DNA of 61,979 nucleotides, the filler included, from Candidatus Woesearchaeota archaeon (GTDB taxonomy: Archaea; Nanobdellota; Nanobdellia; Woesearchaeales; B72-G16), in assembly GCA_003650545.1 (NCBI GenBank). It is 10 parts of 10 records of this genome, joined end to end, with 100 filler letters (N's around TTAATTAATTAA, not from the genome) between each part and the next. Parts side by side here need not be neighbours in the genome. Positions count along the whole stretch, not along the records: positions 7,932 to 15,383 come from QMQO01000050.1; 9 more parts are not named here. One strand, 5' to 3'. Position 1 is the stretch's first letter; every line of letters begins with the position of its first letter. Below, piece after piece: positions 1 through 61,979 of the stretch. The notes beneath the pieces were generated by a model, which saw only the letters and a program-made list of their open reading frames with translations, did not search any database and was not told where the DNA came from. Made by a program: the position numbers and the translations under genes.

Positions 1-153
1 AAAGTATATTTAGAAAAGTGTTTAGAAAAATGTTTAGAAAAGTATTTAGAAAAGTAAGGGTTTAGTAAATTATAAAAAAATATGAAAAGAAAAATAAAAA
101 TACGAAAAGGAAAATAAAAATATGAAAAAAGAAACAAGAAAAAACAAGAAAAA
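1..153. repeat. Degenerate intergenic tandem repeats (about 12-bp AAAAGTGTTTAG units, then about 20-bp AAAAATAYGAAAAGRAAAAT units, then ACAAGAAAA x2)
   Basis: Direct repeats visible at 1-65, 76-130 and 134-153, downstream of the 1274-aa gene. Confidence 0.75.
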
Positions 154-225
154 CACACATAATTTATAAAAAAACAATTTTATTAAAACATTTATTGAAA
201 AGCTATTCATATCAACTATTTATAG

Positions 226-3200
226 CTATTTATAGTAAAAGGTTGTAACATTTGCGCTTAAACCATATGTTTGAGTGTTGTTGTTATACCCATAGACATG
301 CCAATTATACCTTTTATTCTTTAAAAATATGTTCTCATCTGCAATGTATGATGTGCCCTGTACATAGTCCTTTAACACAATAGCATCATTTTCATCCTGT
401 ATAATCAGCAAATAAACATCAGCACCTCTTGCGTGGCTCCATTTAAATAAGGGTGTGTTAATTTCTTCGCCATCTGAAGGCGTTATTAGGAGAGGATTTT
501 CAGGAACACACAAACCATATTTACAATGTGTTTCACTGGGGCAATCATGAATTTTTTCATCCAAAATAAAACACCCATCCTTTAAGATACATTCTCTAAA
601 GCCATCTCCATAACATACCAAGCTGTTGTTTGAGCATTCATTGCAGGAAGGCGTTCTTAAACTAATTAAGTGAGAGTCAAAAAATTTTTTTTCTCCATTT
701 TCATAATAAACAGCCCTCACCACGAAATAGTACCGTGTGTCAGGATAAAGATTTGTTACAGTATAATCTTTTTGATTTACTTTTGCCACAAATGTGTATT
801 CATTTGGCAAAAACTCTTCAGATGTAGATTTATACACTTCATAGTATGCTATGGGAAAAGCAATTTCATGGTCCCATTTTAAAGTAACTGAGTCTCTATC
901 CAAATCAGAATAACTAAGTTCCAAACTGGCAACATAAAAATCCATCTGATCAAAAATGTTATATTCTGAGAAACCGTAATCACCTATGCTGTATTGTGTT
1001 TCACCATTCTCTGACTTTCTCGCCACATCCACCCGGAACATGTATTTTCCTGGTTCTTCAGGCGCTATAAAATTAAAGTGGATAATATCATTCCCATAAT
1101 TGAAAGGACACGAAACATCCAAATGAGCAATTCTTTTATCTCGAAATACATTCTGGTCTTTTCCTTCGATTAAAAATCTTCTTTCAATAATAGACTTGAT
1201 CAATACATCGCCAGCACCAAGACCCCAGGTACAACCAGCTGTATTCAAATTAACAACAGAAACTTCAACATCTACAGACTGCCCAGGCAACACTATTCCT
1301 ATGTTATTATCTACTTTCATTCCTATGTTGTTATTTATCTTCAGGCTGGCCCAAGGTTTTAATAAACCATCAAAGGTTATTGCAGCGTTATCCGCTGTGT
1401 TAACAGCAACATCCCAGAGGTCTGCGCCCATTCCAACAATGCACTCACCAGCTCCTAAGGTTATTCTGAGTGTATTAAGGCCTGGCAGATAACTCAATGG
1501 TCCTAGAAGATCACTTATTGGATCGTGATGATCAAAATAACAATCTATATAGTAATCTGTGTTAAATAACTTTTCTAAAATTAGCCTTTTAAATGGGATA
1601 CCAGCATCTAGACCAATTGTTTCTAAAACTATACTAATGCCTTCAAAAGGAAGAGTCACGATTACAGTTTGTGGCAAGATAATTGTGTGAGCTGTTTTAC
1701 CAATGCCATACACCATTGCCCTAACAGGGTCTGCTCCTTCACTTAATCTATACACTGCATGAGTTATACCGCCTATAAGGGCAAAATGGGTTTCCCATTT
1801 TTTATTAAAATCTCTAACACTTTTGAAAAATTTAGCAATATCGTCAAGTTCTTCTTCTATCATCACGGTAGTTTCACCCACATTTTCATAATTCAAAGCC
1901 GAAGACAAGTAAAAAGTATTTGCAGAGGTTACCATACTTTCTGCAGTTTTTGACAAGTCATTTCCCAAATTAATGATTTTGTATTTATTAAGAAGCTCAG
2001 CAGACAGAGCAATGAATTCAACACTATCGCCAAAATATCCTACACCTTTATCAGACATCCCTAAAAAGTTTCTACGTTCTTCAGAAGTCGTTAAATTTAA
2101 CCCGTTGAAAAATCTTTCACACTCTTCATCAGTGTCAGTGATGCATGATTCAATTAATTTCTGAAAAGCCGCTTTATCGAGAAGATAAAAATCATACTCT
2201 TTACAGGCACCATTTTCACATTTTAGTTCACACTCCTCAATCTTCCTTGTCTCGATCTTTCTTTCACAACCTCCATTGGAACAAAAATCAATTGTAAACT
2301 TTTGATATAAAATGTTTCCATCACAGTATGGCTCTGTATATGGAATCTCTGCACCACAATCAGAATCTCTCTCACAACTCTGGCAATAACCAGATGCGCA
2401 ATTGTCACAGAAAGCTACATGGAACCAATCGTAGCAGCCCTCATTGCTCCAGCTACACACCTGGACTGATCTGCCACTACATCTCCTGTCGCCAATCTCA
2501 CACATGTCAAAACAGCTGCCTGTGTAAAATGTTGCAGAATCTGTATAGCCATACCAGTCGTTTTCTTTATCATAAGACGAAATAAACCAGTGATAAGTTT
2601 TATTTTTATCAAGAATGTTTTCAGACAATCTGTAAAATGTATAATTGGTGTGTGTGTCCAAAAGCCAGTTGTTAGATTCGCTATCTTTTAAGCGAAGATT
2701 ATACTCTACGCCCTCACCAGGTACCATTGACCACTGGAACAGAGGGTTTTTCTGTTTTATTTTTTCTCTATCCGATGGATATATTATGTGTGGTTTTTTA
2801 AGTACACAACTACCATAAAAACAATCTTTTGATGCAGGACAATTGTTGTAGGTCCAATAAAACTTCCCGTCTGGTTGTTTCTTACACTCTCTGTATTTTC
2901 TATCATCGACACAGTTTTTTTCGCCTATCACAGTACAAGGGGGATTGACCTTAAAATACATTTCACCATTTGTGTTATAAAAACCAGCAGTTGGGCTAAA
3001 GCTGTTTGACTTTTTGCTAAATGCGCTGATGCGCCAGTAATATCTTTCAAACAGATTCAACAATCCATCAGGTATCTTATAACTTGTTGTATTTAAAATT
3101 ACAGTAGAAACCAAATTATAATCCCCATAATCGTATTCAACAATGTCTATCTTATAAAAGTCAGCTTCTGGCACCGGAGTCCATTCTAAAGTTGGTGTGA

Positions 3201-4050
3201 ATGTTGAAACATCTTTATTGAATTCAGGTCTAAGCAGTTCAGGGATGTGAGGCGTGCATATACCATAATCGCAAATAAAATCCCCTAGTTCCAGACAATC
3301 TTCATCAGTTAAACAGTACCTAAAATCCTCATCCGTTAGATTACACTCCTTTTTAATACAGAATCCACCCAGGTCACCCAAACCGATATAGTCACAATAG
3401 CCAAGATTATAACAAGTATCACTATAACAAACACCAGTTAAGAATCCACAAAATTCACATGCAGATGCTTCCAAAAGCATTTTGCATGTTTTCCCAGAGA
3501 TATCATTTGAAGCTGTGTCTGAATTATTCCAATTTTCTTGACTACCATTATTATTGTGACTATCATTGAAGTTGCAAACTATACCTTCATCAATCTCACC
3601 ATCACAATCATTATCTTTGTCATCACAAACCTCTGTTCCATAAGGGGAGTTTTGCTGATTACTATCATTGCAATCTTCGATAGTTAGACATCTACCAACA
3701 TCAAGCACTTTACCATGTTGCAAGTCACTTATACAGTTTTCTCCTTCTTCACAGAACTTTCCAGCGCCGTCCATATCGCGATCTACACATAAAACAACAC
3801 AGACATCTTTCAGGTAATCATATTCTGAATTATAAGGACAGCATTTATCATTCAAAAAATAATCCTCGCCAGCTCCAGAACAATATGTTCCAGAAGGGCA
3901 ATCCATGTCATTTCTACAAAATTCATTTCCGCTGTTAGTTGGTGTAGGTTGAATAGTAGGAAGCTCAACAGAGTGGACAGATGAGGAGGATATTAACACC
4001 ACTAATAGAATTAAAAATATCATAATTAATTTATTTTCATTACATTTCAC
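226..4050 (-). CDS. Large secreted cysteine-rich surface protein with FN3-like modules and a putative metal-binding (MopE-like) motif
   Basis: N-terminal signal peptide; DCNDS...EVCDDKDNDCDGEIDEG motif; three 'P..F.W..V..A..Y.L.I...Y.W' modules; one classic FN3 (VTLKW...YTVTNLYPDTRYYFVVRA); many Cys-rich spacers. Confidence 0.8.
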   Translation of the reverse strand: MKCNENKLIMIFLILLVVLISSSSVHSVELPTIQPTPTNSGNEFCRNDMDCPSGTYCSGAGEDYFLNDKCCPYNSEYDYLKDVCVVLCVDRDMDGAGKFCEEGENCISDLQHGKVLDVGRCLTIEDCNDSNQQNSPYGTEVCDDKDNDCDGEIDEGIVCNFNDSHNNNGSQENWNNSDTASNDISGKTCKMLLEASACEFCGFLTGVCYSDTCYNLGYCDYIGLGDLGGFCIKKECNLTDEDFRYCLTDEDCLELGDFICDYGICTPHIPELLRPEFNKDVSTFTPTLEWTPVPEADFYKIDIVEYDYGDYNLVSTVILNTTSYKIPDGLLNLFERYYWRISAFSKKSNSFSPTAGFYNTNGEMYFKVNPPCTVIGEKNCVDDRKYRECKKQPDGKFYWTYNNCPASKDCFYGSCVLKKPHIIYPSDREKIKQKNPLFQWSMVPGEGVEYNLRLKDSESNNWLLDTHTNYTFYRLSENILDKNKTYHWFISSYDKENDWYGYTDSATFYTGSCFDMCEIGDRRCSGRSVQVCSWSNEGCYDWFHVAFCDNCASGYCQSCERDSDCGAEIPYTEPYCDGNILYQKFTIDFCSNGGCERKIETRKIEECELKCENGACKEYDFYLLDKAAFQKLIESCITDTDEECERFFNGLNLTTSEERRNFLGMSDKGVGYFGDSVEFIALSAELLNKYKIINLGNDLSKTAESMVTSANTFYLSSALNYENVGETTVMIEEELDDIAKFFKSVRDFNKKWETHFALIGGITHAVYRLSEGADPVRAMVYGIGKTAHTIILPQTVIVTLPFEGISIVLETIGLDAGIPFKRLILEKLFNTDYYIDCYFDHHDPISDLLGPLSYLPGLNTLRITLGAGECIVGMGADLWDVAVNTADNAAITFDGLLKPWASLKINNNIGMKVDNNIGIVLPGQSVDVEVSVVNLNTAGCTWGLGAGDVLIKSIIERRFLIEGKDQNVFRDKRIAHLDVSCPFNYGNDIIHFNFIAPEEPGKYMFRVDVARKSENGETQYSIGDYGFSEYNIFDQMDFYVASLELSYSDLDRDSVTLKWDHEIAFPIAYYEVYKSTSEEFLPNEYTFVAKVNQKDYTVTNLYPDTRYYFVVRAVYYENGEKKFFDSHLISLRTPSCNECSNNSLVCYGDGFRECILKDGCFILDEKIHDCPSETHCKYGLCVPENPLLITPSDGEEINTPLFKWSHARGADVYLLIIQDENDAIVLKDYVQGTSYIADENIFLKNKRYNWHVYGYNNNTQTYGLSANVTTFYYK

Positions 4051-4122
4051 TTTATAAATATTTATAGTAACACTGTTTATAAATATTTGTCAACCCTGAA
4101 CGGAAGATTTCCGGCTACAGTT

Positions 4123-4596
4123 CTACAGTTTTCCATACTTTAGTGTGATAGAAATAGCAACTAGCATTAGCAATACAACAATAGCAGAAGCTATACAATA
4201 TGGACAGATAGCTTGAATTATGAATACCTCAAGATATGTTAAATAGGAACTAAAAAGAAATGCTAGAAATATGATTGTCCACAAGAATTTTCTTATCTGT
4301 AGTTTATGCTTTTTAAGCAAAGTCACCTTTAGAATTACAGTGACAAAAACAATGGAATACCCGATAACACCTATGAGAGCAATAGGGACACCGTATATTT
4401 TTGCATATTTACTTGTATTAACTGCAGTGCAGCCTTTCCCACATGCACCTGCAGCAGCATTCAGCTCAACATAAAGAAGATAACTTGCAATAATAATTCC
4501 TATCATTGCCAGAACAATCAAAATTTTTCCACTATGTTTTGCAATTCTTTTTGGCATACCAGGGCGGGATATTATTTCATATATAAATCTTTTCAA
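4123..4596 (-). CDS. Vitamin K epoxide reductase (VKOR) family disulfide-bond formation protein
   Basis: Four TM segments, loop Cys pair (ACGKGCTAVNTSKYA), G.P motif and active-site CPYC. Confidence 0.92.
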   Translation of the reverse strand: MKRFIYEIISRPGMPKRIAKHSGKILIVLAMIGIIIASYLLYVELNAAAGACGKGCTAVNTSKYAKIYGVPIALIGVIGYSIVFVTVILKVTLLKKHKLQIRKFLWTIIFLAFLFSSYLTYLEVFIIQAICPYCIASAIVVLLMLVAISITLKYGKL

Positions 4597-4650
4597 TCTA
4601 AGAAATCTAAGCTATAGCAATCTAAAAAAATTGCAATCTAAAAAATCTAA
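4595..4650. repeat. AATCTAA direct repeats (about 5 copies) at the VKOR 5' end
   Basis: aatctaag-aaatctaag...caatctaaaa...caatctaaaa-aatctaaa. Confidence 0.65.
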
Positions 4651-4752
4651 ATCCAGAAATAACCACAGTAATAAAGAAATCCTTATATATCCAAAATAAA
4701 TATTTAAGATAAATATTTGTGTGATCAGGTGTGATTGGGTGATGTGGGTAAC

Positions 4753-5256
4753 ATGACTTCGGTTCTATTGATAATATCCCCTGAAGAATTTATGGATTCA
4801 GAGTTTGATGATACAAAGAAAATCTTTGAACAAGAAGGATTCGAAATCACAGTAGCCAGCAAAGGCGTTTCAAAAGCTTTAGGCAAGCTTGGTAGCATTG
4901 TAAAAGTGGACATAGATATAGACAAAGTGGAAGTTAAAGATTATGATGCGATTATTTTTATAGGCGGCAGTGGTGCTCGCATTTACTTCAATGACCCTGT
5001 TGCTTTAGTCATAGCAAAAGAAGCTGTTGAACAGGGGAAGATATTGGCAGCTATATGTGTTTCTCCAGCTATCCTAGGAAATGCCGGTGTCCTTCAAAAA
5101 AAGAAAGCAACAATCTTTCCATCAGCAGTATATTTGTTACGTGGAAAGGCTGAATACACAGGCAAGGCTGTGGAAGTTGATGGTAACATTATAACAGCTA
5201 ATGGTCCGAGAGCAGCAAAGGCATTTGCAAAGAAGATAGTGGAATTAATTGGTTAG
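4753..5256 (+). CDS. DJ-1/PfpI family protein
   Basis: Motifs YDAIIFIGGSG, AAICVSP (nucleophilic Cys), KKATIF, VEVDGNIITANGP; start taken at ATG 4753 (ORF track starts at 4735). Confidence 0.92.
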   Translation: MTSVLLIISPEEFMDSEFDDTKKIFEQEGFEITVASKGVSKALGKLGSIVKVDIDIDKVEVKDYDAIIFIGGSGARIYFNDPVALVIAKEAVEQGKILAAICVSPAILGNAGVLQKKKATIFPSAVYLLRGKAEYTGKAVEVDGNIITANGPRAAKAFAKKIVELIG

Positions 5257-5291
5257 TGACTAATATGTTAGTGACTAACATTAGTGACTAA
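5253..5291. repeat. Three copies of the palindrome TTAGT-G-ACTAA overlapping the DJ-1 stop codon
   Basis: Copies at 5253-5263, 5268-5278 and 5281-5291. Confidence 0.85.
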
Positions 5292-5408
5292 TATTGGACA
5301 ACAATTCTAATCATTGAAATCTTGTTTTTCTAATCATTGTTTTATAATTTGATAAAACTTATAAATAGAATGTAGAACTCAACCTATTGATATAAGTTAA
5401 GAAATAAA

Positions 5409-6812
5409 ATGGTGAAGAATAACAACCGAACATATGACATATTTCTAAAAGAAATAGGTGAGACATTAGCCAGAATTTTTCCAGCAGAGAGATCAATAAA
5501 TAGATCTAAAATAAGAAAAAGACAATCTAAGCAGATAACCAATGGCTATTTTGATTTCTTATCTAAAGTAAAAACACCTGACCAAGTGACAGATCTATCT
5601 TTAAAATTAACTAGAGAAAATGATATAAGAACCACATCAAAAAAAACCGATTTTTATCATTACAATAAAGAAAGAACAAATTTTGCAGTTGTTCGTTATG
5701 GTGATAGACCATTAGAAGACGGGCTTAGGATTCTATTCGCGCATACGGACAGCCCCTGTTTACGTGTAAAACCAAAACCATTACTTCTAAATTGGGATCC
5801 TGAGCTTAGGGACCATTATCCTGGTGTTCTTTTGGATACGTTTCATTACGGTGGAGTTCCGATTCATCAGTGGTTTGGTTTAGATGTGTTAATCACTGGC
5901 ACGGCTGTCCGCAATGGTAGAAGCAGGAAAATAAATCTGCCAGGATTCATAATGGATCATTCTATTCACATAGATACACGAGAATTCAATGAAGAATATT
6001 ATTCTGAAGCATTCCCTGCAGATGGGCCAGATGTTGTTACAGGTTACCCCAGTAGACAATCGCTAATCAGCAAGCTCGGGTTCGAATCAGAAGATGATTT
6101 TGGGAGAGCGAAGATCTATGTGGTTCCAAGGTCTCAACCATTAATGATACCTAACTATATTATTGGCTATGGTCACGACAACAGGATTGGTGTTTACACA
6201 GCACTACGTGCACTATTCGAAGCTGAACCAAAACATACAACGGTTCTCTTTTGTCTCGACAGAGAAGAAGTCGGTGAACTTTCGGGGGATTCTTCTGCAG
6301 GTCACTACATCGATGATGTTCTTTATCAAATGATTGCTGCTAAAAATAACATTGATATAAAAAACATAACAGACGGAATGTTGAGAACTATCTTAAGGAA
6401 ATCTATCGCAATAAATACAGATGTAACAGTATCTTCTGGCGGCATCGATATAGATAAAATAGACCAGCGCAATGCGGCTAAGATGGGCTATGGCGTAGTT
6501 CTTACTGTTGAAGACGGATCAAATAACACAACAAATGTATCTCAATTTTTGGTAGATTATTTTATGGATCTGCTAAATAAAGCAAAAATTACCTACCAGG
6601 TTTGCGGTTCTTTTCAACCCGTAGATGATTTGGCATACCAGGAAACATATAACAACTTACTTTTGTCTAAAGGAACACAAACAATCAATTTAGGAATGGG
6701 CATTGCAAATGCTCATGGAGTCCTCGAGATAGCTTGCATTCACGATCTATACTGGGCAGTTAAGGCGTATAAAGCATTCATAGAGAGCACAGAGAATCCA
6801 CCAAAAGCTTAG
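5409..6812 (+). CDS. M18 family (aspartyl/aminopeptidase I-like) zinc aminopeptidase
   Basis: AHTDSP.L.VKP, YGG...QWF, GHDNR, DREEVG, D-V and C-terminal AH metal-ligand motifs. Confidence 0.85.
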   Translation: MVKNNNRTYDIFLKEIGETLARIFPAERSINRSKIRKRQSKQITNGYFDFLSKVKTPDQVTDLSLKLTRENDIRTTSKKTDFYHYNKERTNFAVVRYGDRPLEDGLRILFAHTDSPCLRVKPKPLLLNWDPELRDHYPGVLLDTFHYGGVPIHQWFGLDVLITGTAVRNGRSRKINLPGFIMDHSIHIDTREFNEEYYSEAFPADGPDVVTGYPSRQSLISKLGFESEDDFGRAKIYVVPRSQPLMIPNYIIGYGHDNRIGVYTALRALFEAEPKHTTVLFCLDREEVGELSGDSSAGHYIDDVLYQMIAAKNNIDIKNITDGMLRTILRKSIAINTDVTVSSGGIDIDKIDQRNAAKMGYGVVLTVEDGSNNTTNVSQFLVDYFMDLLNKAKITYQVCGSFQPVDDLAYQETYNNLLLSKGTQTINLGMGIANAHGVLEIACIHDLYWAVKAYKAFIESTENPPKA

Positions 6813-6907
6813 TTAGCTTAGTTCTATCTAACTTTCCTTTCTATTCAATTTTCTGTCCAATCTAATCTTCTAAACGACTAGGCTAACAGGGTGCTATCAA
6901 CTTATGT

Positions 6908-6960
6908 GTGCTAATTAAATAAGGTGCTAATTAAATATTGTCTAATTAAATATGCTAATA
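6908..6960. repeat. GTGCTAATTAAATA direct repeats (two exact plus two degenerate)
   Basis: 6908-6921 and 6924-6937 exact; 6940-6952 and 6953-6960 partial. Confidence 0.8.
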
Positions 6961-7044
6961 TTGAGGCGATCCTGCACCTTTTGGCGACTGAAACAAGGCG
7001 AAGCGTCTTAACCCACCAAAATTGACTTAACCGGCTGGCTAAAC

Positions 7045-7058
7045 AAAAACTTTAAAAA
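7045..7058 (+). promoter_or_regulatory. Archaeal BRE/TATA-like promoter of tRNA-Ser
   Basis: AAAAAC-TTTAAAAA about 25-30 nt upstream of the tRNA 5' end. Confidence 0.55.
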
Positions 7059-7082
7059 TAGATGATTTATTCATATTCTTAA

Positions 7083-7305
7083 GCCGCGGTCGCATAGATA
7101 ACCGCATAGATGGTTAGTGCAATCTGGTATTGCGCAGGATTGCTAAGTACTTTTTTTGTGCTTTAGATTTCCTAGCAATATGCATAGGTCGCAAAGATCC
7201 TGTCCCTTTGGGATCGAGGGTTCAAAAGGTTTTGCATACAATAAATCAATCTCGAAGAGAAAGATGAAGTGTATGTAAACCCTCTTGAAAATCCCTCCCG
7301 CGGCG
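7083..7305 (+). tRNA. tRNA-Ser(GCT) with three introns (15/16: 7098-7122; 37/38: 7146-7196; 59/60: 7227-7291)
   Basis: Acceptor GCCGCGG/CCGCGGC+G; anticodon arm CAGGA-TTGCTA|A-TCCTG; long variable arm TCCCTTTGGGA; T arm GAGGG-TTCAAA|T-CCCTC; each intron is bounded by a bulge-helix-bulge (GCAT/GTGC, TTGC/GCAA, TTCA/TGAA). Confidence 0.9.
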
Positions 7306-7624
7306 TGTTCAAGAAGATAGTTTTGCTGATACATTGCAAAATTGAATTTTGATATTGATAGCCCACACAAATATGTCTAGATTGTCTTTATATTTCTCAC
7401 AAAGAATTAAAAATCAAGTAAAAATAATGTAAAGTAAAAAAAAAGCTTTTAGATTTGCTCCTTTGCTCCTTTTACTTGGATTAACCAACAAATAAAAACC
7501 TTTAAAAAATTATAAGAATTATTACCTTTAAGATTACTGATTACGTGCTTGCTTATTGCATGCGAAGATAGATTGTGATTAAAAAGGTTAGGATAAATAG
7601 TTTTCAAAAAAGAGGTTCAAATAA

Positions 7625-7798
7625 ATGAAAACAGGTGCTAGGGGGTTAATAAAGGACATAATAATAGTTATTCTAGGCTACCAAATATTTAGAGCTTGGC
7701 TGATGAAAGAAATAATTACTGTTGACACCGTTATACTAACATTAATTGTGTTTACTTTGTCAACTTGGTTTATACTTGAAAGAGTGGGTCTAGCATAA
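7625..7798 (+). CDS. Small two-TM membrane protein (57 aa), not in the ORF track
   Basis: GAGGT SD upstream; MKTGARGLIKDIIIVILGYQIFRAWLMKEIITVDTVILTLIVFTLSTWFILERVGLA*. Confidence 0.65.
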   Translation: MKTGARGLIKDIIIVILGYQIFRAWLMKEIITVDTVILTLIVFTLSTWFILERVGLA

Positions 7799-7831
7799 CA
7801 GACGATTAATATGAATGATTTGTATAAAGAG

Positions 7832-7931
7832 NNNNNNNNNNNNNNNNNNNNNNNNNNNNNNNNNNNNNNNNNNNNTTAATTAATTAANNNNNNNNNNNNN
7901 NNNNNNNNNNNNNNNNNNNNNNNNNNNNNNN
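7832..7931. other. Artificial contig linker (44N-TTAATTAATTAA-44N)
   Basis: Identical 100-bp spacer with stops in all six frames, also at 15384-15483, 22072-22171, 28358-28457, 34063-34162, 39760-39859, 45429-45528, 51015-51114 and 56536-56635. Confidence 0.97.
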
Positions 7932-8047
7932 TGAGTGCGCCCATTCCGCTGCGCACTCATTCATCAACCAAAAATACTAGAAAAAACTAACGGAGGACCT
8001 CAATTCCTCCCAAACGTAAACGTTTGGGTATCCTTGAGGTAGATGTA
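7932..8047 (+). mobile_element. Terminal fragment of an IS200/IS605-like or MITE/PATE-like element (copy 1)
   Basis: Hairpin TGAGTGCGC/GCGCACTCA, AACTAACGGAGG, then CAATTCCT-CCCAAACG-taaa-CGTTTGGG-TATCCTTG; homologous inverted copy at 50898-51014; lies at a contig end. Confidence 0.6.
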
Positions 8048-8149
8048 ATGAAACGAAGCAGTAGACGTTGGAAGAAAAAAGGACAGATGCGCTGGAAATG
8101 GCAGCGCAAAAGAATGAGAAAAGAAAAAAGAAAACGTAAACAGAAATAG
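8048..8149 (+). CDS. rpl41e: Ribosomal protein L41e (33 aa), not in the ORF track
   Basis: MKRSSRRWKKKGQMRWKWQRKRMRKEKRKRKQK* matches the archaeal L41e pattern MRWKW.KKR; GAGGT SD at 8036-8040. Confidence 0.88.
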   Translation: MKRSSRRWKKKGQMRWKWQRKRMRKEKRKRKQK

Positions 8150-8200
8150 TTTCAGAGATTTCTAGATAGCTTTATATATAAAAAATAATAATTAATTAGA

Positions 8201-8977
8201 ATGTTGACTGTTTGGCTAATAACCTTATTCAGTGTAATAATTGTTAGTATGATTTCATTAATAGGTATTTTTTTCCTTTTTCTAAAAGATAAAACACTGA
8301 AAAAAATTTTGCTTATACTTGTAAGCTTTTCTGCTGGCTCGTTGTTCGGAGGAGCTTTTGTACATCTTATTCCAGAAGCATTTAAAGAACTTCCTGCGAT
8401 ATTTGTGTCGATAGTCATTCTTTTAGGTATCGTGATTTTCTTTGTTATTGAAAAGTTTATTCACTGGCGCCATTGCCACAACATCGAATGTGAAGAAAAC
8501 TACTGTTATAATCCGAAGTGTACTAAACACCCAAAATCACTAGCATATATGAACTTAATTGGAGATTCTGTTCATAATTTTGTTGATGGATTGATAATAG
8601 GTGCAAGCTATCTTGTTAGTATACCCATTGGAATCACCACAACAATTGCTGTTGCTTTACACGAAATTCCCCAAGAGATTGGTGATTTTGGAGTGATGTT
8701 GAAAGGAGGACTTACAAAGAAAAGGGCATTGATGTTTAACTTTTTATCAGCTTTAACAGCAGTTTTAGGTGCTATAATCATTTTGATTTTGGGCTATAGA
8801 CTCCAAAGCCTTGCTATATACTTATTACCATTTGCTGCAGGAGGTTTTATCTATATCGCTGGTTCTGATTTGATTCCTGAGTTGCATAAAGAGATTAAAG
8901 TGAGTAAGACTCTGGTGCAACTGTTAGCATTGATTGTTGGAATTGGATTAATGTACTCTCTTCTTTTATTAGAATGA
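8201..8977 (+). CDS. ZIP family divalent metal (Zn) transporter
   Basis: HLIPEA, His/Cys-rich loop, GDSVHNFVDG, LHEIPQEIGDFG, AAGGFIYIAGSDLIPELH. Confidence 0.95.
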   Translation: MLTVWLITLFSVIIVSMISLIGIFFLFLKDKTLKKILLILVSFSAGSLFGGAFVHLIPEAFKELPAIFVSIVILLGIVIFFVIEKFIHWRHCHNIECEENYCYNPKCTKHPKSLAYMNLIGDSVHNFVDGLIIGASYLVSIPIGITTTIAVALHEIPQEIGDFGVMLKGGLTKKRALMFNFLSALTAVLGAIIILILGYRLQSLAIYLLPFAAGGFIYIAGSDLIPELHKEIKVSKTLVQLLALIVGIGLMYSLLLLE

Positions 8978-9034
8978 CTTTTTCCATGTTATATAAAAAG
9001 ATTTAAAAACAAACTTCTTATTCTTATTGTTATT

Positions 9035-9185
9035 AGCCCGGTGGTGTAGTGGACAATTGGAAATTGGAGAAAGCCAAAATCTTCGATTTTCAGACCAATC
9101 ATCCAGGATTTTGGGTCCTGGGACCTCGGTTCGAAATGTAGTTGTTTGAGGACCCAGACACTACACGTTTATCCGAGCCGGGCTA
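9035..9185 (+). tRNA. tRNA-Gln(TTG) with two non-canonical introns (21/22: 9057-9098; 59/60: 9136-9171)
   Basis: Acceptor AGCCCGG/CCGGGCT+A; anticodon arm CAGGA-TTTTGGG-TCCTG uninterrupted; T arm CTCGG-TTCGAA|T-CCGAG; introns fold into long stems with relaxed BHB motifs; TTTAAAAA TATA at about 9002. Confidence 0.9.
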
Positions 9186-9241
9186 TCATTTTTTATTTAT
9201 TGTTTACTATATAGTAAATATATGAGTTAAAATAAAATTGC

Positions 9242-9291
9242 AAAAAAAAGGTTTCGGGCTCCTGTTTTTGCTTGTTAGGACAGGAGCCCGA
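9242..9291 (-). terminator. Intrinsic-terminator-like hairpin
   Basis: Perfect 12-bp stem TCGGGCTCCTGT/ACAGGAGCCCGA followed on the minus strand by T8. Confidence 0.6.
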
Positions 9292-9314
9292 GAATATGAT
9301 AAAACCCAGGGAGG

Positions 9315-9425
9315 TTACTTCTCCTTTTCGGTTTTACTGCTTTTTGGTGGTGGCGTTTTTCTGCGAAAAATTATTGTTGTCTGCGGTGGTGTTTGGCATT
9401 GCATATACACTATTCCCTTTCCCAT
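9315..9425 (-). CDS. Small basic Pro-rich peptide (36 aa), not in the ORF track
   Basis: GGAGG SD 6 nt upstream; MGKGIVYMQCQTPPQTTIIFRRKTPPPKSSKTEKEK*; followed by a terminator-like hairpin. Confidence 0.5.
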   Translation of the reverse strand: MGKGIVYMQCQTPPQTTIIFRRKTPPPKSSKTEKEK

Positions 9426-9468
9426 TTTGAACCTCCTTTCTTAAGATTTTACCATAAAAAGTAACAAA

Positions 9469-9945
9469 TTATCTATCGTCCGGTACAGGCTTTTCAATGC
9501 TTAATATGTCAGCCAATGTTGTAGTATTGTTGTGTGACTTAAAATATACAAAAAAAGGAACAGGATCGTTATTAATTGCAATCTTGAATTTTGGATAAAC
9601 TGGATAATCTTCTCCGTAGAACTTTATGATGATAGTTAGGATATCTTCTGTTCTAGCATTGTAGTTCTTTATTTCGAGTGAGTGTAGTTCTTCTGTGCTT
9701 AGGTAATGTTCTGTAAAAATGTAAGGTGGGTACTCGTAACCCTTTGTATTACAAACTAAAACTGTACGCTTACCATGGACACCGTCCCAGTAAATTTTGA
9801 TTTTTTTTGAATCCTCTACTGTCTGTGCACAGACGTAAAAAACATGTACGTCTTCAGGTTTTTGTGCCTTCCTGGTTGTTGTGATTGCTAAGCCAACTAA
9901 TGAGATCAAAATCAGAACGATTAGATATTTGGTTGTTTTGGTCAT
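9469..9945 (-). CDS. Hypothetical secreted or membrane-anchored protein
   Basis: GGAGG SD; N-terminal hydrophobic helix; no recognised domain. Confidence 0.7.
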   Translation of the reverse strand: MTKTTKYLIVLILISLVGLAITTTRKAQKPEDVHVFYVCAQTVEDSKKIKIYWDGVHGKRTVLVCNTKGYEYPPYIFTEHYLSTEELHSLEIKNYNARTEDILTIIIKFYGEDYPVYPKFKIAINNDPVPFFVYFKSHNNTTTLADILSIEKPVPDDR

Positions 9946-10673
9946 CTTTTTTCCTCCATTAACATTTTTCTATCAACAAAAGTCTTAACAGTAGAAAGAT
10001 GATTCAAATCGTTTTAAGGTATGTTAAGTTGGCCTCCTTTCTCTGTAAAATCTTGAGGGAAAAACTTGATATATGGTTTTTTCATAGAATAAGTAAAATG
10101 TATATGGAAATCTTCATAGCATACGCTATAAAAATGTTGTTTACTTGGTTCTCATTTTTTCGTCAAAATCTACATGAAAACCATGATGCGCATCTTTGTT
10201 TTTCTGGCAGTGATAAACCTTTTACCCTGCTTTTTCGAAACACAAAGAGCACAAAAAAAGTAGCAACATTGTCTGTATCTCATTCCTTTTTACGGTTAAG
10301 AGATTTTCACAAACAGTTGCCTACTTTTGTAAGTTAAACACCCAAAGTTACTTAATGGGTATTCTTACTCTTAATTACTACATACTAATAGTAAAAAGAT
10401 GTTGCTTTGTACTATATAAACTTTTCGTCCTTGAGTAGTGGTAGTATTTATATAAAATAATTTTCAATATAGAAAATTTAAAAAAAAGAAACTGGATTAG
10501 ACCAGTTTTGCAAGAATATGAAGAATTATAGCAATTAATACTGGGATTATAGCACACTTAATGATAGCTGTTGTTGATGTTGCAAAGAATGCGCTTATTA
10601 ACCCAGTTGCTATGAATATTGCTGGCACTATAAATTTGAAAAGAATCATGAGATATGTTCTCCTTGCTTTTGT

Positions 10674-10988
10674 TTAGTTTTTTAACCTTGTAGCAATGTA
10701 AGGAGCCAACTCTTCGAGGGATGAACCTTTTTTCCTTGCCCATCTGCTCCATTTTCGATAGTCCCTTGCATCAAAAATGCAAGGTATAGGAATCATCATG
10801 TCAGAACTGGACTCAAATATCATGTTATTGCATTTATTCACTTTCCCCTTGTTATTCTTTGGGTTGAATGGGTCTATACCTGCCATGCTTGCAACAATGA
10901 CTTCAGGCACTGATCCTTTCTTCTCCAAAACTGTTAGAAGATTGATCGGAACTAAAATCTCAGTTTCTACTTTGTTGCTTTCTCTCAA
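10674..10988 (-). CDS. Hypothetical protein (about 104 aa)
   Basis: Open frame; probable TTG start at 10988 with GGAGG SD (ORF track start at 11027 lies inside a hairpin). Confidence 0.55.
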   Translation of the reverse strand: MRESNKVETEILVPINLLTVLEKKGSVPEVIVASMAGIDPFNPKNNKGKVNKCNNMIFESSSDMMIPIPCIFDARDYRKWSRWARKKGSSLEELAPYIATRLKN

Positions 10989-11755
10989 TTTTATCCTCCA
11001 TTTCCAGAGACTTAGGGACGGCCTCATTTAAAAAGCAAACAAGACCGTCCCCTGTCTTCTGAAAAACTTGTGCCGGTTTGTTTGTTGTTAGAATTTATAA
11101 TATTATGTCAAGTTTCAAAAGCCAACAACAAACTTGTTGAGATATGATTATCTCTTTGCATATAACTATTAACCCTGATTTCACCCTGTTTTTTTTTTGG
11201 GGCTACTTTTCTCCGGGCTAAAAATGCTAAGAGAAAATCCTCAACAGAATGCTATGCTCCCTGCTCCGGCACTGAGCAGCACAGCAGGGCAAGAGTTTTT
11301 CGGTGGAACTCTTCCGAAAACCCCATTTACTTCATCCCCCTTTTTATCACCTCCTTTCTATTCAGTTTACTTTTTTATTCGGTAAATTATCACCCCCCTT
11401 TTTTCAGGATTTCATCATTCCCGTTAAATACATTCAAAAAATTAAAAAATGTGTGCCGACCACTCTCTACTTGCTTCGCCTTAGCAGTCGGCACACCCTA
11501 AAGGAGTTTATGAATGAAGCGGCCTATAGCAGAACAGTAGCACAAATCTATATTAAGTCTTAAAGACATTGTTTTCGGGGCTGTCCTGCCCTTCTTTTTT
11601 TGTTATCGGCAAAAGGGGGAGATCCACCACCAGAGCTGGACAGGACAGCCATTCACTTTTGAAAGGGAAAAGACAGCCATTTGCTAATTTGCTAAAAGGA
11701 AAAATTATGAGAAAAATTATATACAGCTAAAGCTAAAGAATTCTAATTTTTTTAA

Positions 11756-11781
11756 TTTTCCATCGATAAACCGATGGAAAA
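11756..11781 (-). terminator. Hairpin just downstream of the ATPase stop
   Basis: TTTTCCATCG/CGATGGAAAA 10-bp stem, 11 nt after the stop codon. Confidence 0.5.
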
Positions 11782-11792
11782 CCCCTCATAGG

Positions 11793-13730
11793 CTATTTTG
11801 CCTCTAATGAGGATCTGCCAAGGTCTGTTATTGTTATGGATTTTTTCCAACCTTTGGCAGTGCGGATTTCTTTAACTGTTATAAGTCCTTTCTTTAGCAA
11901 CCCTTTTTTCAAGGTGTTACCTTTACGTGCACTCAGCTTCAATGCCTTGTATAATGCAGTTGTGCTGGGGTAAGCACGGTTCAGAAGCTTTCTTAACATA
12001 TTAGCTTCATCTGGACTTATCTCTGGTTTAATAGATAAATATGACTTTTTAACATCAGTGATATGGCCCTCTTCTTTACTAACCTCTTCAAGAGCCTTAT
12101 TAATGTCCTTTAATCTATAACCACATTTTAGTAGATGATCACGAATTTGGTATGGATGATAACCGGTGTATCTCTGCTCCTTTATATATTTTACTAAATT
12201 TTCAATCAACTGTTGTTTTGTGAAGTCTGCAGCAGGCTCAACACCTATATGCTTTAACATATCTTCTTGAGCCTTTATTTTCTTTTTTATATTTTCCAGT
12301 CTACATGATTCCTTGAAAAGTTTCATGCGTTTGTCATATTTTGTAATGTCTTTCATTCTATTTCGGATCTCTTCATCTGTAATTTTCGCTTGTCTAAAAT
12401 CAATCATAGGCACCTTGATTAGAAATGGACTATAGTAACGTTCTGCTAGTTTCACTATAGCCTGACCTACTGGAAGCATCGTGAAAAACCTCTTATGCTC
12501 GCGAAGCTGCATTAGGCCTGAGATCGCATCAACATCCTGAGGAAGCATCTGTTGAAAAGCAATGTTTGTTGCTGAATTGCCTGCAACAGTCTCGCTTAGC
12601 TTAGAGATATGCTGGTCAAGACAAATTAGACTAATCCCATACTCGCGTAGCTCGCGATAGATCATGTCTGTAACTGACTCTTTTACAAATTGAGGCCTAT
12701 CCTTAAGAAAGACATTGTGAGCCTCATCCACCAAGATTGCAAAATCAAACGTGCTTTTGATGTGTTGTTGGCTGGTCTTCATCAGTTTATAGATGTATGT
12801 CAGGATGAACTCACAGAAAAATTTTTTCTCAGAGCTGCTCAAAGAATGTAGCTCAAAGATAACTTGTTTATCCAATAGTTCCTCAACCTTCATGCTTAAT
12901 TGGTCTTTACTGTTTATTGCTTCTCCAAAAGCACCAAATGTCAATGCGTGACCGATTCTTAAAGCAGACTCCATCCACTCTGCCTCTCGTCCACGTTTCA
13001 TATCTTCAGCTTTATCTTCTAGTCTGTCAAGGATCTGGTGCCATGTTGGAAAGTTGTCACTCCCCTTATAAACGCCGAAGTTGCGAAACACCTCATCCAT
13101 TGTCTCACGAATGATCTTATGAACACCAAAGCTTGCGAAAAAACTCTCGTTAATAAGGTCACATAGTAGGTTCATCCATTCTTTTGGAGCCACATCTTTT
13201 GGTGGCCTGTTTACATTTATCTTGAAGAAGTTAGCAACATTCTCATTGCCGATTGTGTAACACATGATGTTTTTGTTTAGAGTTAGCAAAGGACGAAAGC
13301 TTTTCTTCCAGTCAAATACAAGAAAAGGTTTTTTCTTTGCAATGAAATTCTTTAATATAACAAAGGCAAAGTTTGTTTTACCAGAACCAGACATCCCGGA
13401 GATGCAAACATGTCTTGGCCAATCTTGCTCGCGTAAACCAAATGGATAAAGGTCACGATCTGCGTATGAGACTATTCCTAATGGATATTCGCCTTTTATA
13501 ACTTCTTTTGGTGGCGGCTCTAATAGGATTTTCTCGCTAAGTATGCTTTCTGATAGGTGTTTATGATACAATGCTATTAGCATTTGTTCGATTTCACGTT
13601 TTTGTTCTAGTGTGTCTGCTAATGAATATTTCAGATAAAGATCGTCTATCCTTTTTCCAAGAATAGGTCTAAGCTTTCTACAGAGTTCTTCTACTGTCAA
13701 TGTTTGTGGCATCTTGGGTTTTTTACTCAA
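11793..13730 (-). CDS. HerA/VirB4/DUF87-like ATPase with a C-terminal winged-helix-like region
   Basis: Walker A GMSGSGKT, FLVFDWK, Walker B ILVDEAH, ELREYG and DQ motifs; basic C-terminal HTH-like segment. Confidence 0.85.
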   Translation of the reverse strand: MSKKPKMPQTLTVEELCRKLRPILGKRIDDLYLKYSLADTLEQKREIEQMLIALYHKHLSESILSEKILLEPPPKEVIKGEYPLGIVSYADRDLYPFGLREQDWPRHVCISGMSGSGKTNFAFVILKNFIAKKKPFLVFDWKKSFRPLLTLNKNIMCYTIGNENVANFFKINVNRPPKDVAPKEWMNLLCDLINESFFASFGVHKIIRETMDEVFRNFGVYKGSDNFPTWHQILDRLEDKAEDMKRGREAEWMESALRIGHALTFGAFGEAINSKDQLSMKVEELLDKQVIFELHSLSSSEKKFFCEFILTYIYKLMKTSQQHIKSTFDFAILVDEAHNVFLKDRPQFVKESVTDMIYRELREYGISLICLDQHISKLSETVAGNSATNIAFQQMLPQDVDAISGLMQLREHKRFFTMLPVGQAIVKLAERYYSPFLIKVPMIDFRQAKITDEEIRNRMKDITKYDKRMKLFKESCRLENIKKKIKAQEDMLKHIGVEPAADFTKQQLIENLVKYIKEQRYTGYHPYQIRDHLLKCGYRLKDINKALEEVSKEEGHITDVKKSYLSIKPEISPDEANMLRKLLNRAYPSTTALYKALKLSARKGNTLKKGLLKKGLITVKEIRTAKGWKKSITITDLGRSSLEAK

Positions 13731-14136
13731 GTAATTTATCTAGCATTGTTGCGCGTGTTTCTTTTTCGCGGAATTCCTGTAGGCGTTCTCTTAATTCGTG
13801 TTTTAGATCGGCTATGTCACGCCATGCATTCAGTTTTTCCTGAATCTTAAGTTGCTCAATCTCAATTTGCTTCTTTTTAAGATCGAATTGTTCTTTTGGT
13901 GTAAGGTTTTCGCCTAGCTGGAGAATGAAATTGTTTAGGCCTGATTCAATCTTCTCTATATCCATGAAAATCTCCTTATTCAGCCTCTCTCTCTTATTTA
14001 TTAAATCCTCTATGTCTTCTACAACTGCTTTCATCGAACCAATACGCTCTGTCTGTAGCTCTTTGAAAATCTTATCCACTTCTGTTTTTGGAATTCCCTT
14101 TGGCAGATATTTTTCAAGAATGTCTTCTTTCTTCAT
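13723..14136 (-). CDS. Coiled-coil hypothetical protein, overlapping the ATPase start
   Basis: Heptad-rich E/K/L sequence; 8-nt overlap with the downstream ATPase. Confidence 0.8.
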   Translation of the reverse strand: MKKEDILEKYLPKGIPKTEVDKIFKELQTERIGSMKAVVEDIEDLINKRERLNKEIFMDIEKIESGLNNFILQLGENLTPKEQFDLKKKQIEIEQLKIQEKLNAWRDIADLKHELRERLQEFREKETRATMLDKLLE

Positions 14137-14514
14137 TTTTCATACAGATTAATTTTGTTAAATAGCTAAATAGGTGTAAATTGAAGTATTTAAATCTTGT
14201 GGGTATTTCGCTTTTTTCTGGTTTTTCCAAAGACCTATCTAAATTTGGAAATTTATAATCAATATAGAAGATATTTTTTTTAAAAAAAAAAGAAGAATTA
14301 AATATGTAGGAAACTAATGTAATAGCAATGAACAATGTTCTTGCTATAGAATATAATTGGTGGCTTTTTTAACATTTAGTTTTAGGAGTGTTATTTAAAT
14401 AATCACTTTTTTTATTCAACTACTCGCACACCAACGGTTTCTTGAGAGGGGAAAGGACTATAGAAACTCGCCACCCTTAAGTTTCAAATTAAAATCTAAT
14501 TTTATTTTGGGCTG

Positions 14515-14817
14515 TTATTTGGGAATAAGCAGATATGTTACTCCGCCTATCACAGCCTCGCCTGCAGAAGGGCCGAAGAGCAATGACACAAAAATCGCTA
14601 CGATGATCACAATCACTACGATCACCGTTACCACCAATCCGACCCCGATTGTGATCGGAAAAAATATTAGTGGCAGAATCAATGCCACCACTATCCCCCA
14701 CCCACCGTCGGCTCCCACAGCCTCCAGGATCGGGCATATTATCATCGATAATATGCTGAAGGAGGCTATGTAGCCAACAACCATAAAGATTGCAGATAAG
14801 ACGACGTTCCCTTCCAT
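14515..14817 (-). CDS. Small very hydrophobic membrane protein
   Basis: AGGAGG SD; three hydrophobic segments. Confidence 0.65.
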   Translation of the reverse strand: MEGNVVLSAIFMVVGYIASFSILSMIICPILEAVGADGGWGIVVALILPLIFFPITIGVGLVVTVIVVIVIIVAIFVSLLFGPSAGEAVIGGVTYLLIPK

Positions 14818-15663
14818 TGTACTCCTCCTTTTGCTTTTTTTTTAATTAATTTATCAGAACTAAAATTCTTACGGAATGGTTTCATTACCTCCTTTCTTGA
14901 GATTTTCCGTTTTATTTTAGATCAAAAGTTAAAAACACAATAGATTTATCAAGAAGATCTATCAGGAACTAATTATAGATTGAACATTATAGATTGAACT
15001 AGTTATAGTTACTCTTACTTTTATAATTACCTTAAATTTTATTATAATTACTTTTATTAAGATTTTCTGCCAGCAGGTTTTCCAGCATGAAAATGCTCAG
15101 GAAAATGCTCCACCTCAAAGGCTTCTACGCATTTTAAATCTTGCCAAACTTTGCAGCACTCTCGGCTTAAGATGAATGCTTTATAGCAAAGTTAAAACCA
15201 AAATTGGTTTAAAGGCAAATATATCGTCTGAATTCTAGGTTAGATAAACCTTTAAGGTTTAAATACTTTTAGACAGATTTGCCGAAAAATATTCGATAGT
15301 TTTTATGTGTATGTTTTTGTTTAAGTAACAATAACCAATTTAGATGTTGTTTTTGATTTAATTAACAACAACCAATAAATACANNNNNNNNNNNNNNNNN
15401 NNNNNNNNNNNNNNNNNNNNNNNNNNNTTAATTAATTAANNNNNNNNNNNNNNNNNNNNNNNNNNNNNNNNNNNNNNNNNNNNATATAAGACTCTTTAGG
15501 TTATTTCTAAAATTAAACATTTATTTAAAATTAAAGTTACATTGAAATAATTATAAAATAAATAAAATATAGTAGAATTATTTCAACATACAAAACATAC
15601 AAAAAGAGAGGAGTAAATTTTCCTCCTCAACATCATCATTTCATTTAACTTAATCGTCTTATC

Positions 15664-18600
15664 TCATCTCAAAAGCACCATCTTCTTTACTTTGAAATAC
15701 TTACTAGCTTTTATGGCATATATATAAATACCTGATGCTACTCTAATATCTGCCTGATTTTTTCCATCCCATAAAACCTTATGGTATCCTGCTTTTTTGT
15801 ATTCATTTACAAGAGTTTTCACTTCTTGTCCCAGCATATTAAATATCTTTAACTGAACTTTAGTCCCTACAGGTAAATCATATTTTATCGTTGTTGTGGG
15901 ATTAAAAGGATTAGGATAATTCTGTCTCAGAGCAAAAGTCTTTGGGGGTTTAACAGTTACTGATATAGTCTTTGATACTACCTCAAAGCCCATTATATTG
16001 ACAGCCTCAATCCGATAATAATAAATCCTTCCAATTTCCACATCACTATCGATCAAACGATACTTACCTTTATTTCCTTTAATAACCTTCTTATTCAGTT
16101 GTGTAAAATCTTTATCCTTATAGAAGCTCCTGAATACATTAAATCCCGAAATATTCTTTTCTAATGTAGTTTCCCATTCAAGTTCTACATACCCTCCTAC
16201 ATCATTTCCTCTGAAGAAAGCGAGCTCAACTTCTGTTGCCATAGTTGTATCAGCAATAAAAGAAGAAATATTCATCCAAGGTCCATAGAAAATATTATCA
16301 AATGCTCTTGCTTTCCAATAGTAAACCTGATTGTGTTTTAATATCTGCCCTATTGGCCATATTGTTGTTCCATACATCCCTTCTTCTATGTTCTCCTTAA
16401 AGACAACAACCTGATAGAAACTTGAATCTTCGGCAACTATAAATGAATAAAGTAACTTTTCTCTTCCTGCTGGCTTTTTAGAATTAATTATTTGCAATGT
16501 TGCATCTTTTGCTGACACTCTCTCCCCAGAAATTGGATAATATAATACAGGTGCTGTTGGAATATTTAGCAATTTCGGAATAGCTTGAACAATACTTGAA
16601 GCTTCACTACTATTAGACGGGGTAACATTATCCACCGCCCTTATCTGATATTCATAGGTAACATCATTATTAAGTCCTACATCAATATAGAAGGTATCTG
16701 TTACAAGGGTAGCAATTGGAGTAAATGTATCATTTATTTTCCTGTAAACATCATATCCTGCAAGGTCTCCTTCAGTGTTTTTATTCCATCGCAACAATAC
16801 CTTTTTACTGCCTGCAATAGCCTCAAAACCAATTGGAACTGCCGGTGGAATTGTATCTTTAGCTGCCTTCGTCTTGAAGGTCATATCCACCTGAGCAAGT
16901 GCTTCATTATCACTCTTATCAATTGAACCAACACGGAAATGATAAAGCGTATCTATTGCAAGGTTTGTGAGGGTAATCTTATGCTGCAGTACATCCTGTG
17001 AACTGCCAACCTTATAACCATAGTTCGAGGTAAAACCATAATCTATGAAACTGTCGCTCAATTCATCAGTATTCCACTCAATTGTTGCTGTCTGGTCAGT
17101 TGTTGCAGAGACAACAATATTAGATATTACTGGTGGAGTTACATCTGGAGTTTCTGCTGTCTTAAAGCTCATATCATCACTGGATGATGGACCATTATTA
17201 TCTATATCTGTTGAAAAGACCTTAAAATGATATTCTGTATTGGCGTTCAGATTCGTAATAGTTATCCTGTGAACTGTAACATTTTCGGTCATGTTCTTTG
17301 TGGTACCATAATTCACATCGGTTCCAATATCTACCCTCGAATTACTTGGTTCATCCGTTTCCCAGACAATAGTTGCCTGATTATCAGTTATTGATTCTAC
17401 GGTAGGACCTGCAGTAATTCTTGGAGGCGTTACATCTGCTTCACTTTCTGTGTTTACTATAGAATTAGAGCTTTTAGTTGGCCCATTATCGTTCACATCT
17501 GTAGAATTCACTTTCAAATTGTAAAGGGTATTCGATTCAAGATTCGTAATAGTAATAGAATGTTCAAAAACATCAGCAGCTTCTCCTTTTATTTCTCCAT
17601 AATTTGCTGTTTTGCCATATTCAATAAAAGAATCACTCCTTTCATCAGTCTTCCAGTAAACAGTAACAGTTGAATTAGTCCTTGATACAATTTTCGGACC
17701 TTCAATGATAAGTGGTTTTTGATTATCAACAGTTTGGCTTGTATGAAATGTTCCATCTCCACCCGGCGGCTGCATTGTTTTTCTTATCGCAAGAATCTTT
17801 TCAATACTCTTTGACTCGCCTGTTGCAGGCCAGGAAAATATATTACCTGCATAGTCAGTAGATGTCAGTGTGAACTCATACTCCACTCCCTTCTCCAAAT
17901 TAGTAATAGTAATTATATGAACCAGTACCTTTTTTTCATCTCCAGCTTTCTTGTATTTCTTTGTTGAACCCTTCTCCTTGTAATATACAAAAGTATCCGA
18001 AAGTTCATCAGTTTCCCATTCAAAGGTCGCCGATTTATCTGTAGAAGAGGTTTCGGGACCCCTTACCAGATTTGGTGGTATATTATCAGGTCTCTCTAAA
18101 GTCTTGAAGGTTCTTATTATGCTGAATACTTTATTTTGATTCGGACTTAAATCGCTCGAAGAAACTTTATATTTATATTCTGTGTCAGGAGTAAGATTCG
18201 TGAGTATTATTTTATGCTTTATCACACCTGATGCATCAAAGTCACTATATTGAGAGTGAGACAATGCATCTATACCATATTCAATATAACTATTAGAGAG
18301 CTCATCCGTCTCCCATTCAATAGTTACTTTGTCATGTTCGATGGCAGTAGGTGCAGGACCGCTGATAATCTTCGGGGGAACTAAATCAGGCACGGCTTTT
18401 GTCGTAAATGTAAAATCCCCGGATTGAACTACCTTAAGATTCTCAGATTTAGATTCTACCATATAATGATAAGTCGTTCCAGATTCTAAACCCGTTAAAG
18501 TAACCTTATGCTCTTTTACTCCCTGCATCATATCCATTTTTTCTGTATTTCCATAAGAAGCATCTTTGCCGTAGTATATCACACTGCTGGCTATTTTATC

Positions 18601-21600
18601 GGTTGACCATTCTATTGCAGCCTTATCTGTTTCAACAAATGAAACAATTGGACCTGTAACTATTACTGGAGGTAATATATCAGGAACAGCCTCTGTATTA
18701 AAATTAAATACTTTACTTATAACCTCTTTATTGTTTGAACCTCTCGACCTTACCCGGTAGAAATAGGTGGTATCTGCCAATAAATTCGTTATGTTCACAA
18801 CATGCTCAATTACGCCGGTAGATGCATCCTGTGTTTTCTTGTATTTCAGATCAGATTCAGCCAATCCATACTCAACAACACTGCTGGATGCTTTATCAGT
18901 TCTCCATTTTATTGTTGCTCTATCATTCTTTACATTTTTATCTATTGGTCCTTCAATAATCACCGGTGGAATTGTATCTGGAACTACAGGTTTTGGTCTC
19001 GTAGTAAAATCTCTAATTATTCCTACAAATTCATTCCCACTTTGATCCTTGGAACGAATCTTGAAATAATACTTTGTCAATTCAGACAGGTTTGTCAACT
19101 GGATTGTATGGGTAGTTTTTCCTTCCTTTTCAGTTGCCATATTTCCAAGAGCTGTAGTTGTGTCATAATCAACCGAACTATATGCAGTCTCATCCGTTTT
19201 CCATTTAATCGTTGCTTGATGATGAGATAAACCTATAACAATTGGAGCTTCAGTAATTACAGGTGGTTTAATGTCTGGCATCTTTAATGTTTCAAATGTA
19301 AATTTATCACTATAAGTAGGTCCATTATTTCTTGCGTCAATCGAACCAACACGGTATGCATATTTTACACCAGAAGTTAAGTTGGTTATAAATACATTAT
19401 GATCCATAACCAATTCTTGATCAACGATCTGGATAGAGTTATTCGGCCAAATACTATCCGGACCTATTTCAACTATGCTTGAAGCTACTTCGTCAGTTTT
19501 CCATTTTATCGTTAAAAAAGAAGTGTCTATTCCCACTTCTGTTGGTATCCCAATTATAACTGGTGCAACAGTATCTGGAGTTTCTAGTGTTGTAAAAGTA
19601 TATTCTTCACTATAAATAGGTCCATTACCTTTTGCATCAATTGAACCTACTCTATAAATATATTTTGTATATAGATTTAAGTTAGAAATATAAATAATAT
19701 GATCAATTACAAGCTTTTGGTCAATTATTTCTACCTTCTCGTTTGGCCATAGATTCTCAACACTATATTCAATAATGCTGGTCGCATTCTCATCTGTAAC
19801 CCATTTTATTGTGGCTGAATTTGTATCTATTTCACTAACATCAGGAAATCCTATAATATTAGGAGGTGTAATATCAGGAATAGCAAGGGTTTCAAATGTG
19901 AATTCCTCGCTATACGTTGGTCCATTACCTTTAGCATCTACTGATGCTATTCTAACTCTATATACCGTTGCGATTGATAAATTGCCTATTTCTATTCTAT
20001 GATTTAATATTAAAGTATTATCTACAATTTCCTTTTTACCTAAAGGCCAAGTACTTTCAGGAGCGTATTCAAGAATAGATGTAGATATTTCATTTGTTTT
20101 CCATTCTATAGTTGCAGAATTTGTACCTAAAGCCGATACAGATGGGAATCCAACAATAGCTGGCGGTTCAATATCAGGGATAGTCAATGTTATAAAACTG
20201 AAAACGCCGCTGTAAGTAGGACCATTTCCAATTGCATCGACTGAACCTACCCTATATTTATAATTTGTACCAGGTTGTAAATCTCCCACAAAAATATTAT
20301 GCCCTTTCACTAGATTTTGATCAGCAATTTCAATTTTATCATCTGGCCATAGGTCTTCCGGAGCTAACTCAACAATAGAAGTAGCTATCTCATTCGTATT
20401 CCATTGAATAGTAGCACTGCTTGTATCTATTCCTCCCACTGAAGGCAATCCTTCTATAACAGGAGGTAAAATATCAGGAGTTTTTAGAGTAGTAAATGTG
20501 TGAGTATCACTATATGTAGGACCATTACCTTTACTATCCTGAGAACCTACTCTAAATTTATACTTTGTATTGGATAAAAGACCGTATAATTGTACCGAAT
20601 GATCTTTCACCAATGTAAGAACTTCCTCTTCCTTTTTACCATCAGGCCAAGTTGCCTCGGGAGCATATTCTACTATACTAGTTGAAAGCTCGTCAGTTTC
20701 CCATAATATTACTGCCCTGTTAGTGTCTATTCCAGAAACTAGGGGATATCCAATAATCATAGGAGGTGTTATATCTGGAAGTGCAAATGTTTTAAATTGA
20801 TATTCTGTACTGTAGGTAGGACCATTGTTCTTACTATCTTTAGAACCTACTCTAAAATAATAAGTGGTATCAGGTAGTAAATTAGTTAAATTTATATAGT
20901 GTTCTATAACTAAACTGGTGTCTATTACCTCTATCTTAGCAATAGGCCACAATCCTTTTATTCCATACTCTACTATACTGGTTGCACTTTCATTAGTCTT
21001 CCAATATATTGTAGCCTTATTTATATCTATGTCCATTGCCTGAGGGTGGATTGTAATTACTGGAGGTGTAACATCAGGAGCAGCTAAAGTTTTAAAGCTT
21101 AGTTCATTGCTGTATGTTGGACCATTACCCCTACTATCTAGAGAACCCACCCTGAATTTATAGGATGTGTTAGAATTAAGTCCAGTTATATTAACAGAAT
21201 GATTCTTAACAATCTTTGAATCTTCTATTATTATCTTTCCATATGGCCATTGAGCCTCTGGAGCATATTCTACAATACTGGTTGCATATTCATCAGTTGT
21301 CCATTCTATTGTTGCACTACTAGTATCGATACTTCGAAGCTTTGGGAAACCTATTATTACTGGAGGAGTTATATCTGGAGCAGCAAGAGTAGTAAATGTA
21401 AACTCTACAGAATACGTAGGTCCATTTCCACTTGTATCAATAGAACCTACTCTATATTTATATGTTGAATTTAAAATTAAATCCACTAATTTTATTTCAT
21501 GATTAATTACATATGAAGTATTAGTTACAGTAACTTTATTAGAAGGCCATTCCGCTTCTAAAGAATACTCTACTATACTATTAGATAATTCATCGGTTTT

Positions 21601-22071
21601 CCATTTAATTGTTGCTTCTGAGGTGTCTATACCTGCTACTTCAGGAATTCCTAATATAACTGGAGGTAAGATATCTTGTATAGTAAATGTAGCATTATCA
21701 CTGTCACTAAGTCCACCCGGATCCTGAGCTGTAAATATAATAGTTTCTGAACTTATAAAACCTGTTAAATAAGAAATGTATGCTACATTATCAACAATAG
21801 TAACTGAAATATTTACTCCCCCTGAGGTGGACCAGGTAATTTCATCATCAGTATTATCTACATCCTCTACATAGTCATTTAAATTTATAGAAGAAAAAGT
21901 TTCTCCTGAATTAATAGTTTGGTCAAGTATATTTGAAACAACTGGTGGATCGTTCACAGAATTAACCGTAACTAAAACAGTATCTGAAACAACACCACCT
22001 GATCCATCATCTGCAGTAAAAATAAGATCCGCTGATCCAAAATAATCTTTAGTTAGTGTTACTGTCGGAAT
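15664..22071 (-). CDS. Giant secreted protein (5'-truncated): Ig/cadherin-like repeats, 16 tandem FN3/purple-acid-phosphatase-N-like domains, an FN3, and a T9SS type A/FlgD-like C-terminal domain
   Basis: About 100-aa repeat 'PD.TPP.I...P......SATI.W.TDE...S.VEY...H...L..L...T.Y.YRVGS.D..GNGP'; C-terminal QNYPNPFNP.TTI.Y...IFN.LGQEV...WDG.N...SGIY...KKMVLLR; frame open to the contig edge. Confidence 0.9.
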   Translation of the reverse strand: MPTVTLTKDYFGSADLIFTADDGSGGVVSDTVLVTVNSVNDPPVVSNILDQTINSGETFSSINLNDYVEDVDNTDDEITWSTSGGVNISVTIVDNVAYISYLTGFISSETIIFTAQDPGGLSDSDNATFTIQDILPPVILGIPEVAGIDTSEATIKWKTDELSNSIVEYSLEAEWPSNKVTVTNTSYVINHEIKLVDLILNSTYKYRVGSIDTSGNGPTYSVEFTFTTLAAPDITPPVIIGFPKLRSIDTSSATIEWTTDEYATSIVEYAPEAQWPYGKIIIEDSKIVKNHSVNITGLNSNTSYKFRVGSLDSRGNGPTYSNELSFKTLAAPDVTPPVITIHPQAMDIDINKATIYWKTNESATSIVEYGIKGLWPIAKIEVIDTSLVIEHYINLTNLLPDTTYYFRVGSKDSKNNGPTYSTEYQFKTFALPDITPPMIIGYPLVSGIDTNRAVILWETDELSTSIVEYAPEATWPDGKKEEEVLTLVKDHSVQLYGLLSNTKYKFRVGSQDSKGNGPTYSDTHTFTTLKTPDILPPVIEGLPSVGGIDTSSATIQWNTNEIATSIVELAPEDLWPDDKIEIADQNLVKGHNIFVGDLQPGTNYKYRVGSVDAIGNGPTYSGVFSFITLTIPDIEPPAIVGFPSVSALGTNSATIEWKTNEISTSILEYAPESTWPLGKKEIVDNTLILNHRIEIGNLSIATVYRVRIASVDAKGNGPTYSEEFTFETLAIPDITPPNIIGFPDVSEIDTNSATIKWVTDENATSIIEYSVENLWPNEKVEIIDQKLVIDHIIYISNLNLYTKYIYRVGSIDAKGNGPIYSEEYTFTTLETPDTVAPVIIGIPTEVGIDTSFLTIKWKTDEVASSIVEIGPDSIWPNNSIQIVDQELVMDHNVFITNLTSGVKYAYRVGSIDARNNGPTYSDKFTFETLKMPDIKPPVITEAPIVIGLSHHQATIKWKTDETAYSSVDYDTTTALGNMATEKEGKTTHTIQLTNLSELTKYYFKIRSKDQSGNEFVGIIRDFTTRPKPVVPDTIPPVIIEGPIDKNVKNDRATIKWRTDKASSSVVEYGLAESDLKYKKTQDASTGVIEHVVNITNLLADTTYFYRVRSRGSNNKEVISKVFNFNTEAVPDILPPVIVTGPIVSFVETDKAAIEWSTDKIASSVIYYGKDASYGNTEKMDMMQGVKEHKVTLTGLESGTTYHYMVESKSENLKVVQSGDFTFTTKAVPDLVPPKIISGPAPTAIEHDKVTIEWETDELSNSYIEYGIDALSHSQYSDFDASGVIKHKIILTNLTPDTEYKYKVSSSDLSPNQNKVFSIIRTFKTLERPDNIPPNLVRGPETSSTDKSATFEWETDELSDTFVYYKEKGSTKKYKKAGDEKKVLVHIITITNLEKGVEYEFTLTSTDYAGNIFSWPATGESKSIEKILAIRKTMQPPGGDGTFHTSQTVDNQKPLIIEGPKIVSRTNSTVTVYWKTDERSDSFIEYGKTANYGEIKGEAADVFEHSITITNLESNTLYNLKVNSTDVNDNGPTKSSNSIVNTESEADVTPPRITAGPTVESITDNQATIVWETDEPSNSRVDIGTDVNYGTTKNMTENVTVHRITITNLNANTEYHFKVFSTDIDNNGPSSSDDMSFKTAETPDVTPPVISNIVVSATTDQTATIEWNTDELSDSFIDYGFTSNYGYKVGSSQDVLQHKITLTNLAIDTLYHFRVGSIDKSDNEALAQVDMTFKTKAAKDTIPPAVPIGFEAIAGSKKVLLRWNKNTEGDLAGYDVYRKINDTFTPIATLVTDTFYIDVGLNNDVTYEYQIRAVDNVTPSNSSEASSIVQAIPKLLNIPTAPVLYYPISGERVSAKDATLQIINSKKPAGREKLLYSFIVAEDSSFYQVVVFKENIEEGMYGTTIWPIGQILKHNQVYYWKARAFDNIFYGPWMNISSFIADTTMATEVELAFFRGNDVGGYVELEWETTLEKNISGFNVFRSFYKDKDFTQLNKKVIKGNKGKYRLIDSDVEIGRIYYYRIEAVNIMGFEVVSKTISVTVKPPKTFALRQNYPNPFNPTTTIKYDLPVGTKVQLKIFNMLGQEVKTLVNEYKKAGYHKVLWDGKNQADIRVASGIYIYAIKASKYFKVKKMVLLR

Positions 22072-22171
22072 NNNNNNNNNNNNNNNNNNNNNNNNNNNNN
22101 NNNNNNNNNNNNNNNTTAATTAATTAANNNNNNNNNNNNNNNNNNNNNNNNNNNNNNNNNNNNNNNNNNNN

Positions 22172-23082
22172 CCATCTCCTTGAACTGTATGTGTAACAGT
22201 CAATAGTTCCCAATTTCCTGAACCAGAATGATTAGACGAATTTGTTTGTGAACCATTATTTTCCATAATCTGAATATGAATACCACTATTTGATGTCTTT
22301 ACATAAGCACTAAAAGTAAATACTTTTCCTGTTAGTTGACTATATATTAAATTTGGAACTATTTGTCTTAAATTTTGAACGCCAGAGGTTGATGTAAATT
22401 TAGCTGAATAAGAACCTCTATGAATATTAGTTGATTCTCTCGCTATAGTTCCTCCAGATATAGCCCATCCATCTGGTGCAGAAGAAGTTCCTGCGTACCA
22501 ATATTCAAAACTGCCGTTTAAAAGTAAATTCTGAACACCTGTATTCCTAAAAATATTTCCAGCAACAGCACCATCTTCAAAACGTAAAACTTCACTTCCA
22601 GCGATTTTAAATCTAATTTTGTCTTCATCTGTGTTCTGTTCACAATCAACCGAAGTATCACCATCGGCATCTTGAATCTTTGTAGGGGCAGTTAAAGAAG
22701 CTCCGCTTTTTAAAACTAAATATCTCCAAGTCCCTGTTAATGTCCCATAAGAAGATAAATCAACCGTAACAACAGTAGTACTGGTCATTATAACATCATC
22801 GGGCATAACCAATTTATCATTATCGTCTACAATAACAACAGATACATATTGAGTCCCTAAATTATGAGTAATAGTTAAAATTCCAGAAGATAAATCTCCA
22901 TCAACAAAAGACCCTAAAAAGGCGGTGCTTGCAGGTAAATCATAAAATCCTGTAGTTCCACTATCATTAGTTCCATAATATTTGGAATTACCAGGAGAAG
23001 CTATGCCTCCTTGCAAATCTTCTGGACGCACATCAGAATCTTTTAATTGTTTTGACCTCACACGAGTATGTCTGTCAGCCAT
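22172..23082 (-). CDS. Viral tail-fibre or receptor-binding-like protein (3'-truncated) with a CBM4/9-like carbohydrate-binding domain
   Basis: ITHNLGTQYV.V.IVD motif, IQDADGDT...DEDKIRF motif, NLLLNGSFEYW...PDGW...WELLTVT; AGGA SD. Confidence 0.7.
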
Positions 23083-23123
23083 ATTTTGTCCTTATGTTAA
23101 TTAGTTTATTTTTACTACATTGG

Positions 23124-23145
23124 GGGAGAGATAAAACTCTCTCCC
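23124..23145 (-). terminator. Hairpin between the fibre genes
   Basis: GGGAGAGA/TCTCTCCC stem. Confidence 0.45.
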
Positions 23146-23159
23146 TATATTAGTCTTGA

Positions 23160-24884
23160 TTAATACTGATAATCTGCTAATAAAACATCTCCAGCTTCAG
23201 GAGCTACCGCAAATGTTATTGTAGTACCTGAAATAGTATAATCTTTACCAGAACCCGCTTCCTGTCTTAAACCATTGAGATACAATTTAACTGTTCCAGC
23301 AGTGGGGGTATTAGCTATAGTATATTCAGTATTTGCACCATCAATTAATCCAGAAGGGGTTTCATTATCTACATGAGTATGAGCGGATTCGAGGTCAACC
23401 CATTCTAATCCATTAGAAGTGTATTTCATATATTTACCAACCGTAGGAGCATTAAAAATATTTAATGCACTTTCAGGAATCACACTTGCCCATGAAGTAG
23501 CATCTAAAGCTACCTTATCACTAGTATTAACTTTAAGAATACTAATATCACCATCTCCAGCACTATTGCGAGCAGTTAAATAACCATCATTAGTTAATCT
23601 AATATGAGCATCAGTAATTCCATCAGCTTTAACATTTAAAGAAGTTCCAAATTCAATAGTAGAATTATCAACTTCTGAAGTCTGAATATAATCAGCTAAT
23701 AATTTTGAATCATCTATAGAACCAGCAAGCATATCGTTTGTAACTTTACCTGTTCCTATCGCTGTTACACCAGCATTACTAATCGTAACATCACCTGACA
23801 TATTCACATATGAGGGAATTCCTGAACCATCTGCTACAATAATCTGTGCAGAAGTCCCAGATACTAATTTACTTAAAGCTACTGAACCAGCAAGCATATC
23901 ATTAGTTACTTTAGCATTTCCAATACTAGTTACTCCAAGATTAGTAATCGTAACATCACCTGACATTGTAACTTCTGTTGCCTCTCCCGAAGAATTACCA
24001 ATCCAAATCTTACCGTCAGCTAGTGATGTCGACTGAACCGCTCTTAATTCCCATTGAGGAGTACCATCGTCAACAAATAAAGCATCTTTGTCTGAACTAT
24101 CTACATAAGCCACAAAACCTTCAGTTGGAGTAGTTGCTACCCATACTGAACCATCAAACTCAACAATATCATTAGGACTAGCTCCATCCCAATCAGCGTG
24201 AACACCGCCCGCTGTTTCATCTAATATATATCTATCTCCAGTAACTTCAGTAGGTGGAGCTACTGTGTTATCTACAATATTAATAACCGCAGGTCTTCTG
24301 CTATATCCACTTGTTAATGCATTTAACTGAGCTTGAATATCAGACGTAACATTCGCTAAATAACCTATTTCAGTATCACTAACTCCAGAGACTGCTACAA
24401 TCTCTCCAGAAGCATTTGTTGCAATAGCACTATTTGCTGTTAAAGCAACTAATTTACTTAAAGCAATTGAGCCAGCCAACATATCGTTAGTTATACCTAA
24501 TGCTTTAACATTTAAACTGCCTCCCGCAAACTCTATTGAAGAATCATCAACTTCCGATGTTTGAATATAATCCGCAACTAATTTATCATCTGAAATACTT
24601 CCGGCTAACATATCATTAGTAATTCCAAGAGCTTTAATTGCTAACTTACCTAAAGTTATTCCAATAGATGAGTCATCATAATCAATCGCTAACCCTGATG
24701 CACTTACTGCCAATCCTTTCGAAGCTTCTAATAAAACTTCTAATTGGTCAGTATCAATATTTAAACCCGCATTTGCTTTAAGATTTATCTCTAACGCATC
24801 AGTAACAGCGTTTTTTTGTAATCCGCTACCAGCAAGAGAATCAGCTAATTGTCTGCCATGTAATCTTGTGTTTCTTTCTGCCAT
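23160..24884 (-). CDS. Viral fibre-like structural protein with 'ITNDMLAGSI' repeats and a DUF2793-like segment
   Basis: Four (I/V)TNDMLAGS repeats, duplicated MSGDVTI.N.GVT.IG, PP....GDRYI...W.G....IVEFDG.W....P.EG, C-terminal ETPSG..DG.N..YT...LYLNGLRQ...DYTISG.TITF..AP..GD. Confidence 0.72.
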   Translation of the reverse strand: MAERNTRLHGRQLADSLAGSGLQKNAVTDALEINLKANAGLNIDTDQLEVLLEASKGLAVSASGLAIDYDDSSIGITLGKLAIKALGITNDMLAGSISDDKLVADYIQTSEVDDSSIEFAGGSLNVKALGITNDMLAGSIALSKLVALTANSAIATNASGEIVAVSGVSDTEIGYLANVTSDIQAQLNALTSGYSRRPAVINIVDNTVAPPTEVTGDRYILDETAGGVHADWDGASPNDIVEFDGSVWVATTPTEGFVAYVDSSDKDALFVDDGTPQWELRAVQSTSLADGKIWIGNSSGEATEVTMSGDVTITNLGVTSIGNAKVTNDMLAGSVALSKLVSGTSAQIIVADGSGIPSYVNMSGDVTISNAGVTAIGTGKVTNDMLAGSIDDSKLLADYIQTSEVDNSTIEFGTSLNVKADGITDAHIRLTNDGYLTARNSAGDGDISILKVNTSDKVALDATSWASVIPESALNIFNAPTVGKYMKYTSNGLEWVDLESAHTHVDNETPSGLIDGANTEYTIANTPTAGTVKLYLNGLRQEAGSGKDYTISGTTITFAVAPEAGDVLLADYQY

Positions 24885-24955
24885 ATTTAACTCCTTTATT
24901 AATTATTTTTTTATCTTATATCTATAAAAACAATATTATCTATTTATATTATCTC

Positions 24956-25414
24956 TCATTGACGTATGTATTCTACCTCTACTACATCGTCAACTGTAAT
25001 TCCTACTTCTAATTCAATATCTGTATTATTTAATTCTGTAAAATAAACTTCTTTTAACCCATTTACATAAACACTAATCTGTCCTGAAATATAAGGCTGT
25101 GAAGTTCTAAAAATTTTTGATGATACTTCAATGGGTATTTCAATAACCCTATAGTATGATAACAATGATTCTAAATTTGTATTTATCCACTTTTTTAAAT
25201 TATTATCATATATTAAAACTTGTTTTTCACTTGGTGAATCAATATTAACATCAATTAAATCTTTTAAATTAGTAACCCCACCTTCAGGAGAAACCCCATA
25301 AATTACATCAACGACCTTTAAATCAATATCAAAAATATGCTTGTCAGTAATATCAATATTAAAAGTATTTTTATCAATAATTTCAACATTAATAATATCT
25401 CTGGTGTTTGCCAT
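24956..25414 (-). CDS. Viral structural protein (fibre/baseplate-like)
   Basis: L.DL.DV.I.SP...QVL.YD....KW.N repeat and VYVNGL motif; likely start at the ATG of MANTRD, directly following the upstream stop. Confidence 0.6.
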   Translation of the reverse strand: MANTRDIINVEIIDKNTFNIDITDKHIFDIDLKVVDVIYGVSPEGGVTNLKDLIDVNIDSPSEKQVLIYDNNLKKWINTNLESLLSYYRVIEIPIEVSSKIFRTSQPYISGQISVYVNGLKEVYFTELNNTDIELEVGITVDDVVEVEYIRQ

Positions 25415-25767
25415 TATATGCCCCTCTGAGTTACCGTAGCCTGGAATTTTATACGACCTCTTGCGATTATCCAACTTTTTCCTTCGTTGTCCTTAACCTT
25501 TATATCGTAATAAAAACTCCCTATACGGTCAGTTTCACTTGATGTTAATTCAACCACTGTAATTCCGCCGGTTGGATTAACATGAGCAATTATGTCCTTT
25601 GCTATAAGGGCATCCGCATCAGTGTCTTGCATATGTTCTTTTACTGTAAAATAAACTGTCCAACCAGTAATGTCTTCCGCAGAGCCATTTCTTGTGACTC
25701 TAAGATACCAACCTGGGGTTGTTCCTCTATCCACCTTCAAGGTTTTGTGGTTATCTTGACATGTCAT
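25414..25767 (-). CDS. BppU-N-like (baseplate upper protein) Ig-fold virion protein
   Basis: RGTT...L.VT.NG...DITGWTVYFTVK...G...V.LT..ET....YYDIKV...ARG.I.F...VT pattern; AGGAG SD. Confidence 0.65.
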   Translation of the reverse strand: MTCQDNHKTLKVDRGTTPGWYLRVTRNGSAEDITGWTVYFTVKEHMQDTDADALIAKDIIAHVNPTGGITVVELTSSETDRIGSFYYDIKVKDNEGKSWIIARGRIKFQATVTQRGI

Positions 25768-25779
25768 TATTTTATCTCC

Positions 25780-26382
25780 TTAAAGTTCGATTGTTCTATC
25801 GTTTACAAAATCAATTGTATCAAATATACCAATTCGTTTTTGAAAACTTTTTATAAGTTTCCATATTTTTTTATCTTTGTCTTCAATTCTTGGATATTTA
25901 ATAGTTACATTCGCAAGTTTATATTCACTATAATTAGGTTTCATTAAAATTGAAGCCACCATAGCAATCATATCTGTTTCTCGATTAGTCGGAGTTGGAA
26001 ATAATTCATAAACATCCAAATCATGCTCCATTTCAAAATCTTGACAATAATGAAGAGAAATATATGCTAAAGCACCCTCAATATAACTTCTAATTTCAGT
26101 ATCAGAATATTTAGAATAATAATTAAAATCTACAATAATAATATCTCCCGAAACCAAAGAAGCAGTTATTGTTATTTCATTAGTTAACGGGTCATAATCA
26201 AACTCGCCACTACCTAAAGTTGAACCGTTCTTTTGAACCCTTATAATATCAATAATATTTGATTCAGTTAATATAAATACCGAAGAAGATAAATAAATAA
26301 AAGATTCAGAACTTTTCTTACTAATATCTTCCACTAAACTTCTAATTTTTACAATAATTTTATCTACTACGTTTTCTATCAT
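25780..26382 (-). CDS. Putative head-tail adaptor or connector protein
   Basis: KIRSLVED N-terminus and YSDTEI..YI..A motif resemble adaptor proteins; position after the capsid gene. Confidence 0.5.
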   Translation of the reverse strand: MIENVVDKIIVKIRSLVEDISKKSSESFIYLSSSVFILTESNIIDIIRVQKNGSTLGSGEFDYDPLTNEITITASLVSGDIIIVDFNYYSKYSDTEIRSYIEGALAYISLHYCQDFEMEHDLDVYELFPTPTNRETDMIAMVASILMKPNYSEYKLANVTIKYPRIEDKDKKIWKLIKSFQKRIGIFDTIDFVNDRTIEL

Positions 26383-26809
26383 TTTTAGTTCTCCTTATTA
26401 AGAGCAATTCTTTACCCCTACCACCAAAAAATACAAAACCTAAACTTTTACAAGTTTCAATTAAAGGATTATTCTTTTTCAATTTTACATATAAAGTGCA
26501 AGAAGTTTTTTCAAATAAATTAAATAATAAATTATATGCCGATGAAATGTTTTTAGTTAAAAGTTTAATATATTTTCGTTTAGCATTGTCGGCAAAACCT
26601 GTAGTAATAACAACCCCATTATCATCAAATGCAATATAATCCCCTTTTTCTAAATCGGAAAATATCACATCTAAATTTTCTCTAATAAATAATCTCAAAT
26701 TATTTTTAGTAATATAAAAATCACTATATTTATCTACGAGTTCTGATAAAATCCCTCGAATTATTTTTTCCTCTTTTTTAGATAATTTACCTTTTTTTAC
26801 TCTTATCAT
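26360..26809 (-). CDS. Hypothetical virion-cluster protein, possibly degenerate GNAT fold
   Basis: C-terminal LYV.L..NN.LI...KSLGF resembles GNAT motif B. Confidence 0.45.
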   Translation of the reverse strand: MIRVKKGKLSKKEEKIIRGILSELVDKYSDFYITKNNLRLFIRENLDVIFSDLEKGDYIAFDDNGVVITTGFADNAKRKYIKLLTKNISSAYNLLFNLFEKTSCTLYVKLKKNNPLIETCKSLGFVFFGGRGKELLLIRRTKNDRKRSR

Positions 26810-26840
26810 ATCTTTCCTCGTTTTATTTAAAAATTTGGTA

Positions 26841-26871
26841 AAGGGGAGGAGAACTAAGTCTCCAACCCCTT
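26841..26871 (-). terminator. Hairpin after the major capsid gene
   Basis: AAGGGG.GGAGA / TCTCC..CCCCTT imperfect stem directly after the stop. Confidence 0.5.
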
Positions 26872-26885
26872 GAATTTCAAATCAA

Positions 26886-27815
26886 TTAAACAACATCATT
26901 GGTGCATTTTACAATGGCAAGCGGATTAACAATAGCCTGAACCACGAACTCACAACCATAAACCGCATACGCAAGTTTATTAGTTCCAGCAACATTAACA
27001 GGTGTTGGATTAACAACTAATGCTCTCTGTGCCTGGTCAACTTCAGCACCCATTAATTTAGCAATTTCGCCAGAAAGTTTTCTTCTTACGAAAATAATCG
27101 GTTTACCTTCAGCTATACGAGAATTGCGTGCTACCAGAATAAATCTCTTAGTATTCAAAAGAACTTCTTCCACACTATCTCCGGTGTTTTTAACCTTACC
27201 AAAAACCTTTACAACTTTAATACCAGCATTAGCGAGCATCTGTTTTATGGTTACATTGTAGTTAAAAGTTCCAGCATTATCTTTATCAAATGTATCAATA
27301 GCATCATTTACCTGAGACCCTGCTAACAAAATGTAATTATCTCCATAATCTTCTACTTTGTGCTTTGCTTTCATAATTACATCATAAAGGTCTTCGCTAG
27401 ATTCTTTAGTTACGCTCTGAACAGCAGAACTGTCTGTAATAGCTTTCAATACAGCTCTAAGTTCAGTTTTATCCATTCCGTGACTAATACGAGCTTTTTT
27501 ACGAGCCAGCACCTGCACATCAGGATTGTTAACAACCGCCTCAACCAGAACATATTCTAACTGAGAATTGTAACCCTTAAAAGTAAGCTGAGTATCGCTT
27601 AATGGGTCTCTCTTTACTACTGTAATATCTCCATTACTATCGATATCAAGAATTTCATCCGCATCAGTATCATAAGAACCATACACCCACATCTTCTCAC
27701 CAGGTTCTGCTGTAAAAGTATCAGCGACTTCGCTAAGTTCCACAGGAACTGGGAGGTTATCATTTATCGGCTGTCCGATAAGACGAGCAACTTCCAGTGA
27801 CATATTTTTTTCCAT
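26886..27815 (-). CDS. Putative major capsid protein (HK97-like)
   Basis: 309 aa; GAGGAG SD; follows a coiled-coil scaffold-like gene; backbone-helix-like 'LARKKARISHGMDKTELRAVL'; C-terminal 'AIVNPLAIVK'. Confidence 0.65.
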   Translation of the reverse strand: MEKNMSLEVARLIGQPINDNLPVPVELSEVADTFTAEPGEKMWVYGSYDTDADEILDIDSNGDITVVKRDPLSDTQLTFKGYNSQLEYVLVEAVVNNPDVQVLARKKARISHGMDKTELRAVLKAITDSSAVQSVTKESSEDLYDVIMKAKHKVEDYGDNYILLAGSQVNDAIDTFDKDNAGTFNYNVTIKQMLANAGIKVVKVFGKVKNTGDSVEEVLLNTKRFILVARNSRIAEGKPIIFVRRKLSGEIAKLMGAEVDQAQRALVVNPTPVNVAGTNKLAYAVYGCEFVVQAIVNPLAIVKCTNDVV

Positions 27816-27842
27816 TTTAATTCTCCTCTTGTTAAAATTATA

Positions 27843-28355
27843 TTAATTATGTTTAAATGCCTGAGCATTAATCCTATTCTGAATATCTTTATAATATTCA
27901 TTAGATTTCTCAGGAGCATCCCCAACTGAATCGCTAGCTGTTTCCAACTTTTGACTCTCTCTCAACTTAGCATTTTCTGCTTTCAGTTGAGCTACTTCAA
28001 ATTCCTTATCATTGAGAATCTGTTCATCGCTCATATCTTTGGAGAATTCTTCTCCGAGAGATTCCCTTCTTTCAATTATTTTCTTTGCATTGTCTTTATA
28101 CAACGCTAAACTCTTTGAAGCTTTTTCAAGTTCTTTGTCCTTTTCGATATTTTCTTTACGAACAAATGCAAGCTCTTGTTCTGCTAAAATAGAACCGTCA
28201 CGTACTTCGTTAAGTTGACCTTTCAATTCTTTAGCAATCATAAGAACTTTGCGAAGCCTTGAATTATCTTTTTTAGAAGCGATTTCCAGCTTTGCTTGTT
28301 CTAATTCTTTTTTCAATTTTAGGTAACTTGTAGCAAGCTTCTTAATGCCATTTTT
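27843..28355 (-). CDS. Coiled-coil scaffold-like protein (5'-truncated)
   Basis: Heptad-rich, directly upstream of the capsid gene; frame open to the contig edge. Confidence 0.55.
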   Translation of the reverse strand, partial: KNGIKKLATSYLKLKKELEQAKLEIASKKDNSRLRKVLMIAKELKGQLNEVRDGSILAEQELAFVRKENIEKDKELEKASKSLALYKDNAKKIIERRESLGEEFSKDMSDEQILNDKEFEVAQLKAENAKLRESQKLETASDSVGDAPEKSNEYYKDIQNRINAQAFKHN

Positions 28356-28457
28356 TANNNNNNNNNNNNNNNNNNNNNNNNNNNNNNNNNNNNNNNNNNN
28401 NTTAATTAATTAANNNNNNNNNNNNNNNNNNNNNNNNNNNNNNNNNNNNNNNNNNNN

Positions 28458-28551
28458 CAGATACACCTTTAGGAATCCTTAAATCTAAACCATCCAAAGC
28501 AACTATGTCGCCAAAAAACTTAACCAAACCCCTAGTCTCGACAACCCACAC
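28458..28551 (-). CDS. ABC transporter ATP-binding protein, N-terminal fragment
   Basis: GTG start with GGAGG SD; MWVVETRGLVKFFGDIVALDGLDLRIPKGVS. Confidence 0.75.
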
Positions 28552-28682
28552 AAAAACCTCCTCCAATCCTATAACTCACCCATAATATAACAAACACCCC
28601 TATTTAACCTTATAATTACTAAACTATAATTAGGTCGGAGAAAAACATATATATTGCACCTAAGATTTATCGGTGAGGTATA

Positions 28683-29192
28683 ATGAAGATGTGGAGGGAG
28701 ACCAAAGAGTTACTATTATCAATACTGCTAACAGCGTGGATATTTACATTGATCTTAACAACGTTAACATTTATATTTCAACCCGCTGCTGCCTCCAAAC
28801 TCTACGACGAGAAGACCGTTGTAAAGGGAGGTTATTGGAGTGGCTATAGACTTACAGGTACTGTAAGAGGATACTTCGACCCTGAAATCGGAGCAGTATA
28901 TTACGTTTCTTCACAACACTACGCAAAAGCAGAAGAATACGGCGCTTTCGGTTGGTTATGGGATGTTTGTTGGGTCAAGGTTTGGGGAGAAGCCTACTGG
29001 CAGGGACAACGAATTAAAAATCGGGACATAAAAAAATATGCCTATCCTCCAGATGAATATGTGGATGCTGAGCTATGGCTATCTTTTGACAAAGCAGACA
29101 AGGTTTGTACACGGGTGAGAGCGTGCTACGACGATGGATGGGAATACCACTATTTTGAGATCAAATTTGAGGAGCTTACGATCTGTGTTTAA
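28683..29192 (+). CDS. Hypothetical secreted protein (Trp/Tyr-rich)
   Basis: GAGGT SD; signal peptide ending AAA; no recognised domain. Confidence 0.7.
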   Translation: MKMWRETKELLLSILLTAWIFTLILTTLTFIFQPAAASKLYDEKTVVKGGYWSGYRLTGTVRGYFDPEIGAVYYVSSQHYAKAEEYGAFGWLWDVCWVKVWGEAYWQGQRIKNRDIKKYAYPPDEYVDAELWLSFDKADKVCTRVRACYDDGWEYHYFEIKFEELTICV

Positions 29193-29207
29193 AGGGGGCG
29201 CTGTAAT

Positions 29208-30179
29208 ATGAACAGGAAAATTAGAAATCTAATTTATATCTTTTTTTATTTTCTGTACTGCTGTTCTATGCCTTTTCAACTTCGACTCTGGTTAGCTGTA
29301 TTCTTAGGTTGGGATATGTTTCGTTTGAAGTTCCTTTTGTGGTTAGAAAAGGGGAAGTATGCAAAGTACATATTCAAGTCGGAAAGTATTTATTTTACAA
29401 ATGGTACGTCTCTCTATATTGATGGTGGTAAGGCAACGGCTATATTCGGTTGGGAATGTTTAAGTGTTGAAAATAATGTGGCGGAGCTTAACATAACTTT
29501 TACTTGAAGCGGTAATGGAACATTTAAAATAAGTGGACCTTCTTATTACCGTGTTATAGGCGGCTCCAAAGTTTTTAAGTGGTCGGGTATCGTACTTGCT
29601 GATTTAGAAAGAAATACCTTAATGCTTCCCAATGGTACGATTATAGGGACCCATTTTCTTTGGCTTCCTCCACGTCTCGAAAAAGGTACAACTTTGGAGG
29701 TGGCTGTTAATTCTAGTTTTTGGTTTGGAGATTACTGCATTACTCGCGTAACTGGTGAGGTAATATCCCACGGTCGTGTTGTACGAAAAATTGTGCAGGG
29801 ACCACAGAAAGAATTTACAGTAGAGTGAGAAATAGATCTTAAAGTTAAAGTGTTAAATGGAACTCAAGATGCTACAGGTTTTTCACTGTATCGTTATGAT
29901 TGGGATATTGGGATCGCTTTGGCTTGTTCTCTAGAATGTGATCCAGCTTTACTGATATTTGAGATCTGGGATACTGGTATTTGGGATCTTATCCCTAGGG
30001 TTTTTGATACTAATGTGGATTTGGGGTCTAGGTCTTTTTCTTTGTATTTGTTGTTTCGGTTTGATTTTCTGCTTTTATTGCTGGTTGTTGGTTTTGTGGC
30101 TACGTTTTCGGTGGTTTATTATCAGAGGAGGAAGAGGAGGCGCTTGCTTCGAGCTAGGAGGTTTAAGAGGAAAAAGTAG
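29208..30179 (+). pseudogene. Membrane-anchored surface protein gene interrupted by two in-frame TGAs and probable compensating frameshifts
   Basis: ORFs 29208-29507, 29622-29828 and 29850-30179 share one frame, separated only by TGA at 29505 and 29826; C-terminal TM helix plus poly-basic tail. Confidence 0.7.
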
Positions 30180-30397
30180 ATTTGACTTGATTGATGAAGA
30201 TTGTGCATGTTAGAGAAAGGTTTATAACATTGTTTGCAAGTTTCTCGATCTTAATTTATAAATGCTTAATATGTAATGATGAATGTATAATAGATTATAT
30301 TTTTGTTCTAGATTTACTTTATGACGTTTGTGGAAAATTTTATATTTAGGGGAACGATTTTGATTTTCATACTTATGTTAAGAGTCTGTATTGGTGA

Positions 30398-31315
30398 ATG
30401 GGTTTGGATGGGTACTTTGTGGGTATTTTGGCGGCGTTTTTTGCGTCTTTTTCGTGGGCTTTGGCTGCTATTCTTTATAGGAAGTTTTTGACTGGTTTTT
30501 CTGATCCTTGGATTGCTAATGGTTTGAGGGCTGCTCCTACTTTTTCTTTTCTTCTTTTGCTGATTTTTGCTTTGGGGAAATTTGATGATTTTTATTTTTC
30601 TCTTTTGAATTCTCGTATTTTGGTTATTGTTTTTGTGGCGACTGTTATAGCGATAGTTGTGGGTGATACTCTTTACATGGTTGCTTTGAGAAATGTGGGT
30701 GTTTCTATTGGGTATCCTATTTCTTACATGTATCCTGTTTTTGTGGCTCTTCTTGCCTCTTTTATTCTTAAAGAGGTGATAACTCTTACGCTTATTATAA
30801 GTTTAGTTTTGGCTTCTTTGGGTGTTTGGCTTGTTTCTTATAAGCCTCCTAAACAGGATATAACTCTTGAGAAGAGAAAGTTGGTTTTAGGTGTCGTTTC
30901 AGCCATAGGTACCACTGTTTGTTGGGCAAATGCAATAATAATTTTTAGAATATCTGTTAAAGTTTCTGACCCTCTTGCTGTTGATGCTTTAAAGTCTATG
31001 TTTCTTCTCTTTGTTTTCCTTCCTCTTCTTCTTGTTAAATTCAAGGAAGTTAAAGTTAATATCGATGGGAAAGCCTTCTTTATTCTTTCGCTTGGTGGAA
31101 TTTTGGGGATTGGTGTGGGTGACTGGTTTCTTTATATTAGTTTGATGGAGATTGGTGCTGCGCGTGCTACTGCTTTAACAACCTCTGCTCCACTTCTTTC
31201 CCTGTTGTTGGCTTTTTTAGTTTTGAAGGAGAAGGTTTCTAAGAGGCAGGTTTTGGGAACAATATTAATAATTATGGGAGTGATTTTAGTTTCTATGATG
31301 GAGGTTTTAAGATAA
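30398..31315 (+). CDS. DMT/EamA family transporter
   Basis: About 10 TM segments in two EamA repeats (GDTLYMVAL..VGVSIGYPI; GDWFLYISL..IGAARAT; LKE motifs). Confidence 0.92.
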   Translation: MGLDGYFVGILAAFFASFSWALAAILYRKFLTGFSDPWIANGLRAAPTFSFLLLLIFALGKFDDFYFSLLNSRILVIVFVATVIAIVVGDTLYMVALRNVGVSIGYPISYMYPVFVALLASFILKEVITLTLIISLVLASLGVWLVSYKPPKQDITLEKRKLVLGVVSAIGTTVCWANAIIIFRISVKVSDPLAVDALKSMFLLFVFLPLLLVKFKEVKVNIDGKAFFILSLGGILGIGVGDWFLYISLMEIGAARATALTTSAPLLSLLLAFLVLKEKVSKRQVLGTILIIMGVILVSMMEVLR

Positions 31316-31337
31316 AGGTGTGGGAGGGTGTTAAAGT

Positions 31338-32474
31338 ATGAGTGAGAAAATTCTTGGGAGAGATGAGTTAGAAAGCATGTTGATAGGTGTTGGAATTTTA
31401 GGAACAGGCGGTGGAGGAGATCCAGATCTCTTCGGTAAACCGTTAATTGAATGGGACTTAAGTAAGGGTCGGGAGTACCGTATAATAGATCCAGCAAAGA
31501 TCGACGATGATGCCTTTGTTGTCAGTGGTGGTTACGCAGGATCTGTCACCGTTTATAGGTCTATAGGTGATACGTTGAAAAAGTGGGAAGAGAGATACGA
31601 ACTTTTAGAGGCGCTTAAAATCATGGAAAGTTTGTTTAACAAAAAAATTGACTACGTTGTCCCGTTTGAGCTTGGTGGAGTAAATACGCCTGTGATTCTC
31701 TCCTTGGCTGCTCGAGCTGGTATAGTGACAATTGATGGAGATGGTCTTGGTAGGGCGGCGCCAGAAACGCAGATGTCGAGCTTTTTAGGTCATGGAATTT
31801 CATTAACACCGATGCCGTTTGTTGATAAGGAGGGAAACGTGTTAATTGTTAAGCATGCTGTGAAATCGACATATCCGGATGAGATTATGCGTTTTGCTTT
31901 GGATTTGAATGGTGGAATAGGAGCTAACAACCATTATCCGATGAGTGGGAAGCAACTTAAGGAAAGTGTTGTTCCGAATACTATATCCTTCTCTATAAAA
32001 GTTGGTGATGCGATAATAAATGCGGTTGAAACGAAAAGCGATGTTATTGATGCTTTTGTTGAAGTTTCTAATGGAATAGAGCTTTTCAGAGGAACTGTAA
32101 AAGAAATGAAGGGTGAGGATGTTCGTGCTCATTATCTTGCGAAGGCTACACTTGAAGGTACTGGAGAATATGCTGGGAGAACTATGGAAATAATATTTAA
32201 GAATGAGGCTATGATGGCTCGTGTAGATGGGCAAATCGTTGCTGTTTTCCCAGATCTTATATGTATGATCGACCCAAGGACTGGGAAGGGAATAATGACT
32301 GTTAACATAAAGCCGGGATTAGAAATGGCGGTTGTAGGTGTACCTGCCCATGAACGCTTACGGGAGTGCTTGAAAACGGAGATTGGCCGTGAAGCGTTTA
32401 GTCCAGCTCGTTTCGGCTTCCCCGAAGTAAAGTATGAACCGATAGAGGTTCTCACTAAACGTGTATTGGGATAA
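31338..32474 (+). CDS. DUF917 family protein
   Basis: G..ILGTGGGGDP, P.ELGG.N, DGDG.GRA.PE.QM, FKNE, PDLIC motifs. Confidence 0.9.
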   Translation: MSEKILGRDELESMLIGVGILGTGGGGDPDLFGKPLIEWDLSKGREYRIIDPAKIDDDAFVVSGGYAGSVTVYRSIGDTLKKWEERYELLEALKIMESLFNKKIDYVVPFELGGVNTPVILSLAARAGIVTIDGDGLGRAAPETQMSSFLGHGISLTPMPFVDKEGNVLIVKHAVKSTYPDEIMRFALDLNGGIGANNHYPMSGKQLKESVVPNTISFSIKVGDAIINAVETKSDVIDAFVEVSNGIELFRGTVKEMKGEDVRAHYLAKATLEGTGEYAGRTMEIIFKNEAMMARVDGQIVAVFPDLICMIDPRTGKGIMTVNIKPGLEMAVVGVPAHERLRECLKTEIGREAFSPARFGFPEVKYEPIEVLTKRVLG

Positions 32475-32583
32475 ACAATACGACCTAAATCCGCAAGAAA
32501 CATTTTACGCTAACATCTACCTATTTTATAATGTAGGGAAGGATTAAGAAGATAGAGAAGGTTATGTAATTTATGGTATTGGT

Positions 32584-34062
32584 TTAGTTTTCTTGGGGAA
32601 TATTGTTATGAGTGAAATTTGGATGCTGTGTGGGATATATTTTTTCTCTTGGGTTTCTTTCTTTCATTAGGTATGTTATGGGTTGGAATACTTGTGGTAT
32701 TTTACGGTTGGTTTTCCAGATTGCTGTTAGGTATTTTAGGTCTCTTTTCACTTCGTTTACAACTTCGTGCATTACCTTTTCCGTTGGAGCTTCTCCCACT
32801 TCCTTAACTCTATTTAATTGATGTATAGAGATGAAACCTATAGTAGATGCTAGTAGGAAGTGGAAGTCGAATCCATGGAAGTCAAGGATTGGTACTGATA
32901 GTTCTTTGTTTGGTTCTTTCCATTGTAATGTAAAGGCAAGTTCTCTTTTGATGAAGAAGTCTGATGTTTGCCCTCCAATTATGGCTGCGATTCCTGAGAA
33001 TATGGAGTTTATTACGGAGATGCTTGCAAGATATGTTGTAGCGTTCTTTGGGTTTGATAGTTTTGCAGCTATGTTTCCTATTGTTAGATTTGTGCCTGCC
33101 ATCGATAAACCCATTAATACGTGTATTATTACGAGTAGGGGTAGGCTTAGTAGATGTTTTTGTGGTAAGGTTGTAAAGGTCCACGCTAAGATGCAAATTA
33201 TGAATATGCTGCTGCTTACTGTAAGTACAGGTTTGTTTCCATATTTATCGGATAGATTTCCAAGAGTTCCTAGGAAATATATGTTGGATAGCTGGCTTAT
33301 TACTGTTAGAATCATTATTTGGGAAACTGAGATATTAAGGATTTTTAGCATGTATACGGTGAAGAATGGAGAAGCCATGTTTACTGCAAAGCTCCATAAT
33401 CCTATTGCTATTACAAGTTTTCTAAAGTTTCTGTCTCTAAAAGGTTGTATTAAAATCTTAAGATATTCGTTTTTCTTTTCCATTGGAGGTTCGGGAATAC
33501 GTGAAATAAAGTATAAACTTATTAGGCCTATAAGTGCTCCAAACATGAAAAGGGAGGAATACCCGTAAAGTTCATGTTGTGGGTAGTTTTTTCTCCAATA
33601 GTCTATGAAAAATCCTCCGAAGATGCCTAGGATCATTCCTGAGATGAAGCTTATTTTGAGTCTTTTTGCAAAAAATCTACCTCGTGTATTCATGGGTATT
33701 AGGTCTCTCATCCAAGAATTCCAGCTACACGTGGATACATTTGCTATCGAAGATGCTACTAGGAAGGTTATTGCGAGAAAGGTTAGGTTTCCTAAGAAAA
33801 TGAATGGGGTTAATGCAATTACTATCCATAGAAGTCTGCTAGTAGCGGAGGCAGAAAAAGATATGAGTTTTCTTTTCCCGGTCTTTTCAACTAAGAATAT
33901 AGCTGGTATTTGGGAAAGTTGGCTGAGAAATGAAAATCCCGTGATGATGCCTACAAGAGTGTTACTGGCGCCTATTGAAAGGATGAAAGCGATGAAAAGA
34001 GGGCCACCAGTTAGGGTTGACATAGCATAAGAGAAAATACCATCATATATGACGTTTCTTAA
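32584..34062 (-). CDS. MFS transporter (5'-truncated)
   Basis: About 12 TM segments; WNSWMRDLIP...RGRFFA.R and G.LSDKYGNK motifs; frame open to the contig edge. Confidence 0.9.
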   Translation of the reverse strand, partial: LRNVIYDGIFSYAMSTLTGGPLFIAFILSIGASNTLVGIITGFSFLSQLSQIPAIFLVEKTGKRKLISFSASATSRLLWIVIALTPFIFLGNLTFLAITFLVASSIANVSTCSWNSWMRDLIPMNTRGRFFAKRLKISFISGMILGIFGGFFIDYWRKNYPQHELYGYSSLFMFGALIGLISLYFISRIPEPPMEKKNEYLKILIQPFRDRNFRKLVIAIGLWSFAVNMASPFFTVYMLKILNISVSQIMILTVISQLSNIYFLGTLGNLSDKYGNKPVLTVSSSIFIICILAWTFTTLPQKHLLSLPLLVIIHVLMGLSMAGTNLTIGNIAAKLSNPKNATTYLASISVINSIFSGIAAIIGGQTSDFFIKRELAFTLQWKEPNKELSVPILDFHGFDFHFLLASTIGFISIHQLNRVKEVGEAPTEKVMHEVVNEVKRDLKYLTAIWKTNRKIPQVFQPITYLMKERNPREKIYPTQHPNFTHNNIPQEN

Positions 34063-34162
34063 NNNNNNNNNNNNNNNNNNNNNNNNNNNNNNNNNNNNNN
34101 NNNNNNTTAATTAATTAANNNNNNNNNNNNNNNNNNNNNNNNNNNNNNNNNNNNNNNNNNNN

Positions 34163-34573
34163 AGAAATAACATTGAATTATTTGTTTTACTTTTATTGGT
34201 TATTGCGTTAATTCTGATAAATGGATGTGCTGTGACGATTTCTACTCCGACGCCACAGCCAGTGACACAGAGTGCAGGAAAATCAAAAGAATGCTTTTTA
34301 TCAAAAGACTGTGAAACAGGATTTCATTGTTTCAACAAAAAATGTGTCAGTAACGAAATTCTAAAAAACAAAGAAGATTGTGTTGTAATAAATCAACCAC
34401 CGGTTTATCGCACCTATTGTACTCAAAAATGTGAGAATTGCAAAGATGGAAATTTTACATGTTGGGGCGGTAGCACTGCAATTCCAGGTATAAGGAATAA
34501 ATGTGTAGAATGTACAAAAGATCGTGATTGCAAACCAGGATTTGTCTGTGATGAATACAGATGTGTACGATAG
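34163..34573 (+). CDS. Small cysteine-rich lipoprotein (5'-truncated)
   Basis: Lipobox LINGC; two C....DC..GF.C....CV repeats. Confidence 0.75.
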   Translation, partial: RNNIELFVLLLLVIALILINGCAVTISTPTPQPVTQSAGKSKECFLSKDCETGFHCFNKKCVSNEILKNKEDCVVINQPPVYRTYCTQKCENCKDGNFTCWGGSTAIPGIRNKCVECTKDRDCKPGFVCDEYRCVR

Positions 34574-34785
34574 AAAAAAAAATTGCAATGAACTGAAAAA
34601 CAAAGAATGACTGTAATATTCTTTGTGCGACAAATGGTTTGAAGGACTTCTATTTTTTTCAATTAAGTTGACAGCACACTATCAAAGTTCACTTTATTCA
34701 TTTCCTATGCTTTTACTAAACTTTTCTTTTAGTGTTTAATCAGTACTCACATACTTTTATATAATATTATTTTTTCTTTTTTTAT

Positions 34786-35067
34786 ATGCAAGTGAAAGAT
34801 TTAAAACCTGGGATGGACAAAGTTGAAATTGAGCTTACTGTTGATTTTGTTGGACAGATTAGAAAAGGCGAATATGGTGAAAGCCCAAATGTGCGTACAT
34901 ATCTTCGTGACGAAACTGGCGAAATAGCAATGACCTTTTGGGGTGATTTATGTAGAAAAGTAAAAAAAGGTATGAAAGTAAAGGTTAAGAACGGTTATGT
35001 GACGGAATATAAAGGAGATCTACAGCTGAATTATAAAGAAGGAGAAGATCCTGAGTTGACTAAATGA
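34786..35067 (+). CDS. ssb: Archaeal single-OB-fold ssDNA-binding protein
   Basis: MQVKDLKPG...L.DETGEI.MTFWG...V.VKNGYVTEYKGDLQLN. Confidence 0.88.
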   Translation: MQVKDLKPGMDKVEIELTVDFVGQIRKGEYGESPNVRTYLRDETGEIAMTFWGDLCRKVKKGMKVKVKNGYVTEYKGDLQLNYKEGEDPELTK

Positions 35068-35068
35068 A

Positions 35069-35998
35069 TCATCTTATAGTCTTGTAATCTTTTGTGTCCT
35101 TTTTTCTATAATATGATAGGGTCCACTCTTTTAATGGATACCATAAACCCTGTTCTATTATTCTGCGTTCTGATGTGCGATATTTTGCATTTTTAAAAAA
35201 TTTTATCTTTGTATGCTTCTTCATGCGATAAATTAAATCGCATTCCTCTGTAGAACCAATGTTTTCATTATAACCCCCGATAGCATCGAAATACTCTTTT
35301 CTACAGAAGAAAAAGCCAGCAGGAAATGGTTGAAATGTCTTGACAACATTAATGAAAGCAAACATTACACGTCCTTTCATTGTTCCTTCTAATGGCGCAA
35401 TCCTAAAGCTACCTGCACCATACTTTGGCTTTTTTTCAAGATTATGTACAACCTTAAAGATAATATTTTTATCGTCAAGATAGTGGTCTGCATCAATTAT
35501 TAATAGTATCTCGCCTTTTGCAAATTTAGCACCAAGGTTGCGTGCTGCACTGGCAGAGAAGCCATCGCGAGGACAATAGTATACCTTATCGGTGTATTTC
35601 CTCGCTATTTCTGCAGTTTTGTCTGTGCTGTCATTATCAACGACAATGATCTCGTAGTTTTTGTAAGTCTGATGTTTTATTGACTTAAGGAGTTTTTCTA
35701 TATAACCTTCCTCATTATAAGCAGGTATAATGATAGATACCAATGGTTCTTTGTCTAGTTTATAATCTTTCTTAAAAACAAGCATAATTTGTTTCATATC
35801 TTTAAGTTTCTTGAGTTGGTTCAATGGAAGCGCTTCTTTAATGAGCTTTAATTTTTTTAGCTGAGAGATCGTTATTGCAGAAAAATCTCTTACTTTTCTG
35901 ATGTTCTTCAATCTAGGAAACTTAATTTTCTGTAGCTTTGTAAATAATAGTGCCTTCTTTAGTCTATCCTGTGTCCACACTCTAGCCATAATAACCAT
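35069..35998 (-). CDS. Glycosyltransferase family 2
   Basis: VSIIIPAYNEE, EIIVVDNDSTD.T, ARN.GA, IDAD, GGY.E....EE.DL; basic N-terminal extension. Confidence 0.93.
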   Translation of the reverse strand: MVIMARVWTQDRLKKALLFTKLQKIKFPRLKNIRKVRDFSAITISQLKKLKLIKEALPLNQLKKLKDMKQIMLVFKKDYKLDKEPLVSIIIPAYNEEGYIEKLLKSIKHQTYKNYEIIVVDNDSTDKTAEIARKYTDKVYYCPRDGFSASAARNLGAKFAKGEILLIIDADHYLDDKNIIFKVVHNLEKKPKYGAGSFRIAPLEGTMKGRVMFAFINVVKTFQPFPAGFFFCRKEYFDAIGGYNENIGSTEECDLIYRMKKHTKIKFFKNAKYRTSERRIIEQGLWYPLKEWTLSYYRKKDTKDYKTIR

Positions 35999-36393
35999 CA
36001 GTTATCTATCGTTTATATATCTTTTGATTTTAAGATTGGTTATATAAATAATATACCAAATCACATTAATTATATAAATAACCGCCTATATATGTTTTTT
36101 TCAACATTGTTTTTTATGTTCTTTAGGGTTTATTTTCAATTTGCTTTTTAAGATGAGCCTGGATATTTGAGTTTTAGTTTTTATACAAACATGAAGATAT
36201 ACAATCATAAAGCAGAGGGAAATTTTTTAAAAATTTTTTACTTAAAAGTTAGGAAATGGAAAACGGTCTGATCTTCTAAAATCTACCTTCAACTCACATC
36301 CAAGCTCACAAGATGATATGAAATTGTCAGTCAAATTCATGTAAATATTTAAATACATCTTTAATTATCCTATACGTAAAGAGAGGTGATAAT

Positions 36394-37881
36394 CTGCCAG
36401 AGAAAAAGAATAAAAACATATTTTCTAAGATTAGAAGTAACACAACTGTTCCAGAATATTTCTATTACGTTCGAGGCGTTTGGAAACGTTCTGCAAATAA
36501 AAAGAAGATTGAGGTAAGATCACCAGTAACAGGTAAGATAATGGGAAGGGTTCAAGCACTGCTACCAAATGAGGTTAATATTGCAATACATAATGCGAAG
36601 AAAGCACAGGTAGAATGGGCGGAACTTAGTATGGATGAGCGCTGTAAATATCTTGAGAAGATCGCAGATCTTATAGATATGTATGCAGATGAATTAACAA
36701 TAACACTTGTCAAGGAAATCGGCAAGCCAAAGAAGATTGCTGAAGATGAAGTGTTAAGGACTGCTGATATATTTAGGGCTACTGCACAACATGCAAGAAG
36801 CTTGCGAGGGGAGCTTTTGTTTGGTAGAAGCATGGTTAGAAGCACCAAAGAAAAAGTCTCTCTTGCTTACAGAGAACCTATCGGCGTTGTCCTCTGTATC
36901 TCACCGTTTAACTACCCTATAAATCTATCTGGTAGCAAGATCGCACCTGCATTGGCGATGGGCAATGGTGTTATATTTAAGCCATCAACACAAGGCGTTA
37001 TAAGTGCTATAATGTTTGTTAAGATTCTAGAAGCTTCTGGACTTCCAAAAGGTCTGGTGAATCTAGTGACAGGCCGTGGCTCTGAAATTGGCGATTATCT
37101 TGTTAGCCATGAAGACATAGACATGATTAACTTTACCGGAAGCAGTGCTGTTGGGAAATCCATTGCTAAAAAGGCTGGAATGAAAAGGCTGCTGATGGAA
37201 CTTGGGGGCAAGGACGCAGCTATTGTTCTTAATGATGCTGATCTTGATAAAGCTGCAAAAGCTATTGTTAAAGGAGCATATTCTTACTTTGGTGAGCGCT
37301 GTACTGCTGTTAAGAGGGTTATTGTTGTTAATAGCGTTGCTGATGAGCTTGTCTCTAGGTTAAAGAAGCTTGTAAATGGCCTTAAGGTTGGCGATCCTAT
37401 TAAAGAAAATGTTGATATTGGTCCATTAATAAGCGACAAGGCTGCAGACTATGTTGATGAGCTAATAAAGGATGCAAAAAAACAAGGCGCAAAGTTTGTT
37501 TGTTCTGGAAAACGTGAAGGTAGGATTATTAGACCACATTTGATTGACAAAGTAACAAAGAAAATGAGGATTGCATGGGAAGAACCATTTGGTCCTGTGT
37601 TGCCAGTTATTAGGGCTAGGAATAAAGATGATGCAATTAAAATTGCAAATGCTTCTGAGTATGGTCTACAAGGCAGTGTATTTACAGAAAGTGTTGAGAA
37701 TGCTATATATGTCGCTAAGAGACTACAAACTGGCACAGTTGTTATTAATGATAAGTCTAGCAGAGGCCCTGATAACTTTCCGTTCCAAGGAATCAAAGAT
37801 TCTGGAATTGGAACACAGGGCATTGGTTATGCATTAGAAGCTCATTCAAGGATAAAGAGTATTGTGATGGATTTTAAGTAA
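36394..37881 (+). CDS. gapN: NADP-dependent non-phosphorylating glyceraldehyde-3-phosphate dehydrogenase (GAPN, ALDH superfamily)
   Basis: PFNYP.NL..SKIAPAL, FTGS..VG, ELGGKD, GERCTA, EEPFGP, RGPDNFPF.G.K.SG.G.QG; frame extends upstream of ATG 36541 to CTG 36394 behind a GAGGTGA SD. Confidence 0.88.
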   Translation: MPEKKNKNIFSKIRSNTTVPEYFYYVRGVWKRSANKKKIEVRSPVTGKIMGRVQALLPNEVNIAIHNAKKAQVEWAELSMDERCKYLEKIADLIDMYADELTITLVKEIGKPKKIAEDEVLRTADIFRATAQHARSLRGELLFGRSMVRSTKEKVSLAYREPIGVVLCISPFNYPINLSGSKIAPALAMGNGVIFKPSTQGVISAIMFVKILEASGLPKGLVNLVTGRGSEIGDYLVSHEDIDMINFTGSSAVGKSIAKKAGMKRLLMELGGKDAAIVLNDADLDKAAKAIVKGAYSYFGERCTAVKRVIVVNSVADELVSRLKKLVNGLKVGDPIKENVDIGPLISDKAADYVDELIKDAKKQGAKFVCSGKREGRIIRPHLIDKVTKKMRIAWEEPFGPVLPVIRARNKDDAIKIANASEYGLQGSVFTESVENAIYVAKRLQTGTVVINDKSSRGPDNFPFQGIKDSGIGTQGIGYALEAHSRIKSIVMDFK

Positions 37882-37917
37882 ACTAGTAAACTACAAAAAA
37901 AATATTAGCCGTAAAAC

Positions 37918-39753
37918 TTAGATAGCTTCGATCCTAACAGGAATTTTCTTGAGGTTTGGCTCTTCAACTTGTGAATTAAAATTTAATGGAACTAATTTAT
38001 TAATTAAGGTTTTTTCATAGTGGTAAGGTGCTATCAACAAACCGGGAGCTGTCTTATCTGTTAGACTCGCCTTGATTTCAATCTCTCCAACCTCGGATAT
38101 AATTCTTATCATCTGCATATCTTTGATACCGTACTTCTTTGCGTCAACAGGATCGATTAAGCATAGAGCCTCAGGAGCCATCTTGTTCAATGTAGCTGAT
38201 CTTGAACTCATCTCGCCTGTACAAAACTGAAAAGGTATCCTAGCTGTTGTGAGTAAGAAAGGATATTTTTTTGTTGGCTTAACATCCTCTCCTTTACATA
38301 GCAACAAATGATACTTCTGAAACTTAGGTTCTCTGTTAACAAACTGTCCTTTTTCTGACTTGAGTTTATCTAGGTCAAGAATCTCATAACCAGGTCTTTT
38401 CTGAGCAATCTCTTTCAATATATCGTCTATTTTATTTGGGAATTTCTTACCAAATTTCAATGCTAGCTCTGTTAATATAACGTAGTTTGGCTTTGTGTTA
38501 TACATTGGTTCGATTGCTTTGTTCACAAACCTTATCCTCGACTCCGCATTTGTGAAAGTACCCGAGCGTTCTGCCCATGTACAACAGGGCAACACAACAT
38601 CTGCAAACTTCTCAGCTGTTAAATTTGGGTATGTTGTATGGATAACAACAAATTTCTTTTTTAACTCGTCATGGACCTTATTCAGATTCGGCATAGACTG
38701 TGCAGGATTAGACTCCATTATGTAAAATGCTTTCACAGGCTCTAAAAACATGGCTGTTGTCATGGTTTTACCGCCTTTTTCTGGTTGGCAACCCATATCA
38801 CCCACACCCTGGATATTAGCTTTTCCTCTCATCGAAATTATTTTGCCTTTTTTTGCTAGAACAAGGTTGCAGGCTGCAAATATGTTATCAACACCACAAA
38901 CATGTTGTGTTATACCCATACCAAATCCAAGTACGAATCTTTTAGAAGCTGCTATCATAGCTACTGCTTTATCAAACTCTTGTTTGGTTATTTTGCACTG
39001 GTTTACTACATCTGGCATCTTTATTTTCGATATAGTTTCTTCTATATCTTTTGGCACTTTTGCATCTTGATTGTCAACCAGATGCTTGAGAATCGCACTA
39101 AAGAAAACAGTTTCTGTTCCACCTTCTATCTCTATGTAAAGATCTGCTTGTTCTGCTGTCTGTTCTTTCCACACACTTACAACAATAATCTTTGCACCAT
39201 TTTTTTTTGCAGCAAGAATTTTCTGGGTGAAAGCAACAGGGTAGTTAGACTCTGGGTTAGAACCTATTATCAAGATACAGTCTGCAGCTTTCCAATCTTC
39301 AATCTTTGCAGGCATTGCTGATATTCCAAAGATTTTATCAAATGCGTAACACGTAGCTGCATGACAAAGCCTTGCGCAACTATCAACATTATCTGTTTTG
39401 AATATCTCTCGTGCCATTTTTTGAAGTAAGTAATTATCTTCATTTGTGCTTGGGCTAGAGCCATAGAACATTACTTCGTCTGGCTTAAGATCTTTCATGT
39501 TCTCATAAATATAGTTATAGGCTTCATCCCAAGTAGTTTCAACAAGCTTGCCCTTTTTTCTTATCATTGGAGTCTTATATCTATCCTCAGCATAAATTGT
39601 TTCCCAAGAACTTAGGCCTTTTATACAAGGATGACCTTCGCTTATAGGATCATTTTTATTTTCTACAACTTTTGTTACTTTTCCGTCATCTACTTGTAAG
39701 AAGAATGAGCATCCAACACCACAATATGGACAAATAGTTTTTACATACATCAT
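37918..39753 (-). CDS. FdhF-like molybdo/tungsto-bisPGD oxidoreductase (formate dehydrogenase alpha-like, Cys form)
   Basis: CPYCGVGC...CIKG [4Fe-4S] motif, DSCARLCH, RGKANIQG.GDMG, ADVVLP...E..GTFTN.E.R, C-terminal molybdopterin-dinucleotide-binding domain. Confidence 0.88.
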   Translation of the reverse strand: MMYVKTICPYCGVGCSFFLQVDDGKVTKVVENKNDPISEGHPCIKGLSSWETIYAEDRYKTPMIRKKGKLVETTWDEAYNYIYENMKDLKPDEVMFYGSSPSTNEDNYLLQKMAREIFKTDNVDSCARLCHAATCYAFDKIFGISAMPAKIEDWKAADCILIIGSNPESNYPVAFTQKILAAKKNGAKIIVVSVWKEQTAEQADLYIEIEGGTETVFFSAILKHLVDNQDAKVPKDIEETISKIKMPDVVNQCKITKQEFDKAVAMIAASKRFVLGFGMGITQHVCGVDNIFAACNLVLAKKGKIISMRGKANIQGVGDMGCQPEKGGKTMTTAMFLEPVKAFYIMESNPAQSMPNLNKVHDELKKKFVVIHTTYPNLTAEKFADVVLPCCTWAERSGTFTNAESRIRFVNKAIEPMYNTKPNYVILTELALKFGKKFPNKIDDILKEIAQKRPGYEILDLDKLKSEKGQFVNREPKFQKYHLLLCKGEDVKPTKKYPFLLTTARIPFQFCTGEMSSRSATLNKMAPEALCLIDPVDAKKYGIKDMQMIRIISEVGEIEIKASLTDKTAPGLLIAPYHYEKTLINKLVPLNFNSQVEEPNLKKIPVRIEAI

Positions 39754-39859
39754 ATCACCNNNNNNNNNNNNNNNNNNNNNNNNNNNNNNNNNNNNNNNNN
39801 NNNTTAATTAATTAANNNNNNNNNNNNNNNNNNNNNNNNNNNNNNNNNNNNNNNNNNNN

Positions 39860-40858
39860 CAAGAATCCCCAGAGGTTTTTAGAAACCAGATAGCTCATCT
39901 TGTTAAGCTTAATAAATTAAGAAACGAGGTTATAGAAAGTATAAATCCAGAGGTAAGCGAAGAAGAAGCCTATCAAAAGTTTCTTGATGAGTATAATACT
40001 TTGTCTGTTGAACTTGTTCAGTTTGATGACTTAAAAGAAGCAGAAAAGTTTTATGAGAAGCTTAAGGAGCCTCTGTCCAAGGATAGAGTAAGTCATCTTG
40101 TATGGGAGGACCTGGTATTGTCCTACGAAGCAAACAGACGACATATAACTATTGACGATAGAGAATTAAACAGGGTTTTAAGTGAATTTTTTTTCTTGAA
40201 TGATATAAGGTTTAACTGGCGTAGAGACAAGGAGAAGTTAAACTCCTACCTAAAAGATAATTTTGACATGGACGTAGAGACTTTTAACAAAGTCTTTTCT
40301 AAACTAGTTATCGTAGATAAGCTCAGGAAAAAAATATATGCAAAAGAGGAGTCACCTGTAGATTGGGAAGCTTACAATAAATTTCTTAAAAAGAACAAAA
40401 ATTTAAATAGAGCCTACAGTCGGTTTTTTAATAAGTTTAAGGTAAAAGATAATATATTGAGATTCTCCAGCTTTAATAGGGCAAAAGAGTTTTATAAAAG
40501 AATTAAAAGAGAAGAAAACCCTTGGGATAACAAAAAGAGAAGACAACCCCATTTATTTAAAAGGCCAGGTTTTGTCTCGCTTGATTTTTTGATTAATATC
40601 TGGAAGTTTAAGAGAGCTGATGCCTATAAGATGTTAGATTATACGGCCGGAAGCTTCTATCCCCCTTCTCCTATATACAAAGGATATGCCGTATTTAAGA
40701 TTCTTAAAGTGAGAAAAGCAAAAAAAGAGGATTTTGTAAAAAGGAAACAATACTATTTTGGCAGAGTTAAAAATATTAAGAAATACGAAGGGTTTAAACA
40801 GTGGCTTAAAGATTTAAAAGAAAAAGCTGATATAAAAGTTTACATAAATAACGAATAA
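39860..40858 (+). CDS. SurA/PpiD-like periplasmic chaperone-like protein (5'-truncated)
   Basis: Internal duplicated helical module; C-terminal GY.VFKI...F..WL.DL.EKADIK typical of SurA/PrsA ends; frame open to the contig edge. Confidence 0.55.
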   Translation, partial: QESPEVFRNQIAHLVKLNKLRNEVIESINPEVSEEEAYQKFLDEYNTLSVELVQFDDLKEAEKFYEKLKEPLSKDRVSHLVWEDLVLSYEANRRHITIDDRELNRVLSEFFFLNDIRFNWRRDKEKLNSYLKDNFDMDVETFNKVFSKLVIVDKLRKKIYAKEESPVDWEAYNKFLKKNKNLNRAYSRFFNKFKVKDNILRFSSFNRAKEFYKRIKREENPWDNKKRRQPHLFKRPGFVSLDFLINIWKFKRADAYKMLDYTAGSFYPPSPIYKGYAVFKILKVRKAKKEDFVKRKQYYFGRVKNIKKYEGFKQWLKDLKEKADIKVYINNE

Positions 40859-40961
40859 AAACACAACGCACCTTTTATTATAACAAATGCTTATTTTCCT
40901 TTAGTCTTTACTTTTTATTCCCGCTAAAGTATAATTCTCCTTGAAGATAATAAGATAAGTA

Positions 40962-42833
40962 ATGTTCGGTAAAATAGGCGTATTAGGCATAGTAGTTTTT
41001 TTGTGTATATCTATATATTTTAATGCACTAAATGGTGAATTTATATGGGATGACAAAATATCGATATTAGATAACAAATATACACACAGCCTCAAATACA
41101 TACCAGAGTTTTTCTCTTCTCCTTTTTTTAGTTTAGGAAGCAAGAGTCCAAGAATAAGCCAGTCAGATTATTATCGTCCCCTTGTTAGTGTTTCATTTGC
41201 TTTAGATTATTTCTTTTATAAAGACACTCCTTTTGGTTTTCATGTGGCCAACTTAATTCTTCACCTTTTGAATGTGTTGCTGGTATTTTTCCTTATGAGA
41301 ATGTTATTAAAAGACTTTTGGTGTGCATTTTGGATAAGTATTATTTTTGCCGTCCATCCTGTAAACTCAAGCACTGTTTCTTATATCTCCAACAGGCCAA
41401 ATCTGTTATTAGTTTTGTTTTGTCTTTTGTCTTTTGTTTTTTACATAAAGGACAAATGTCCTCTTTCTTATTTATTTTTCCTTATGGCATTGCTTTCAAA
41501 AGAATCTAGTGTTATTCTTCCTTTGGTATTTGTAGCTTATGATTACTTAGAAAGAAAGAGTATTAGAAATAATTTTATTAAACTACTGCCCTATTTCTTT
41601 TTAATATTTATTTATTTTGTAATTAGGAATAAGGTATTCGGAATATGGAGGATAGAGGGCAGTTGCATATTTTGTAAGTTAGGAGAGAGAGTGCTTGCAT
41701 TTTTTGTTATGATTTTTGATTTCATAAGAGTTATATTTTTACCCTTTGGGCTTCATTTTGAAAGGTTAATATCTTCTAATGATAATTTTTTCATTTTAAA
41801 AAGTATGGTAGGTGTTATTTTTACTGTAGTTTTATTGTATATCAGTTTGCGTTCTAAGAAGACGAAACCCCTCTATTCTTTAGGGATATTTTGGTTTTTT
41901 CTGGGGCTTTTACCAACCTCTCAAGTTTTCCCTTTAATTGTAGATGATAAATACTTAGCGAGTGAGCATTTTTTGTATTTTCCTCAGATAGGTTTACTTA
42001 TGTTTATATTTTTATGTTTAAGAGACAGAATAAGTTATATTTCTTTTAAGGTATTTATTTCTATAATAATATTAGTTTTTAGCATTTTAACCATCCATTA
42101 TAATCAAACTCAATGGAAGAATGAAAAAGATTTTTTATTATACAATTTAAGATTTGAGAGAACTTCCCGTCTATATAATAATTTGGGGAAAGTTTATCAG
42201 GAGGAAAGAGATTTTAAGAAGGCAGAAGAGGTCTATCGTAAGGCCAAAGAAATGAATTCTCACTATTTAAAATCTCGTTATAACTTAGCTACTCTTTTAG
42301 CTGAAGAGGGAAGGTTTATATCTGCTGAGAGAGAATATCAGGATATTTTAAATATTTATCCTTTCTATGGAGATGTTTATAATAACTTAGGGGTGATAAA
42401 ATTAAGAGAAGGTAAATTAAATGAGGCGTTAGAACTTTTTAGAAAGGCTCTTCTTTTATCTAATGATAATGCTGATGCTTATTGTAATTTAGGTTTAGTG
42501 TTAGGGAAAAAGGGAGATGAAAAGGATGCTATAAGTTATTATATTAAGGGAATAAATATTGACCCTAATAATATAGGATGTCTTAGCCAGTTAGCTCTAA
42601 TTTACATAAAAAGAGGAGATTTTGATAGAGCCCTTACATATCTTAATAGAATATTAGATTTAGATAAGAAAAATGCTGGTGTTCTTCAGAATATAGGGAA
42701 TATTTATTTTACCAAGAAAGAGTATAAAAGAGCACTGTTGTATTATAATAAGGCGTTGAGATTGAATCCTTCAAATAAAGCTCTCAGGGATAATATAAGT
42801 ATAGTCAAGGATATTTTAAATGAAGGAAAATGA
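40962..42833 (+). CDS. TMTC-like GT-C protein O-mannosyltransferase with C-terminal TPR repeats
   Basis: F.WDD, YYRPL, FH..NL.LH, FAVHP.....V.YIS.R, LLSKE, E(H)FLYFP, W..E..L; several TPRs. Confidence 0.9.
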   Translation: MFGKIGVLGIVVFLCISIYFNALNGEFIWDDKISILDNKYTHSLKYIPEFFSSPFFSLGSKSPRISQSDYYRPLVSVSFALDYFFYKDTPFGFHVANLILHLLNVLLVFFLMRMLLKDFWCAFWISIIFAVHPVNSSTVSYISNRPNLLLVLFCLLSFVFYIKDKCPLSYLFFLMALLSKESSVILPLVFVAYDYLERKSIRNNFIKLLPYFFLIFIYFVIRNKVFGIWRIEGSCIFCKLGERVLAFFVMIFDFIRVIFLPFGLHFERLISSNDNFFILKSMVGVIFTVVLLYISLRSKKTKPLYSLGIFWFFLGLLPTSQVFPLIVDDKYLASEHFLYFPQIGLLMFIFLCLRDRISYISFKVFISIIILVFSILTIHYNQTQWKNEKDFLLYNLRFERTSRLYNNLGKVYQEERDFKKAEEVYRKAKEMNSHYLKSRYNLATLLAEEGRFISAEREYQDILNIYPFYGDVYNNLGVIKLREGKLNEALELFRKALLLSNDNADAYCNLGLVLGKKGDEKDAISYYIKGINIDPNNIGCLSQLALIYIKRGDFDRALTYLNRILDLDKKNAGVLQNIGNIYFTKKEYKRALLYYNKALRLNPSNKALRDNISIVKDILNEGK

Positions 42834-43248
42834 TAATTTAAATTACAAAGAGGTTAGAGTATTTAAATTAAGAGGCAATTCTATGTGGCCTTTTATAAAA
42901 GATGGTGATATAGTGATAGTGGAGCCAACGGAAATTAATAATATCTTTTTGGGACAGATAGTTCTTGCAGAAGAAGGTGGGGTGTTTTTTTGTCACCGTC
43001 TTTTTAAAAAGAAAGGAGAGTTTTTCCAAACAAAAGCAGATACTTTTTTTGGATTGGATCCTCTATTAGAAGAAAGAAATCTTTTAGGAAAAGTAATTGC
43101 TATAAAAAGGAGAGGAAAAATTATAAGGATAGATAGAAGATTGCACTATTTTATGGGTTTTTTTATTTTATGGTTTACTTTCTTTATTTCTCCTTTTTAT
43201 TATATTCTACGAAGATTAAGAAAGATAGGGAACAATGTACATAGATAG
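42820..43248 (+). CDS. S24/S26 signal-peptidase-like protein
   Basis: GNSMWPFIKDGD (catalytic Ser), HR, TKAD, D motifs; C-terminal hydrophobic helix. Confidence 0.85.
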   Translation: MKENDNLNYKEVRVFKLRGNSMWPFIKDGDIVIVEPTEINNIFLGQIVLAEEGGVFFCHRLFKKKGEFFQTKADTFFGLDPLLEERNLLGKVIAIKRRGKIIRIDRRLHYFMGFFILWFTFFISPFYYILRRLRKIGNNVHR

Positions 43249-44326
43249 AGAAAATATAATTTTGAATCTTAACCAAGAGACTAAACCATTTCTTCAGATT
43301 AAGCTTTCTAAATTCATGGAGCTTACAGAAGAAGAGTTCGCTCACTTAGTAAAGGAAGTAGAAAAGGATGATTTATTTAGAAAGTTAACTTATCCTTTAG
43401 AAAGTTTTTCTTTTCGCCTTATAAGTTATCATCGTTATCCCTATACAGAAATCAAATCCAGTATTTATAAAATTATTGAGAATGTGATAAAGGATGAAAG
43501 TTCTCCTGATATCGATGATCTTCTTCTAATTTATAAAGATACAGTAGAAATAATCAAAAATATTGGTGAGAATAATTTTAAGAAATATTTCTTATATAAT
43601 GATTTTGATTTACCGATAAGTGAGTTAGCAAGGATATGCCAGACAACTGAAGAGAAAGTCTTTAGAGTAATTGAAATGATGGATGAATTTTTTATCAGGT
43701 CAAGATTAAAGAGAGAATCTACTCCTGCTGTTCAGAAGGTATCATATTGGTTAATAGCTTCTCTGCGTAAGGTTAAGGGAAGGATTGTTGTTGAGTTTTT
43801 GGATTTAAATTTAGCCAGAGGATTATATAGAATAGACTACGAAAGACTCAAACAGTTAAAGAATGCTGATTTCTTTTCTAAAAGAGAGTTAAAAAGATTG
43901 AGTTTGTTAATAGAAAAACTCACTTTAATAAATTTTAGAAAAACGACGGTTTTTAGAATTCTCTCTTATATTATTAGAAAACAGAGAGCATTTCTTAGTA
44001 CAGGTGAACCCTCTAAGCTTATTCCTTTAACTCAGAAAGAGTCAGCAAAAGAATTGGGTATTTCTTTAAGCCTTGTAAGCAGAACCATAAGGTATAAAAG
44101 TGTTCTTGCTCCTTGGGGAGAAGAGCTTCCTTTAAAATTCTTCTTTCCAAACCTTAAAGAGGTAAGAATATCGATTCTTAAAGAAATTGTTGATAAAGAG
44201 AAGTTTGATAACGATCAGAGAATAAAGGAGAAGTTACAAAAGGATTACGGTATTTATATATCCAGGCGGACAATAAGTAAATACAGAAAAGAATTAAAAG
44301 TCCCATCATTGAGGAGAAGAAGATGA
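43235..44326 (+). CDS. Divergent sigma-54 (RpoN)-like protein
   Basis: Q..FL..G....L.PLTQKE.A.ELG.S.S.VSR....K....PWG...LKFFF HTH; DQ.I...L...GI.ISRRTISKYR.EL.VP RpoN-box-like; only 363 aa. Confidence 0.75.
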   Translation: MYIDRENIILNLNQETKPFLQIKLSKFMELTEEEFAHLVKEVEKDDLFRKLTYPLESFSFRLISYHRYPYTEIKSSIYKIIENVIKDESSPDIDDLLLIYKDTVEIIKNIGENNFKKYFLYNDFDLPISELARICQTTEEKVFRVIEMMDEFFIRSRLKRESTPAVQKVSYWLIASLRKVKGRIVVEFLDLNLARGLYRIDYERLKQLKNADFFSKRELKRLSLLIEKLTLINFRKTTVFRILSYIIRKQRAFLSTGEPSKLIPLTQKESAKELGISLSLVSRTIRYKSVLAPWGEELPLKFFFPNLKEVRISILKEIVDKEKFDNDQRIKEKLQKDYGIYISRRTISKYRKELKVPSLRRRR

Positions 44327-45428
44327 ATGGTTATTCTCTAATTTTAGACATTCTCCGTCGAGATTTCCAATATTCTAAATTAAAAGACATAGGAACATCG
44401 TCAATAGAGTGGGATATTTTTTTAGAAGGAGCATTTCGGGAAGGGGTAGCTGGTTTTATATTCTCTAGATTAAGAAATGACAGTGTAAAGAACTATTTCC
44501 CAGAGAATGTCTTGATAAGGTTGGAAGAATTTTATCTTACTAATTTAGGAAGAAATACTATTATATATAAAGAGTTAGAGAGTATTTTTAAGTCTCTGAA
44601 CGAAGAAGGAATTATTTGTTTTATTAACCGAGGGGCGTACTTTTCAAAGTATCTTTATTGCGATTTAGGAATAAGGGCTATGGCAGATGTTGATATGGTG
44701 ATTTTTGACGAGGATTTGGAGAGATTTAAGAATGTTGTCTTAAACATGGGGTATGGTTATTTTGATAGGTATCCTTTCTTCTTTTATAAGAATGGTTGCT
44801 ATATTGATTTGCATCTGAATAAGCCGGGATTCTGGAGGGTGGATAATTGGCCTTGCGGTTTTACAATTAAAGATATAGAGATTCAAAGAAGAAGCCTTCC
44901 TTTAGAAAACAGTTTGTCCAATATACGGGTGTTTGACGTTTATGACTTTATTCTAGGGTGCTGCCAACATCTTCAGGAGCATTCCTTTTCTAAGCTTATA
45001 TGGTTTATAGATGTGGCCAAGCTTATAGAATCAAAGGGAAGTGATTTTGAATGGAAAGTTTTAGAAGAGAGGGCAGAGAATTTTAATCTTAAAAAACCCT
45101 TTTATTTTGTGATAGAATATCTTACAAAGAATAATTTAGTTTCCTTGCCACATTATATAAATAGGAAATACGTTGCTTTGAATTTTATAGAAGAGAAAAG
45201 CTTAAGCCTCATTGTTGCTAACAAAAGAAATTATGTATGTGGGTGGATGTTGTTTCTTTTTCTTGCAAAGGGGATGAAGGATAAGTTTAATTTATTAAGA
45301 AAGATATTGTTTTTAAAAAAAGAGTATATTCCTTTATCTAAAGAGCCAGGTTTTTCTTCTTATTTGAGACGCTTTCTGGGTATTATAGGGTATATTCTAA
45401 GAATGGCTATAGTGCTTGTTATGGTGTA
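44323..45428 (+). CDS. Uncharacterised nucleotidyltransferase family protein (NTP_transf_5-like)
   Basis: L...GI.....G.....LY...G.R...DVD, IDLH, H...H....L.W..D motifs; stop probably cut at the contig edge. Confidence 0.82.
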
Positions 45429-45528
45429 NNNNNNNNNNNNNNNNNNNNNNNNNNNNNNNNNNNNNNNNNNNNTTAATTAATTAANNNNNNNNNNNNNNNN
45501 NNNNNNNNNNNNNNNNNNNNNNNNNNNN

Positions 45529-47358
45529 AAAGACACAACAGCACCAAAAATACACATCATCTTTCCATCTGTAAATAACACAAAAATAACTTCTCAAGAC
45601 ACGATTAGATTCGAGATCAGTGATTATAATATGTCAACCCATGTTTATGTTGATGATCCTGATGGGCAACATGATGCTGAAGGAGTTTTTCCATTTTTCA
45701 CAATTCCTGCAAATTGGGATACTAGTGATGGTTTAAAACAAATTATAATTCATGCAAATGACGGACAGTTCGAAGTAAATCGAACCATTTATGTTGATCT
45801 ACAAAACGATATATTCGGCTATTTGGATGCTTCTGAGCAGAATGCTGAAGATGTTGAGACTAAGATGAATAATGTAAGTAGAGCGGTAGCTGTTGTTACG
45901 GACGAATCTAAACAAGATGCATATGAAAAACTCAACTTTATGAAAGAATTGAATGAATCTTTAACTAATTTGACTATTCTTAAGAATAACATAACCTCTA
46001 TTAAAGAAAGCACTTTAGATAATGTAACCAAGATTGCATTATTGAATGCAATAAGAGCAAAGATTGAAGATCTTTTAGATAATACACCAGCAGATGTAGA
46101 TATCTTAGAAGAGGATTCTGGTTTAAACACAACATTTCAAAATACTGATGAGCTTGATGCTGTTCTTTCAATAGCAGGAAACTTAAACAAAGTTGATACT
46201 TCTGTAAACACCAGAATCCAAAGTGTCAAGAAAAAATATCTTTCTGGCAAAGAGGAAAATACCACTGTTGTTTCTACTAAAGCAATCTATAATGGCACAG
46301 AATATGACGTTGGGTATTTTTCCGATAAGCTTAATACAACAAAAGCGCGAACAGATGGAGTGAGAGCTACGTTGGCTACAAACGGGAGTTCTATCTTTGT
46401 TGTACTTGGTTTGGATAAGAATGTAACAACTATTGCTCTAACTGGTATCTGTAATGGTGGTGCAAGCACCTGTGATCTGCAAGGCTTGAACAAAAGTAAG
46501 ATTGATTTTACCGAGCCTGAAAACTCTACATTTAGTGTAGTGGAAGCAGATCCAATAGTGAAGTGGAGCTTTAGTGCAGCTGGTAGTGGAAGCACTAGCA
46601 CGGGTAGTGATACAAGTGATACGTCTCAAAGTACAAGCTCATTAATATATACAGGAATGATCGAGTTACAAGAAATCAATAAGTGGGATGTTATTAGGGC
46701 AAATGAGCCAACGTTTATGACATTGACTAAAGCAGTTGTTATAACAGAACTAGAGTTTATAGTTAAAAGAGAGCTGAGTGATATATACATTAAGATAAGC
46801 AAGCTTACAAAGAAACCTACGATTTTAGATACACCAGCTAAGAAGGTTTACAAATATCTTCAGATCGATTCGAATATTGATGATGAAGATATAAAATCTG
46901 CAACAGTTTCATTTGAGGTTGCCGATGCCTGGTTTAAAAATAACGATATTAATCCTGATACCATTGTGCTTTTCCATCATGATGGAAAGAATTGGGAGGA
47001 ATTGCCTACGTCAAAAACAGGTAAAACGGATTATAGTTATACCTATGAGGCAACCACAAAAAAATTCAGCTATTTTGCTGTTGGTGTGAGTAAAGCCAAA
47101 ATAGCACAAATGGCAGAATCTGCTTCAGAGGAAGTGATTGATATTGGTACACCAGACAAAAATGAGGGGGAAGACGAAACCAGTGGGGATATCGATATCA
47201 TAGGAGGGGTTGTTGGGAAAAGGAGTCGTGCTTCAATAGTTGTTGTGATTCTTCTTGCAATTGTTGTTGTTGGAATAGCGGGAGTGTTTATATATAAAAT
47301 GTCTATATATAGAAAAAGTTATTATAGAAAAAGTTATAAAAAAGTAAGAAAGAGGTGA
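45529..47358 (+). CDS. PGF-pre-PGF domain surface protein (5'-truncated) with a C-terminal TM anchor
   Basis: VYKYLQI...I..ATVSFEV...W...N.I....IVL.H.....WEELPT......Y.YEA.T..FSYFAVG; TM plus basic tail. Confidence 0.85.
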   Translation, partial: KDTTAPKIHIIFPSVNNTKITSQDTIRFEISDYNMSTHVYVDDPDGQHDAEGVFPFFTIPANWDTSDGLKQIIIHANDGQFEVNRTIYVDLQNDIFGYLDASEQNAEDVETKMNNVSRAVAVVTDESKQDAYEKLNFMKELNESLTNLTILKNNITSIKESTLDNVTKIALLNAIRAKIEDLLDNTPADVDILEEDSGLNTTFQNTDELDAVLSIAGNLNKVDTSVNTRIQSVKKKYLSGKEENTTVVSTKAIYNGTEYDVGYFSDKLNTTKARTDGVRATLATNGSSIFVVLGLDKNVTTIALTGICNGGASTCDLQGLNKSKIDFTEPENSTFSVVEADPIVKWSFSAAGSGSTSTGSDTSDTSQSTSSLIYTGMIELQEINKWDVIRANEPTFMTLTKAVVITELEFIVKRELSDIYIKISKLTKKPTILDTPAKKVYKYLQIDSNIDDEDIKSATVSFEVADAWFKNNDINPDTIVLFHHDGKNWEELPTSKTGKTDYSYTYEATTKKFSYFAVGVSKAKIAQMAESASEEVIDIGTPDKNEGEDETSGDIDIIGGVVGKRSRASIVVVILLAIVVVGIAGVFIYKMSIYRKSYYRKSYKKVRKR

Positions 47359-47365
47359 AAATATA

Positions 47366-48577
47366 ATGAAAAAAATATTGATGTATCTATTGTCGTCTGT
47401 TTTGTTGGTTTTATTCATGATGATTGCAGTAGATACCAGTTTAGCAACAGATATCAGTCTAGAGATTAATGATCAATCAACCAATCAATTAGTGCAGCTT
47501 CAGCACGGTGGTGTTTTCAGGGTTAAGCTTAAGGTTGCGCCGGGTATCGATATATCCCGGTTGGATATTTCTTCAGATAATAAGATGGTTGAAGCGTTAT
47601 TAAAAGAAAAACTAAATATCCTTGATGAGTTTGCTGTCTCGGATCAAGAGCAAGTGTTAAAAAAGGATGTTGCACTGCCAAGTACCTTACCTGCTGGCAA
47701 GTTTTTCGTTAACGTTAACATTAATTATGTTAAAAATGGCAAAAGCTTTTTTGTGAAACAAAAGAACAGATTTATTGTTGTTCCAAAGAGTATAAGCTCA
47801 AGATTAATGGGCTTTGCTTCAAAGCATCTACCCGGTGATGTTGCTCTGGAAATTTTGAATGTACTAGAGCCAAAGAAAATAAAACGTTTAAACAAGGAAG
47901 TTGAAGAGAAGGATATTAAGGGTATGGGTGTAACGCTAAATCAGCTTCAGAAGATTAAGGAGATGACAGTAGAAGAAAAGATTATCAAACAGGATACTAT
48001 TGAAACTGCGGTGAACAAGGCAATGTCAACACGCGCTAAAGAAGCTATTCAGGCAATGGCAAAAAAGAAATCTAGACCAATAGTGAAAAAGTCAGTTTCT
48101 ATATACAAAGTCAAGGGCCAAGAGAAGAGCTATATTAATAAGATTGTTGTTAGTGTGACTTCTGATAATGGTATGAACTCTCTTGAGCTAGTCGAAATCA
48201 TCCCTAAGTCTGTTGCGGAGAGCGCTGGCTTGCTTGTATTTTCAGAGAGGCCACTTATTCTTGAAAGTGACCCTATTGTGAAATGGAGTTTCAATAATCT
48301 GCCTAAAGACGAGACAAAAGACTTTAGTTATACAGTTAAAACTACTGAACCTGTAGATGAAACTCAATTAACAAGTGTTGCTGTTGGTAAGAATCCCGGT
48401 TTAACAGCTAGATTGGTGAGATGGGAGCTTGAGAAAGGGATGTCTGCCTGGATTGTAACTGGTATAATATTCTTACTGTTAATAGTGGTAGTGTTTATCG
48501 TGTTGCCTGTAGCGTTATTTAAGAAGAGAAGGTTGAAGAGGCTAAGTTTGAAAGAAGAAAAAATCCAGAAAAAATAA
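47366..48577 (+). CDS. Hypothetical secreted, C-terminally membrane-anchored protein
   Basis: Signal peptide; VEIIPKSVA...ILESDPIVKWSF module; C-terminal TM and basic tail. Confidence 0.8.
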   Translation: MKKILMYLLSSVLLVLFMMIAVDTSLATDISLEINDQSTNQLVQLQHGGVFRVKLKVAPGIDISRLDISSDNKMVEALLKEKLNILDEFAVSDQEQVLKKDVALPSTLPAGKFFVNVNINYVKNGKSFFVKQKNRFIVVPKSISSRLMGFASKHLPGDVALEILNVLEPKKIKRLNKEVEEKDIKGMGVTLNQLQKIKEMTVEEKIIKQDTIETAVNKAMSTRAKEAIQAMAKKKSRPIVKKSVSIYKVKGQEKSYINKIVVSVTSDNGMNSLELVEIIPKSVAESAGLLVFSERPLILESDPIVKWSFNNLPKDETKDFSYTVKTTEPVDETQLTSVAVGKNPGLTARLVRWELEKGMSAWIVTGIIFLLLIVVVFIVLPVALFKKRRLKRLSLKEEKIQKK

Positions 48578-48591
48578 AAAAGAGCTGAAAG

Positions 48592-48621
48592 AAGAATAGG
48601 TAAAGAATAGGTAAAGAATAG
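48592..48621. repeat. AGAATAGGTAA tandem repeat (about 2.7 copies)
   Basis: aagaatagg-taaagaatagg-taaagaatagg just after the stop at 48577. Confidence 0.8.
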
Positions 48622-48733
48622 GATGGATTATTTGAGGACTCTATTGGAGGAATCATAGAGTTCTCTGGTTCCTATAAGGATTCATATAAAATTAACTCTA
48701 TTAAAAAAGGATTTAACATTGTGGGGAGACTTG

Positions 48734-49183
48734 ATGAAGTATAGAGTATTAAATACCAAAGAAAAGAAAAAGGTTCTAGAGCTTTTAGAGCAACGGTTTG
48801 GTTTTGATGATAAGTTAGGTTATACTTTTTTGCAGAGCGCAGCAAAGATCTACTTGGCTAACAGAGAGTTATTTGACTTTGATATAGAAAGTTTGAGGAT
48901 TAACAATTTAGGCGTTTATTTCTGTGAGATAATAGGCCAGGATGTTAGGCTTAGTGTTGAAGGTTCTCAGTTGATAGGACCTAAAGCTAAGAAGAATGTT
49001 GTTGAACTGAATAGTGATGAGTTTAACGCTTGGTTGAAAGGCATGAATATTAATGTCGATGTTGATTACGATGGTTTTGTTATAGTCAAACATGGCAATG
49101 ACTATGCAGGTTGTGGTAGGGTGAAAAATAATGAATTAAAAAATTATTTACCCAAAACCAGAAGGATAAGTAAGGAAGCTTAG
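48734..49183 (+). CDS. NIP7/RsmF-C-like PUA-domain RNA-binding protein
   Basis: G.YF......RLS.EGSQL.G..A.KNV.EL...W..G..I...GFVIV......GCG.....L.NY.PK.RR; ATG at 48734. Confidence 0.72.
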   Translation: MKYRVLNTKEKKKVLELLEQRFGFDDKLGYTFLQSAAKIYLANRELFDFDIESLRINNLGVYFCEIIGQDVRLSVEGSQLIGPKAKKNVVELNSDEFNAWLKGMNINVDVDYDGFVIVKHGNDYAGCGRVKNNELKNYLPKTRRISKEA

Positions 49184-50310
49184 CCATTCAAGCTTTTCAA
49201 TATATTCAAAACATCTCTAATCTGAGTTGTAGAAAAATCAACACAACTAAAATCGCCTTTATGCTCTTCTGCCCATTTGCCATGTTTAAGCCATATTGTT
49301 GTTAATGCTAATTTTTTAGCAGATACCAAATCAACAGGAGGGCGATTGCCGACCATGATACATTCAACAGGATTGACATCTAGCTCATTCAAAGTCTTTT
49401 CAAATATTTTTAATCCAGGCTTGTTTAACCCAACATCGTCTGATGTAAGTATGACATCGAACAGCTTGTTTAAACCGAGCTTCTTGATGCGCTTCATTTT
49501 TATCTCTTTCTTACCATCAGAATCTGATATGAGAGCCAACTTTATTTTCATCTTCTTTAAACTTTTTAGAGTCTCTTTTGCTTTTGACACGAGCCTAACT
49601 TTAGACGAAATAGTCTTCCAGTATAAATTTACTAGTTTCTTGATATAGTCAGCATCAACCTTGATGTTTAGATTCGAAAAGGCTTCCCTGAACCATTTAT
49701 CTCTAGAAAGGTCTTTTGGGTTTAAACTATGGCCTGAATATTTTGCGTCAATTCTGTTGATCTCTTCAACAATTTTTTTAGCATCGTCCTTAAATTTTTT
49801 ATTTAAGAACTTCTCTAATTTTGTGTCTAGATGTTTTCTTACGCTTTCCCAATCTTCAATTGTGTTATCGAAATCAAATATTATTGCAGATATAGGGATT
49901 TTTTCTAGTACGACCGTGATTTTTGTGTCTGGCACCTGAAGGTTTTGAATAAGTTCTCTATTTAAGTCTGAAGCGGCTTTGTTCGCTTTGACACATAATG
50001 TTTTTGCATCTATATAGTTTGATTTCCTGATGATGATTTCTGTTGGATCACTCAATTTTAGATTCTTATTTCCGTAAGCTACTATAATTTCTTCTTTACC
50101 ATTGGCTTCAATGGTTATTGCTATCTTTGACGTTTTTAATACTGATTTGAAATCTCCTAGGTCCTGTAATGAATGAGAAGCAGAAACGCCAGCATAGCTA
50201 TCACCGCCTTTTGTTAGATAGTTATCTGTTGTAAATGCGATATTTGTTTTGTTTGTGCAAGTTATATTTCTATGTCCGCTGGCCCTAAACTCGAACTTCA
50301 TAGAATTCAA
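49180..50310 (-). CDS. DUF371 - HAD hydrolase fusion protein
   Basis: N-terminal GH.NI.....T...T.D..LT..GD...GV.A...RKS.Y...TL...ANKAA.DL.R (DUF371); C-terminal FDFDNT, SD, KP and VGN....D HAD motifs. Confidence 0.85.
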   Translation of the reverse strand: MNSMKFEFRASGHRNITCTNKTNIAFTTDNYLTKGGDSYAGVSASHSLQDLGDFKSVLKTSKIAITIEANGKEEIIVAYGNKNLKLSDPTEIIIRKSNYIDAKTLCVKANKAASDLNRELIQNLQVPDTKITVVLEKIPISAIIFDFDNTIEDWESVRKHLDTKLEKFLNKKFKDDAKKIVEEINRIDAKYSGHSLNPKDLSRDKWFREAFSNLNIKVDADYIKKLVNLYWKTISSKVRLVSKAKETLKSLKKMKIKLALISDSDGKKEIKMKRIKKLGLNKLFDVILTSDDVGLNKPGLKIFEKTLNELDVNPVECIMVGNRPPVDLVSAKKLALTTIWLKHGKWAEEHKGDFSCVDFSTTQIRDVLNILKSLNG

Positions 50311-50549
50311 ATCAGATCTTCTATCTTTTTTTCAGACTTTCCCTTACCTTTTTCTGTAATTTCTTTTGCTTCTTTTGCAAGGTCAATTCCGAGCTCTTTT
50401 AGGGCCTTTATATGCATCTGCATTAGTTGTTCTACAATCTGTAGAATCTTTAACATCTCTTCTCTTTCTTTGGCCAGCGTTGAAAGGGCACCTTTGTGGA
50501 AACCTATTTGTTCGTCTTTGCTAACTTCTTCTTTTTTTACTCTTGCCAT
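50307..50549 (-). CDS. Small coiled-coil hypothetical protein
   Basis: AGGTGA SD; EQIGFHKGAL.TL.KER.E..KI.QI.EQLMQ.H.K.L.ELG; 4-nt overlap with the next gene. Confidence 0.8.
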   Translation of the reverse strand: MARVKKEEVSKDEQIGFHKGALSTLAKEREEMLKILQIVEQLMQMHIKALKELGIDLAKEAKEITEKGKGKSEKKIEDLI

Positions 50550-50897
50550 TTGTTCACCTTCTTTCTTTATCTTTTTTATCTTTTAGTGTTATATTTTATT
50601 TTATTTATATGTTTTTCTTATTCTGAATGAGCGGTGAGAATCTTCAAGTTATAGCAACTGCGACAATGCTGTATTCTTAGCTATTAGAAACTGCTCTTAC
50701 GCTTGACTTTGTCAACCAAGAAAAAAAAGTGTCGGTCTTGTGCTAATGCTCTGCTAATACTATATTGCTAAATATTTTAAAACTTACTTACAATTTATAG
50801 CTAATTATACTTATTTATAATTTATAGCTTAATATTAGTAAACTATTAGTAAACTAAAAACTTATATCACTGGAAGTGCATTGCATTTTAAATTCAT

Positions 50898-51014
50898 TAC
50901 ATTTAAAGGATACCTTGGGCTTTAGCCCAACGGAACATCCTTTCCTCCGTTAGTTCTATATATTTGTAAATTAAATGAAAGAGTGCGCAGCGAAAATTTC
51001 GGCGCACTCAACTT
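50898..51014 (-). mobile_element. Terminal fragment of the same IS200/IS605-like or MITE-like element (copy 2)
   Basis: Minus strand reads TGAGTGCGC..GCGCACTC-tTTCAT...AACTAACGGAGG...TTCC-TTGGGC-taaa-GCCCAA-GGTATCCTT...ATGTA|ATGAA; lies at a contig end. Confidence 0.6.
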
Positions 51015-51114
51015 NNNNNNNNNNNNNNNNNNNNNNNNNNNNNNNNNNNNNNNNNNNNTTAATTAATTAANNNNNNNNNNNNNNNNNNNNNNNNNNNNNN
51101 NNNNNNNNNNNNNN

Positions 51115-51179
51115 AGAACCTGCAGAGCCACCAGCGCCAGTATTATTACTATCTCCATCTTCTTTGTATCCACCGGCAT
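51115..51179 (-). CDS. N-terminal fragment of a probable secreted or membrane protein
   Basis: MPVDTKKMEIVIILALVALQV..., truncated by the linker. Confidence 0.4.
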
Positions 51180-51283
51180 GGCAACACCAAATTGAGATTT
51201 GTTTTTCAATATTTATAGTTTGTTACAAAATTCCCTTATTTCCCGTTTTCCCTAATCTACACTTCTGCACACAAGCCATATCC

Positions 51284-51631
51284 CTAATCACTTTCCAGCT
51301 CGTATCTTTTTAGCTTTGCATATATAGTTACACCAGGATGTTCTTTCATGAATTTTTCTGCTTCCTCTGTTGTCATGATTATCTTCTTGTTGTCAAGGTT
51401 TGCAATCCATATTATCTTGTTGCTTCCAGGCTTTTTCACTATCCCTTTTGCTTCAGGTTTTGGTTTGTACCACCTGCCCTTCATCCATAACCCCATCCTT
51501 TTGTATTTATCTAAATCTTCCAGTTTGCAAACGAATATTTTAAAATCGCCGACTTTACCACTCTCTACCTTCCCTCCAAGGCTTTTACACTTTGTTTCGA
51601 AGTCTTTATCTTCAGTCATGCTTCCAACCAT
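51284..51631 (-). CDS. Hypothetical Lys-rich protein
   Basis: Open frame overlapping the upstream stop; start may be the downstream MTEDK. Confidence 0.65.
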   Translation of the reverse strand: MVGSMTEDKDFETKCKSLGGKVESGKVGDFKIFVCKLEDLDKYKRMGLWMKGRWYKPKPEAKGIVKKPGSNKIIWIANLDNKKIIMTTEEAEKFMKEHPGVTIYAKLKRYELESD

Positions 51632-52283
51632 ATATGCCTACTGGAATGGCTGATAACATCAACAGCACTCCTATCGGATTTTTGGCTATCGGTTCAGGTA
51701 TCTCGAATTCTGGTGGTTGTGGCTGTGGAGGTTCTGGAGGTAACGGAATCATAGTGACAGCAACATAAGTTAGATGACTGCCAATCTTTATTGTTCTTAC
51801 TCCAGTATCATAGTAGCCATCCTTCTTAATCTGGATTGTGTGTTCACCTGGTGATACTACGACTTTATGTGTAGTGTATTTATTACCATCAACATATATC
51901 TCTGCATCGATGTGTTCCTCTGTTTCTAAATCGAAGATTTTGAAATAGATGGATGAAGAAGAATATATGTTTCCACCTTCAATACCTACAAGGGATTGTG
52001 TCTCGTTTCTGGCTAACTGTTTAAAGGTGTTTACAATCCTGTCTATTTCTGTCTGGTTCAGATGATAAAGAGATGCCACGCTTCTCCATCGTTTAAGGTA
52101 TGGTGCTGTTATGATTTTGGCATTGTACCTGTAATAAAATGTATCACATTTATCTAATTTCTTTGTGGAAAAATGTTTTATTTCGATAATCTCTTCTTCT
52201 GATAGCGTGGCTATAGATGTCGTTGTCATTAAAATACCAGCAACAAACAATATCACCGCTATACCAAGTATCAACTTGTTCAT
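51612..52283 (-). CDS. PEGA-domain membrane-anchored protein
   Basis: Signal peptide; AEIYVDG......V.PGEHTIQIKKDGY; Pro-rich linker; C-terminal TM. Confidence 0.75.
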   Translation of the reverse strand: MNKLILGIAVILFVAGILMTTTSIATLSEEEIIEIKHFSTKKLDKCDTFYYRYNAKIITAPYLKRWRSVASLYHLNQTEIDRIVNTFKQLARNETQSLVGIEGGNIYSSSSIYFKIFDLETEEHIDAEIYVDGNKYTTHKVVVSPGEHTIQIKKDGYYDTGVRTIKIGSHLTYVAVTMIPLPPEPPQPQPPEFEIPEPIAKNPIGVLLMLSAIPVGIYGWKHD

Positions 52284-52349
52284 GGTTCTGGAATTGATGC
52301 ATTCATATATAAAATTATCGAGGGAATTGGATTAAACGGGAAAATGGTA

Positions 52350-54263
52350 TTATCCCAAACTTGCCCACCACTTTTGTTTTCTGATGATGATAAAGGCTAA
52401 GATGGAAGATGCAACTACAATTACAACTATAACAGGTAACAGTGCTAATAAAAACAGCTTCCAGTATAGCCTATCCACAGCTATGGTAAATATTGGGATT
52501 CCCGCACCCCATTCGTTTCGTTTGCCTTTGATATAACAGGATTCTTCCAATGCTTCTTTAACTGCATTTACAACTATCTCTTTGTCCCAGAAATATAGAG
52601 TCTTTGTCAAATCATATATTCCTCTATTCTTAGAAATCATTATGGCAATTCCACCTGCGACAAAGGGCGTCGAAAATGATGTTCCTGAGAGAACGTGTTC
52701 TTCTGTTTTGCCCCACGGCAGGCGGATGGATTCGCCAGGAGCAACCACATTTGGTTTGTCTTGCCCAAGATACCCTCTGCTTGACCACCTACACAACACA
52801 TCATCCTGAAGATTTCTTATGGTCTGCCTTGGGTCTTCAGCACCAACTGCAATAACATCTGGTGCTATCGCTGGAGAAAGTATCGAACCTTCCTGACCGA
52901 TGTTACCAGCCGATGCAACCACTATGATTCCATTCTTTACAAGTTCCTCAGCTTTTTTGACAAGCGGGTCGTTTTCAACAGGATATGCACCAGCGGATAT
53001 TGATACAATATCCGGCTTGAATGCCTTTGCCATATCCATTGCCTTGAGAAACATCTCTGTGGTTGTCTCTCCTTTATCATCGAAGGCTTTTATTGAAATT
53101 ACTCTGTAATTTGTAACTTTTGTATCGAGAATATACAGAAGTATCGAACCTACAGCAGTTCCGTGACCATATCTATCCTCTGATGAGTATAAACCAGGTG
53201 TACGATATCTCTGAATCTTACTCATATCTAAGAGGTAACCCTCAACATTAAATGTTCTGTCATTGCATCCCGTATCTATATAAACCACCGTAACTTTGTC
53301 TGATGATGGAGTTATATCGCTTATTCTAAGTAAATCGCACATCTGCTTTATCGTGTAACCTCTCGGATACTCTGGTCTTTCAGGTATAGGGATGTATGGG
53401 TTCTCGCCTTCCACCCCCATAACTCTAACAACGCCTGCTGTTGTTGATTTTTCCCCCATTGGATTTGTTACTGACAGCGTAACCGTGTATATTCCTGGTT
53501 TTTCATATACATGTATTGGATGTTGTTTTGTTGATGATGTACCATCTCCAAAGCTCCAGAACCATGCCACGGGGTTACCTAAGCTTTTGTCTTTGAACAA
53601 TATGGGTTCATCTACCTTTGGAAATGGAGGTTCTACCTTGAAGTCAGCTAAAACACTACCAACCGAGATGTTTAGCCACTGAGTGGTTTTGGATAAATTA
53701 ACTTCTCCAATTGCTGAGCCTGTGAAATCTCCAGAAACCGCTACAACTTTTATCGTATCCCCGGTACTGCCAGATATAGAGGTGGCATACATTCCCTTTG
53801 AGTTTGTTGTTGTTGTGCTTGTTTCTCCAGTATTCACATTTGTGACATATACTGTTGCACCTGAAATCCTTGTAAAATTGTATGTAACAATACCGGCTAC
53901 GCCGACTGGTTGTCTGAATAATTCTGTTGTAGCTGTTGTTAGTGAAAGATTGAGCCATTGAGTTGGTCTTGATAAATTTACTGTGGTTGTATTTTCTCCA
54001 GATAATGTTAATGCAACTGCTCTCAGTACATCTCCATTGTCTGCATACAACGATGCAACATATATACCCTCTGATGTTGATGTTGCAATGTCTGTTTCAT
54101 TTGTGTTGAGATTTGTTACTATTATTATTGCATTGGGTAAAGGTTGGCCATTAAGATACACAAATCCAGCAACGCCAACAGGCTGGCGGAGGGCGAAAGA
54201 GTGTGGGATAAACAAGAGGAGGAGCAAGAGGAGGATTGTTATTGGTTTTTTTATGTCCACCAT
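52350..54263 (-). CDS. Membrane-anchored S8 (subtilisin-like) protease with two carboxypeptidase-regulatory-like domains and a PKD domain
   Basis: Triad IDTG, HGTAVGS, SGTSFSTP.VAG; oxyanion AGN; PKD WSFGDG...HVYEKPG.YTVTL.V; likely start MVDIKK at 54263. Confidence 0.88.
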   Translation of the reverse strand: MVDIKKPITILLLLLLLFIPHSFALRQPVGVAGFVYLNGQPLPNAIIIVTNLNTNETDIATSTSEGIYVASLYADNGDVLRAVALTLSGENTTTVNLSRPTQWLNLSLTTATTELFRQPVGVAGIVTYNFTRISGATVYVTNVNTGETSTTTTNSKGMYATSISGSTGDTIKVVAVSGDFTGSAIGEVNLSKTTQWLNISVGSVLADFKVEPPFPKVDEPILFKDKSLGNPVAWFWSFGDGTSSTKQHPIHVYEKPGIYTVTLSVTNPMGEKSTTAGVVRVMGVEGENPYIPIPERPEYPRGYTIKQMCDLLRISDITPSSDKVTVVYIDTGCNDRTFNVEGYLLDMSKIQRYRTPGLYSSEDRYGHGTAVGSILLYILDTKVTNYRVISIKAFDDKGETTTEMFLKAMDMAKAFKPDIVSISAGAYPVENDPLVKKAEELVKNGIIVVASAGNIGQEGSILSPAIAPDVIAVGAEDPRQTIRNLQDDVLCRWSSRGYLGQDKPNVVAPGESIRLPWGKTEEHVLSGTSFSTPFVAGGIAIMISKNRGIYDLTKTLYFWDKEIVVNAVKEALEESCYIKGKRNEWGAGIPIFTIAVDRLYWKLFLLALLPVIVVIVVASSILAFIIIRKQKWWASLG

Positions 54264-55303
54264 GGCTTTCGCCTTTTCCATAATACAATAGCCACTATAA
54301 CAACTATTGGTATTGAAATTAACCACCACCAGTTATAACTTTCTCCCTCTGGTTGTTGTTTTTCTTCAGGATTGAGGAGAAAGGTCACCCTACCATCATT
54401 AACAAAATCCATCCTTTTTGTTTCTATCTGTGAGCCATAGAAAGCTTTTATTTCATAAGAACCTGATGACACTTCTACTTCAGCAACTCCGCTATTGTTT
54501 GTGTATACCACCTGCACAAGTGTATCGTTCTGGTAAATCTCTACTTTTGTGTCTGACAATGGGTTTCCATTTTTATCTTTGACCTCTATAAAAAGCGTTA
54601 TGTTGGTTTTTTCTGTCTGGTTGGATGTAGTGGTTTCGTTTGTATCCGAAGGTGGCTCTTGGCTTGTCTCTAAAGGTGCTATGTAGATGGTTTTCTGGCA
54701 GATGTCTATATAGCCTTTTGAGTCCATAACAATTAAAGAAATTGTGAAATTGCCGGCTTCTGTAAATGTATATTGAATAGAATGACCTGTAAAGTTTTGT
54801 TCATCTATTCTCCAGTTTGTGGATACAATATCCCCATCTGGGTCTGAAGATACATCTATAAAGGTGATGGTTTCGTTTACTCTTGGGTTTTCAGGACTCC
54901 ATACAAAGTTGGCGGATGGCGGGCTTGATGATGGTGGAACTGGTGGTGGTGGAGAGGAAGAAGTGGTTGATATTGAAAAATTGATGTAATGTGTTGTTCT
55001 GTTGAGATTTACGATGATATCTTTTACATAAGTTTCTCCACCATAGTTTACCGTAGCTCTAATTTTATGACCGTCTTCCCCGCCTATTGCACACACAAAC
55101 CATCCATCTTCTCCATTTTGTGCTTTTCTTGTATATGCTGTTGTTGTCTCTCCAGTATTCAAATTTTTGATATTTACAACTATGTTGTTTGTTGGGTTGC
55201 CATCTATAAGTATTCTACCAGCAATGCCAATTGGCATAAGTAATGCTTTAGCTGATGGTATCATGAGTGTTGCTAAAATAACAATACATACAATCTTCTT
55301 CAT
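54251..55303 (-). CDS. PKD-domain surface protein with a C-terminal TM anchor
   Basis: GGAGG SD; signal peptide; F.WSP.NP...ITF.D.S.DPDG.I...W...G.FTI.L.V.D..G; WWWL TM and KRRK tail. Confidence 0.82.
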   Translation of the reverse strand: MKKIVCIVILATLMIPSAKALLMPIGIAGRILIDGNPTNNIVVNIKNLNTGETTTAYTRKAQNGEDGWFVCAIGGEDGHKIRATVNYGGETYVKDIIVNLNRTTHYINFSISTTSSSPPPPVPPSSSPPSANFVWSPENPRVNETITFIDVSSDPDGDIVSTNWRIDEQNFTGHSIQYTFTEAGNFTISLIVMDSKGYIDICQKTIYIAPLETSQEPPSDTNETTTSNQTEKTNITLFIEVKDKNGNPLSDTKVEIYQNDTLVQVVYTNNSGVAEVEVSSGSYEIKAFYGSQIETKRMDFVNDGRVTFLLNPEEKQQPEGESYNWWWLISIPIVVIVAIVLWKRRKPWWT

Positions 55304-55304
55304 A

Positions 55305-56534
55305 TTATCCTCCTATAACAATATTTCTCGTGTCTGCAAGATTTACAACTATACAATCATATGGTTCAATTTCAAAAATGTCTCCAGAGAGACCGAAGTT
55401 ATAGGATAGCCATGTTTCATTTTGTAAATCGTATTTGAAGACCCAGTCTCCGCTCTGTAAACCTATTTCATCTATATCACATGATAAAATCTTTGTATCA
55501 TCGCTCCATGAAAGATAGTGATAACCTTTCTGCAAGACTTTTGTCTGGGTCGTATTTACCTTCTCTGTTACGTCTATAGTTAAAGTTCTGCTATTTGATA
55601 TTACCACAACCACCACATCCCACGGGTTGATTTCAAAGTTATCTCCAAGTTTTACAGTATCATTGTATTTCCAAAGGCTCATCCACTTGTTGGATGTCTC
55701 GTTGAATTTGTGTATCCATTCTCCTTTGTTTAGATTCAACAAATCCATTAGAGCTGATGCGTTTGTGGTTGTGTTGAGATGGTATGCAACGTAGTTTATG
55801 CCTATGTGGTTTGGTGAGAGGTCTAATGTGAAATTTCTCTTAACAGGGAGATTGACTGTATAGGTGTTGGATATATCAAAAGTTTCGTTATATACCCAAA
55901 GAGTTACATTGTATATGTTACTTATATTGAATGCGTAGGTCAAGTTAAATGGTGAATGTGTTCCATTTGGAAAAGTCTGTTCTGCAACGGTTATACCATC
56001 AATAATCCACTTAGTATGAGTAGATATGGATGAAATATCTGTGAATAAAATTGGTTGTTTGTTTACAGGATATGAGTATGTAAAGTAACAGGGTATGGGT
56101 TTTCCAAGTTCTAACTCTGCCATTGTTTTGGTCTCTGTATTTCCGGCAGAGTCTGTCGCTATTGTGTAGAATTGATAATAGCCCATTCCATCTGGGAAGG
56201 TAAAAGTCCAGTTCCAAGGAGATGATGAAATCGTCTCAAATAGTGTCCAGTCTGACCATGTTGAGTTATCAAGGCTGAAGCGGTAGTATAAGGATACTTG
56301 CTTTAATTCCAGATTATCGGATGGAGTGGAAGTTATGTTTGTTGTTTGATTTTGCCAATAAGCATCTGGATATATTGAAGATATGGATGAGGTTGGTGAT
56401 GTGATATCATAACCTGCTATTTCATCTGCTGTTGCTGGTGCTGATTCTTTATTGCCTGCATTGTCTTCTGCCATTGTATAGAATTGGTAGTAACCCTCCC
56501 CATCAGGAAAATCAAATGACCAACTCCATGGTGA
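55305..56534 (-). CDS. Ig-like repeat surface protein (5'-truncated)
   Basis: Repeated SPW.W.F.FPDG.GYYQFYT.A.D.AGN.E modules; frame open to the contig edge. Confidence 0.75.
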   Translation of the reverse strand, partial: SPWSWSFDFPDGEGYYQFYTMAEDNAGNKESAPATADEIAGYDITSPTSSISSIYPDAYWQNQTTNITSTPSDNLELKQVSLYYRFSLDNSTWSDWTLFETISSSPWNWTFTFPDGMGYYQFYTIATDSAGNTETKTMAELELGKPIPCYFTYSYPVNKQPILFTDISSISTHTKWIIDGITVAEQTFPNGTHSPFNLTYAFNISNIYNVTLWVYNETFDISNTYTVNLPVKRNFTLDLSPNHIGINYVAYHLNTTTNASALMDLLNLNKGEWIHKFNETSNKWMSLWKYNDTVKLGDNFEINPWDVVVVVISNSRTLTIDVTEKVNTTQTKVLQKGYHYLSWSDDTKILSCDIDEIGLQSGDWVFKYDLQNETWLSYNFGLSGDIFEIEPYDCIVVNLADTRNIVIGG

Positions 56535-56635
56535 ANNNNNNNNNNNNNNNNNNNNNNNNNNNNNNNNNNNNNNNNNNNNTTAATTAATTAANNNNNNNNN
56601 NNNNNNNNNNNNNNNNNNNNNNNNNNNNNNNNNNN

Positions 56636-56704
56636 ATGGATGAGTTAATCCGGATAGCCGATGAGAGGATGTATAAAGAAAAGAAAAAAAAGAATAAGAA
56701 GTAA
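56636..56704 (+). CDS. C-terminal fragment of a GGDEF-domain protein
   Basis: DELIRIADERMYKEK matches the L...AD..MY..K end of GGDEF domains. Confidence 0.7.
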   Translation: MDELIRIADERMYKEKKKKNKK

Positions 56705-56730
56705 CGTGCCAAGTGGTTCTTCTGACAATA

Positions 56731-56802
56731 TAGATTTCCACTTTCGTGGGAATAACAGAAAGGGGATGGCTCGAATAACAGAAAAAGGATTGCGGGAATG
56801 AC
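56731..56802. repeat. REP/dRS3-like palindromic element(s)
   Basis: ATTTCCAC-tttc-GTGGGAAT hairpin (56734-56753) and a second half-site GCGGGAATGAC (56792-56802). Confidence 0.5.
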
Positions 56803-56978
56803 CATAGATCCACCAAGGGCTGACCCATTTTTGTTTTTTTTGGAAAAAAGAGAGTTTTTGAAAAGTATGTAGTATCTTATATATATAGGTAAGTTAATGT
56901 AAAAATTTTAGTGGGGGTACTTTTAATTTTAGAAAAATATTAAAAATTTAAAAAATAAAATAAATAGGAGGTAAAGAA

Positions 56979-57407
56979 ATGGTAAATGAAAACAGAAAAA
57001 AAACAAAAGAGCAACTTATAAGTGAGATAGCAACACCTGTTATTATACTTTGGCAAGATATTCTAGCGATTCCTATTGTAGGGACAGTAGATTCAAAAAG
57101 GGCTCAACAAATAACGGAGGTAATACTAAACAAAATATTAGTAACACAGTCAAAGGTAATTATATTGGATATCTCGGGGGTACCATTTGTGGATACTGCA
57201 GTAGCCAACCATCTTTTAAAGATTAGCCGGGCAGCCAAACTCATGGGATGTGATTGTGTTATCTCTGGTATGTCTCCAGCGATAGCCCAGACCTTAGTTC
57301 GTTTGGGAATTGATGTGGGAGATATTATTACCACAACTAGTTTAAAGGATGCCCTTGTTTTGTCATTTAATAAATTAGGTTATGAGATAAAAGCAAAGAA
57401 GAAATAA
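56979..57407 (+). CDS. rsbR: Stressosome RsbR-like STAS protein lacking an N-terminal sensor domain
   Basis: EIATPVI.LW..IL..P.VG.VDS.RAQ...ILDISGVP.VDT.VA.HL...L.G....SG..P.IAQTLV.LG. Confidence 0.88.
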   Translation: MVNENRKKTKEQLISEIATPVIILWQDILAIPIVGTVDSKRAQQITEVILNKILVTQSKVIILDISGVPFVDTAVANHLLKISRAAKLMGCDCVISGMSPAIAQTLVRLGIDVGDIITTTSLKDALVLSFNKLGYEIKAKKK

Positions 57408-57517
57408 CGAAGAAGTGGTAAGACATGGACGAGTGCAGATGTTTATGTACATCTGCGGAGCAATCTGTTCCAATCTGTGAAAAGCTGTATCAATATGCAT
57501 GATAAGGAGAGATATTT

Positions 57518-58042
57518 ATGGAAGATAAAATTAGTTTATCCAGGGTAGCAATGCATATTTCCCGGGGGTGTCTTATTGTCCCTATCCAGATTGAGCTCTA
57601 TGATGAAATCATACTCCGGATTCAGAAAGATATTTTGGAAAGGGTAAAAGAGACAGGTGTAAAAGGGGTAATTCTCGATATCTCAGGGGTAGAAATAATA
57701 GACTCCTTTTTAGCTCAGGCAATATGCGATACAGTGAGAATGGCTTCTATATTGGGGGCTGCAACAGTCCTTACCGGTCTTAAGCCGGAGGTTGCAGCTT
57801 CGATTGTTGATCTGGATATTGAGTTTAAAGATATCAAGACTGCTATGAACCTTGAGGCAGGATTCCAGATATTAGAGCCCTTAATAAGACCAAAAGAAGA
57901 ACCAGAAGAGATTGAAAAAAATGAAAAAATTGAACAACTAAAAAGAGAGACTGATGAGACACAAGAAGCTCAAATTGATGAGGATGAAGAGATAGAAGAA
58001 GAGGATAGTTACGAAAATGAAGAACGAAGAAAAACGGATTAA
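57518..58042 (+). CDS. rsbS: Stressosome RsbS antagonist with an acidic C-terminal tail
   Basis: L.VPIQ.EL.D.....Q.D.L......GV.LDISGV..IDSF (conserved phospho-Ser)...LGA..V.TG..P.VA. Confidence 0.88.
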   Translation: MEDKISLSRVAMHISRGCLIVPIQIELYDEIILRIQKDILERVKETGVKGVILDISGVEIIDSFLAQAICDTVRMASILGAATVLTGLKPEVAASIVDLDIEFKDIKTAMNLEAGFQILEPLIRPKEEPEEIEKNEKIEQLKRETDETQEAQIDEDEEIEEEDSYENEERRKTD

Positions 58043-58418
58043 GATATCTGAAGAGATCGATATTGCTAAGGCTGCTTTTGAGGGAAAACTTTTAGCATGG
58101 ACAGTTGGGTTTAAAGAGACTGGACAATATATGATTGCTACTGTAATCTCTGAGCTTGCTCGAAATATATTTATCTATGCCTTAAGGGGAGAAATTATTA
58201 TAAAAATTATTGAGAAGAATAATAAAAAAGGACTTGAGATTATTGCTCAGGATAAGGGTTCCGGAATAAAGGATATAGGACAAGCTATGAAAGATAATTT
58301 TAGCACCTCAAATGGTTTAGGTTTAGGGCTTCCGGGAGTTAAGAGAATAATGGATGAGCTTGTAATAGATGCTAAAGCAGGAGTGGGAACCAAAATTACG
58401 GCAAGAAAGTGGATCTAA
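58017..58418 (+). CDS. rsbT: Stressosome Ser/Thr kinase RsbT
   Basis: SELARNI..YA, D.G.GI.D...A....ST..GLGLGLPG.KR.MDE, GT.I...KW. Confidence 0.92.
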   Translation: MKNEEKRIKISEEIDIAKAAFEGKLLAWTVGFKETGQYMIATVISELARNIFIYALRGEIIIKIIEKNNKKGLEIIAQDKGSGIKDIGQAMKDNFSTSNGLGLGLPGVKRIMDELVIDAKAGVGTKITARKWI

Positions 58419-58449
58419 TTTAAGAGTCTATAACAAACGGAGTGAAAAA

Positions 58450-59733
58450 ATGATTGAACTCGGTAAAATCCCTATAAAGGATAACTCCTCTATAGTAGAG
58501 GCAAGAAATAAAATTCATCTCTTGGCGAAAGACTTGCGATTTAGTTCTATGAGTGCCACCAGACTGGCTACTATCACTTCGGATTTAAGCCGTAATATTT
58601 ATCAAGAAAGCATAGAATCTAGTCTAACGGTAAGCTTTGAAGAGAGGAAAGGTATATTCGGATTAGTCCTTATCTTTCAAGGCAAGAGGACAGATTTAAA
58701 CATTAAGCATACTGAACTCTTTTTTGATAATTTACAAATAGTGTCTACCAAAGATGGGCTGCAAAAAATTAAGGCCTTTAAATATATCCCGGATCCTGAA
58801 TTCAAACCTACCAAAGAATTTATCGATATGGAGAAAGAAAGACTTATCCGTCTCTCCCGGGAAGAATTATTCAATGAAGTCAAGAAGAAGAATGAACAAC
58901 TTTTAAAAATCCTTGATGAGCGTAAAAAGATGTGGGAGGAGCTACAAAATGCACATGCCAGTTTAAATATGGCAAAAGCAGAGGTAGATAGAAAAGTAAG
59001 AATAAGAACACAACAATTTCAAAAAGCAAAAGAAGAAGCTGAGCGAGCAAATCAGATGAAATCTATCTTTCTGGCAAGTATGAGCCATGAATTACGTACT
59101 CCACTCAATTCTATAATCGGTTTTACCGGTATTGTTTTACAAGGATTTGCCGGAGAATTAAATGATGAGCAAAAGAAACAACTGGAAATGTCTTACGAAA
59201 GCGCAAAACATCTGCTTTCTCTTATCAATGACCTCCTGGATATCAGCAAGATAGAATCAGGAGAATTAAAGCCTGACATTGAAGAATTTAATATTGCTGA
59301 GCTAGGGATAGAGATAAGAGATTCTTTTATGATTATGGCAGAAGAGAAAGAACTTGAACTTATCTTCAACATCCCGGATATAAATATATTTAGTGATAAA
59401 CGGCGGGTCGAACAGATTCTGTTAAACTTGGTGAGTAATGCCCTTAAATTTACAGCAAAGGGCAAGGTAGAAGTAAAAGCGCATAAAAAGGATGAAAATA
59501 TAGAAGTCATAGTAGAGGATACCGGTATCGGGATAAAGAAAGAAGACTTTCACAAATTATTTCAACCTTTTGTGCAGTTAGAATACACTATTACGGAGAA
59601 GGCCGGAACCGGTCTTGGACTATATCTCACTAAAAATTTAGTCCAACTCTTAAAAGGTAGAATTCAGATGGAAAGTAAATATGGAAAGGGAAGTACATTT
59701 ACCTTTATATTACCTATCCAATATAAGGGATAA
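58450..59733 (+). CDS. Sensor histidine kinase with an N-terminal RsbT-like domain
   Basis: N-terminus IVEARN.....A..L.F......RLAT..SDLSRN; H-box SMSHELRTPLN; N, G1, F and G2 boxes; ATG at 58450. Confidence 0.9.
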   Translation: MIELGKIPIKDNSSIVEARNKIHLLAKDLRFSSMSATRLATITSDLSRNIYQESIESSLTVSFEERKGIFGLVLIFQGKRTDLNIKHTELFFDNLQIVSTKDGLQKIKAFKYIPDPEFKPTKEFIDMEKERLIRLSREELFNEVKKKNEQLLKILDERKKMWEELQNAHASLNMAKAEVDRKVRIRTQQFQKAKEEAERANQMKSIFLASMSHELRTPLNSIIGFTGIVLQGFAGELNDEQKKQLEMSYESAKHLLSLINDLLDISKIESGELKPDIEEFNIAELGIEIRDSFMIMAEEKELELIFNIPDINIFSDKRRVEQILLNLVSNALKFTAKGKVEVKAHKKDENIEVIVEDTGIGIKKEDFHKLFQPFVQLEYTITEKAGTGLGLYLTKNLVQLLKGRIQMESKYGKGSTFTFILPIQYKG

Positions 59734-59737
59734 AAAA

Positions 59738-60142
59738 ATGGAAAAAAATGGAAAGAAAAAAATATTAGTAGTAGATGATGATAAAAAGAGCAGATACCTC
59801 GTCTCCTTCCTCCTTGAAAAAGAAGGTTTTGAGATAATTATGGCCACCAATGGCTTGGAAGGAATAGAAGCTGCCGAGAAGCAACAGGTAGATTTAATTA
59901 TTATGGATATAAAGATGCCCAAAATGGATGGCCACGAAACAACCAGAAGGATTAGAAGATTAAAAAAGTATAAATCCATTCCCATTATCGCCTTAACTTC
60001 CTATGTAATAACGGAAGACAAAGAAAAAGCTCTAAAAGCTGGTTGTACTGGGCATATGTCAAAACCGATAGCCCCGGAAACATTTATAAGTGAAATTAAA
60101 AAATTCCTGGAGGTGAAAGATGAGAAGAGTAATAGTAGTTGA
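59738..60142 (+). CDS. Single-domain response regulator
   Basis: ILVVDD, DLIIMDIKMPKMDG, IIALT, KP. Confidence 0.92.
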   Translation: MEKNGKKKILVVDDDKKSRYLVSFLLEKEGFEIIMATNGLEGIEAAEKQQVDLIIMDIKMPKMDGHETTRRIRRLKKYKSIPIIALTSYVITEDKEKALKAGCTGHMSKPIAPETFISEIKKFLEVKDEKSNSS

Positions 60143-61736
60143 TGATGCAAAAGAGAATAGATATTTATCACAGAAAATTTTAGAAGGATACAATTATACT
60201 GTGGAGACAGCCAGTAATGGAGTCGAAGCACTGGAGATAGCACGTAAGAAACCACCTGATATGATTATTACTGATACTCTGATGCCCAAGATGGATGGCT
60301 TCCAACTATGCCGGGAACTAAAAAAGGATGAAAAACTAAAAGGTATACCTGTCTTGTTCTATAGCGCCACCTATACTGATAAAGAATCAGAAAAACTTGC
60401 TTTAGGTATTGGGGCAGTAGGGTATATTGTAAAACCTCAGGAGCCCGGTGTGTTTATTAAAATCTTAAATAAAATATGGGATAAATATAGCAAAGGAGAA
60501 ATTAAACCGACCGAAAAGCCCTTGGAAGAGAAAGTCTACATGAAAACGTACAATGAGCGTCTAATACGGAAACTCGAGGATAAAATGCTTGATTTAGAAA
60601 AATCAGAAAAGCGTATCAAGTATTTATACAGTGTACTTAATGCCGTCCGAGGGGTCAATCAGTTAATTGTAAAAGAGAGGGATAAAGGTATTCTTTTACA
60701 AAAGGCCTGTGATATCTTGATAGGAGCACGGGGTTATAATGCTGCCTGGTTAGGGCTTTTAAAAGACGAAAACACCTTTGGTGTTGTAGTAGGTTCTCCT
60801 CCCAAGGGAGATGTCTCTCGTTTCTGTAAGCAGATGCTAAAGGGAGATAATCCGCCTTGTATCGAAAGAACTTTTATTCAGAAGGTTCCCTTTACGGTTA
60901 TGGAAAGACCCCGAGACTGTGAGGGTTGTATCTTAAAGAGCACCTATCCTGGAAAAGAATCTGTAATCATGCGTATTGCCTATAATGGTAAGCTTTTGGG
61001 GTTGCTTATCCTATCGCTTGCCCCGAGTATATCCGTTAAAGATGAAGAGAAATACCTTTTAATAGAGGTAGCTAATGATATTGCCTTCGGTCTCCACAAT
61101 ATAGAAATGGAAGAGAAGGATAAAATATTAAAACAAAAACTTCAATTGAGTTACCAGAAACTACAAAAAACTATGGAAGGCGCCATCAATACAATAGCCA
61201 AAATAGTAGAAACTAAAGACCCTTATACTTCCGGACATCAACAAAGAGTCTCCAAACTTGCGGAGACTATTGCCCGAAAGATGAAACTTCCTCAAGAAAA
61301 GATTGAAAGAATAAGAATATCCTCTTTAGTTCATGATGTAGGAAAAATCAGTGTACCGGCAGAAATCTTAAATAAGCCCACCAAATTAACCGAAATAGAA
61401 TTTAATTTAATTAAAGACCATTCCCAAGCAGGCTATGATATATTAAAATTGATAAAATTTCCCTGGCCAATTGAAAAAATTGTCCTCCAACATCACGAAA
61501 GATTAGAGGGTTCAGGATATCCCCGGGGACTCAAAGGTGAGGATATAATTATAGAAGCCAGGATTATAGGAGTAGCTGATGTGGTGGAGGCAATGTCTTC
61601 TCACCGGCCTTATCGCCCGGCTCTTGGAGTAGGTGCAGCTTTGGAAGAAATCTCTAAAAATAAAGGTATCCTCTATGACCCGGAAGTAGTAGATATTTGC
61701 ATTAAATTGGTTAGAGAAAAAGGATTTGAATTCTAA
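60120..61736 (+). CDS. Receiver-GAF-HD-GYP cyclic-dinucleotide phosphodiesterase
   Basis: REC domain; GAF-like middle region; KDPYTSGH, HDVGK, HHER..GSGYP.GL.G, RPYR. Confidence 0.93.
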   Translation: MRRVIVVDDAKENRYLSQKILEGYNYTVETASNGVEALEIARKKPPDMIITDTLMPKMDGFQLCRELKKDEKLKGIPVLFYSATYTDKESEKLALGIGAVGYIVKPQEPGVFIKILNKIWDKYSKGEIKPTEKPLEEKVYMKTYNERLIRKLEDKMLDLEKSEKRIKYLYSVLNAVRGVNQLIVKERDKGILLQKACDILIGARGYNAAWLGLLKDENTFGVVVGSPPKGDVSRFCKQMLKGDNPPCIERTFIQKVPFTVMERPRDCEGCILKSTYPGKESVIMRIAYNGKLLGLLILSLAPSISVKDEEKYLLIEVANDIAFGLHNIEMEEKDKILKQKLQLSYQKLQKTMEGAINTIAKIVETKDPYTSGHQQRVSKLAETIARKMKLPQEKIERIRISSLVHDVGKISVPAEILNKPTKLTEIEFNLIKDHSQAGYDILKLIKFPWPIEKIVLQHHERLEGSGYPRGLKGEDIIIEARIIGVADVVEAMSSHRPYRPALGVGAALEEISKNKGILYDPEVVDICIKLVREKGFEF

Positions 61737-61744
61737 TTTTAAAT

Positions 61745-61978
61745 TTACTTCAGAAGGCTGGCTCGGGTTACGGCTTTAGTGCCGAATTTTTCTCTGATTT
61801 TATCTAAAGACCGAGTAAGTTGTTCCAATTTATCACCTTTTTCATCCTCTTCTTTGCTTAAGAATTTCAATTGCTTTCTTTCATTTCCCGAGGTAAGATT
61901 GGAGAGTTTTATTCCCAAAAGTCTGACCCCGCCTTTTTTATGCCTTACTTTATCCAGGAGTTTTGCAACAGTTTTAAA
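61745..61978 (-). CDS. dinB: DNA polymerase IV C-terminal fragment
   Basis: VRLLGIKLSNL...QL.F...LDKIREKFG..AV.RA little-finger and tail motifs. Confidence 0.8.
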   Translation of the reverse strand, partial: FKTVAKLLDKVRHKKGGVRLLGIKLSNLTSGNERKQLKFLSKEEDEKGDKLEQLTRSLDKIREKFGTKAVTRASLLK

Positions 61979-61979
61979 G

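Follow-up and report, generated by a model that had tools for sequence, protein, structure and literature searches.

The stretch of DNA analysed here, referred to as the window (61,979 nucleotides), is composed of ten contigs (C49, C50, C52, C53 and C55-C60) of a 133-contig, 1.64-Mb bin from a Woesearchaeales (DPANN) archaeon, which are joined by 100-base spacers of the form N50-TTAATTAATTAA-N50. A repeat occupies the first 121 bases of C50 (copy 1) and the last 122 bases of C58 (copy 2). Copy 1 directly abuts a basic reading frame of 33 codons, for which a Pfam scan gave no match and which, from its resemblance to that protein, may encode ribosomal protein L41e (hence rpl41e-like). The ordered architecture that a preliminary description had reported for both contig ends is present in all its parts (Table 1), namely a palindromic hairpin, TTCAT, an AT-rich spacer, the block AACTAACGGAGG, a two-tier hairpin and the junction of ATGTA with ATGAA. 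The TTCAT beside the first hairpin was rejected as a conserved part, since relatives read ATAAA or ATGAA at this place.

Table 1. Features of the two repeat copies and their flanks (LE, left end; SD, Shine-Dalgarno)
Feature	Position in window	Strand	Remarks
LE v1 (copy 1)	7932..8047	-	IS200-type; truncated by the contig end at 7932; tnpA strand is the window minus strand
Palindrome GAGTGCGC-N-GCGCACTC	7932..7959		between LE hairpin and tnpA; in nearly all relatives; folds
Hairpin TGAGTGCGC...GCGCACTCA, copy 1	7932-7940 with 7951-7959
Hairpin TGAGTGCGC...GCGCACTCA, copy 2	50981-50988 with 51002-51009
TTCAT beside first hairpin, copy 1	7960-7964
AACTAACGGAGG block	7985..7996		just inside LE hairpin; on the tnpA strand CCTCCGTTAGTT, then a T run; columns nearly invariant
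Counterpart of AACTAACGGAGG, copy 2	50944-50955		complement
Two-tier subterminal LE hairpin	7997..8040		presumed TnpA site in single-stranded DNA; covariation and folds
Outer stem, copy 1	7997-8003 with 8034-8040		ACCTCAA / TTGAGGT
Inner stem, copy 1	8009-8016 with 8021-8028		CCCAAACG, loop TAAA, CGTTTGGG
Inner stem, copy 2	50915-50920 with 50925-50930		TTGGGC, TTTA, GCCCAA
GAGGT	8036..8040	+	SD-like; 3' arm of outer stem; -12 to -8 of the host ATG; v1 clade only
ATGTA, followed by ATGAA	8043-8047, 8048-8052		junction with host DNA, copy 1
ATGAA	8048..8052	+	reverse complement of target TTCAT; flanking host DNA; first bases of host gene
33-codon basic ORF (rpl41e-like)	8048..8149	+	with stop (8048-8146 without); abutted by LE; same start in 15 of 15 relatives
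LE v2 (copy 2)	50898..51014	+	second IS200-type element; truncated by the contig end at 51014; tnpA strand is the window plus strand
TTCAT target of copy 2	50893..50897	+	complement ATGAA opens an 11-codon frame only; not a gene start (site L022)

Overlaps of ~123 nt at contig ends are also common to several unrelated repeats of this bin, hence the visible length of the repeat (~121 nt) is a product of the word overlap of the assembler, and the element continues past the contig end. Element bodies are absent from the bin and are shorter than its contig cut-off of ~2.5 kb. Across the 1.64-Mb genome, seven copies of the motif AACTAACGGAGG are present (on C7, C16, C19, C27, C40, C50 and C58), six of them at a contig end, and all seven then run into AT(G/A)TA followed by ATGAA. 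The v1 left end is found on C7, C19, C40 and C50 and, at 93% identity, on C27, and the v2 left end on C16 and C58; the end of C1 has the v2 palindrome, but its tip differs. In Logan contigs of the one DNA run that contains this sequence, a unitig of 546 nt over the left end has a depth of 178 vs 34 for a unique flank, which corresponds to about five copies. Variants v1 and v2 have probably multiplied recently in this host. No joint spanning an empty site and no filled and empty pair of the same strain was found among the Logan contigs of that run.

The repeat is almost certainly the left end of an IS200-type element. On C27, the left end runs into the 5' part of a tnpA gene that reads away from it (PF01797, Y1_Tnp, E 7.9e-12), and a second tnpA start lies beside the end on C1; the IS200/IS605-family end with subterminal hairpins that had been proposed from the sequence is thus borne out, as tnpA adjoins the left end and hairpins are present at both ends of complete relatives. 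An in-frame TGA in the C27 gene aligns with TGG (Trp) in the orthologue L094, so that recoding as Trp was rejected in favour of a pseudogene mutation and the C27 copy is decaying. Relatives were obtained by DNA search, by a pattern scan of metagenomes and by searching 401 Woesearchaeales genomes for TnpA, with a match in 103 of them. The complete relatives span 650-730 bp, with v2-like copies (L027, L028, L055, L056 and L061) of about 650 bp, v1-like copies (L062 and L064) of about 725 bp, and L004, which is more distant. Their only gene is tnpA, with neither tnpB nor iscB inside the complete copies, and their parts follow in the order TTCAT, two-tier LE hairpin, CCTCC(G)TTAG with a T run, AT-rich spacer, GAGTGCGC palindrome, an SD in a small hairpin, tnpA (142-165 aa), right-end (RE) hairpin and end.

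Three of the TnpA proteins (L027, L028 and L004) match PF01797 with E values of 4.7e-34, 1.1e-33 and 1.6e-21, and those of L027 and L064 give full-length matches to the solved structures of IS200-like, IS608 and ISDra2 transposases with E values down to 7e-21 (one reference has 25 extra upstream residues, and the match itself spans TnpA). The elements hence combine a Y1 HUH TnpA encoded beside the left end, subterminal hairpins at both ends without terminal inverted repeats, and insertion 3' of a defined pentanucleotide in one orientation, all of which are features of the IS200/IS605 family; tnpA as the sole gene, the feature of the IS200 group, is seen in the complete relatives, and for the window copies we infer it. 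The v1 and v2 bodies in this genome would have the same structure, to judge from the relatives and the contig ends. In L027, L028, L055, L056, L061 and L064 no repeated flank is evident, but the right end itself terminates in TCATTT or TTACTTT, and its boundary is ambiguous by ~4 nt.

Right ends of both types are found at other contig ends of the bin. Group B (C5, C11 and C28) has the v2 LE hairpin and a TnpA C-terminus and ends in ...GGAGGTTCATTTT. The right ends of L062 and L064 match group A (C3, C8, C10 and C33), also in the TnpA C-terminus ...AQKSLxGFCA, and L018, a contig of 1,091 bases from the same metagenome, carries the v1 left end and group A at its opposite ends. At the C10 end lies the KorA C-terminus, and KorB begins at the C40 end (Pfam TPP_enzyme_C, PFO_beta_C), and the KorA C-terminus lies directly before korB in four of seven fetched relatives (L099-L102), with an ATGA stop/start overlap in L099 and L101; one v1 copy is therefore placed exactly between the korA stop and the korB ATG. 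The flank of the group A end on C3 ends in ...AAAGGAGGTTTTT, with a native GGAGG and no ATG after it, and this GGAGG is a native SD severed from its gene by the element. A TATA-like box lies in the DNA beyond the right end of the complete copy L064.

Folded as single-stranded DNA, both stretches are more stable than any of 200 shuffles (z = -5.0 to -5.8). The observation that the stems differ in sequence yet still pair holds generally: in an alignment of 12 different left ends, the two-tier hairpin has 15 pairs, 12 of which are changed on both sides, 77% of the cells pair, and the covariation score is 0.481 vs 0.188 +/- 0.035 in shuffles (none of 500 as high), with slid partners reaching at most 0.098. 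Covarying stems of this kind are as expected for the DNA hairpins that the TnpA of the family is presumed to bind. The GAGTGCGC-N-GCGCACTC palindrome may be an operator or a structure of the tnpA 5'-UTR. A fold-back of the LE CCTCC onto the tnpA SD in read-in RNA was considered and set aside as weak, being present in three of nine minimum-energy folds and partly in a fourth. An Rfam scan of the whole window and both stretches gave no match at the gathering score (best E 4), and a tRNA scan gave no match.

The element end had been placed 3' of TTCAT, i.e., next to ATGAA, and TTCAT is indeed found at all seven copies in this genome. The pattern of the metagenome scan required ATGAA and is uninformative on the target, hence its sites were counted for the reading-frame test only. 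For an unbiased survey, a covariance model of the left end without flank was run on 150 other Woesearchaeales genomes, of which 26 had matches, with 35 copies of the TACAT-tip type in nine genomes. The tabulation of the five adjoining nucleotides, which had been suggested as a check, gave TTCAT 28 times, ATCAT four times, CTCAT twice and GTTAT once, so that NTCAT precedes the left end in 34 of the 35 copies, with TCAT as the constant part; the last three bases of the target are therefore a start codon on the opposite strand. Insertion sites that are not gene starts have T-rich 5' flanks (0.58 vs 0.35 in the background, resampling P 5e-5).

At the rpl41e-like gene, the ATGAA at the junction is the true start, as had been supposed: the same codon opens the frame in all 15 relatives fetched (ATG in 12, GTG in two and TTG in one), each of which continues with the same MKRSSRRWKKKGQ..., and the frame is ~80% identical at the DNA level in many relatives. 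All 15 loci are without the element, hence empty sites exist. In at least six of the 15, a TATA-like box was seen by eye at about -33 to -24 without an SD, as in leaderless genes, and the insertion displaced any native promoter of the rpl41e-like gene by about 0.7 kb. Old remnants of the left end were also sought in the rpl41e leaders of the 15 relatives, where the LE model reached a best score of 13 bits only (E 0.38).

Landing of the element just before start codons, which the preliminary description had proposed from copy 1, is seen at 39 of the 54 informative sites, which come from this genome, from other metagenomes and from 13 further Woesearchaeales genomes; by the stricter criterion of a reading frame of at least 100 aa alone, it is seen at 35. 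This genome contributes four gene starts among seven informative sites (three frames of at least 100 aa and the conserved 33-codon gene), other metagenome contigs six among eight, the model survey 25 among 35 (22 frames that reach 100 aa or run open through the whole 460-base flank, and three small genes with Pfam domains) and further complete copies from the TnpA survey four among four. We left out, before counting, L028 with its flank of 13 bases, L029 as a duplicate and G132 as unpublished, and L017, a 70-aa frame without a Pfam match, was counted as a non-start. In one genome (G150), 15 of 16 copies abut gene starts. Among the docked genes are rpl19e, cbf5, ribonucleotide reductase and korB, and the docked start codons include those of essential genes. 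Pfam domains of the docked genes begin at residues 1-9 and profile positions 1-4 in rpl19e, Cbf5 (DKCLD/TruB_N), ribonucleotide reductase, KaiC, FMN reductase, DapF, radical SAM, HMA, GT2 and LGT, and at residue 16 in a peptidase S66, hence the abutting ATG is the real N-terminus. Two decayed old copies, L005 (tnpA truncated) and L007 (no tnpA), neither of which has the GAGGT motif, still abut intact genes of 385 and 472 aa.

In this genome, first-ATG starts of frames of at least 100 aa make up 5.0% of 6,073 ATGAA sites and 5.1% of 16,471 TCAT sites. Outside genes, starts make up 17.4% of ATGAA and 22.3% of ATGAAA sites, on a crude gene map (ATG-only frames of at least 80 aa, 77% coverage) that probably understates the start share. 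The probability of at least 39 starts among 54 sites is 8e-15 at p = 0.223, 3e-8 at p = 0.35 and 5e-5 at p = 0.45. The other 15 sites are not at recognisable gene starts, and one to three of them may interrupt a gene (L027, G041:C55 and perhaps G144:C31); intragenic copies hence number zero to three of the 54 vs ~75% expected, which indicates that selection removes intragenic copies. An extended T-rich target was rejected as the sole cause of docking, as T-rich preference alone raises the share of starts from 5% to 9-12% only. Thus most retained copies, some of them at essential genes, lie at true start codons, far above what the motif alone predicts and also above what it predicts together with the loss of intragenic copies, and the excess of starts is real and not explained by the motif, by T-richness or by the loss of intragenic copies. 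That docking at start codons exceeds chance combined with simple selection is, in our judgement, very probable.

Docked genes, several of which are essential, are presumably transcribed and translated with the left end immediately upstream. SD-like pentamers in this genome peak sharply at -14 to -9 of the start (217 of 1,026 long reading frames), and the GAGGT of copy 1 falls on this peak; L062 and L064 have GAGGTG at the same position. The proposal that the element carries its own SD is therefore supported in part: the SD-like motif is present in the v1 clade (copy 1, L062 and L064), whereas the tips of copy 2 and most clades, among them the L027 group and the copies in G150 (16) and G041 (11), are without one. 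It is plausible that the v1 left end supplies the ribosome-binding site. As an arm of the outer stem in one clade only, GAGGT may also be there for the hairpin rather than for translation, and in RNA it would pair with ACCTC, the computed fold being that of DNA. Of the stop-start overlap TAATG proposed along with it, the letters are present; they amount to ATG-TAA behind a stop, with no reading frame of the element ending there. Transcription of the docked genes could start from an outward promoter in the spacer between tnpA and the left end or reach them by read-through from the displaced native promoter. No convincing outward promoter was found in the LE sequence, and a leaderless-type TATA ~26 nt inside the LE tip was rejected, as this position is a hairpin loop flanked by GC. 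We put forward as a tentative idea, with the odds somewhat against it, that the left end is an active source of expression signals.

Taken together, the data are probably best explained by left ends of autonomous, tnpA-only IS200-type elements that target NTCAT and dock 5' of start codons, with the docked genes still expressed. By analogy with IS608 and ISDra2, TnpA would bind the covarying subterminal hairpins in single-stranded DNA and insert the element into one strand, 3' of NTCAT (for the most part TTCAT), without target duplication. NTCAT is the reverse complement of ATGAN, with which genes most often open in this AT-rich genome, and the LE tip would hence come to lie exactly 5' of the start codon, with tnpA reading away and the coding sequence untouched. 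The downstream genes would still be expressed from an element-internal promoter or by read-through; in the v1 clade, the GAGGT of the LE tip, at optimal distance, may replace the displaced native ribosome-binding site, and in other clades translation would start without an SD. A further-reaching reading, which we hold to be possible and somewhat less than even in probability, is that of a specialised start-codon-docking DPANN lineage that responds to an extra cue to real starts and whose left end acts as a portable 5' leader, keeping essential genes expressed under signals of the element. Candidate cues would be promoter DNA melted at leaderless genes or an unstructured T-rich single strand at the 5' ends of genes, and the portable leader would consist of a promoter and, in one clade, an SD. 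Self-splicing IStrons follow a comparable strategy of harmlessness, but a docking lineage would act at the start of translation.

Alternatively, docking could be a by-product of insertion at any accessible T-rich NTCAT, followed by loss of intragenic copies, with no role of the left end in expression and read-through from the promoters of the host genes; we regard this as unlikely. It draws on the scarcity of intragenic copies, which shows that selection filters them, on the T-rich flanks of the non-start sites, which would mildly favour genes with Lys-rich N-termini, and on the absence of an SD-like motif from the tips of most clades. However, T-richness raises the share of starts only slightly, as given above, and starts make up ~17-22% of non-genic sites vs 72% of the copies, with 15 of 16 in one recent burst (G150). 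Moreover, insertion between the promoter or SD and the ATG should do more harm than insertion elsewhere in the spacer, unless the left end compensates, and the native GGAGG without an ATG on C3 and the TATA-like box beyond the right end of L064 are at odds with docking as a by-product as well.

Autonomous tnpA-only elements also have to be weighed against the two readings that the preliminary description had offered or anticipated. The repeat had been suspected to be a hairpin element that is non-autonomous (PATE/MITE) or to form the end of an IS605-type element that carries TnpB or IscB, and some observations fit: the v1 and v2 bodies are unassembled in this genome, a relative carries the tnpA-less derivative L007, and TTCAT is the TAM/target of ISGst5, an IscB element, according to the accessible part of its description (10.1101/2023.03.14.532601). 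This suspicion is not upheld, and we consider it highly improbable, because tnpA adjoins the left end on both C27 and C1, a TnpA C-terminus is encoded at the v2 right end, and the complete v1- and v2-like relatives are autonomous, with the size and gene content given above. If the element is of the size of L064, the 546-nt unitig leaves no room for a tnpB of ~1.2 kb, and the sole PF07282 match in the genome, on C111, was set aside for its off-composition GC (46% vs 36% for the genome). The other reading, in which rpl41e would have the motif as a regulatory RNA or as a conserved, structured 5' leader, is suggested by the position of copy 1 directly before the rpl41e-like gene and by four relatives with a leader of AAYGGAGGT and a hairpin ~45 nt upstream of the gene. 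It is refuted, with practically no probability left to it: the same sequence stands before unrelated genes (lipoprotein, korB, methyltransferase and others), all 15 relatives are without it upstream of the gene, the best match of the LE model at these loci has the E value of 0.38 noted above, and Rfam gave no match.

The element itself is ordinary, and it is the docking behaviour, with its implication for the left end, that is of interest. Target motifs of the IS200/IS605 family are usually treated as arbitrary short words, and here the target word is a start codon read backwards, TTCAT itself being already known from ISGst5. In tiny, streamlined genomes, genes that encode a ribosomal protein, a pseudouridine synthase or ribonucleotide reductase have the element base-exact before them and are intact. 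If signals for transcription or translation come from the left end, it would constitute a natural cassette for a 'promoter/RBS swap', and a selfish element would rewire host expression without breaking genes, which would also make it a compact, start-codon-seeking integration module. DPANN assemblies are broken exactly at gene starts by these elements, which biases the annotation of 5' ends.

Among known systems, IS200 of Salmonella and other Enterobacteriaceae measures ~700 bp, carries only tnpA (Y1 HUH), lacks inverted terminal repeats and has subterminal hairpins and a structured region between its left end and tnpA. The present elements resemble it in size, in having tnpA only, in the subterminal hairpins and in the structured region before the tnpA start, but differ in being archaeal, in their defined NTCAT target, in their several recent copies and in left ends that abut start codons. 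IS608 of H. pylori and ISDra2 of D. radiodurans, on which the model of the family layout is based, target TTAC and TTGAT, respectively, and both also carry tnpB; we know of no preference of either for start codons. The TnpA described here is homologous to their solved transposases (E 1.8e-19 to 5e-8), and further likeness lies in the LE hairpin 17-20 nt and the RE hairpin ~10 nt inside the cleavage site and in insertion 3' of a short motif. The closest solved homologues are the archaeal IS200-like transposases of Sulfolobus (PDB 2F4F and 2EC2; E 7e-21 to 3e-20 over the full length, with the HUH motif aligned), a likeness that concerns the proteins alone. As far as the accessible parts of the respective papers go, members of the IS200/IS605 family always insert in the same orientation and 3' of a specific motif of four or five nucleotides (PMC7290912), and form the most widespread family of insertion sequences in archaea as well as the ancestors of Cas9- and Cas12-type nucleases (PMC13343696). 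No statement of a preference of the family for base-exact start-codon sites was found in the accessible literature, including the accessible parts of PMC2775950, PMC7290912 and PMC8024623, nor was a statement on start codons found in the accessible part of the ISGst5 paper (10.1101/2023.03.14.532601). According to that part, ISGst5 of Geobacillus stearothermophilus has 5'-TTCAT-3' 5' of its left end as target/TAM, and it thus shares its flank with the present elements, but carries iscB and an omega RNA, whereas they carry tnpA only.

At its left end, the IS200-type insertion sequence carries a palindrome, GAGTGCGC-N10-13-GCGCACTC, with a TATA-like, AT-rich stretch on one side and the Shine-Dalgarno sequence (SD) of tnpA on the other. 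Across distant family members the sequence itself is conserved, without covariation, and the palindrome resembles an operator bound by a protein at the tnpA promoter more than it does a hairpin used in transposition.

Coordinates of the features discussed (G000, this genome; C, its contigs; L, fetched loci; LE, left end of the IS200-type element)
Feature	Position	Location	Remarks
Palindrome GAGTGCGC-N10-13-GCGCACTC	7932-7959; 50981-51009	window	present in all complete relatives
33-codon basic ORF called rpl41e	8048-8146	window	conserved across the order
LE resembling variant v1, with adjoining tnpA	G000:C27:1-290 (L001/L015)	outside window	
Sequence following the LE	G000:C19:117-165 (L016)	outside window	
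Solitary LE-like hairpin	G000:C70:1857-1924	outside window	covariance model E 1.3e-5
Contig C111	G000:C111 (3,169 bases)	outside window	TnpB-like ORF with internal TAG
IS110-like element, end	G000:C7:41224-41573; G000:C16:29886-30258	outside window	
IS110-like element, opposite end	G000 contigs C9, C24		
IS110-like element, remnant	G000:C11:12282-12383		

The 33-codon ORF had no match in Pfam, even at E 10; its apparent likeness to L41e is confined to the last 20 residues (MRWKWQRKRM...), and the conserved N-terminal extension of 13 residues may be a lineage feature. Four of the 15 relatives with the gene (L042, L043, L044, and L047) share, ~35-55 nt upstream of its start, an (A/T)A(C/T)GGAGGT motif that precedes a short hairpin. 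This arrangement bears a loose likeness to the inner part of the LE. In L047 it scored only 13 bits with the LE model (E 0.38), and it may either be left over from an LE inserted long ago or be a leader with no relation to the LE.

Elsewhere in the genome, the tnpA on C27 is interrupted in frame by a TGA at a position that is Trp in the orthologue L094 (FWHLEWVTKYRYKMF); the C27 copy is a decaying one, and the codon does not reflect a change of the genetic code. On C19, the LE is followed by ATGAAAAGAATA-TAGA-ATGAAAACAGA-ATGAAAAGAATAATACC..., in which the initial 12 bases form a short duplication of the beginning of the real signal-peptide gene, located 27 nt further downstream. The hairpin on C70 is preceded by CTCAT, and no tnpA was seen in the ~260 bases inspected beyond it. 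It may represent a solo end; alternatively, it may be a non-autonomous derivative. Contig C111, with a GC content of 46% vs. 36% for the genome, is probably a contamination of the bin.

A second element in this genome, IS110-like and unrelated to the IS200-type one, encodes a transposase beginning MQYVGLDVHKK. Its terminus reads ...CGCGAGGTTTCATAG, directly followed by ATG, and the GAGGT of the element stands 7 nt 5' of the abutted start codons on C7 and C16. On these two contigs a plausible gene begins at the ATG (a signal peptide of lipoprotein type; MKKTIVLSLGGS...), so the IS110-like element abuts start codons, as the IS200-type element does.

Follow-up and report, generated by a model that had tools for sequence, protein, structure and literature searches.

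A protein of 363 amino acids encoded in the window (the whole 61,979-nt stretch of DNA analysed) is probably a functional, enhancer-dependent sigma-54 of compact type, which would serve as a second such factor beside a canonical rpoN. Its gene lies in an operon for envelope functions and peptide modification that, in the closest complete relative, also includes a histidine kinase and a bEBP. The compact type is characterised by a Region I-like N-terminus, the absence of Region II, a short and diverged core-binding region, and an ordinary ELH-HTH-RpoN half. It constitutes a separate family, both sizeable and overlooked.

The window consists of contigs of ~5.5 kb strung together, with N44-TTAATTAATTAA-N44 linkers at nine places, and the genes of interest sit together on a single contig of 5569 bp (39860-45428). 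One such artificial linker (39760..39859) divides it from another contig to its left, and a second (45429..45528) from an unrelated, archaeal-looking contig to its right, encoding a PGF-pre-PGF protein among others. The bin is archaeal, as indicated by the presence of TBP, but 3856 bp of the contig are 100% identical to contig C24 of the bacterial metagenome-assembled genome (MAG) G002; the contig is bacterial, and mis-binned into an archaeal genome. The search for a separate canonical rpoN within the bin, proposed in a preliminary description of this DNA, is therefore void.

Four co-directional ORFs on the plus strand overlap successively by 14, 14 and 4 nt, as the preliminary description stated. 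Its operon of 40962..45428 is sound as to the reading frames, but the last gene runs past 45428 and, like the SurA_N-like gene at the opposite end, is truncated because the contig ends there. Only the 3′ part of this SurA_N-like periplasmic protein gene is present (39860..40858, plus strand, open from the contig start). Its earlier designation as SurA-like finds no Pfam match in the gene itself, but draws on the orthologue in locus L077 (473 aa, 90% identical), which scores 26.4 bits with SurA_N_3, under the cut-off of 27.2. The 103-nt gap between this gene and the four-gene block contains a sigma-70-type promoter-like site, TTTACT-17-TATAAT (40907..40935, plus strand), a consensus match only, which is unchanged in L077, a relative of 84% identity.

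The first gene of the block (40962..42833, plus strand) encodes a 623-aa membrane protein, with a multi-pass N-terminal domain that may be GT-C/PMT_2-like (lead only), and C-terminal TPR repeats that are clear in Pfam. It had been termed a TMTC-like glycosyltransferase, of which the TPR part holds, but the glycosyltransferase part depends on a GT87 match under threshold (22.3 bits, cut-off 25) and on leads from a language-model atlas (PMT_2 clusters, 0.98; TMTC_DUF1736, 0.92) and from structure comparison (TPR membrane proteins, TM 0.91). The second gene (42820..43248, plus strand) specifies a 142-aa serine peptidase of S24/S26 type with a C-terminal membrane anchor, an assignment that the Peptidase_S24 score upholds (39.2 bits, cut-off 23.3). 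The motifs GNSMWPF, containing the serine nucleophile, CHR and QTKAD are invariant in four orthologues, and candidates for the general base are H59 (of CHR) and K72 (of QTKAD), both invariant. The compact sigma-54 gene follows (43235..44326, plus strand), and then a nucleotidyltransferase gene (44323..45428, plus strand; 368 codons visible), correctly identified at the outset and matching NTP_transf_5 (PF14907) at 122.3 bits against a cut-off of 31.2 over residues 27-267; its L077 orthologue has 368 aa plus a stop, and is 96% identical. In the public gene call, the sigma gene starts 27 codons further downstream, yielding 336 aa. The 14-nt overlap requires the upstream ATG. Residues 14-27 are conserved across the family, Q14 being kept in at least 90% of 56 sequences, which favours the long form.

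The gene order TPR/GT-C, S24, sigma-54-like, NTP_transf_5 is kept, where the flank allows, in seven other loci of the subclade (L003, L004, L005, L006, L077, L087 and L113). Of these, L077 and L003 extend far enough to show the genes that come next, which are ScmC-like, PqqD and radical SAM/SPASM, in agreement with the PqqD and radical SAM neighbourhood envisaged in the preliminary description; these genes are seen in the relatives, the window's contig ending in the preceding NTP_transf_5 gene. The precursor gene also envisaged was sought in L077 as a peptide ORF and not found, and no confirmation was found in print that S24 peptidases and NTP_transf_5 proteins co-occur with PqqD cassettes. 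PF27840 occurs on 27 of 30 atlas matches of the ScmC-like protein, and the ScmE and ScmF equivalogs reach 105 and 104 bits, below the cut-off of 400. The L077 operon closes with a HAMP histidine kinase and then an NtrC-type bEBP (Sigma54_activat, 236 bits). This operon end is assembled in L077, the window's contig and the G002 assembly stopping short of it; the two bEBPs found in G002 are only 44% identical to that of the L077 cluster.

Linkage to a bEBP extends through the family. Of the 22 loci having at least 4 kb of downstream flank, 20 encode a bEBP AAA+ domain on the same strand within those 4 kb, a count that overstates the number of events since related populations, such as L022 and L023, are not independent. 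The two loci with no bEBP within 4 kb are L003 and L077, of the window's own subclade, where four genes are inserted. Scanning 49 loci (439 kb) for GG/GC-anchored -24/-12 sites with at most two mismatches returned 97 matches, compared with 56.0 +/- 6.3 in 30 shuffles (shuffle maximum 67), and many of those with at most one mismatch are on the plus strand, soon after bEBP genes. The variant -24/-12 motif search suggested earlier produced canonical sites enriched across the 49 loci. At up to two mismatches there was none in the intergenic DNA of the window-subclade loci covered by the scan, and none over 10-14 kb of upstream sequence in G002 and G001. Judged from genomic context, the compact sigma-54 may work with bEBPs at -24/-12 promoters.

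Possible targets lie elsewhere in the same genomes. G002 encodes nine PEP-CTERM proteins and G001, a relative at 84% identity, one; both encode an exosortase, outside the cluster. Three of the nine G002 genes are preceded by TGGCACGCTTCTTGCT (twice) or TGGCATATTTTTTGCT, and in G001 TGGCATATTTTTTGCT lies 67 nt 5′ of the PEP-CTERM gene; these sigma-54 promoter-like sites are on contigs G002:C33 and G001:C101. They could instead be served by the canonical sigma-54. The cluster's own proteins score below the cut-offs of the PEP-CTERM NCBIfam equivalogs for the ATPase (192 against 324.5), export (126 against 180), PrsT (103 against 312) and PrsR (421 against 502.6).

In the sigma protein itself, Region I-like helices (residues ~17-52) come first, followed by the divergent core-binding region (~55-210); the remainder has a long helix plus HTH (~216-286) and then the RpoN domain (~305-355), which bears SRRTISKYR. 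Its sole Pfam match is Sigma54_DBD (PF04552; 79.8 bits, cut-off 22.8, residues 217-363), with no match to Sigma54_CBD (PF04963) or Sigma54_AID (PF00309), and the NCBIfam rpoN equivalog TIGR02395 reaches 85.7 bits, below its cut-off of 277.35, covering only model positions 265-434. Comparison with canonical sigma-54 by hhalign gives a probability of 99.95, placing residues 129-363 onto 205-453 of a 457-aa sigma-54, whose Pfam CBD spans 107-275, so that the match reaches the last ~70 CBD positions. The core-binding region, at first considered unrecognisable, therefore escapes Pfam but is recovered in part by profile homology. For the whole protein, AlphaFold with 56 family sequences as input gave a model with a pLDDT of 80.6 and a pTM of 0.80. 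Foldseek ranks 1-31 with this model are all sigma-54/SigN chains (best E 6e-10), and VIA-align superposes 228-230 residues at a Z of 14.2, pairing model 14..363 with chain 12..475. The protein is an unusually small yet apparently complete sigma-54.

At E<=1e-30 the family numbers ~350 cluster representatives, and among the best 150 of these, matches over the full length (~340-420 aa) predominate over shorter fragments. Sigma54_DBD was matched by all 56 members tested. The phylogeny called for in the preliminary description places the short sigmas apart: a branch with SH-aLRT 100 parts 60 rows (57 short sigmas and three DBD-only proteins) from all 20 canonical rows, which include those from G001's own phylum. 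A separate canonical rpoN, the other matter raised there, is complete in G002 as a 466-aa frame with AID, CBD and DBD, and in G001 the first 52 aa of a canonical sigma-54, 82% identical to that of G002, are present at a contig end. This makes the short protein an additional sigma-54, and not the ordinary one. The RpoN box of the short form, SRRTISKYR, had been described as variant, and the sequence is as reported, but the organism's canonical sigma-54 carries the S-for-A change too (SRRTIAKYR), making it a trait of the lineage rather than a mark of the short form.

The preliminary description had proposed an activator-independent factor or a repressor; the kinase and bEBP of L077, the bEBP linkage across the family, the enrichment of -24/-12 sites and the Region I-like N-terminus speak against both. 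The repressor is the stronger of the two, if unlikely: a sigma-54-derived DNA-binding regulator that does not bind core, and represses or competes with canonical sigma-54 at -24/-12 promoters. The nearly identical RpoN boxes mean that both proteins should see the same -24 element, and the canonical form co-exists with the short one in G002 and G001. CBD and AID are undetected by Pfam in the 363-aa protein; the 56-member scan returned 60 families, and the 25 most frequent of them include neither domain. The N-terminal half taken alone shows no clear match to sigma-54, giving a probability of only 8% by hhalign against whole canonical sigma-54, no PDB sequence at E<=1 with a profile of the first 215 aa, and a poor model (pLDDT 67, pTM 0.39) with which no sigma-54 was found (Foldseek best E 0.25; the highest VIA-wide Z, 5.6, was for an unrelated chain). 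Against this, the model of the whole protein matches sigma-54 from residue 14 onward, profile homology extends into the CBD, and conservation within the family runs through all of the N-terminal half, with G111, F115, C135 and Y198 invariant. Linkage to a bEBP in 20 of 22 loci, moreover, is expected of an activator-requiring sigma, and is unnecessary for a passive repressor.

That the protein is instead a natural bypass form, a sigma-54 acting independently of an activator, is improbable. Region II is absent, the N-terminus in the window's subclade has fewer Q than the family consensus, Pfam detects no AID, and the protein's own cluster lacks a -24/-12 site at up to two mismatches; these points favour such a form. 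The Region I-like start noted previously is nonetheless discernible beyond Pfam: the N-terminal 70 aa match canonical Region I in register, though weakly (profile E 8e-4, probability 24.6%), and helices 17-52, predicted at pLDDT 75-90, align with sigma-54 residues from ~12. A kinase and bEBP at the end of the L077 operon, and a bEBP near the sigma gene in most family loci, also count against it. Scarcely credible is the third reading, of a very divergent housekeeping rpoN that is the organism's only one, in an incidental neighbourhood: the short protein is indeed the only Sigma54_DBD match in the window's bin, where CBD matches none, and searches of G249 for a canonical sigma-54 signature and of G348 for an AID came back empty, but the bin is archaeal and the contig foreign to it, a canonical sigma-54 is encoded complete in G002, the bacterial MAG that matches the contig, and as a fragment in G001, seven subclade loci keep the gene order, and the short form occurs in only 4 of the 85 genomes of the order and 2 of 301 sampled in the phylum.

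With an enhancer-dependent compact sigma-54 as the preferred reading, the following mechanism may be proposed. The sigma-70-type promoter would drive transcription of the operon, in which PEP-CTERM-type EPS export genes, the GT-C/TPR protein and the S24/S26 peptidase would precede the sigma gene, expressed by translational coupling, and NTP_transf_5, ScmC-like, PqqD and radical SAM/SPASM genes would follow it, with the histidine kinase and NtrC-type bEBP closing the operon as in the closest complete relative. The kinase would phosphorylate the bEBP, which in turn would remodel RNA polymerase carrying the short sigma at GG-N10-GC promoters, possibly including those that G002 and G001 carry 5′ of genes for PEP-CTERM surface proteins. 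Exported proteins or peptides may then be processed or modified by the enzymes of the operon.

More tentatively, and with rather less confidence, the compact family may supply the sigma factor of a horizontally mobile and self-contained cassette of sigma-54, kinase and bEBP, an orthogonal enhancer-dependent channel co-existing with canonical rpoN. If so, the remodelled core-binding and Region I parts could keep other bEBPs of the host from acting on it, or alternatively hold RNA polymerase in a different mode, and the space between sigma gene and activator gene could take up cargo operons, here one for EPS and peptide modification. Surveys that require the Pfam triad of AID, CBD and DBD would overlook the compact family.

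Canonical sigma-54 (RpoN/SigN) and the compact protein have in common the ELH-HTH and RpoN-box DNA-binding half, NtrC-type bEBPs and GG-N10-GC promoters in related loci, and a predicted overall fold that aligns over residues 14 to 363 (Z 14.2), the solved structures compared including 8f1i, 7qwp, 9msf, 5ui8 and 5nwt (RNA polymerase holoenzyme and bEBP-intermediate). They differ in size, 363 aa against ~440-520 aa, and in the lack of Region II and of detectable Pfam AID and CBD in the former. The canonical gene usually has the setting lptB-rpoN-hpf-ptsN, unlike the compact gene, which lies inside an operon with its own kinase-bEBP pair (seen in L077). More than one sigma-54 per genome is also known from Rhodobacter sphaeroides, with four rpoN genes (PMC12316311, citing Poggio et al. 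2002), and each specialised paralogue is proposed to act at some of the promoters or with some of the activators. Paralogues of this type are full-length with all three Pfam domains, unlike the compact sigma-54. The E-value cut-offs used in PMC12316311 were 1.6e-14, 2.8e-50 and 2.3e-70.

The row of ScmC-like, PqqD-family and radical SAM/SPASM genes in L077 and L003 resembles SynChlorMet (Scm) and other PqqD plus radical SAM/SPASM cassettes. The Scm comparison was made by NCBIfam and Pfam names, no paper on the cassette having been found, and the low ScmE/ScmF scores and the lack of a precursor gene in L077 set the two apart. The PrsK-PrsR-PrsT system, which regulates PEP-CTERM/exosortase genes through sigma-54 promoters (Haft et al. 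2006, PMC1569441), differs from the present cluster, in the account given of its regulation, in having neither a sigma factor of its own nor PqqD/radical SAM genes, and the cluster's equivalog scores are all under the PEP-CTERM cut-offs. Features in common are a TPR protein, histidine kinase and NtrC-like regulator near EPS export genes, sigma-54 promoters before PEP-CTERM genes, and an exosortase, encoded in both G001 and G002.

The contig that carries the finding (G000:C57, window 39860–45428, 5569 bp) contains four co-directional open reading frames overlapping by 14, 14 and 4 nt. These encode a 623-aa putative GT-C/TPR protein (40962–42833), recognised by its Pfam TPR repeats; a 142-aa S24 peptidase (42820–43248; Peptidase_S24, 39.2 bits); the 363-aa short sigma-54 (43235–44326; Sigma54_DBD only, 79.8 bits); and a nucleotidyltransferase that starts at 44323 and is cut by the contig end (NTP_transf_5, 122.3 bits). 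In the first of these proteins, the N-terminal membrane half matches GT87 alone, below threshold, and language-model and structural leads point to PMT_2/TPR membrane proteins. In the peptidase, the motifs GNSMWPF, CHR and QTKAD are invariant across four orthologues, and the protein ends in a membrane helix. The upstream gene, described as SurA-like, is cut by the contig start, and its likeness to SurA comes from a sub-threshold match of an orthologue only (SurA_N_3, 26.4 bits against 27.2). A sigma-70-like TTTACT-17-TATAAT, a consensus match only, lies in the 103-nt gap before the block and is identical in the 84%-identity relative.

Nine identical N44-TTAATTAATTAA-N44 linkers punctuate the 61,979-base window, at 7832–7931, 15384–15483, 22072–22171, 28358–28457, 34063–34162, 39760–39859, 45429–45528, 51015–51114 and 56536–56635. 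The window thus strings together contigs of ~5.5 kb and is not one stretch of a genome, so that neighbourhood arguments crossing a linker are void; the molybdopterin oxidoreductase left of 39860 and the genes right of 45428 belong to other contigs and are not context for the finding. The overlapping four-gene block of the preliminary description thus stands, overlaps included, while the context in which it was placed is artificial and its ends are truncated. Archaeal-looking neighbour contigs encode a PGF-pre-PGF domain protein (window 45631–47358; TIGR04213, 99 bits) and a DUF371-HAD fusion protein (window 49180–50310).

G000 is a draft genome of 1.64 Mb in 133 contigs, with 85% completeness and 3.9% contamination. 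It encodes a TBP with two repeats, the model for which was positive, among controls, only in the four archaeal ones; sigma-70 region 2 is found on stray contigs. The bin combines an archaeal core with foreign-looking contigs, as seen across C14, C31, C116, C44, C62 and others: TBP lies on C14 in the core (GC ~0.34), C31 and C116 carry sigma-70 region 2, C116 has a GC of 0.64, and several small contigs range from 0.46 to 0.54. The composition of C57 is outlying (its GC is 0.306 where the bin averages 0.362, and its z-scores are 1.7 and 2.6 along two tetranucleotide axes), and the short sigma-54 protein is absent from 30 of 30 relatives of G000, one of which has a 24-bit partial match. Bases 1–3856 of C57 are 100.000% identical, without gaps, to the end of contig C24 of the bacterial metagenome-assembled genome G002, and a relative (88% nucleotide and 84% protein identity) is found, in the same order, on a 41-kb contig of a second metagenome-assembled genome, G001. 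C57 is bacterial and mis-binned, the match to G002 being decisive, and the archaeal genome should not be credited with a sigma-54. As a place to seek a canonical rpoN, bacterial enhancer-binding proteins (bEBPs, the NtrC-type activators) or relatives, the bin was dropped, being archaeal by its TBP; its two weak Sigma54_activat matches cover profile positions 79–139 only, in a model that was positive in 14 of 14 control genomes.

Sequence models recognise only the C-terminal 150 residues of the 363-aa protein, as the Pfam DNA-binding domain (DBD) and, in NCBIfam, as rpoN, with 85.7 bits where the cut-off is 277. An AlphaFold model built with 56 family members as input is confident (pLDDT 80.6, pTM 0.80), and in its Foldseek search every one of PDB rows 1–31 is a sigma-54/SigN chain of an RNA polymerase complex (best E 6e-10); VIA-align superimposes 228–230 residues at Z 14.2, pairing model residues 14..363 with chain residues 12..475. 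Profile-profile comparison with a 457-aa canonical sigma-54 aligns residues 129–363 with 205–453 at 99.95% probability, and as the Pfam core-binding domain (CBD) of that protein spans 107–275, homology extends over its last ~70 positions. Residues 1–70 are in register with canonical Region I (QETKPFLQIKLS-KFMELTEEEFAHLV-KEVEKDDLFRKL versus QKLSLTPLMRQSLYILQLPLLELKNYIEKEIEENPVIEKE), a weak match (E 8e-4, probability 24.6%).

Taken alone, the N-terminal 215 residues gave no PDB sequence match, and the N-terminal part modelled by itself was poor (pTM 0.39). With that model, neither Foldseek (best hits unrelated winged-helix proteins, E 0.25) nor VIA-wide (best Z 5.6, to a COMMD chain) returned sigma-54, and hhalign of the N-terminal half against whole sigma-54 gave 8%; because the model is weak, these tests do not indicate a different fold. 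In our reading, Region I-like helices lie at about 17–52, Region II is absent, the core-binding region (about 55–210) is shortened and strongly diverged, and the ELH-HTH and RpoN parts are normal. The protein is a sigma-54 by its predicted fold and DNA-binding half, with putative core-binding and Region I features, and we infer that it binds core polymerase. A DNA-binding protein that competed for sites without binding core would accord with a Pfam match confined to the DBD and with the poor showing of the N-terminal half; the alignment along almost the whole chain and the homologous CBD positions tell the other way, leaving such a competitor rather unlikely.

The protein belongs to a sizeable family. 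A word-indexed search returned about ten full-length relatives (358–389 aa) and a metagenome scan 69 loci. When 1.84 billion representatives were searched exhaustively with a profile, 350 scored E≤1e-30, and the top 150 are mostly full-length matches of about 340–420 aa, with some shorter fragments. Sigma54_DBD is matched by 56 of 56 aligned members; 60 families were returned for these members, and the 25 that occur most often include neither the activator-interacting (AID, Region I) nor the CBD model. In a quick IQ-TREE analysis of 80 rows, a branch with SH-aLRT 100 parts 60 rows, comprising 57 short proteins together with L062, L063 and L068, from all 20 canonical sigma-54s, nine of which belong to the phylum of G001; the tree was rooted at its midpoint only, and locus L088, whose longest ORF is not the sigma gene, was left out. 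The window protein and five others form one clade (support 100). The proteins of L062 (110–1360), L063 (1791–3053) and L068 (777–2006), of 409–420 aa, carry the sigma-54 DBD mid-protein (about 141–295), have no AID or CBD by Pfam and are placed with the short family on a very long branch; that of L062 has a weak C-terminal GIY-YIG-like match (E 1.9e-4). With these three, the sigma-54 DBD is seen in a third architecture.

Distribution is sporadic, the full-length short form occurring in 2 of 301 sampled genomes of G001's phylum. Within its order, the short form is found in four of 85 genomes: G001, G002 (cut by a contig end), G249 and G348. In G249:C63 (locus L087) the match to the short sigma-54 orthologue includes one in-frame TGA, which probably reflects the match running beyond the stop codon, the 363-aa ORF being intact.

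In the window's subclade, the order GT-C/TPR, S24, sigma, NTP_transf_5 is kept, as far as contigs reach, in L003, L004, L005, L006, L077, L087 and L113, and the start/stop overlaps are likewise kept in L077 and L003. The full operon in the 84%-identity relative L077 comprises 16 genes, encoding in order a TPR protein, an unknown protein, a PEP-CTERM-type ATPase (TIGR03015, 192 bits against 324.5), an HD-domain protein, a coiled-coil protein, a Wza-like exporter (TIGR03027, 126 bits against 180), a SurA_N-like protein, the GT-C/TPR protein, the S24 peptidase, the short sigma-54, NTP_transf_5, a ScmC-like P-loop protein (PF27840 on 27 of 30 atlas matches), PqqD, a radical SAM/SPASM enzyme, a HAMP histidine kinase and an NtrC-type bEBP. 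The upstream order is the same in L078, from the window's own organism, and L003 has PqqD, a radical SAM gene, a 251-aa ORF without a family match and then a kinase gene near the contig end. The anticipated PqqD and radical SAM genes are present, beside export genes, in the cassette of relatives (L077, L003); a search of L077 for a precursor peptide gave no convincing small ORF, only three gaps there exceeding 20 nt.

Members of the wider family (35–40% identity) lack the S24, NTP and TPR genes, and their sigma gene is followed on the same strand by a kinase and a bEBP, or by the bEBP directly. The bEBP AAA+ domain starts within 4 kb downstream in 20 of the 22 loci with at least 4 kb of downstream sequence, a count that overstates the number of events because related populations are not independent. 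The two exceptions are L003 and L077, in which four genes are inserted; the bEBP of L077 starts at +5.6 kb. The short protein is accordingly considered a compact sigma-54 that is probably enhancer-dependent. An activator-independent sigma-54 is very unlikely, and the evidence speaks against the earlier proposal that the factor may be activator-independent or a repressor.

Some loci add features of their own. In L022, L030, L034, L038, L039 and L045, the gene directly downstream of the short sigma-54 encodes a sensor of ~650 aa in which HisKA/HATPase is joined to a domain resembling the [FeFe]-hydrogenase large subunit (Fe_hyd_lg_C, containing Fe-S motifs). Genes for a bEBP and response regulators come next, and the sensor is possibly a kinase that responds to hydrogen or redox state and acts on the circuit of the short sigma-54. 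Synteny is conserved in one branch (L040, L044, L047, L054, L012), where the short sigma-54 gene is preceded by those for a small RF-1-domain protein, UPF0547 and MarC; in L040, L044, L047 and L054 an HTH_3-cupin regulator and a bEBP lie downstream, followed in L044, L047 and L054 by a -24/-12 site ahead of ketoacyl synthase and B12-radical SAM genes.

As C57 is foreign to G000, the check for a separate canonical rpoN belongs in G002 and G001. G002 has one in a single 466-aa frame (AID 62 bits, CBD 177 bits, DBD 169 bits), and in G001 a contig end preserves codons 1–52 of another, with 82% identity to the G002 gene product. No AID was found in G249 or in an AID search of G348, and the sole CBD match in G249, a weak one, is false, belonging to a PEP-utilising enzyme. 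The short protein is therefore an additional sigma-54 in at least two of the four genomes. That it is the organism's sole, divergent rpoN, as the results from G249 and G348 taken alone might allow, is very unlikely beside the canonical gene of G002. The interpretation of the protein as a second, dedicated factor of sigma-54 type within a cassette that is conserved is largely borne out.

A GG/GC-anchored scan for TGGCAC-N5-TTGCW (≤2 mismatches) found 97 sites in 49 family loci (439 kb), against 56.0 ± 6.3 (maximum 67) in thirty dinucleotide-type shuffles. Many sites with ≤1 mismatch lie on the + strand between the bEBP gene and the next operon, for example in L012, L024, L034, L039, L044, L045, L047, L053 and L054. 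In L077, matches to the canonical -24/-12 motif numbered 39, with 42 expected, and GG/GC-anchored sites with ≤2 mismatches were absent from intergenic DNA both in the scanned subclade loci and in the 10–14 kb upstream in G002 and G001.

Sigma-54 is usually regarded as one uniform protein of three domains, and the Pfam triad is what surveys use to recognise it. The short family comprises several hundred sequence clusters with only a recognisable DBD, about 100 residues shorter and physically tied to their own activator; triad-based surveys would miss it and so underestimate the extent of sigma-54 regulation among uncultured lineages. If core is indeed bound through a reduced, divergent core-binding region, the short form would define a natural minimal sigma-54, of use in structural studies of the way in which Region I and the CBD keep RNA polymerase closed. 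The RpoN boxes of the short and canonical proteins are nearly the same (SRRTISKYRKELKVP versus SRRTIAKYREELKIP), and their co-existence raises the question of how circuits built on two sigma-54s and several bEBPs are kept separate. The literature searches made here turned up no account of a compact sigma-54 family that Pfam recognises by its DBD only and that is tied to its own bEBP, which is not proof of absence, and nothing relevant was found for SynChlorMet or PF14907/NTP_transf_5.

Multiple rpoN copies are known, all of them with the three Pfam domains (PMC12316311); the domain thresholds of the 2025 survey would exclude the short family. A second known system is the PEP-CTERM regulon. On G002:C33 (L117, 7825–11123), TGGCACGCTTCTTGCT occurs twice and TGGCATATTTTTTGCT once, each directly 5' of a PEP-CTERM protein gene, and on G001:C101 (L104, 209–1082) TGGCATATTTTTTGCT lies 67 nt 5' of the ATG of a 263-aa PEP-CTERM protein. 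The proteins carry signal peptides, the sigma-54 promoters preceding them are near-perfect, and each contig also carries a kinase and a bEBP; an exosortase is encoded in both G001 and G002, within a few kb of a further bEBP. Judged by sequence, either of the two sigma-54s could read these promoters. Their position before PEP-CTERM genes in G001 and G002 matches the sigma-54-controlled PEP-CTERM regulon described for Proteobacteria (PMC1569441).
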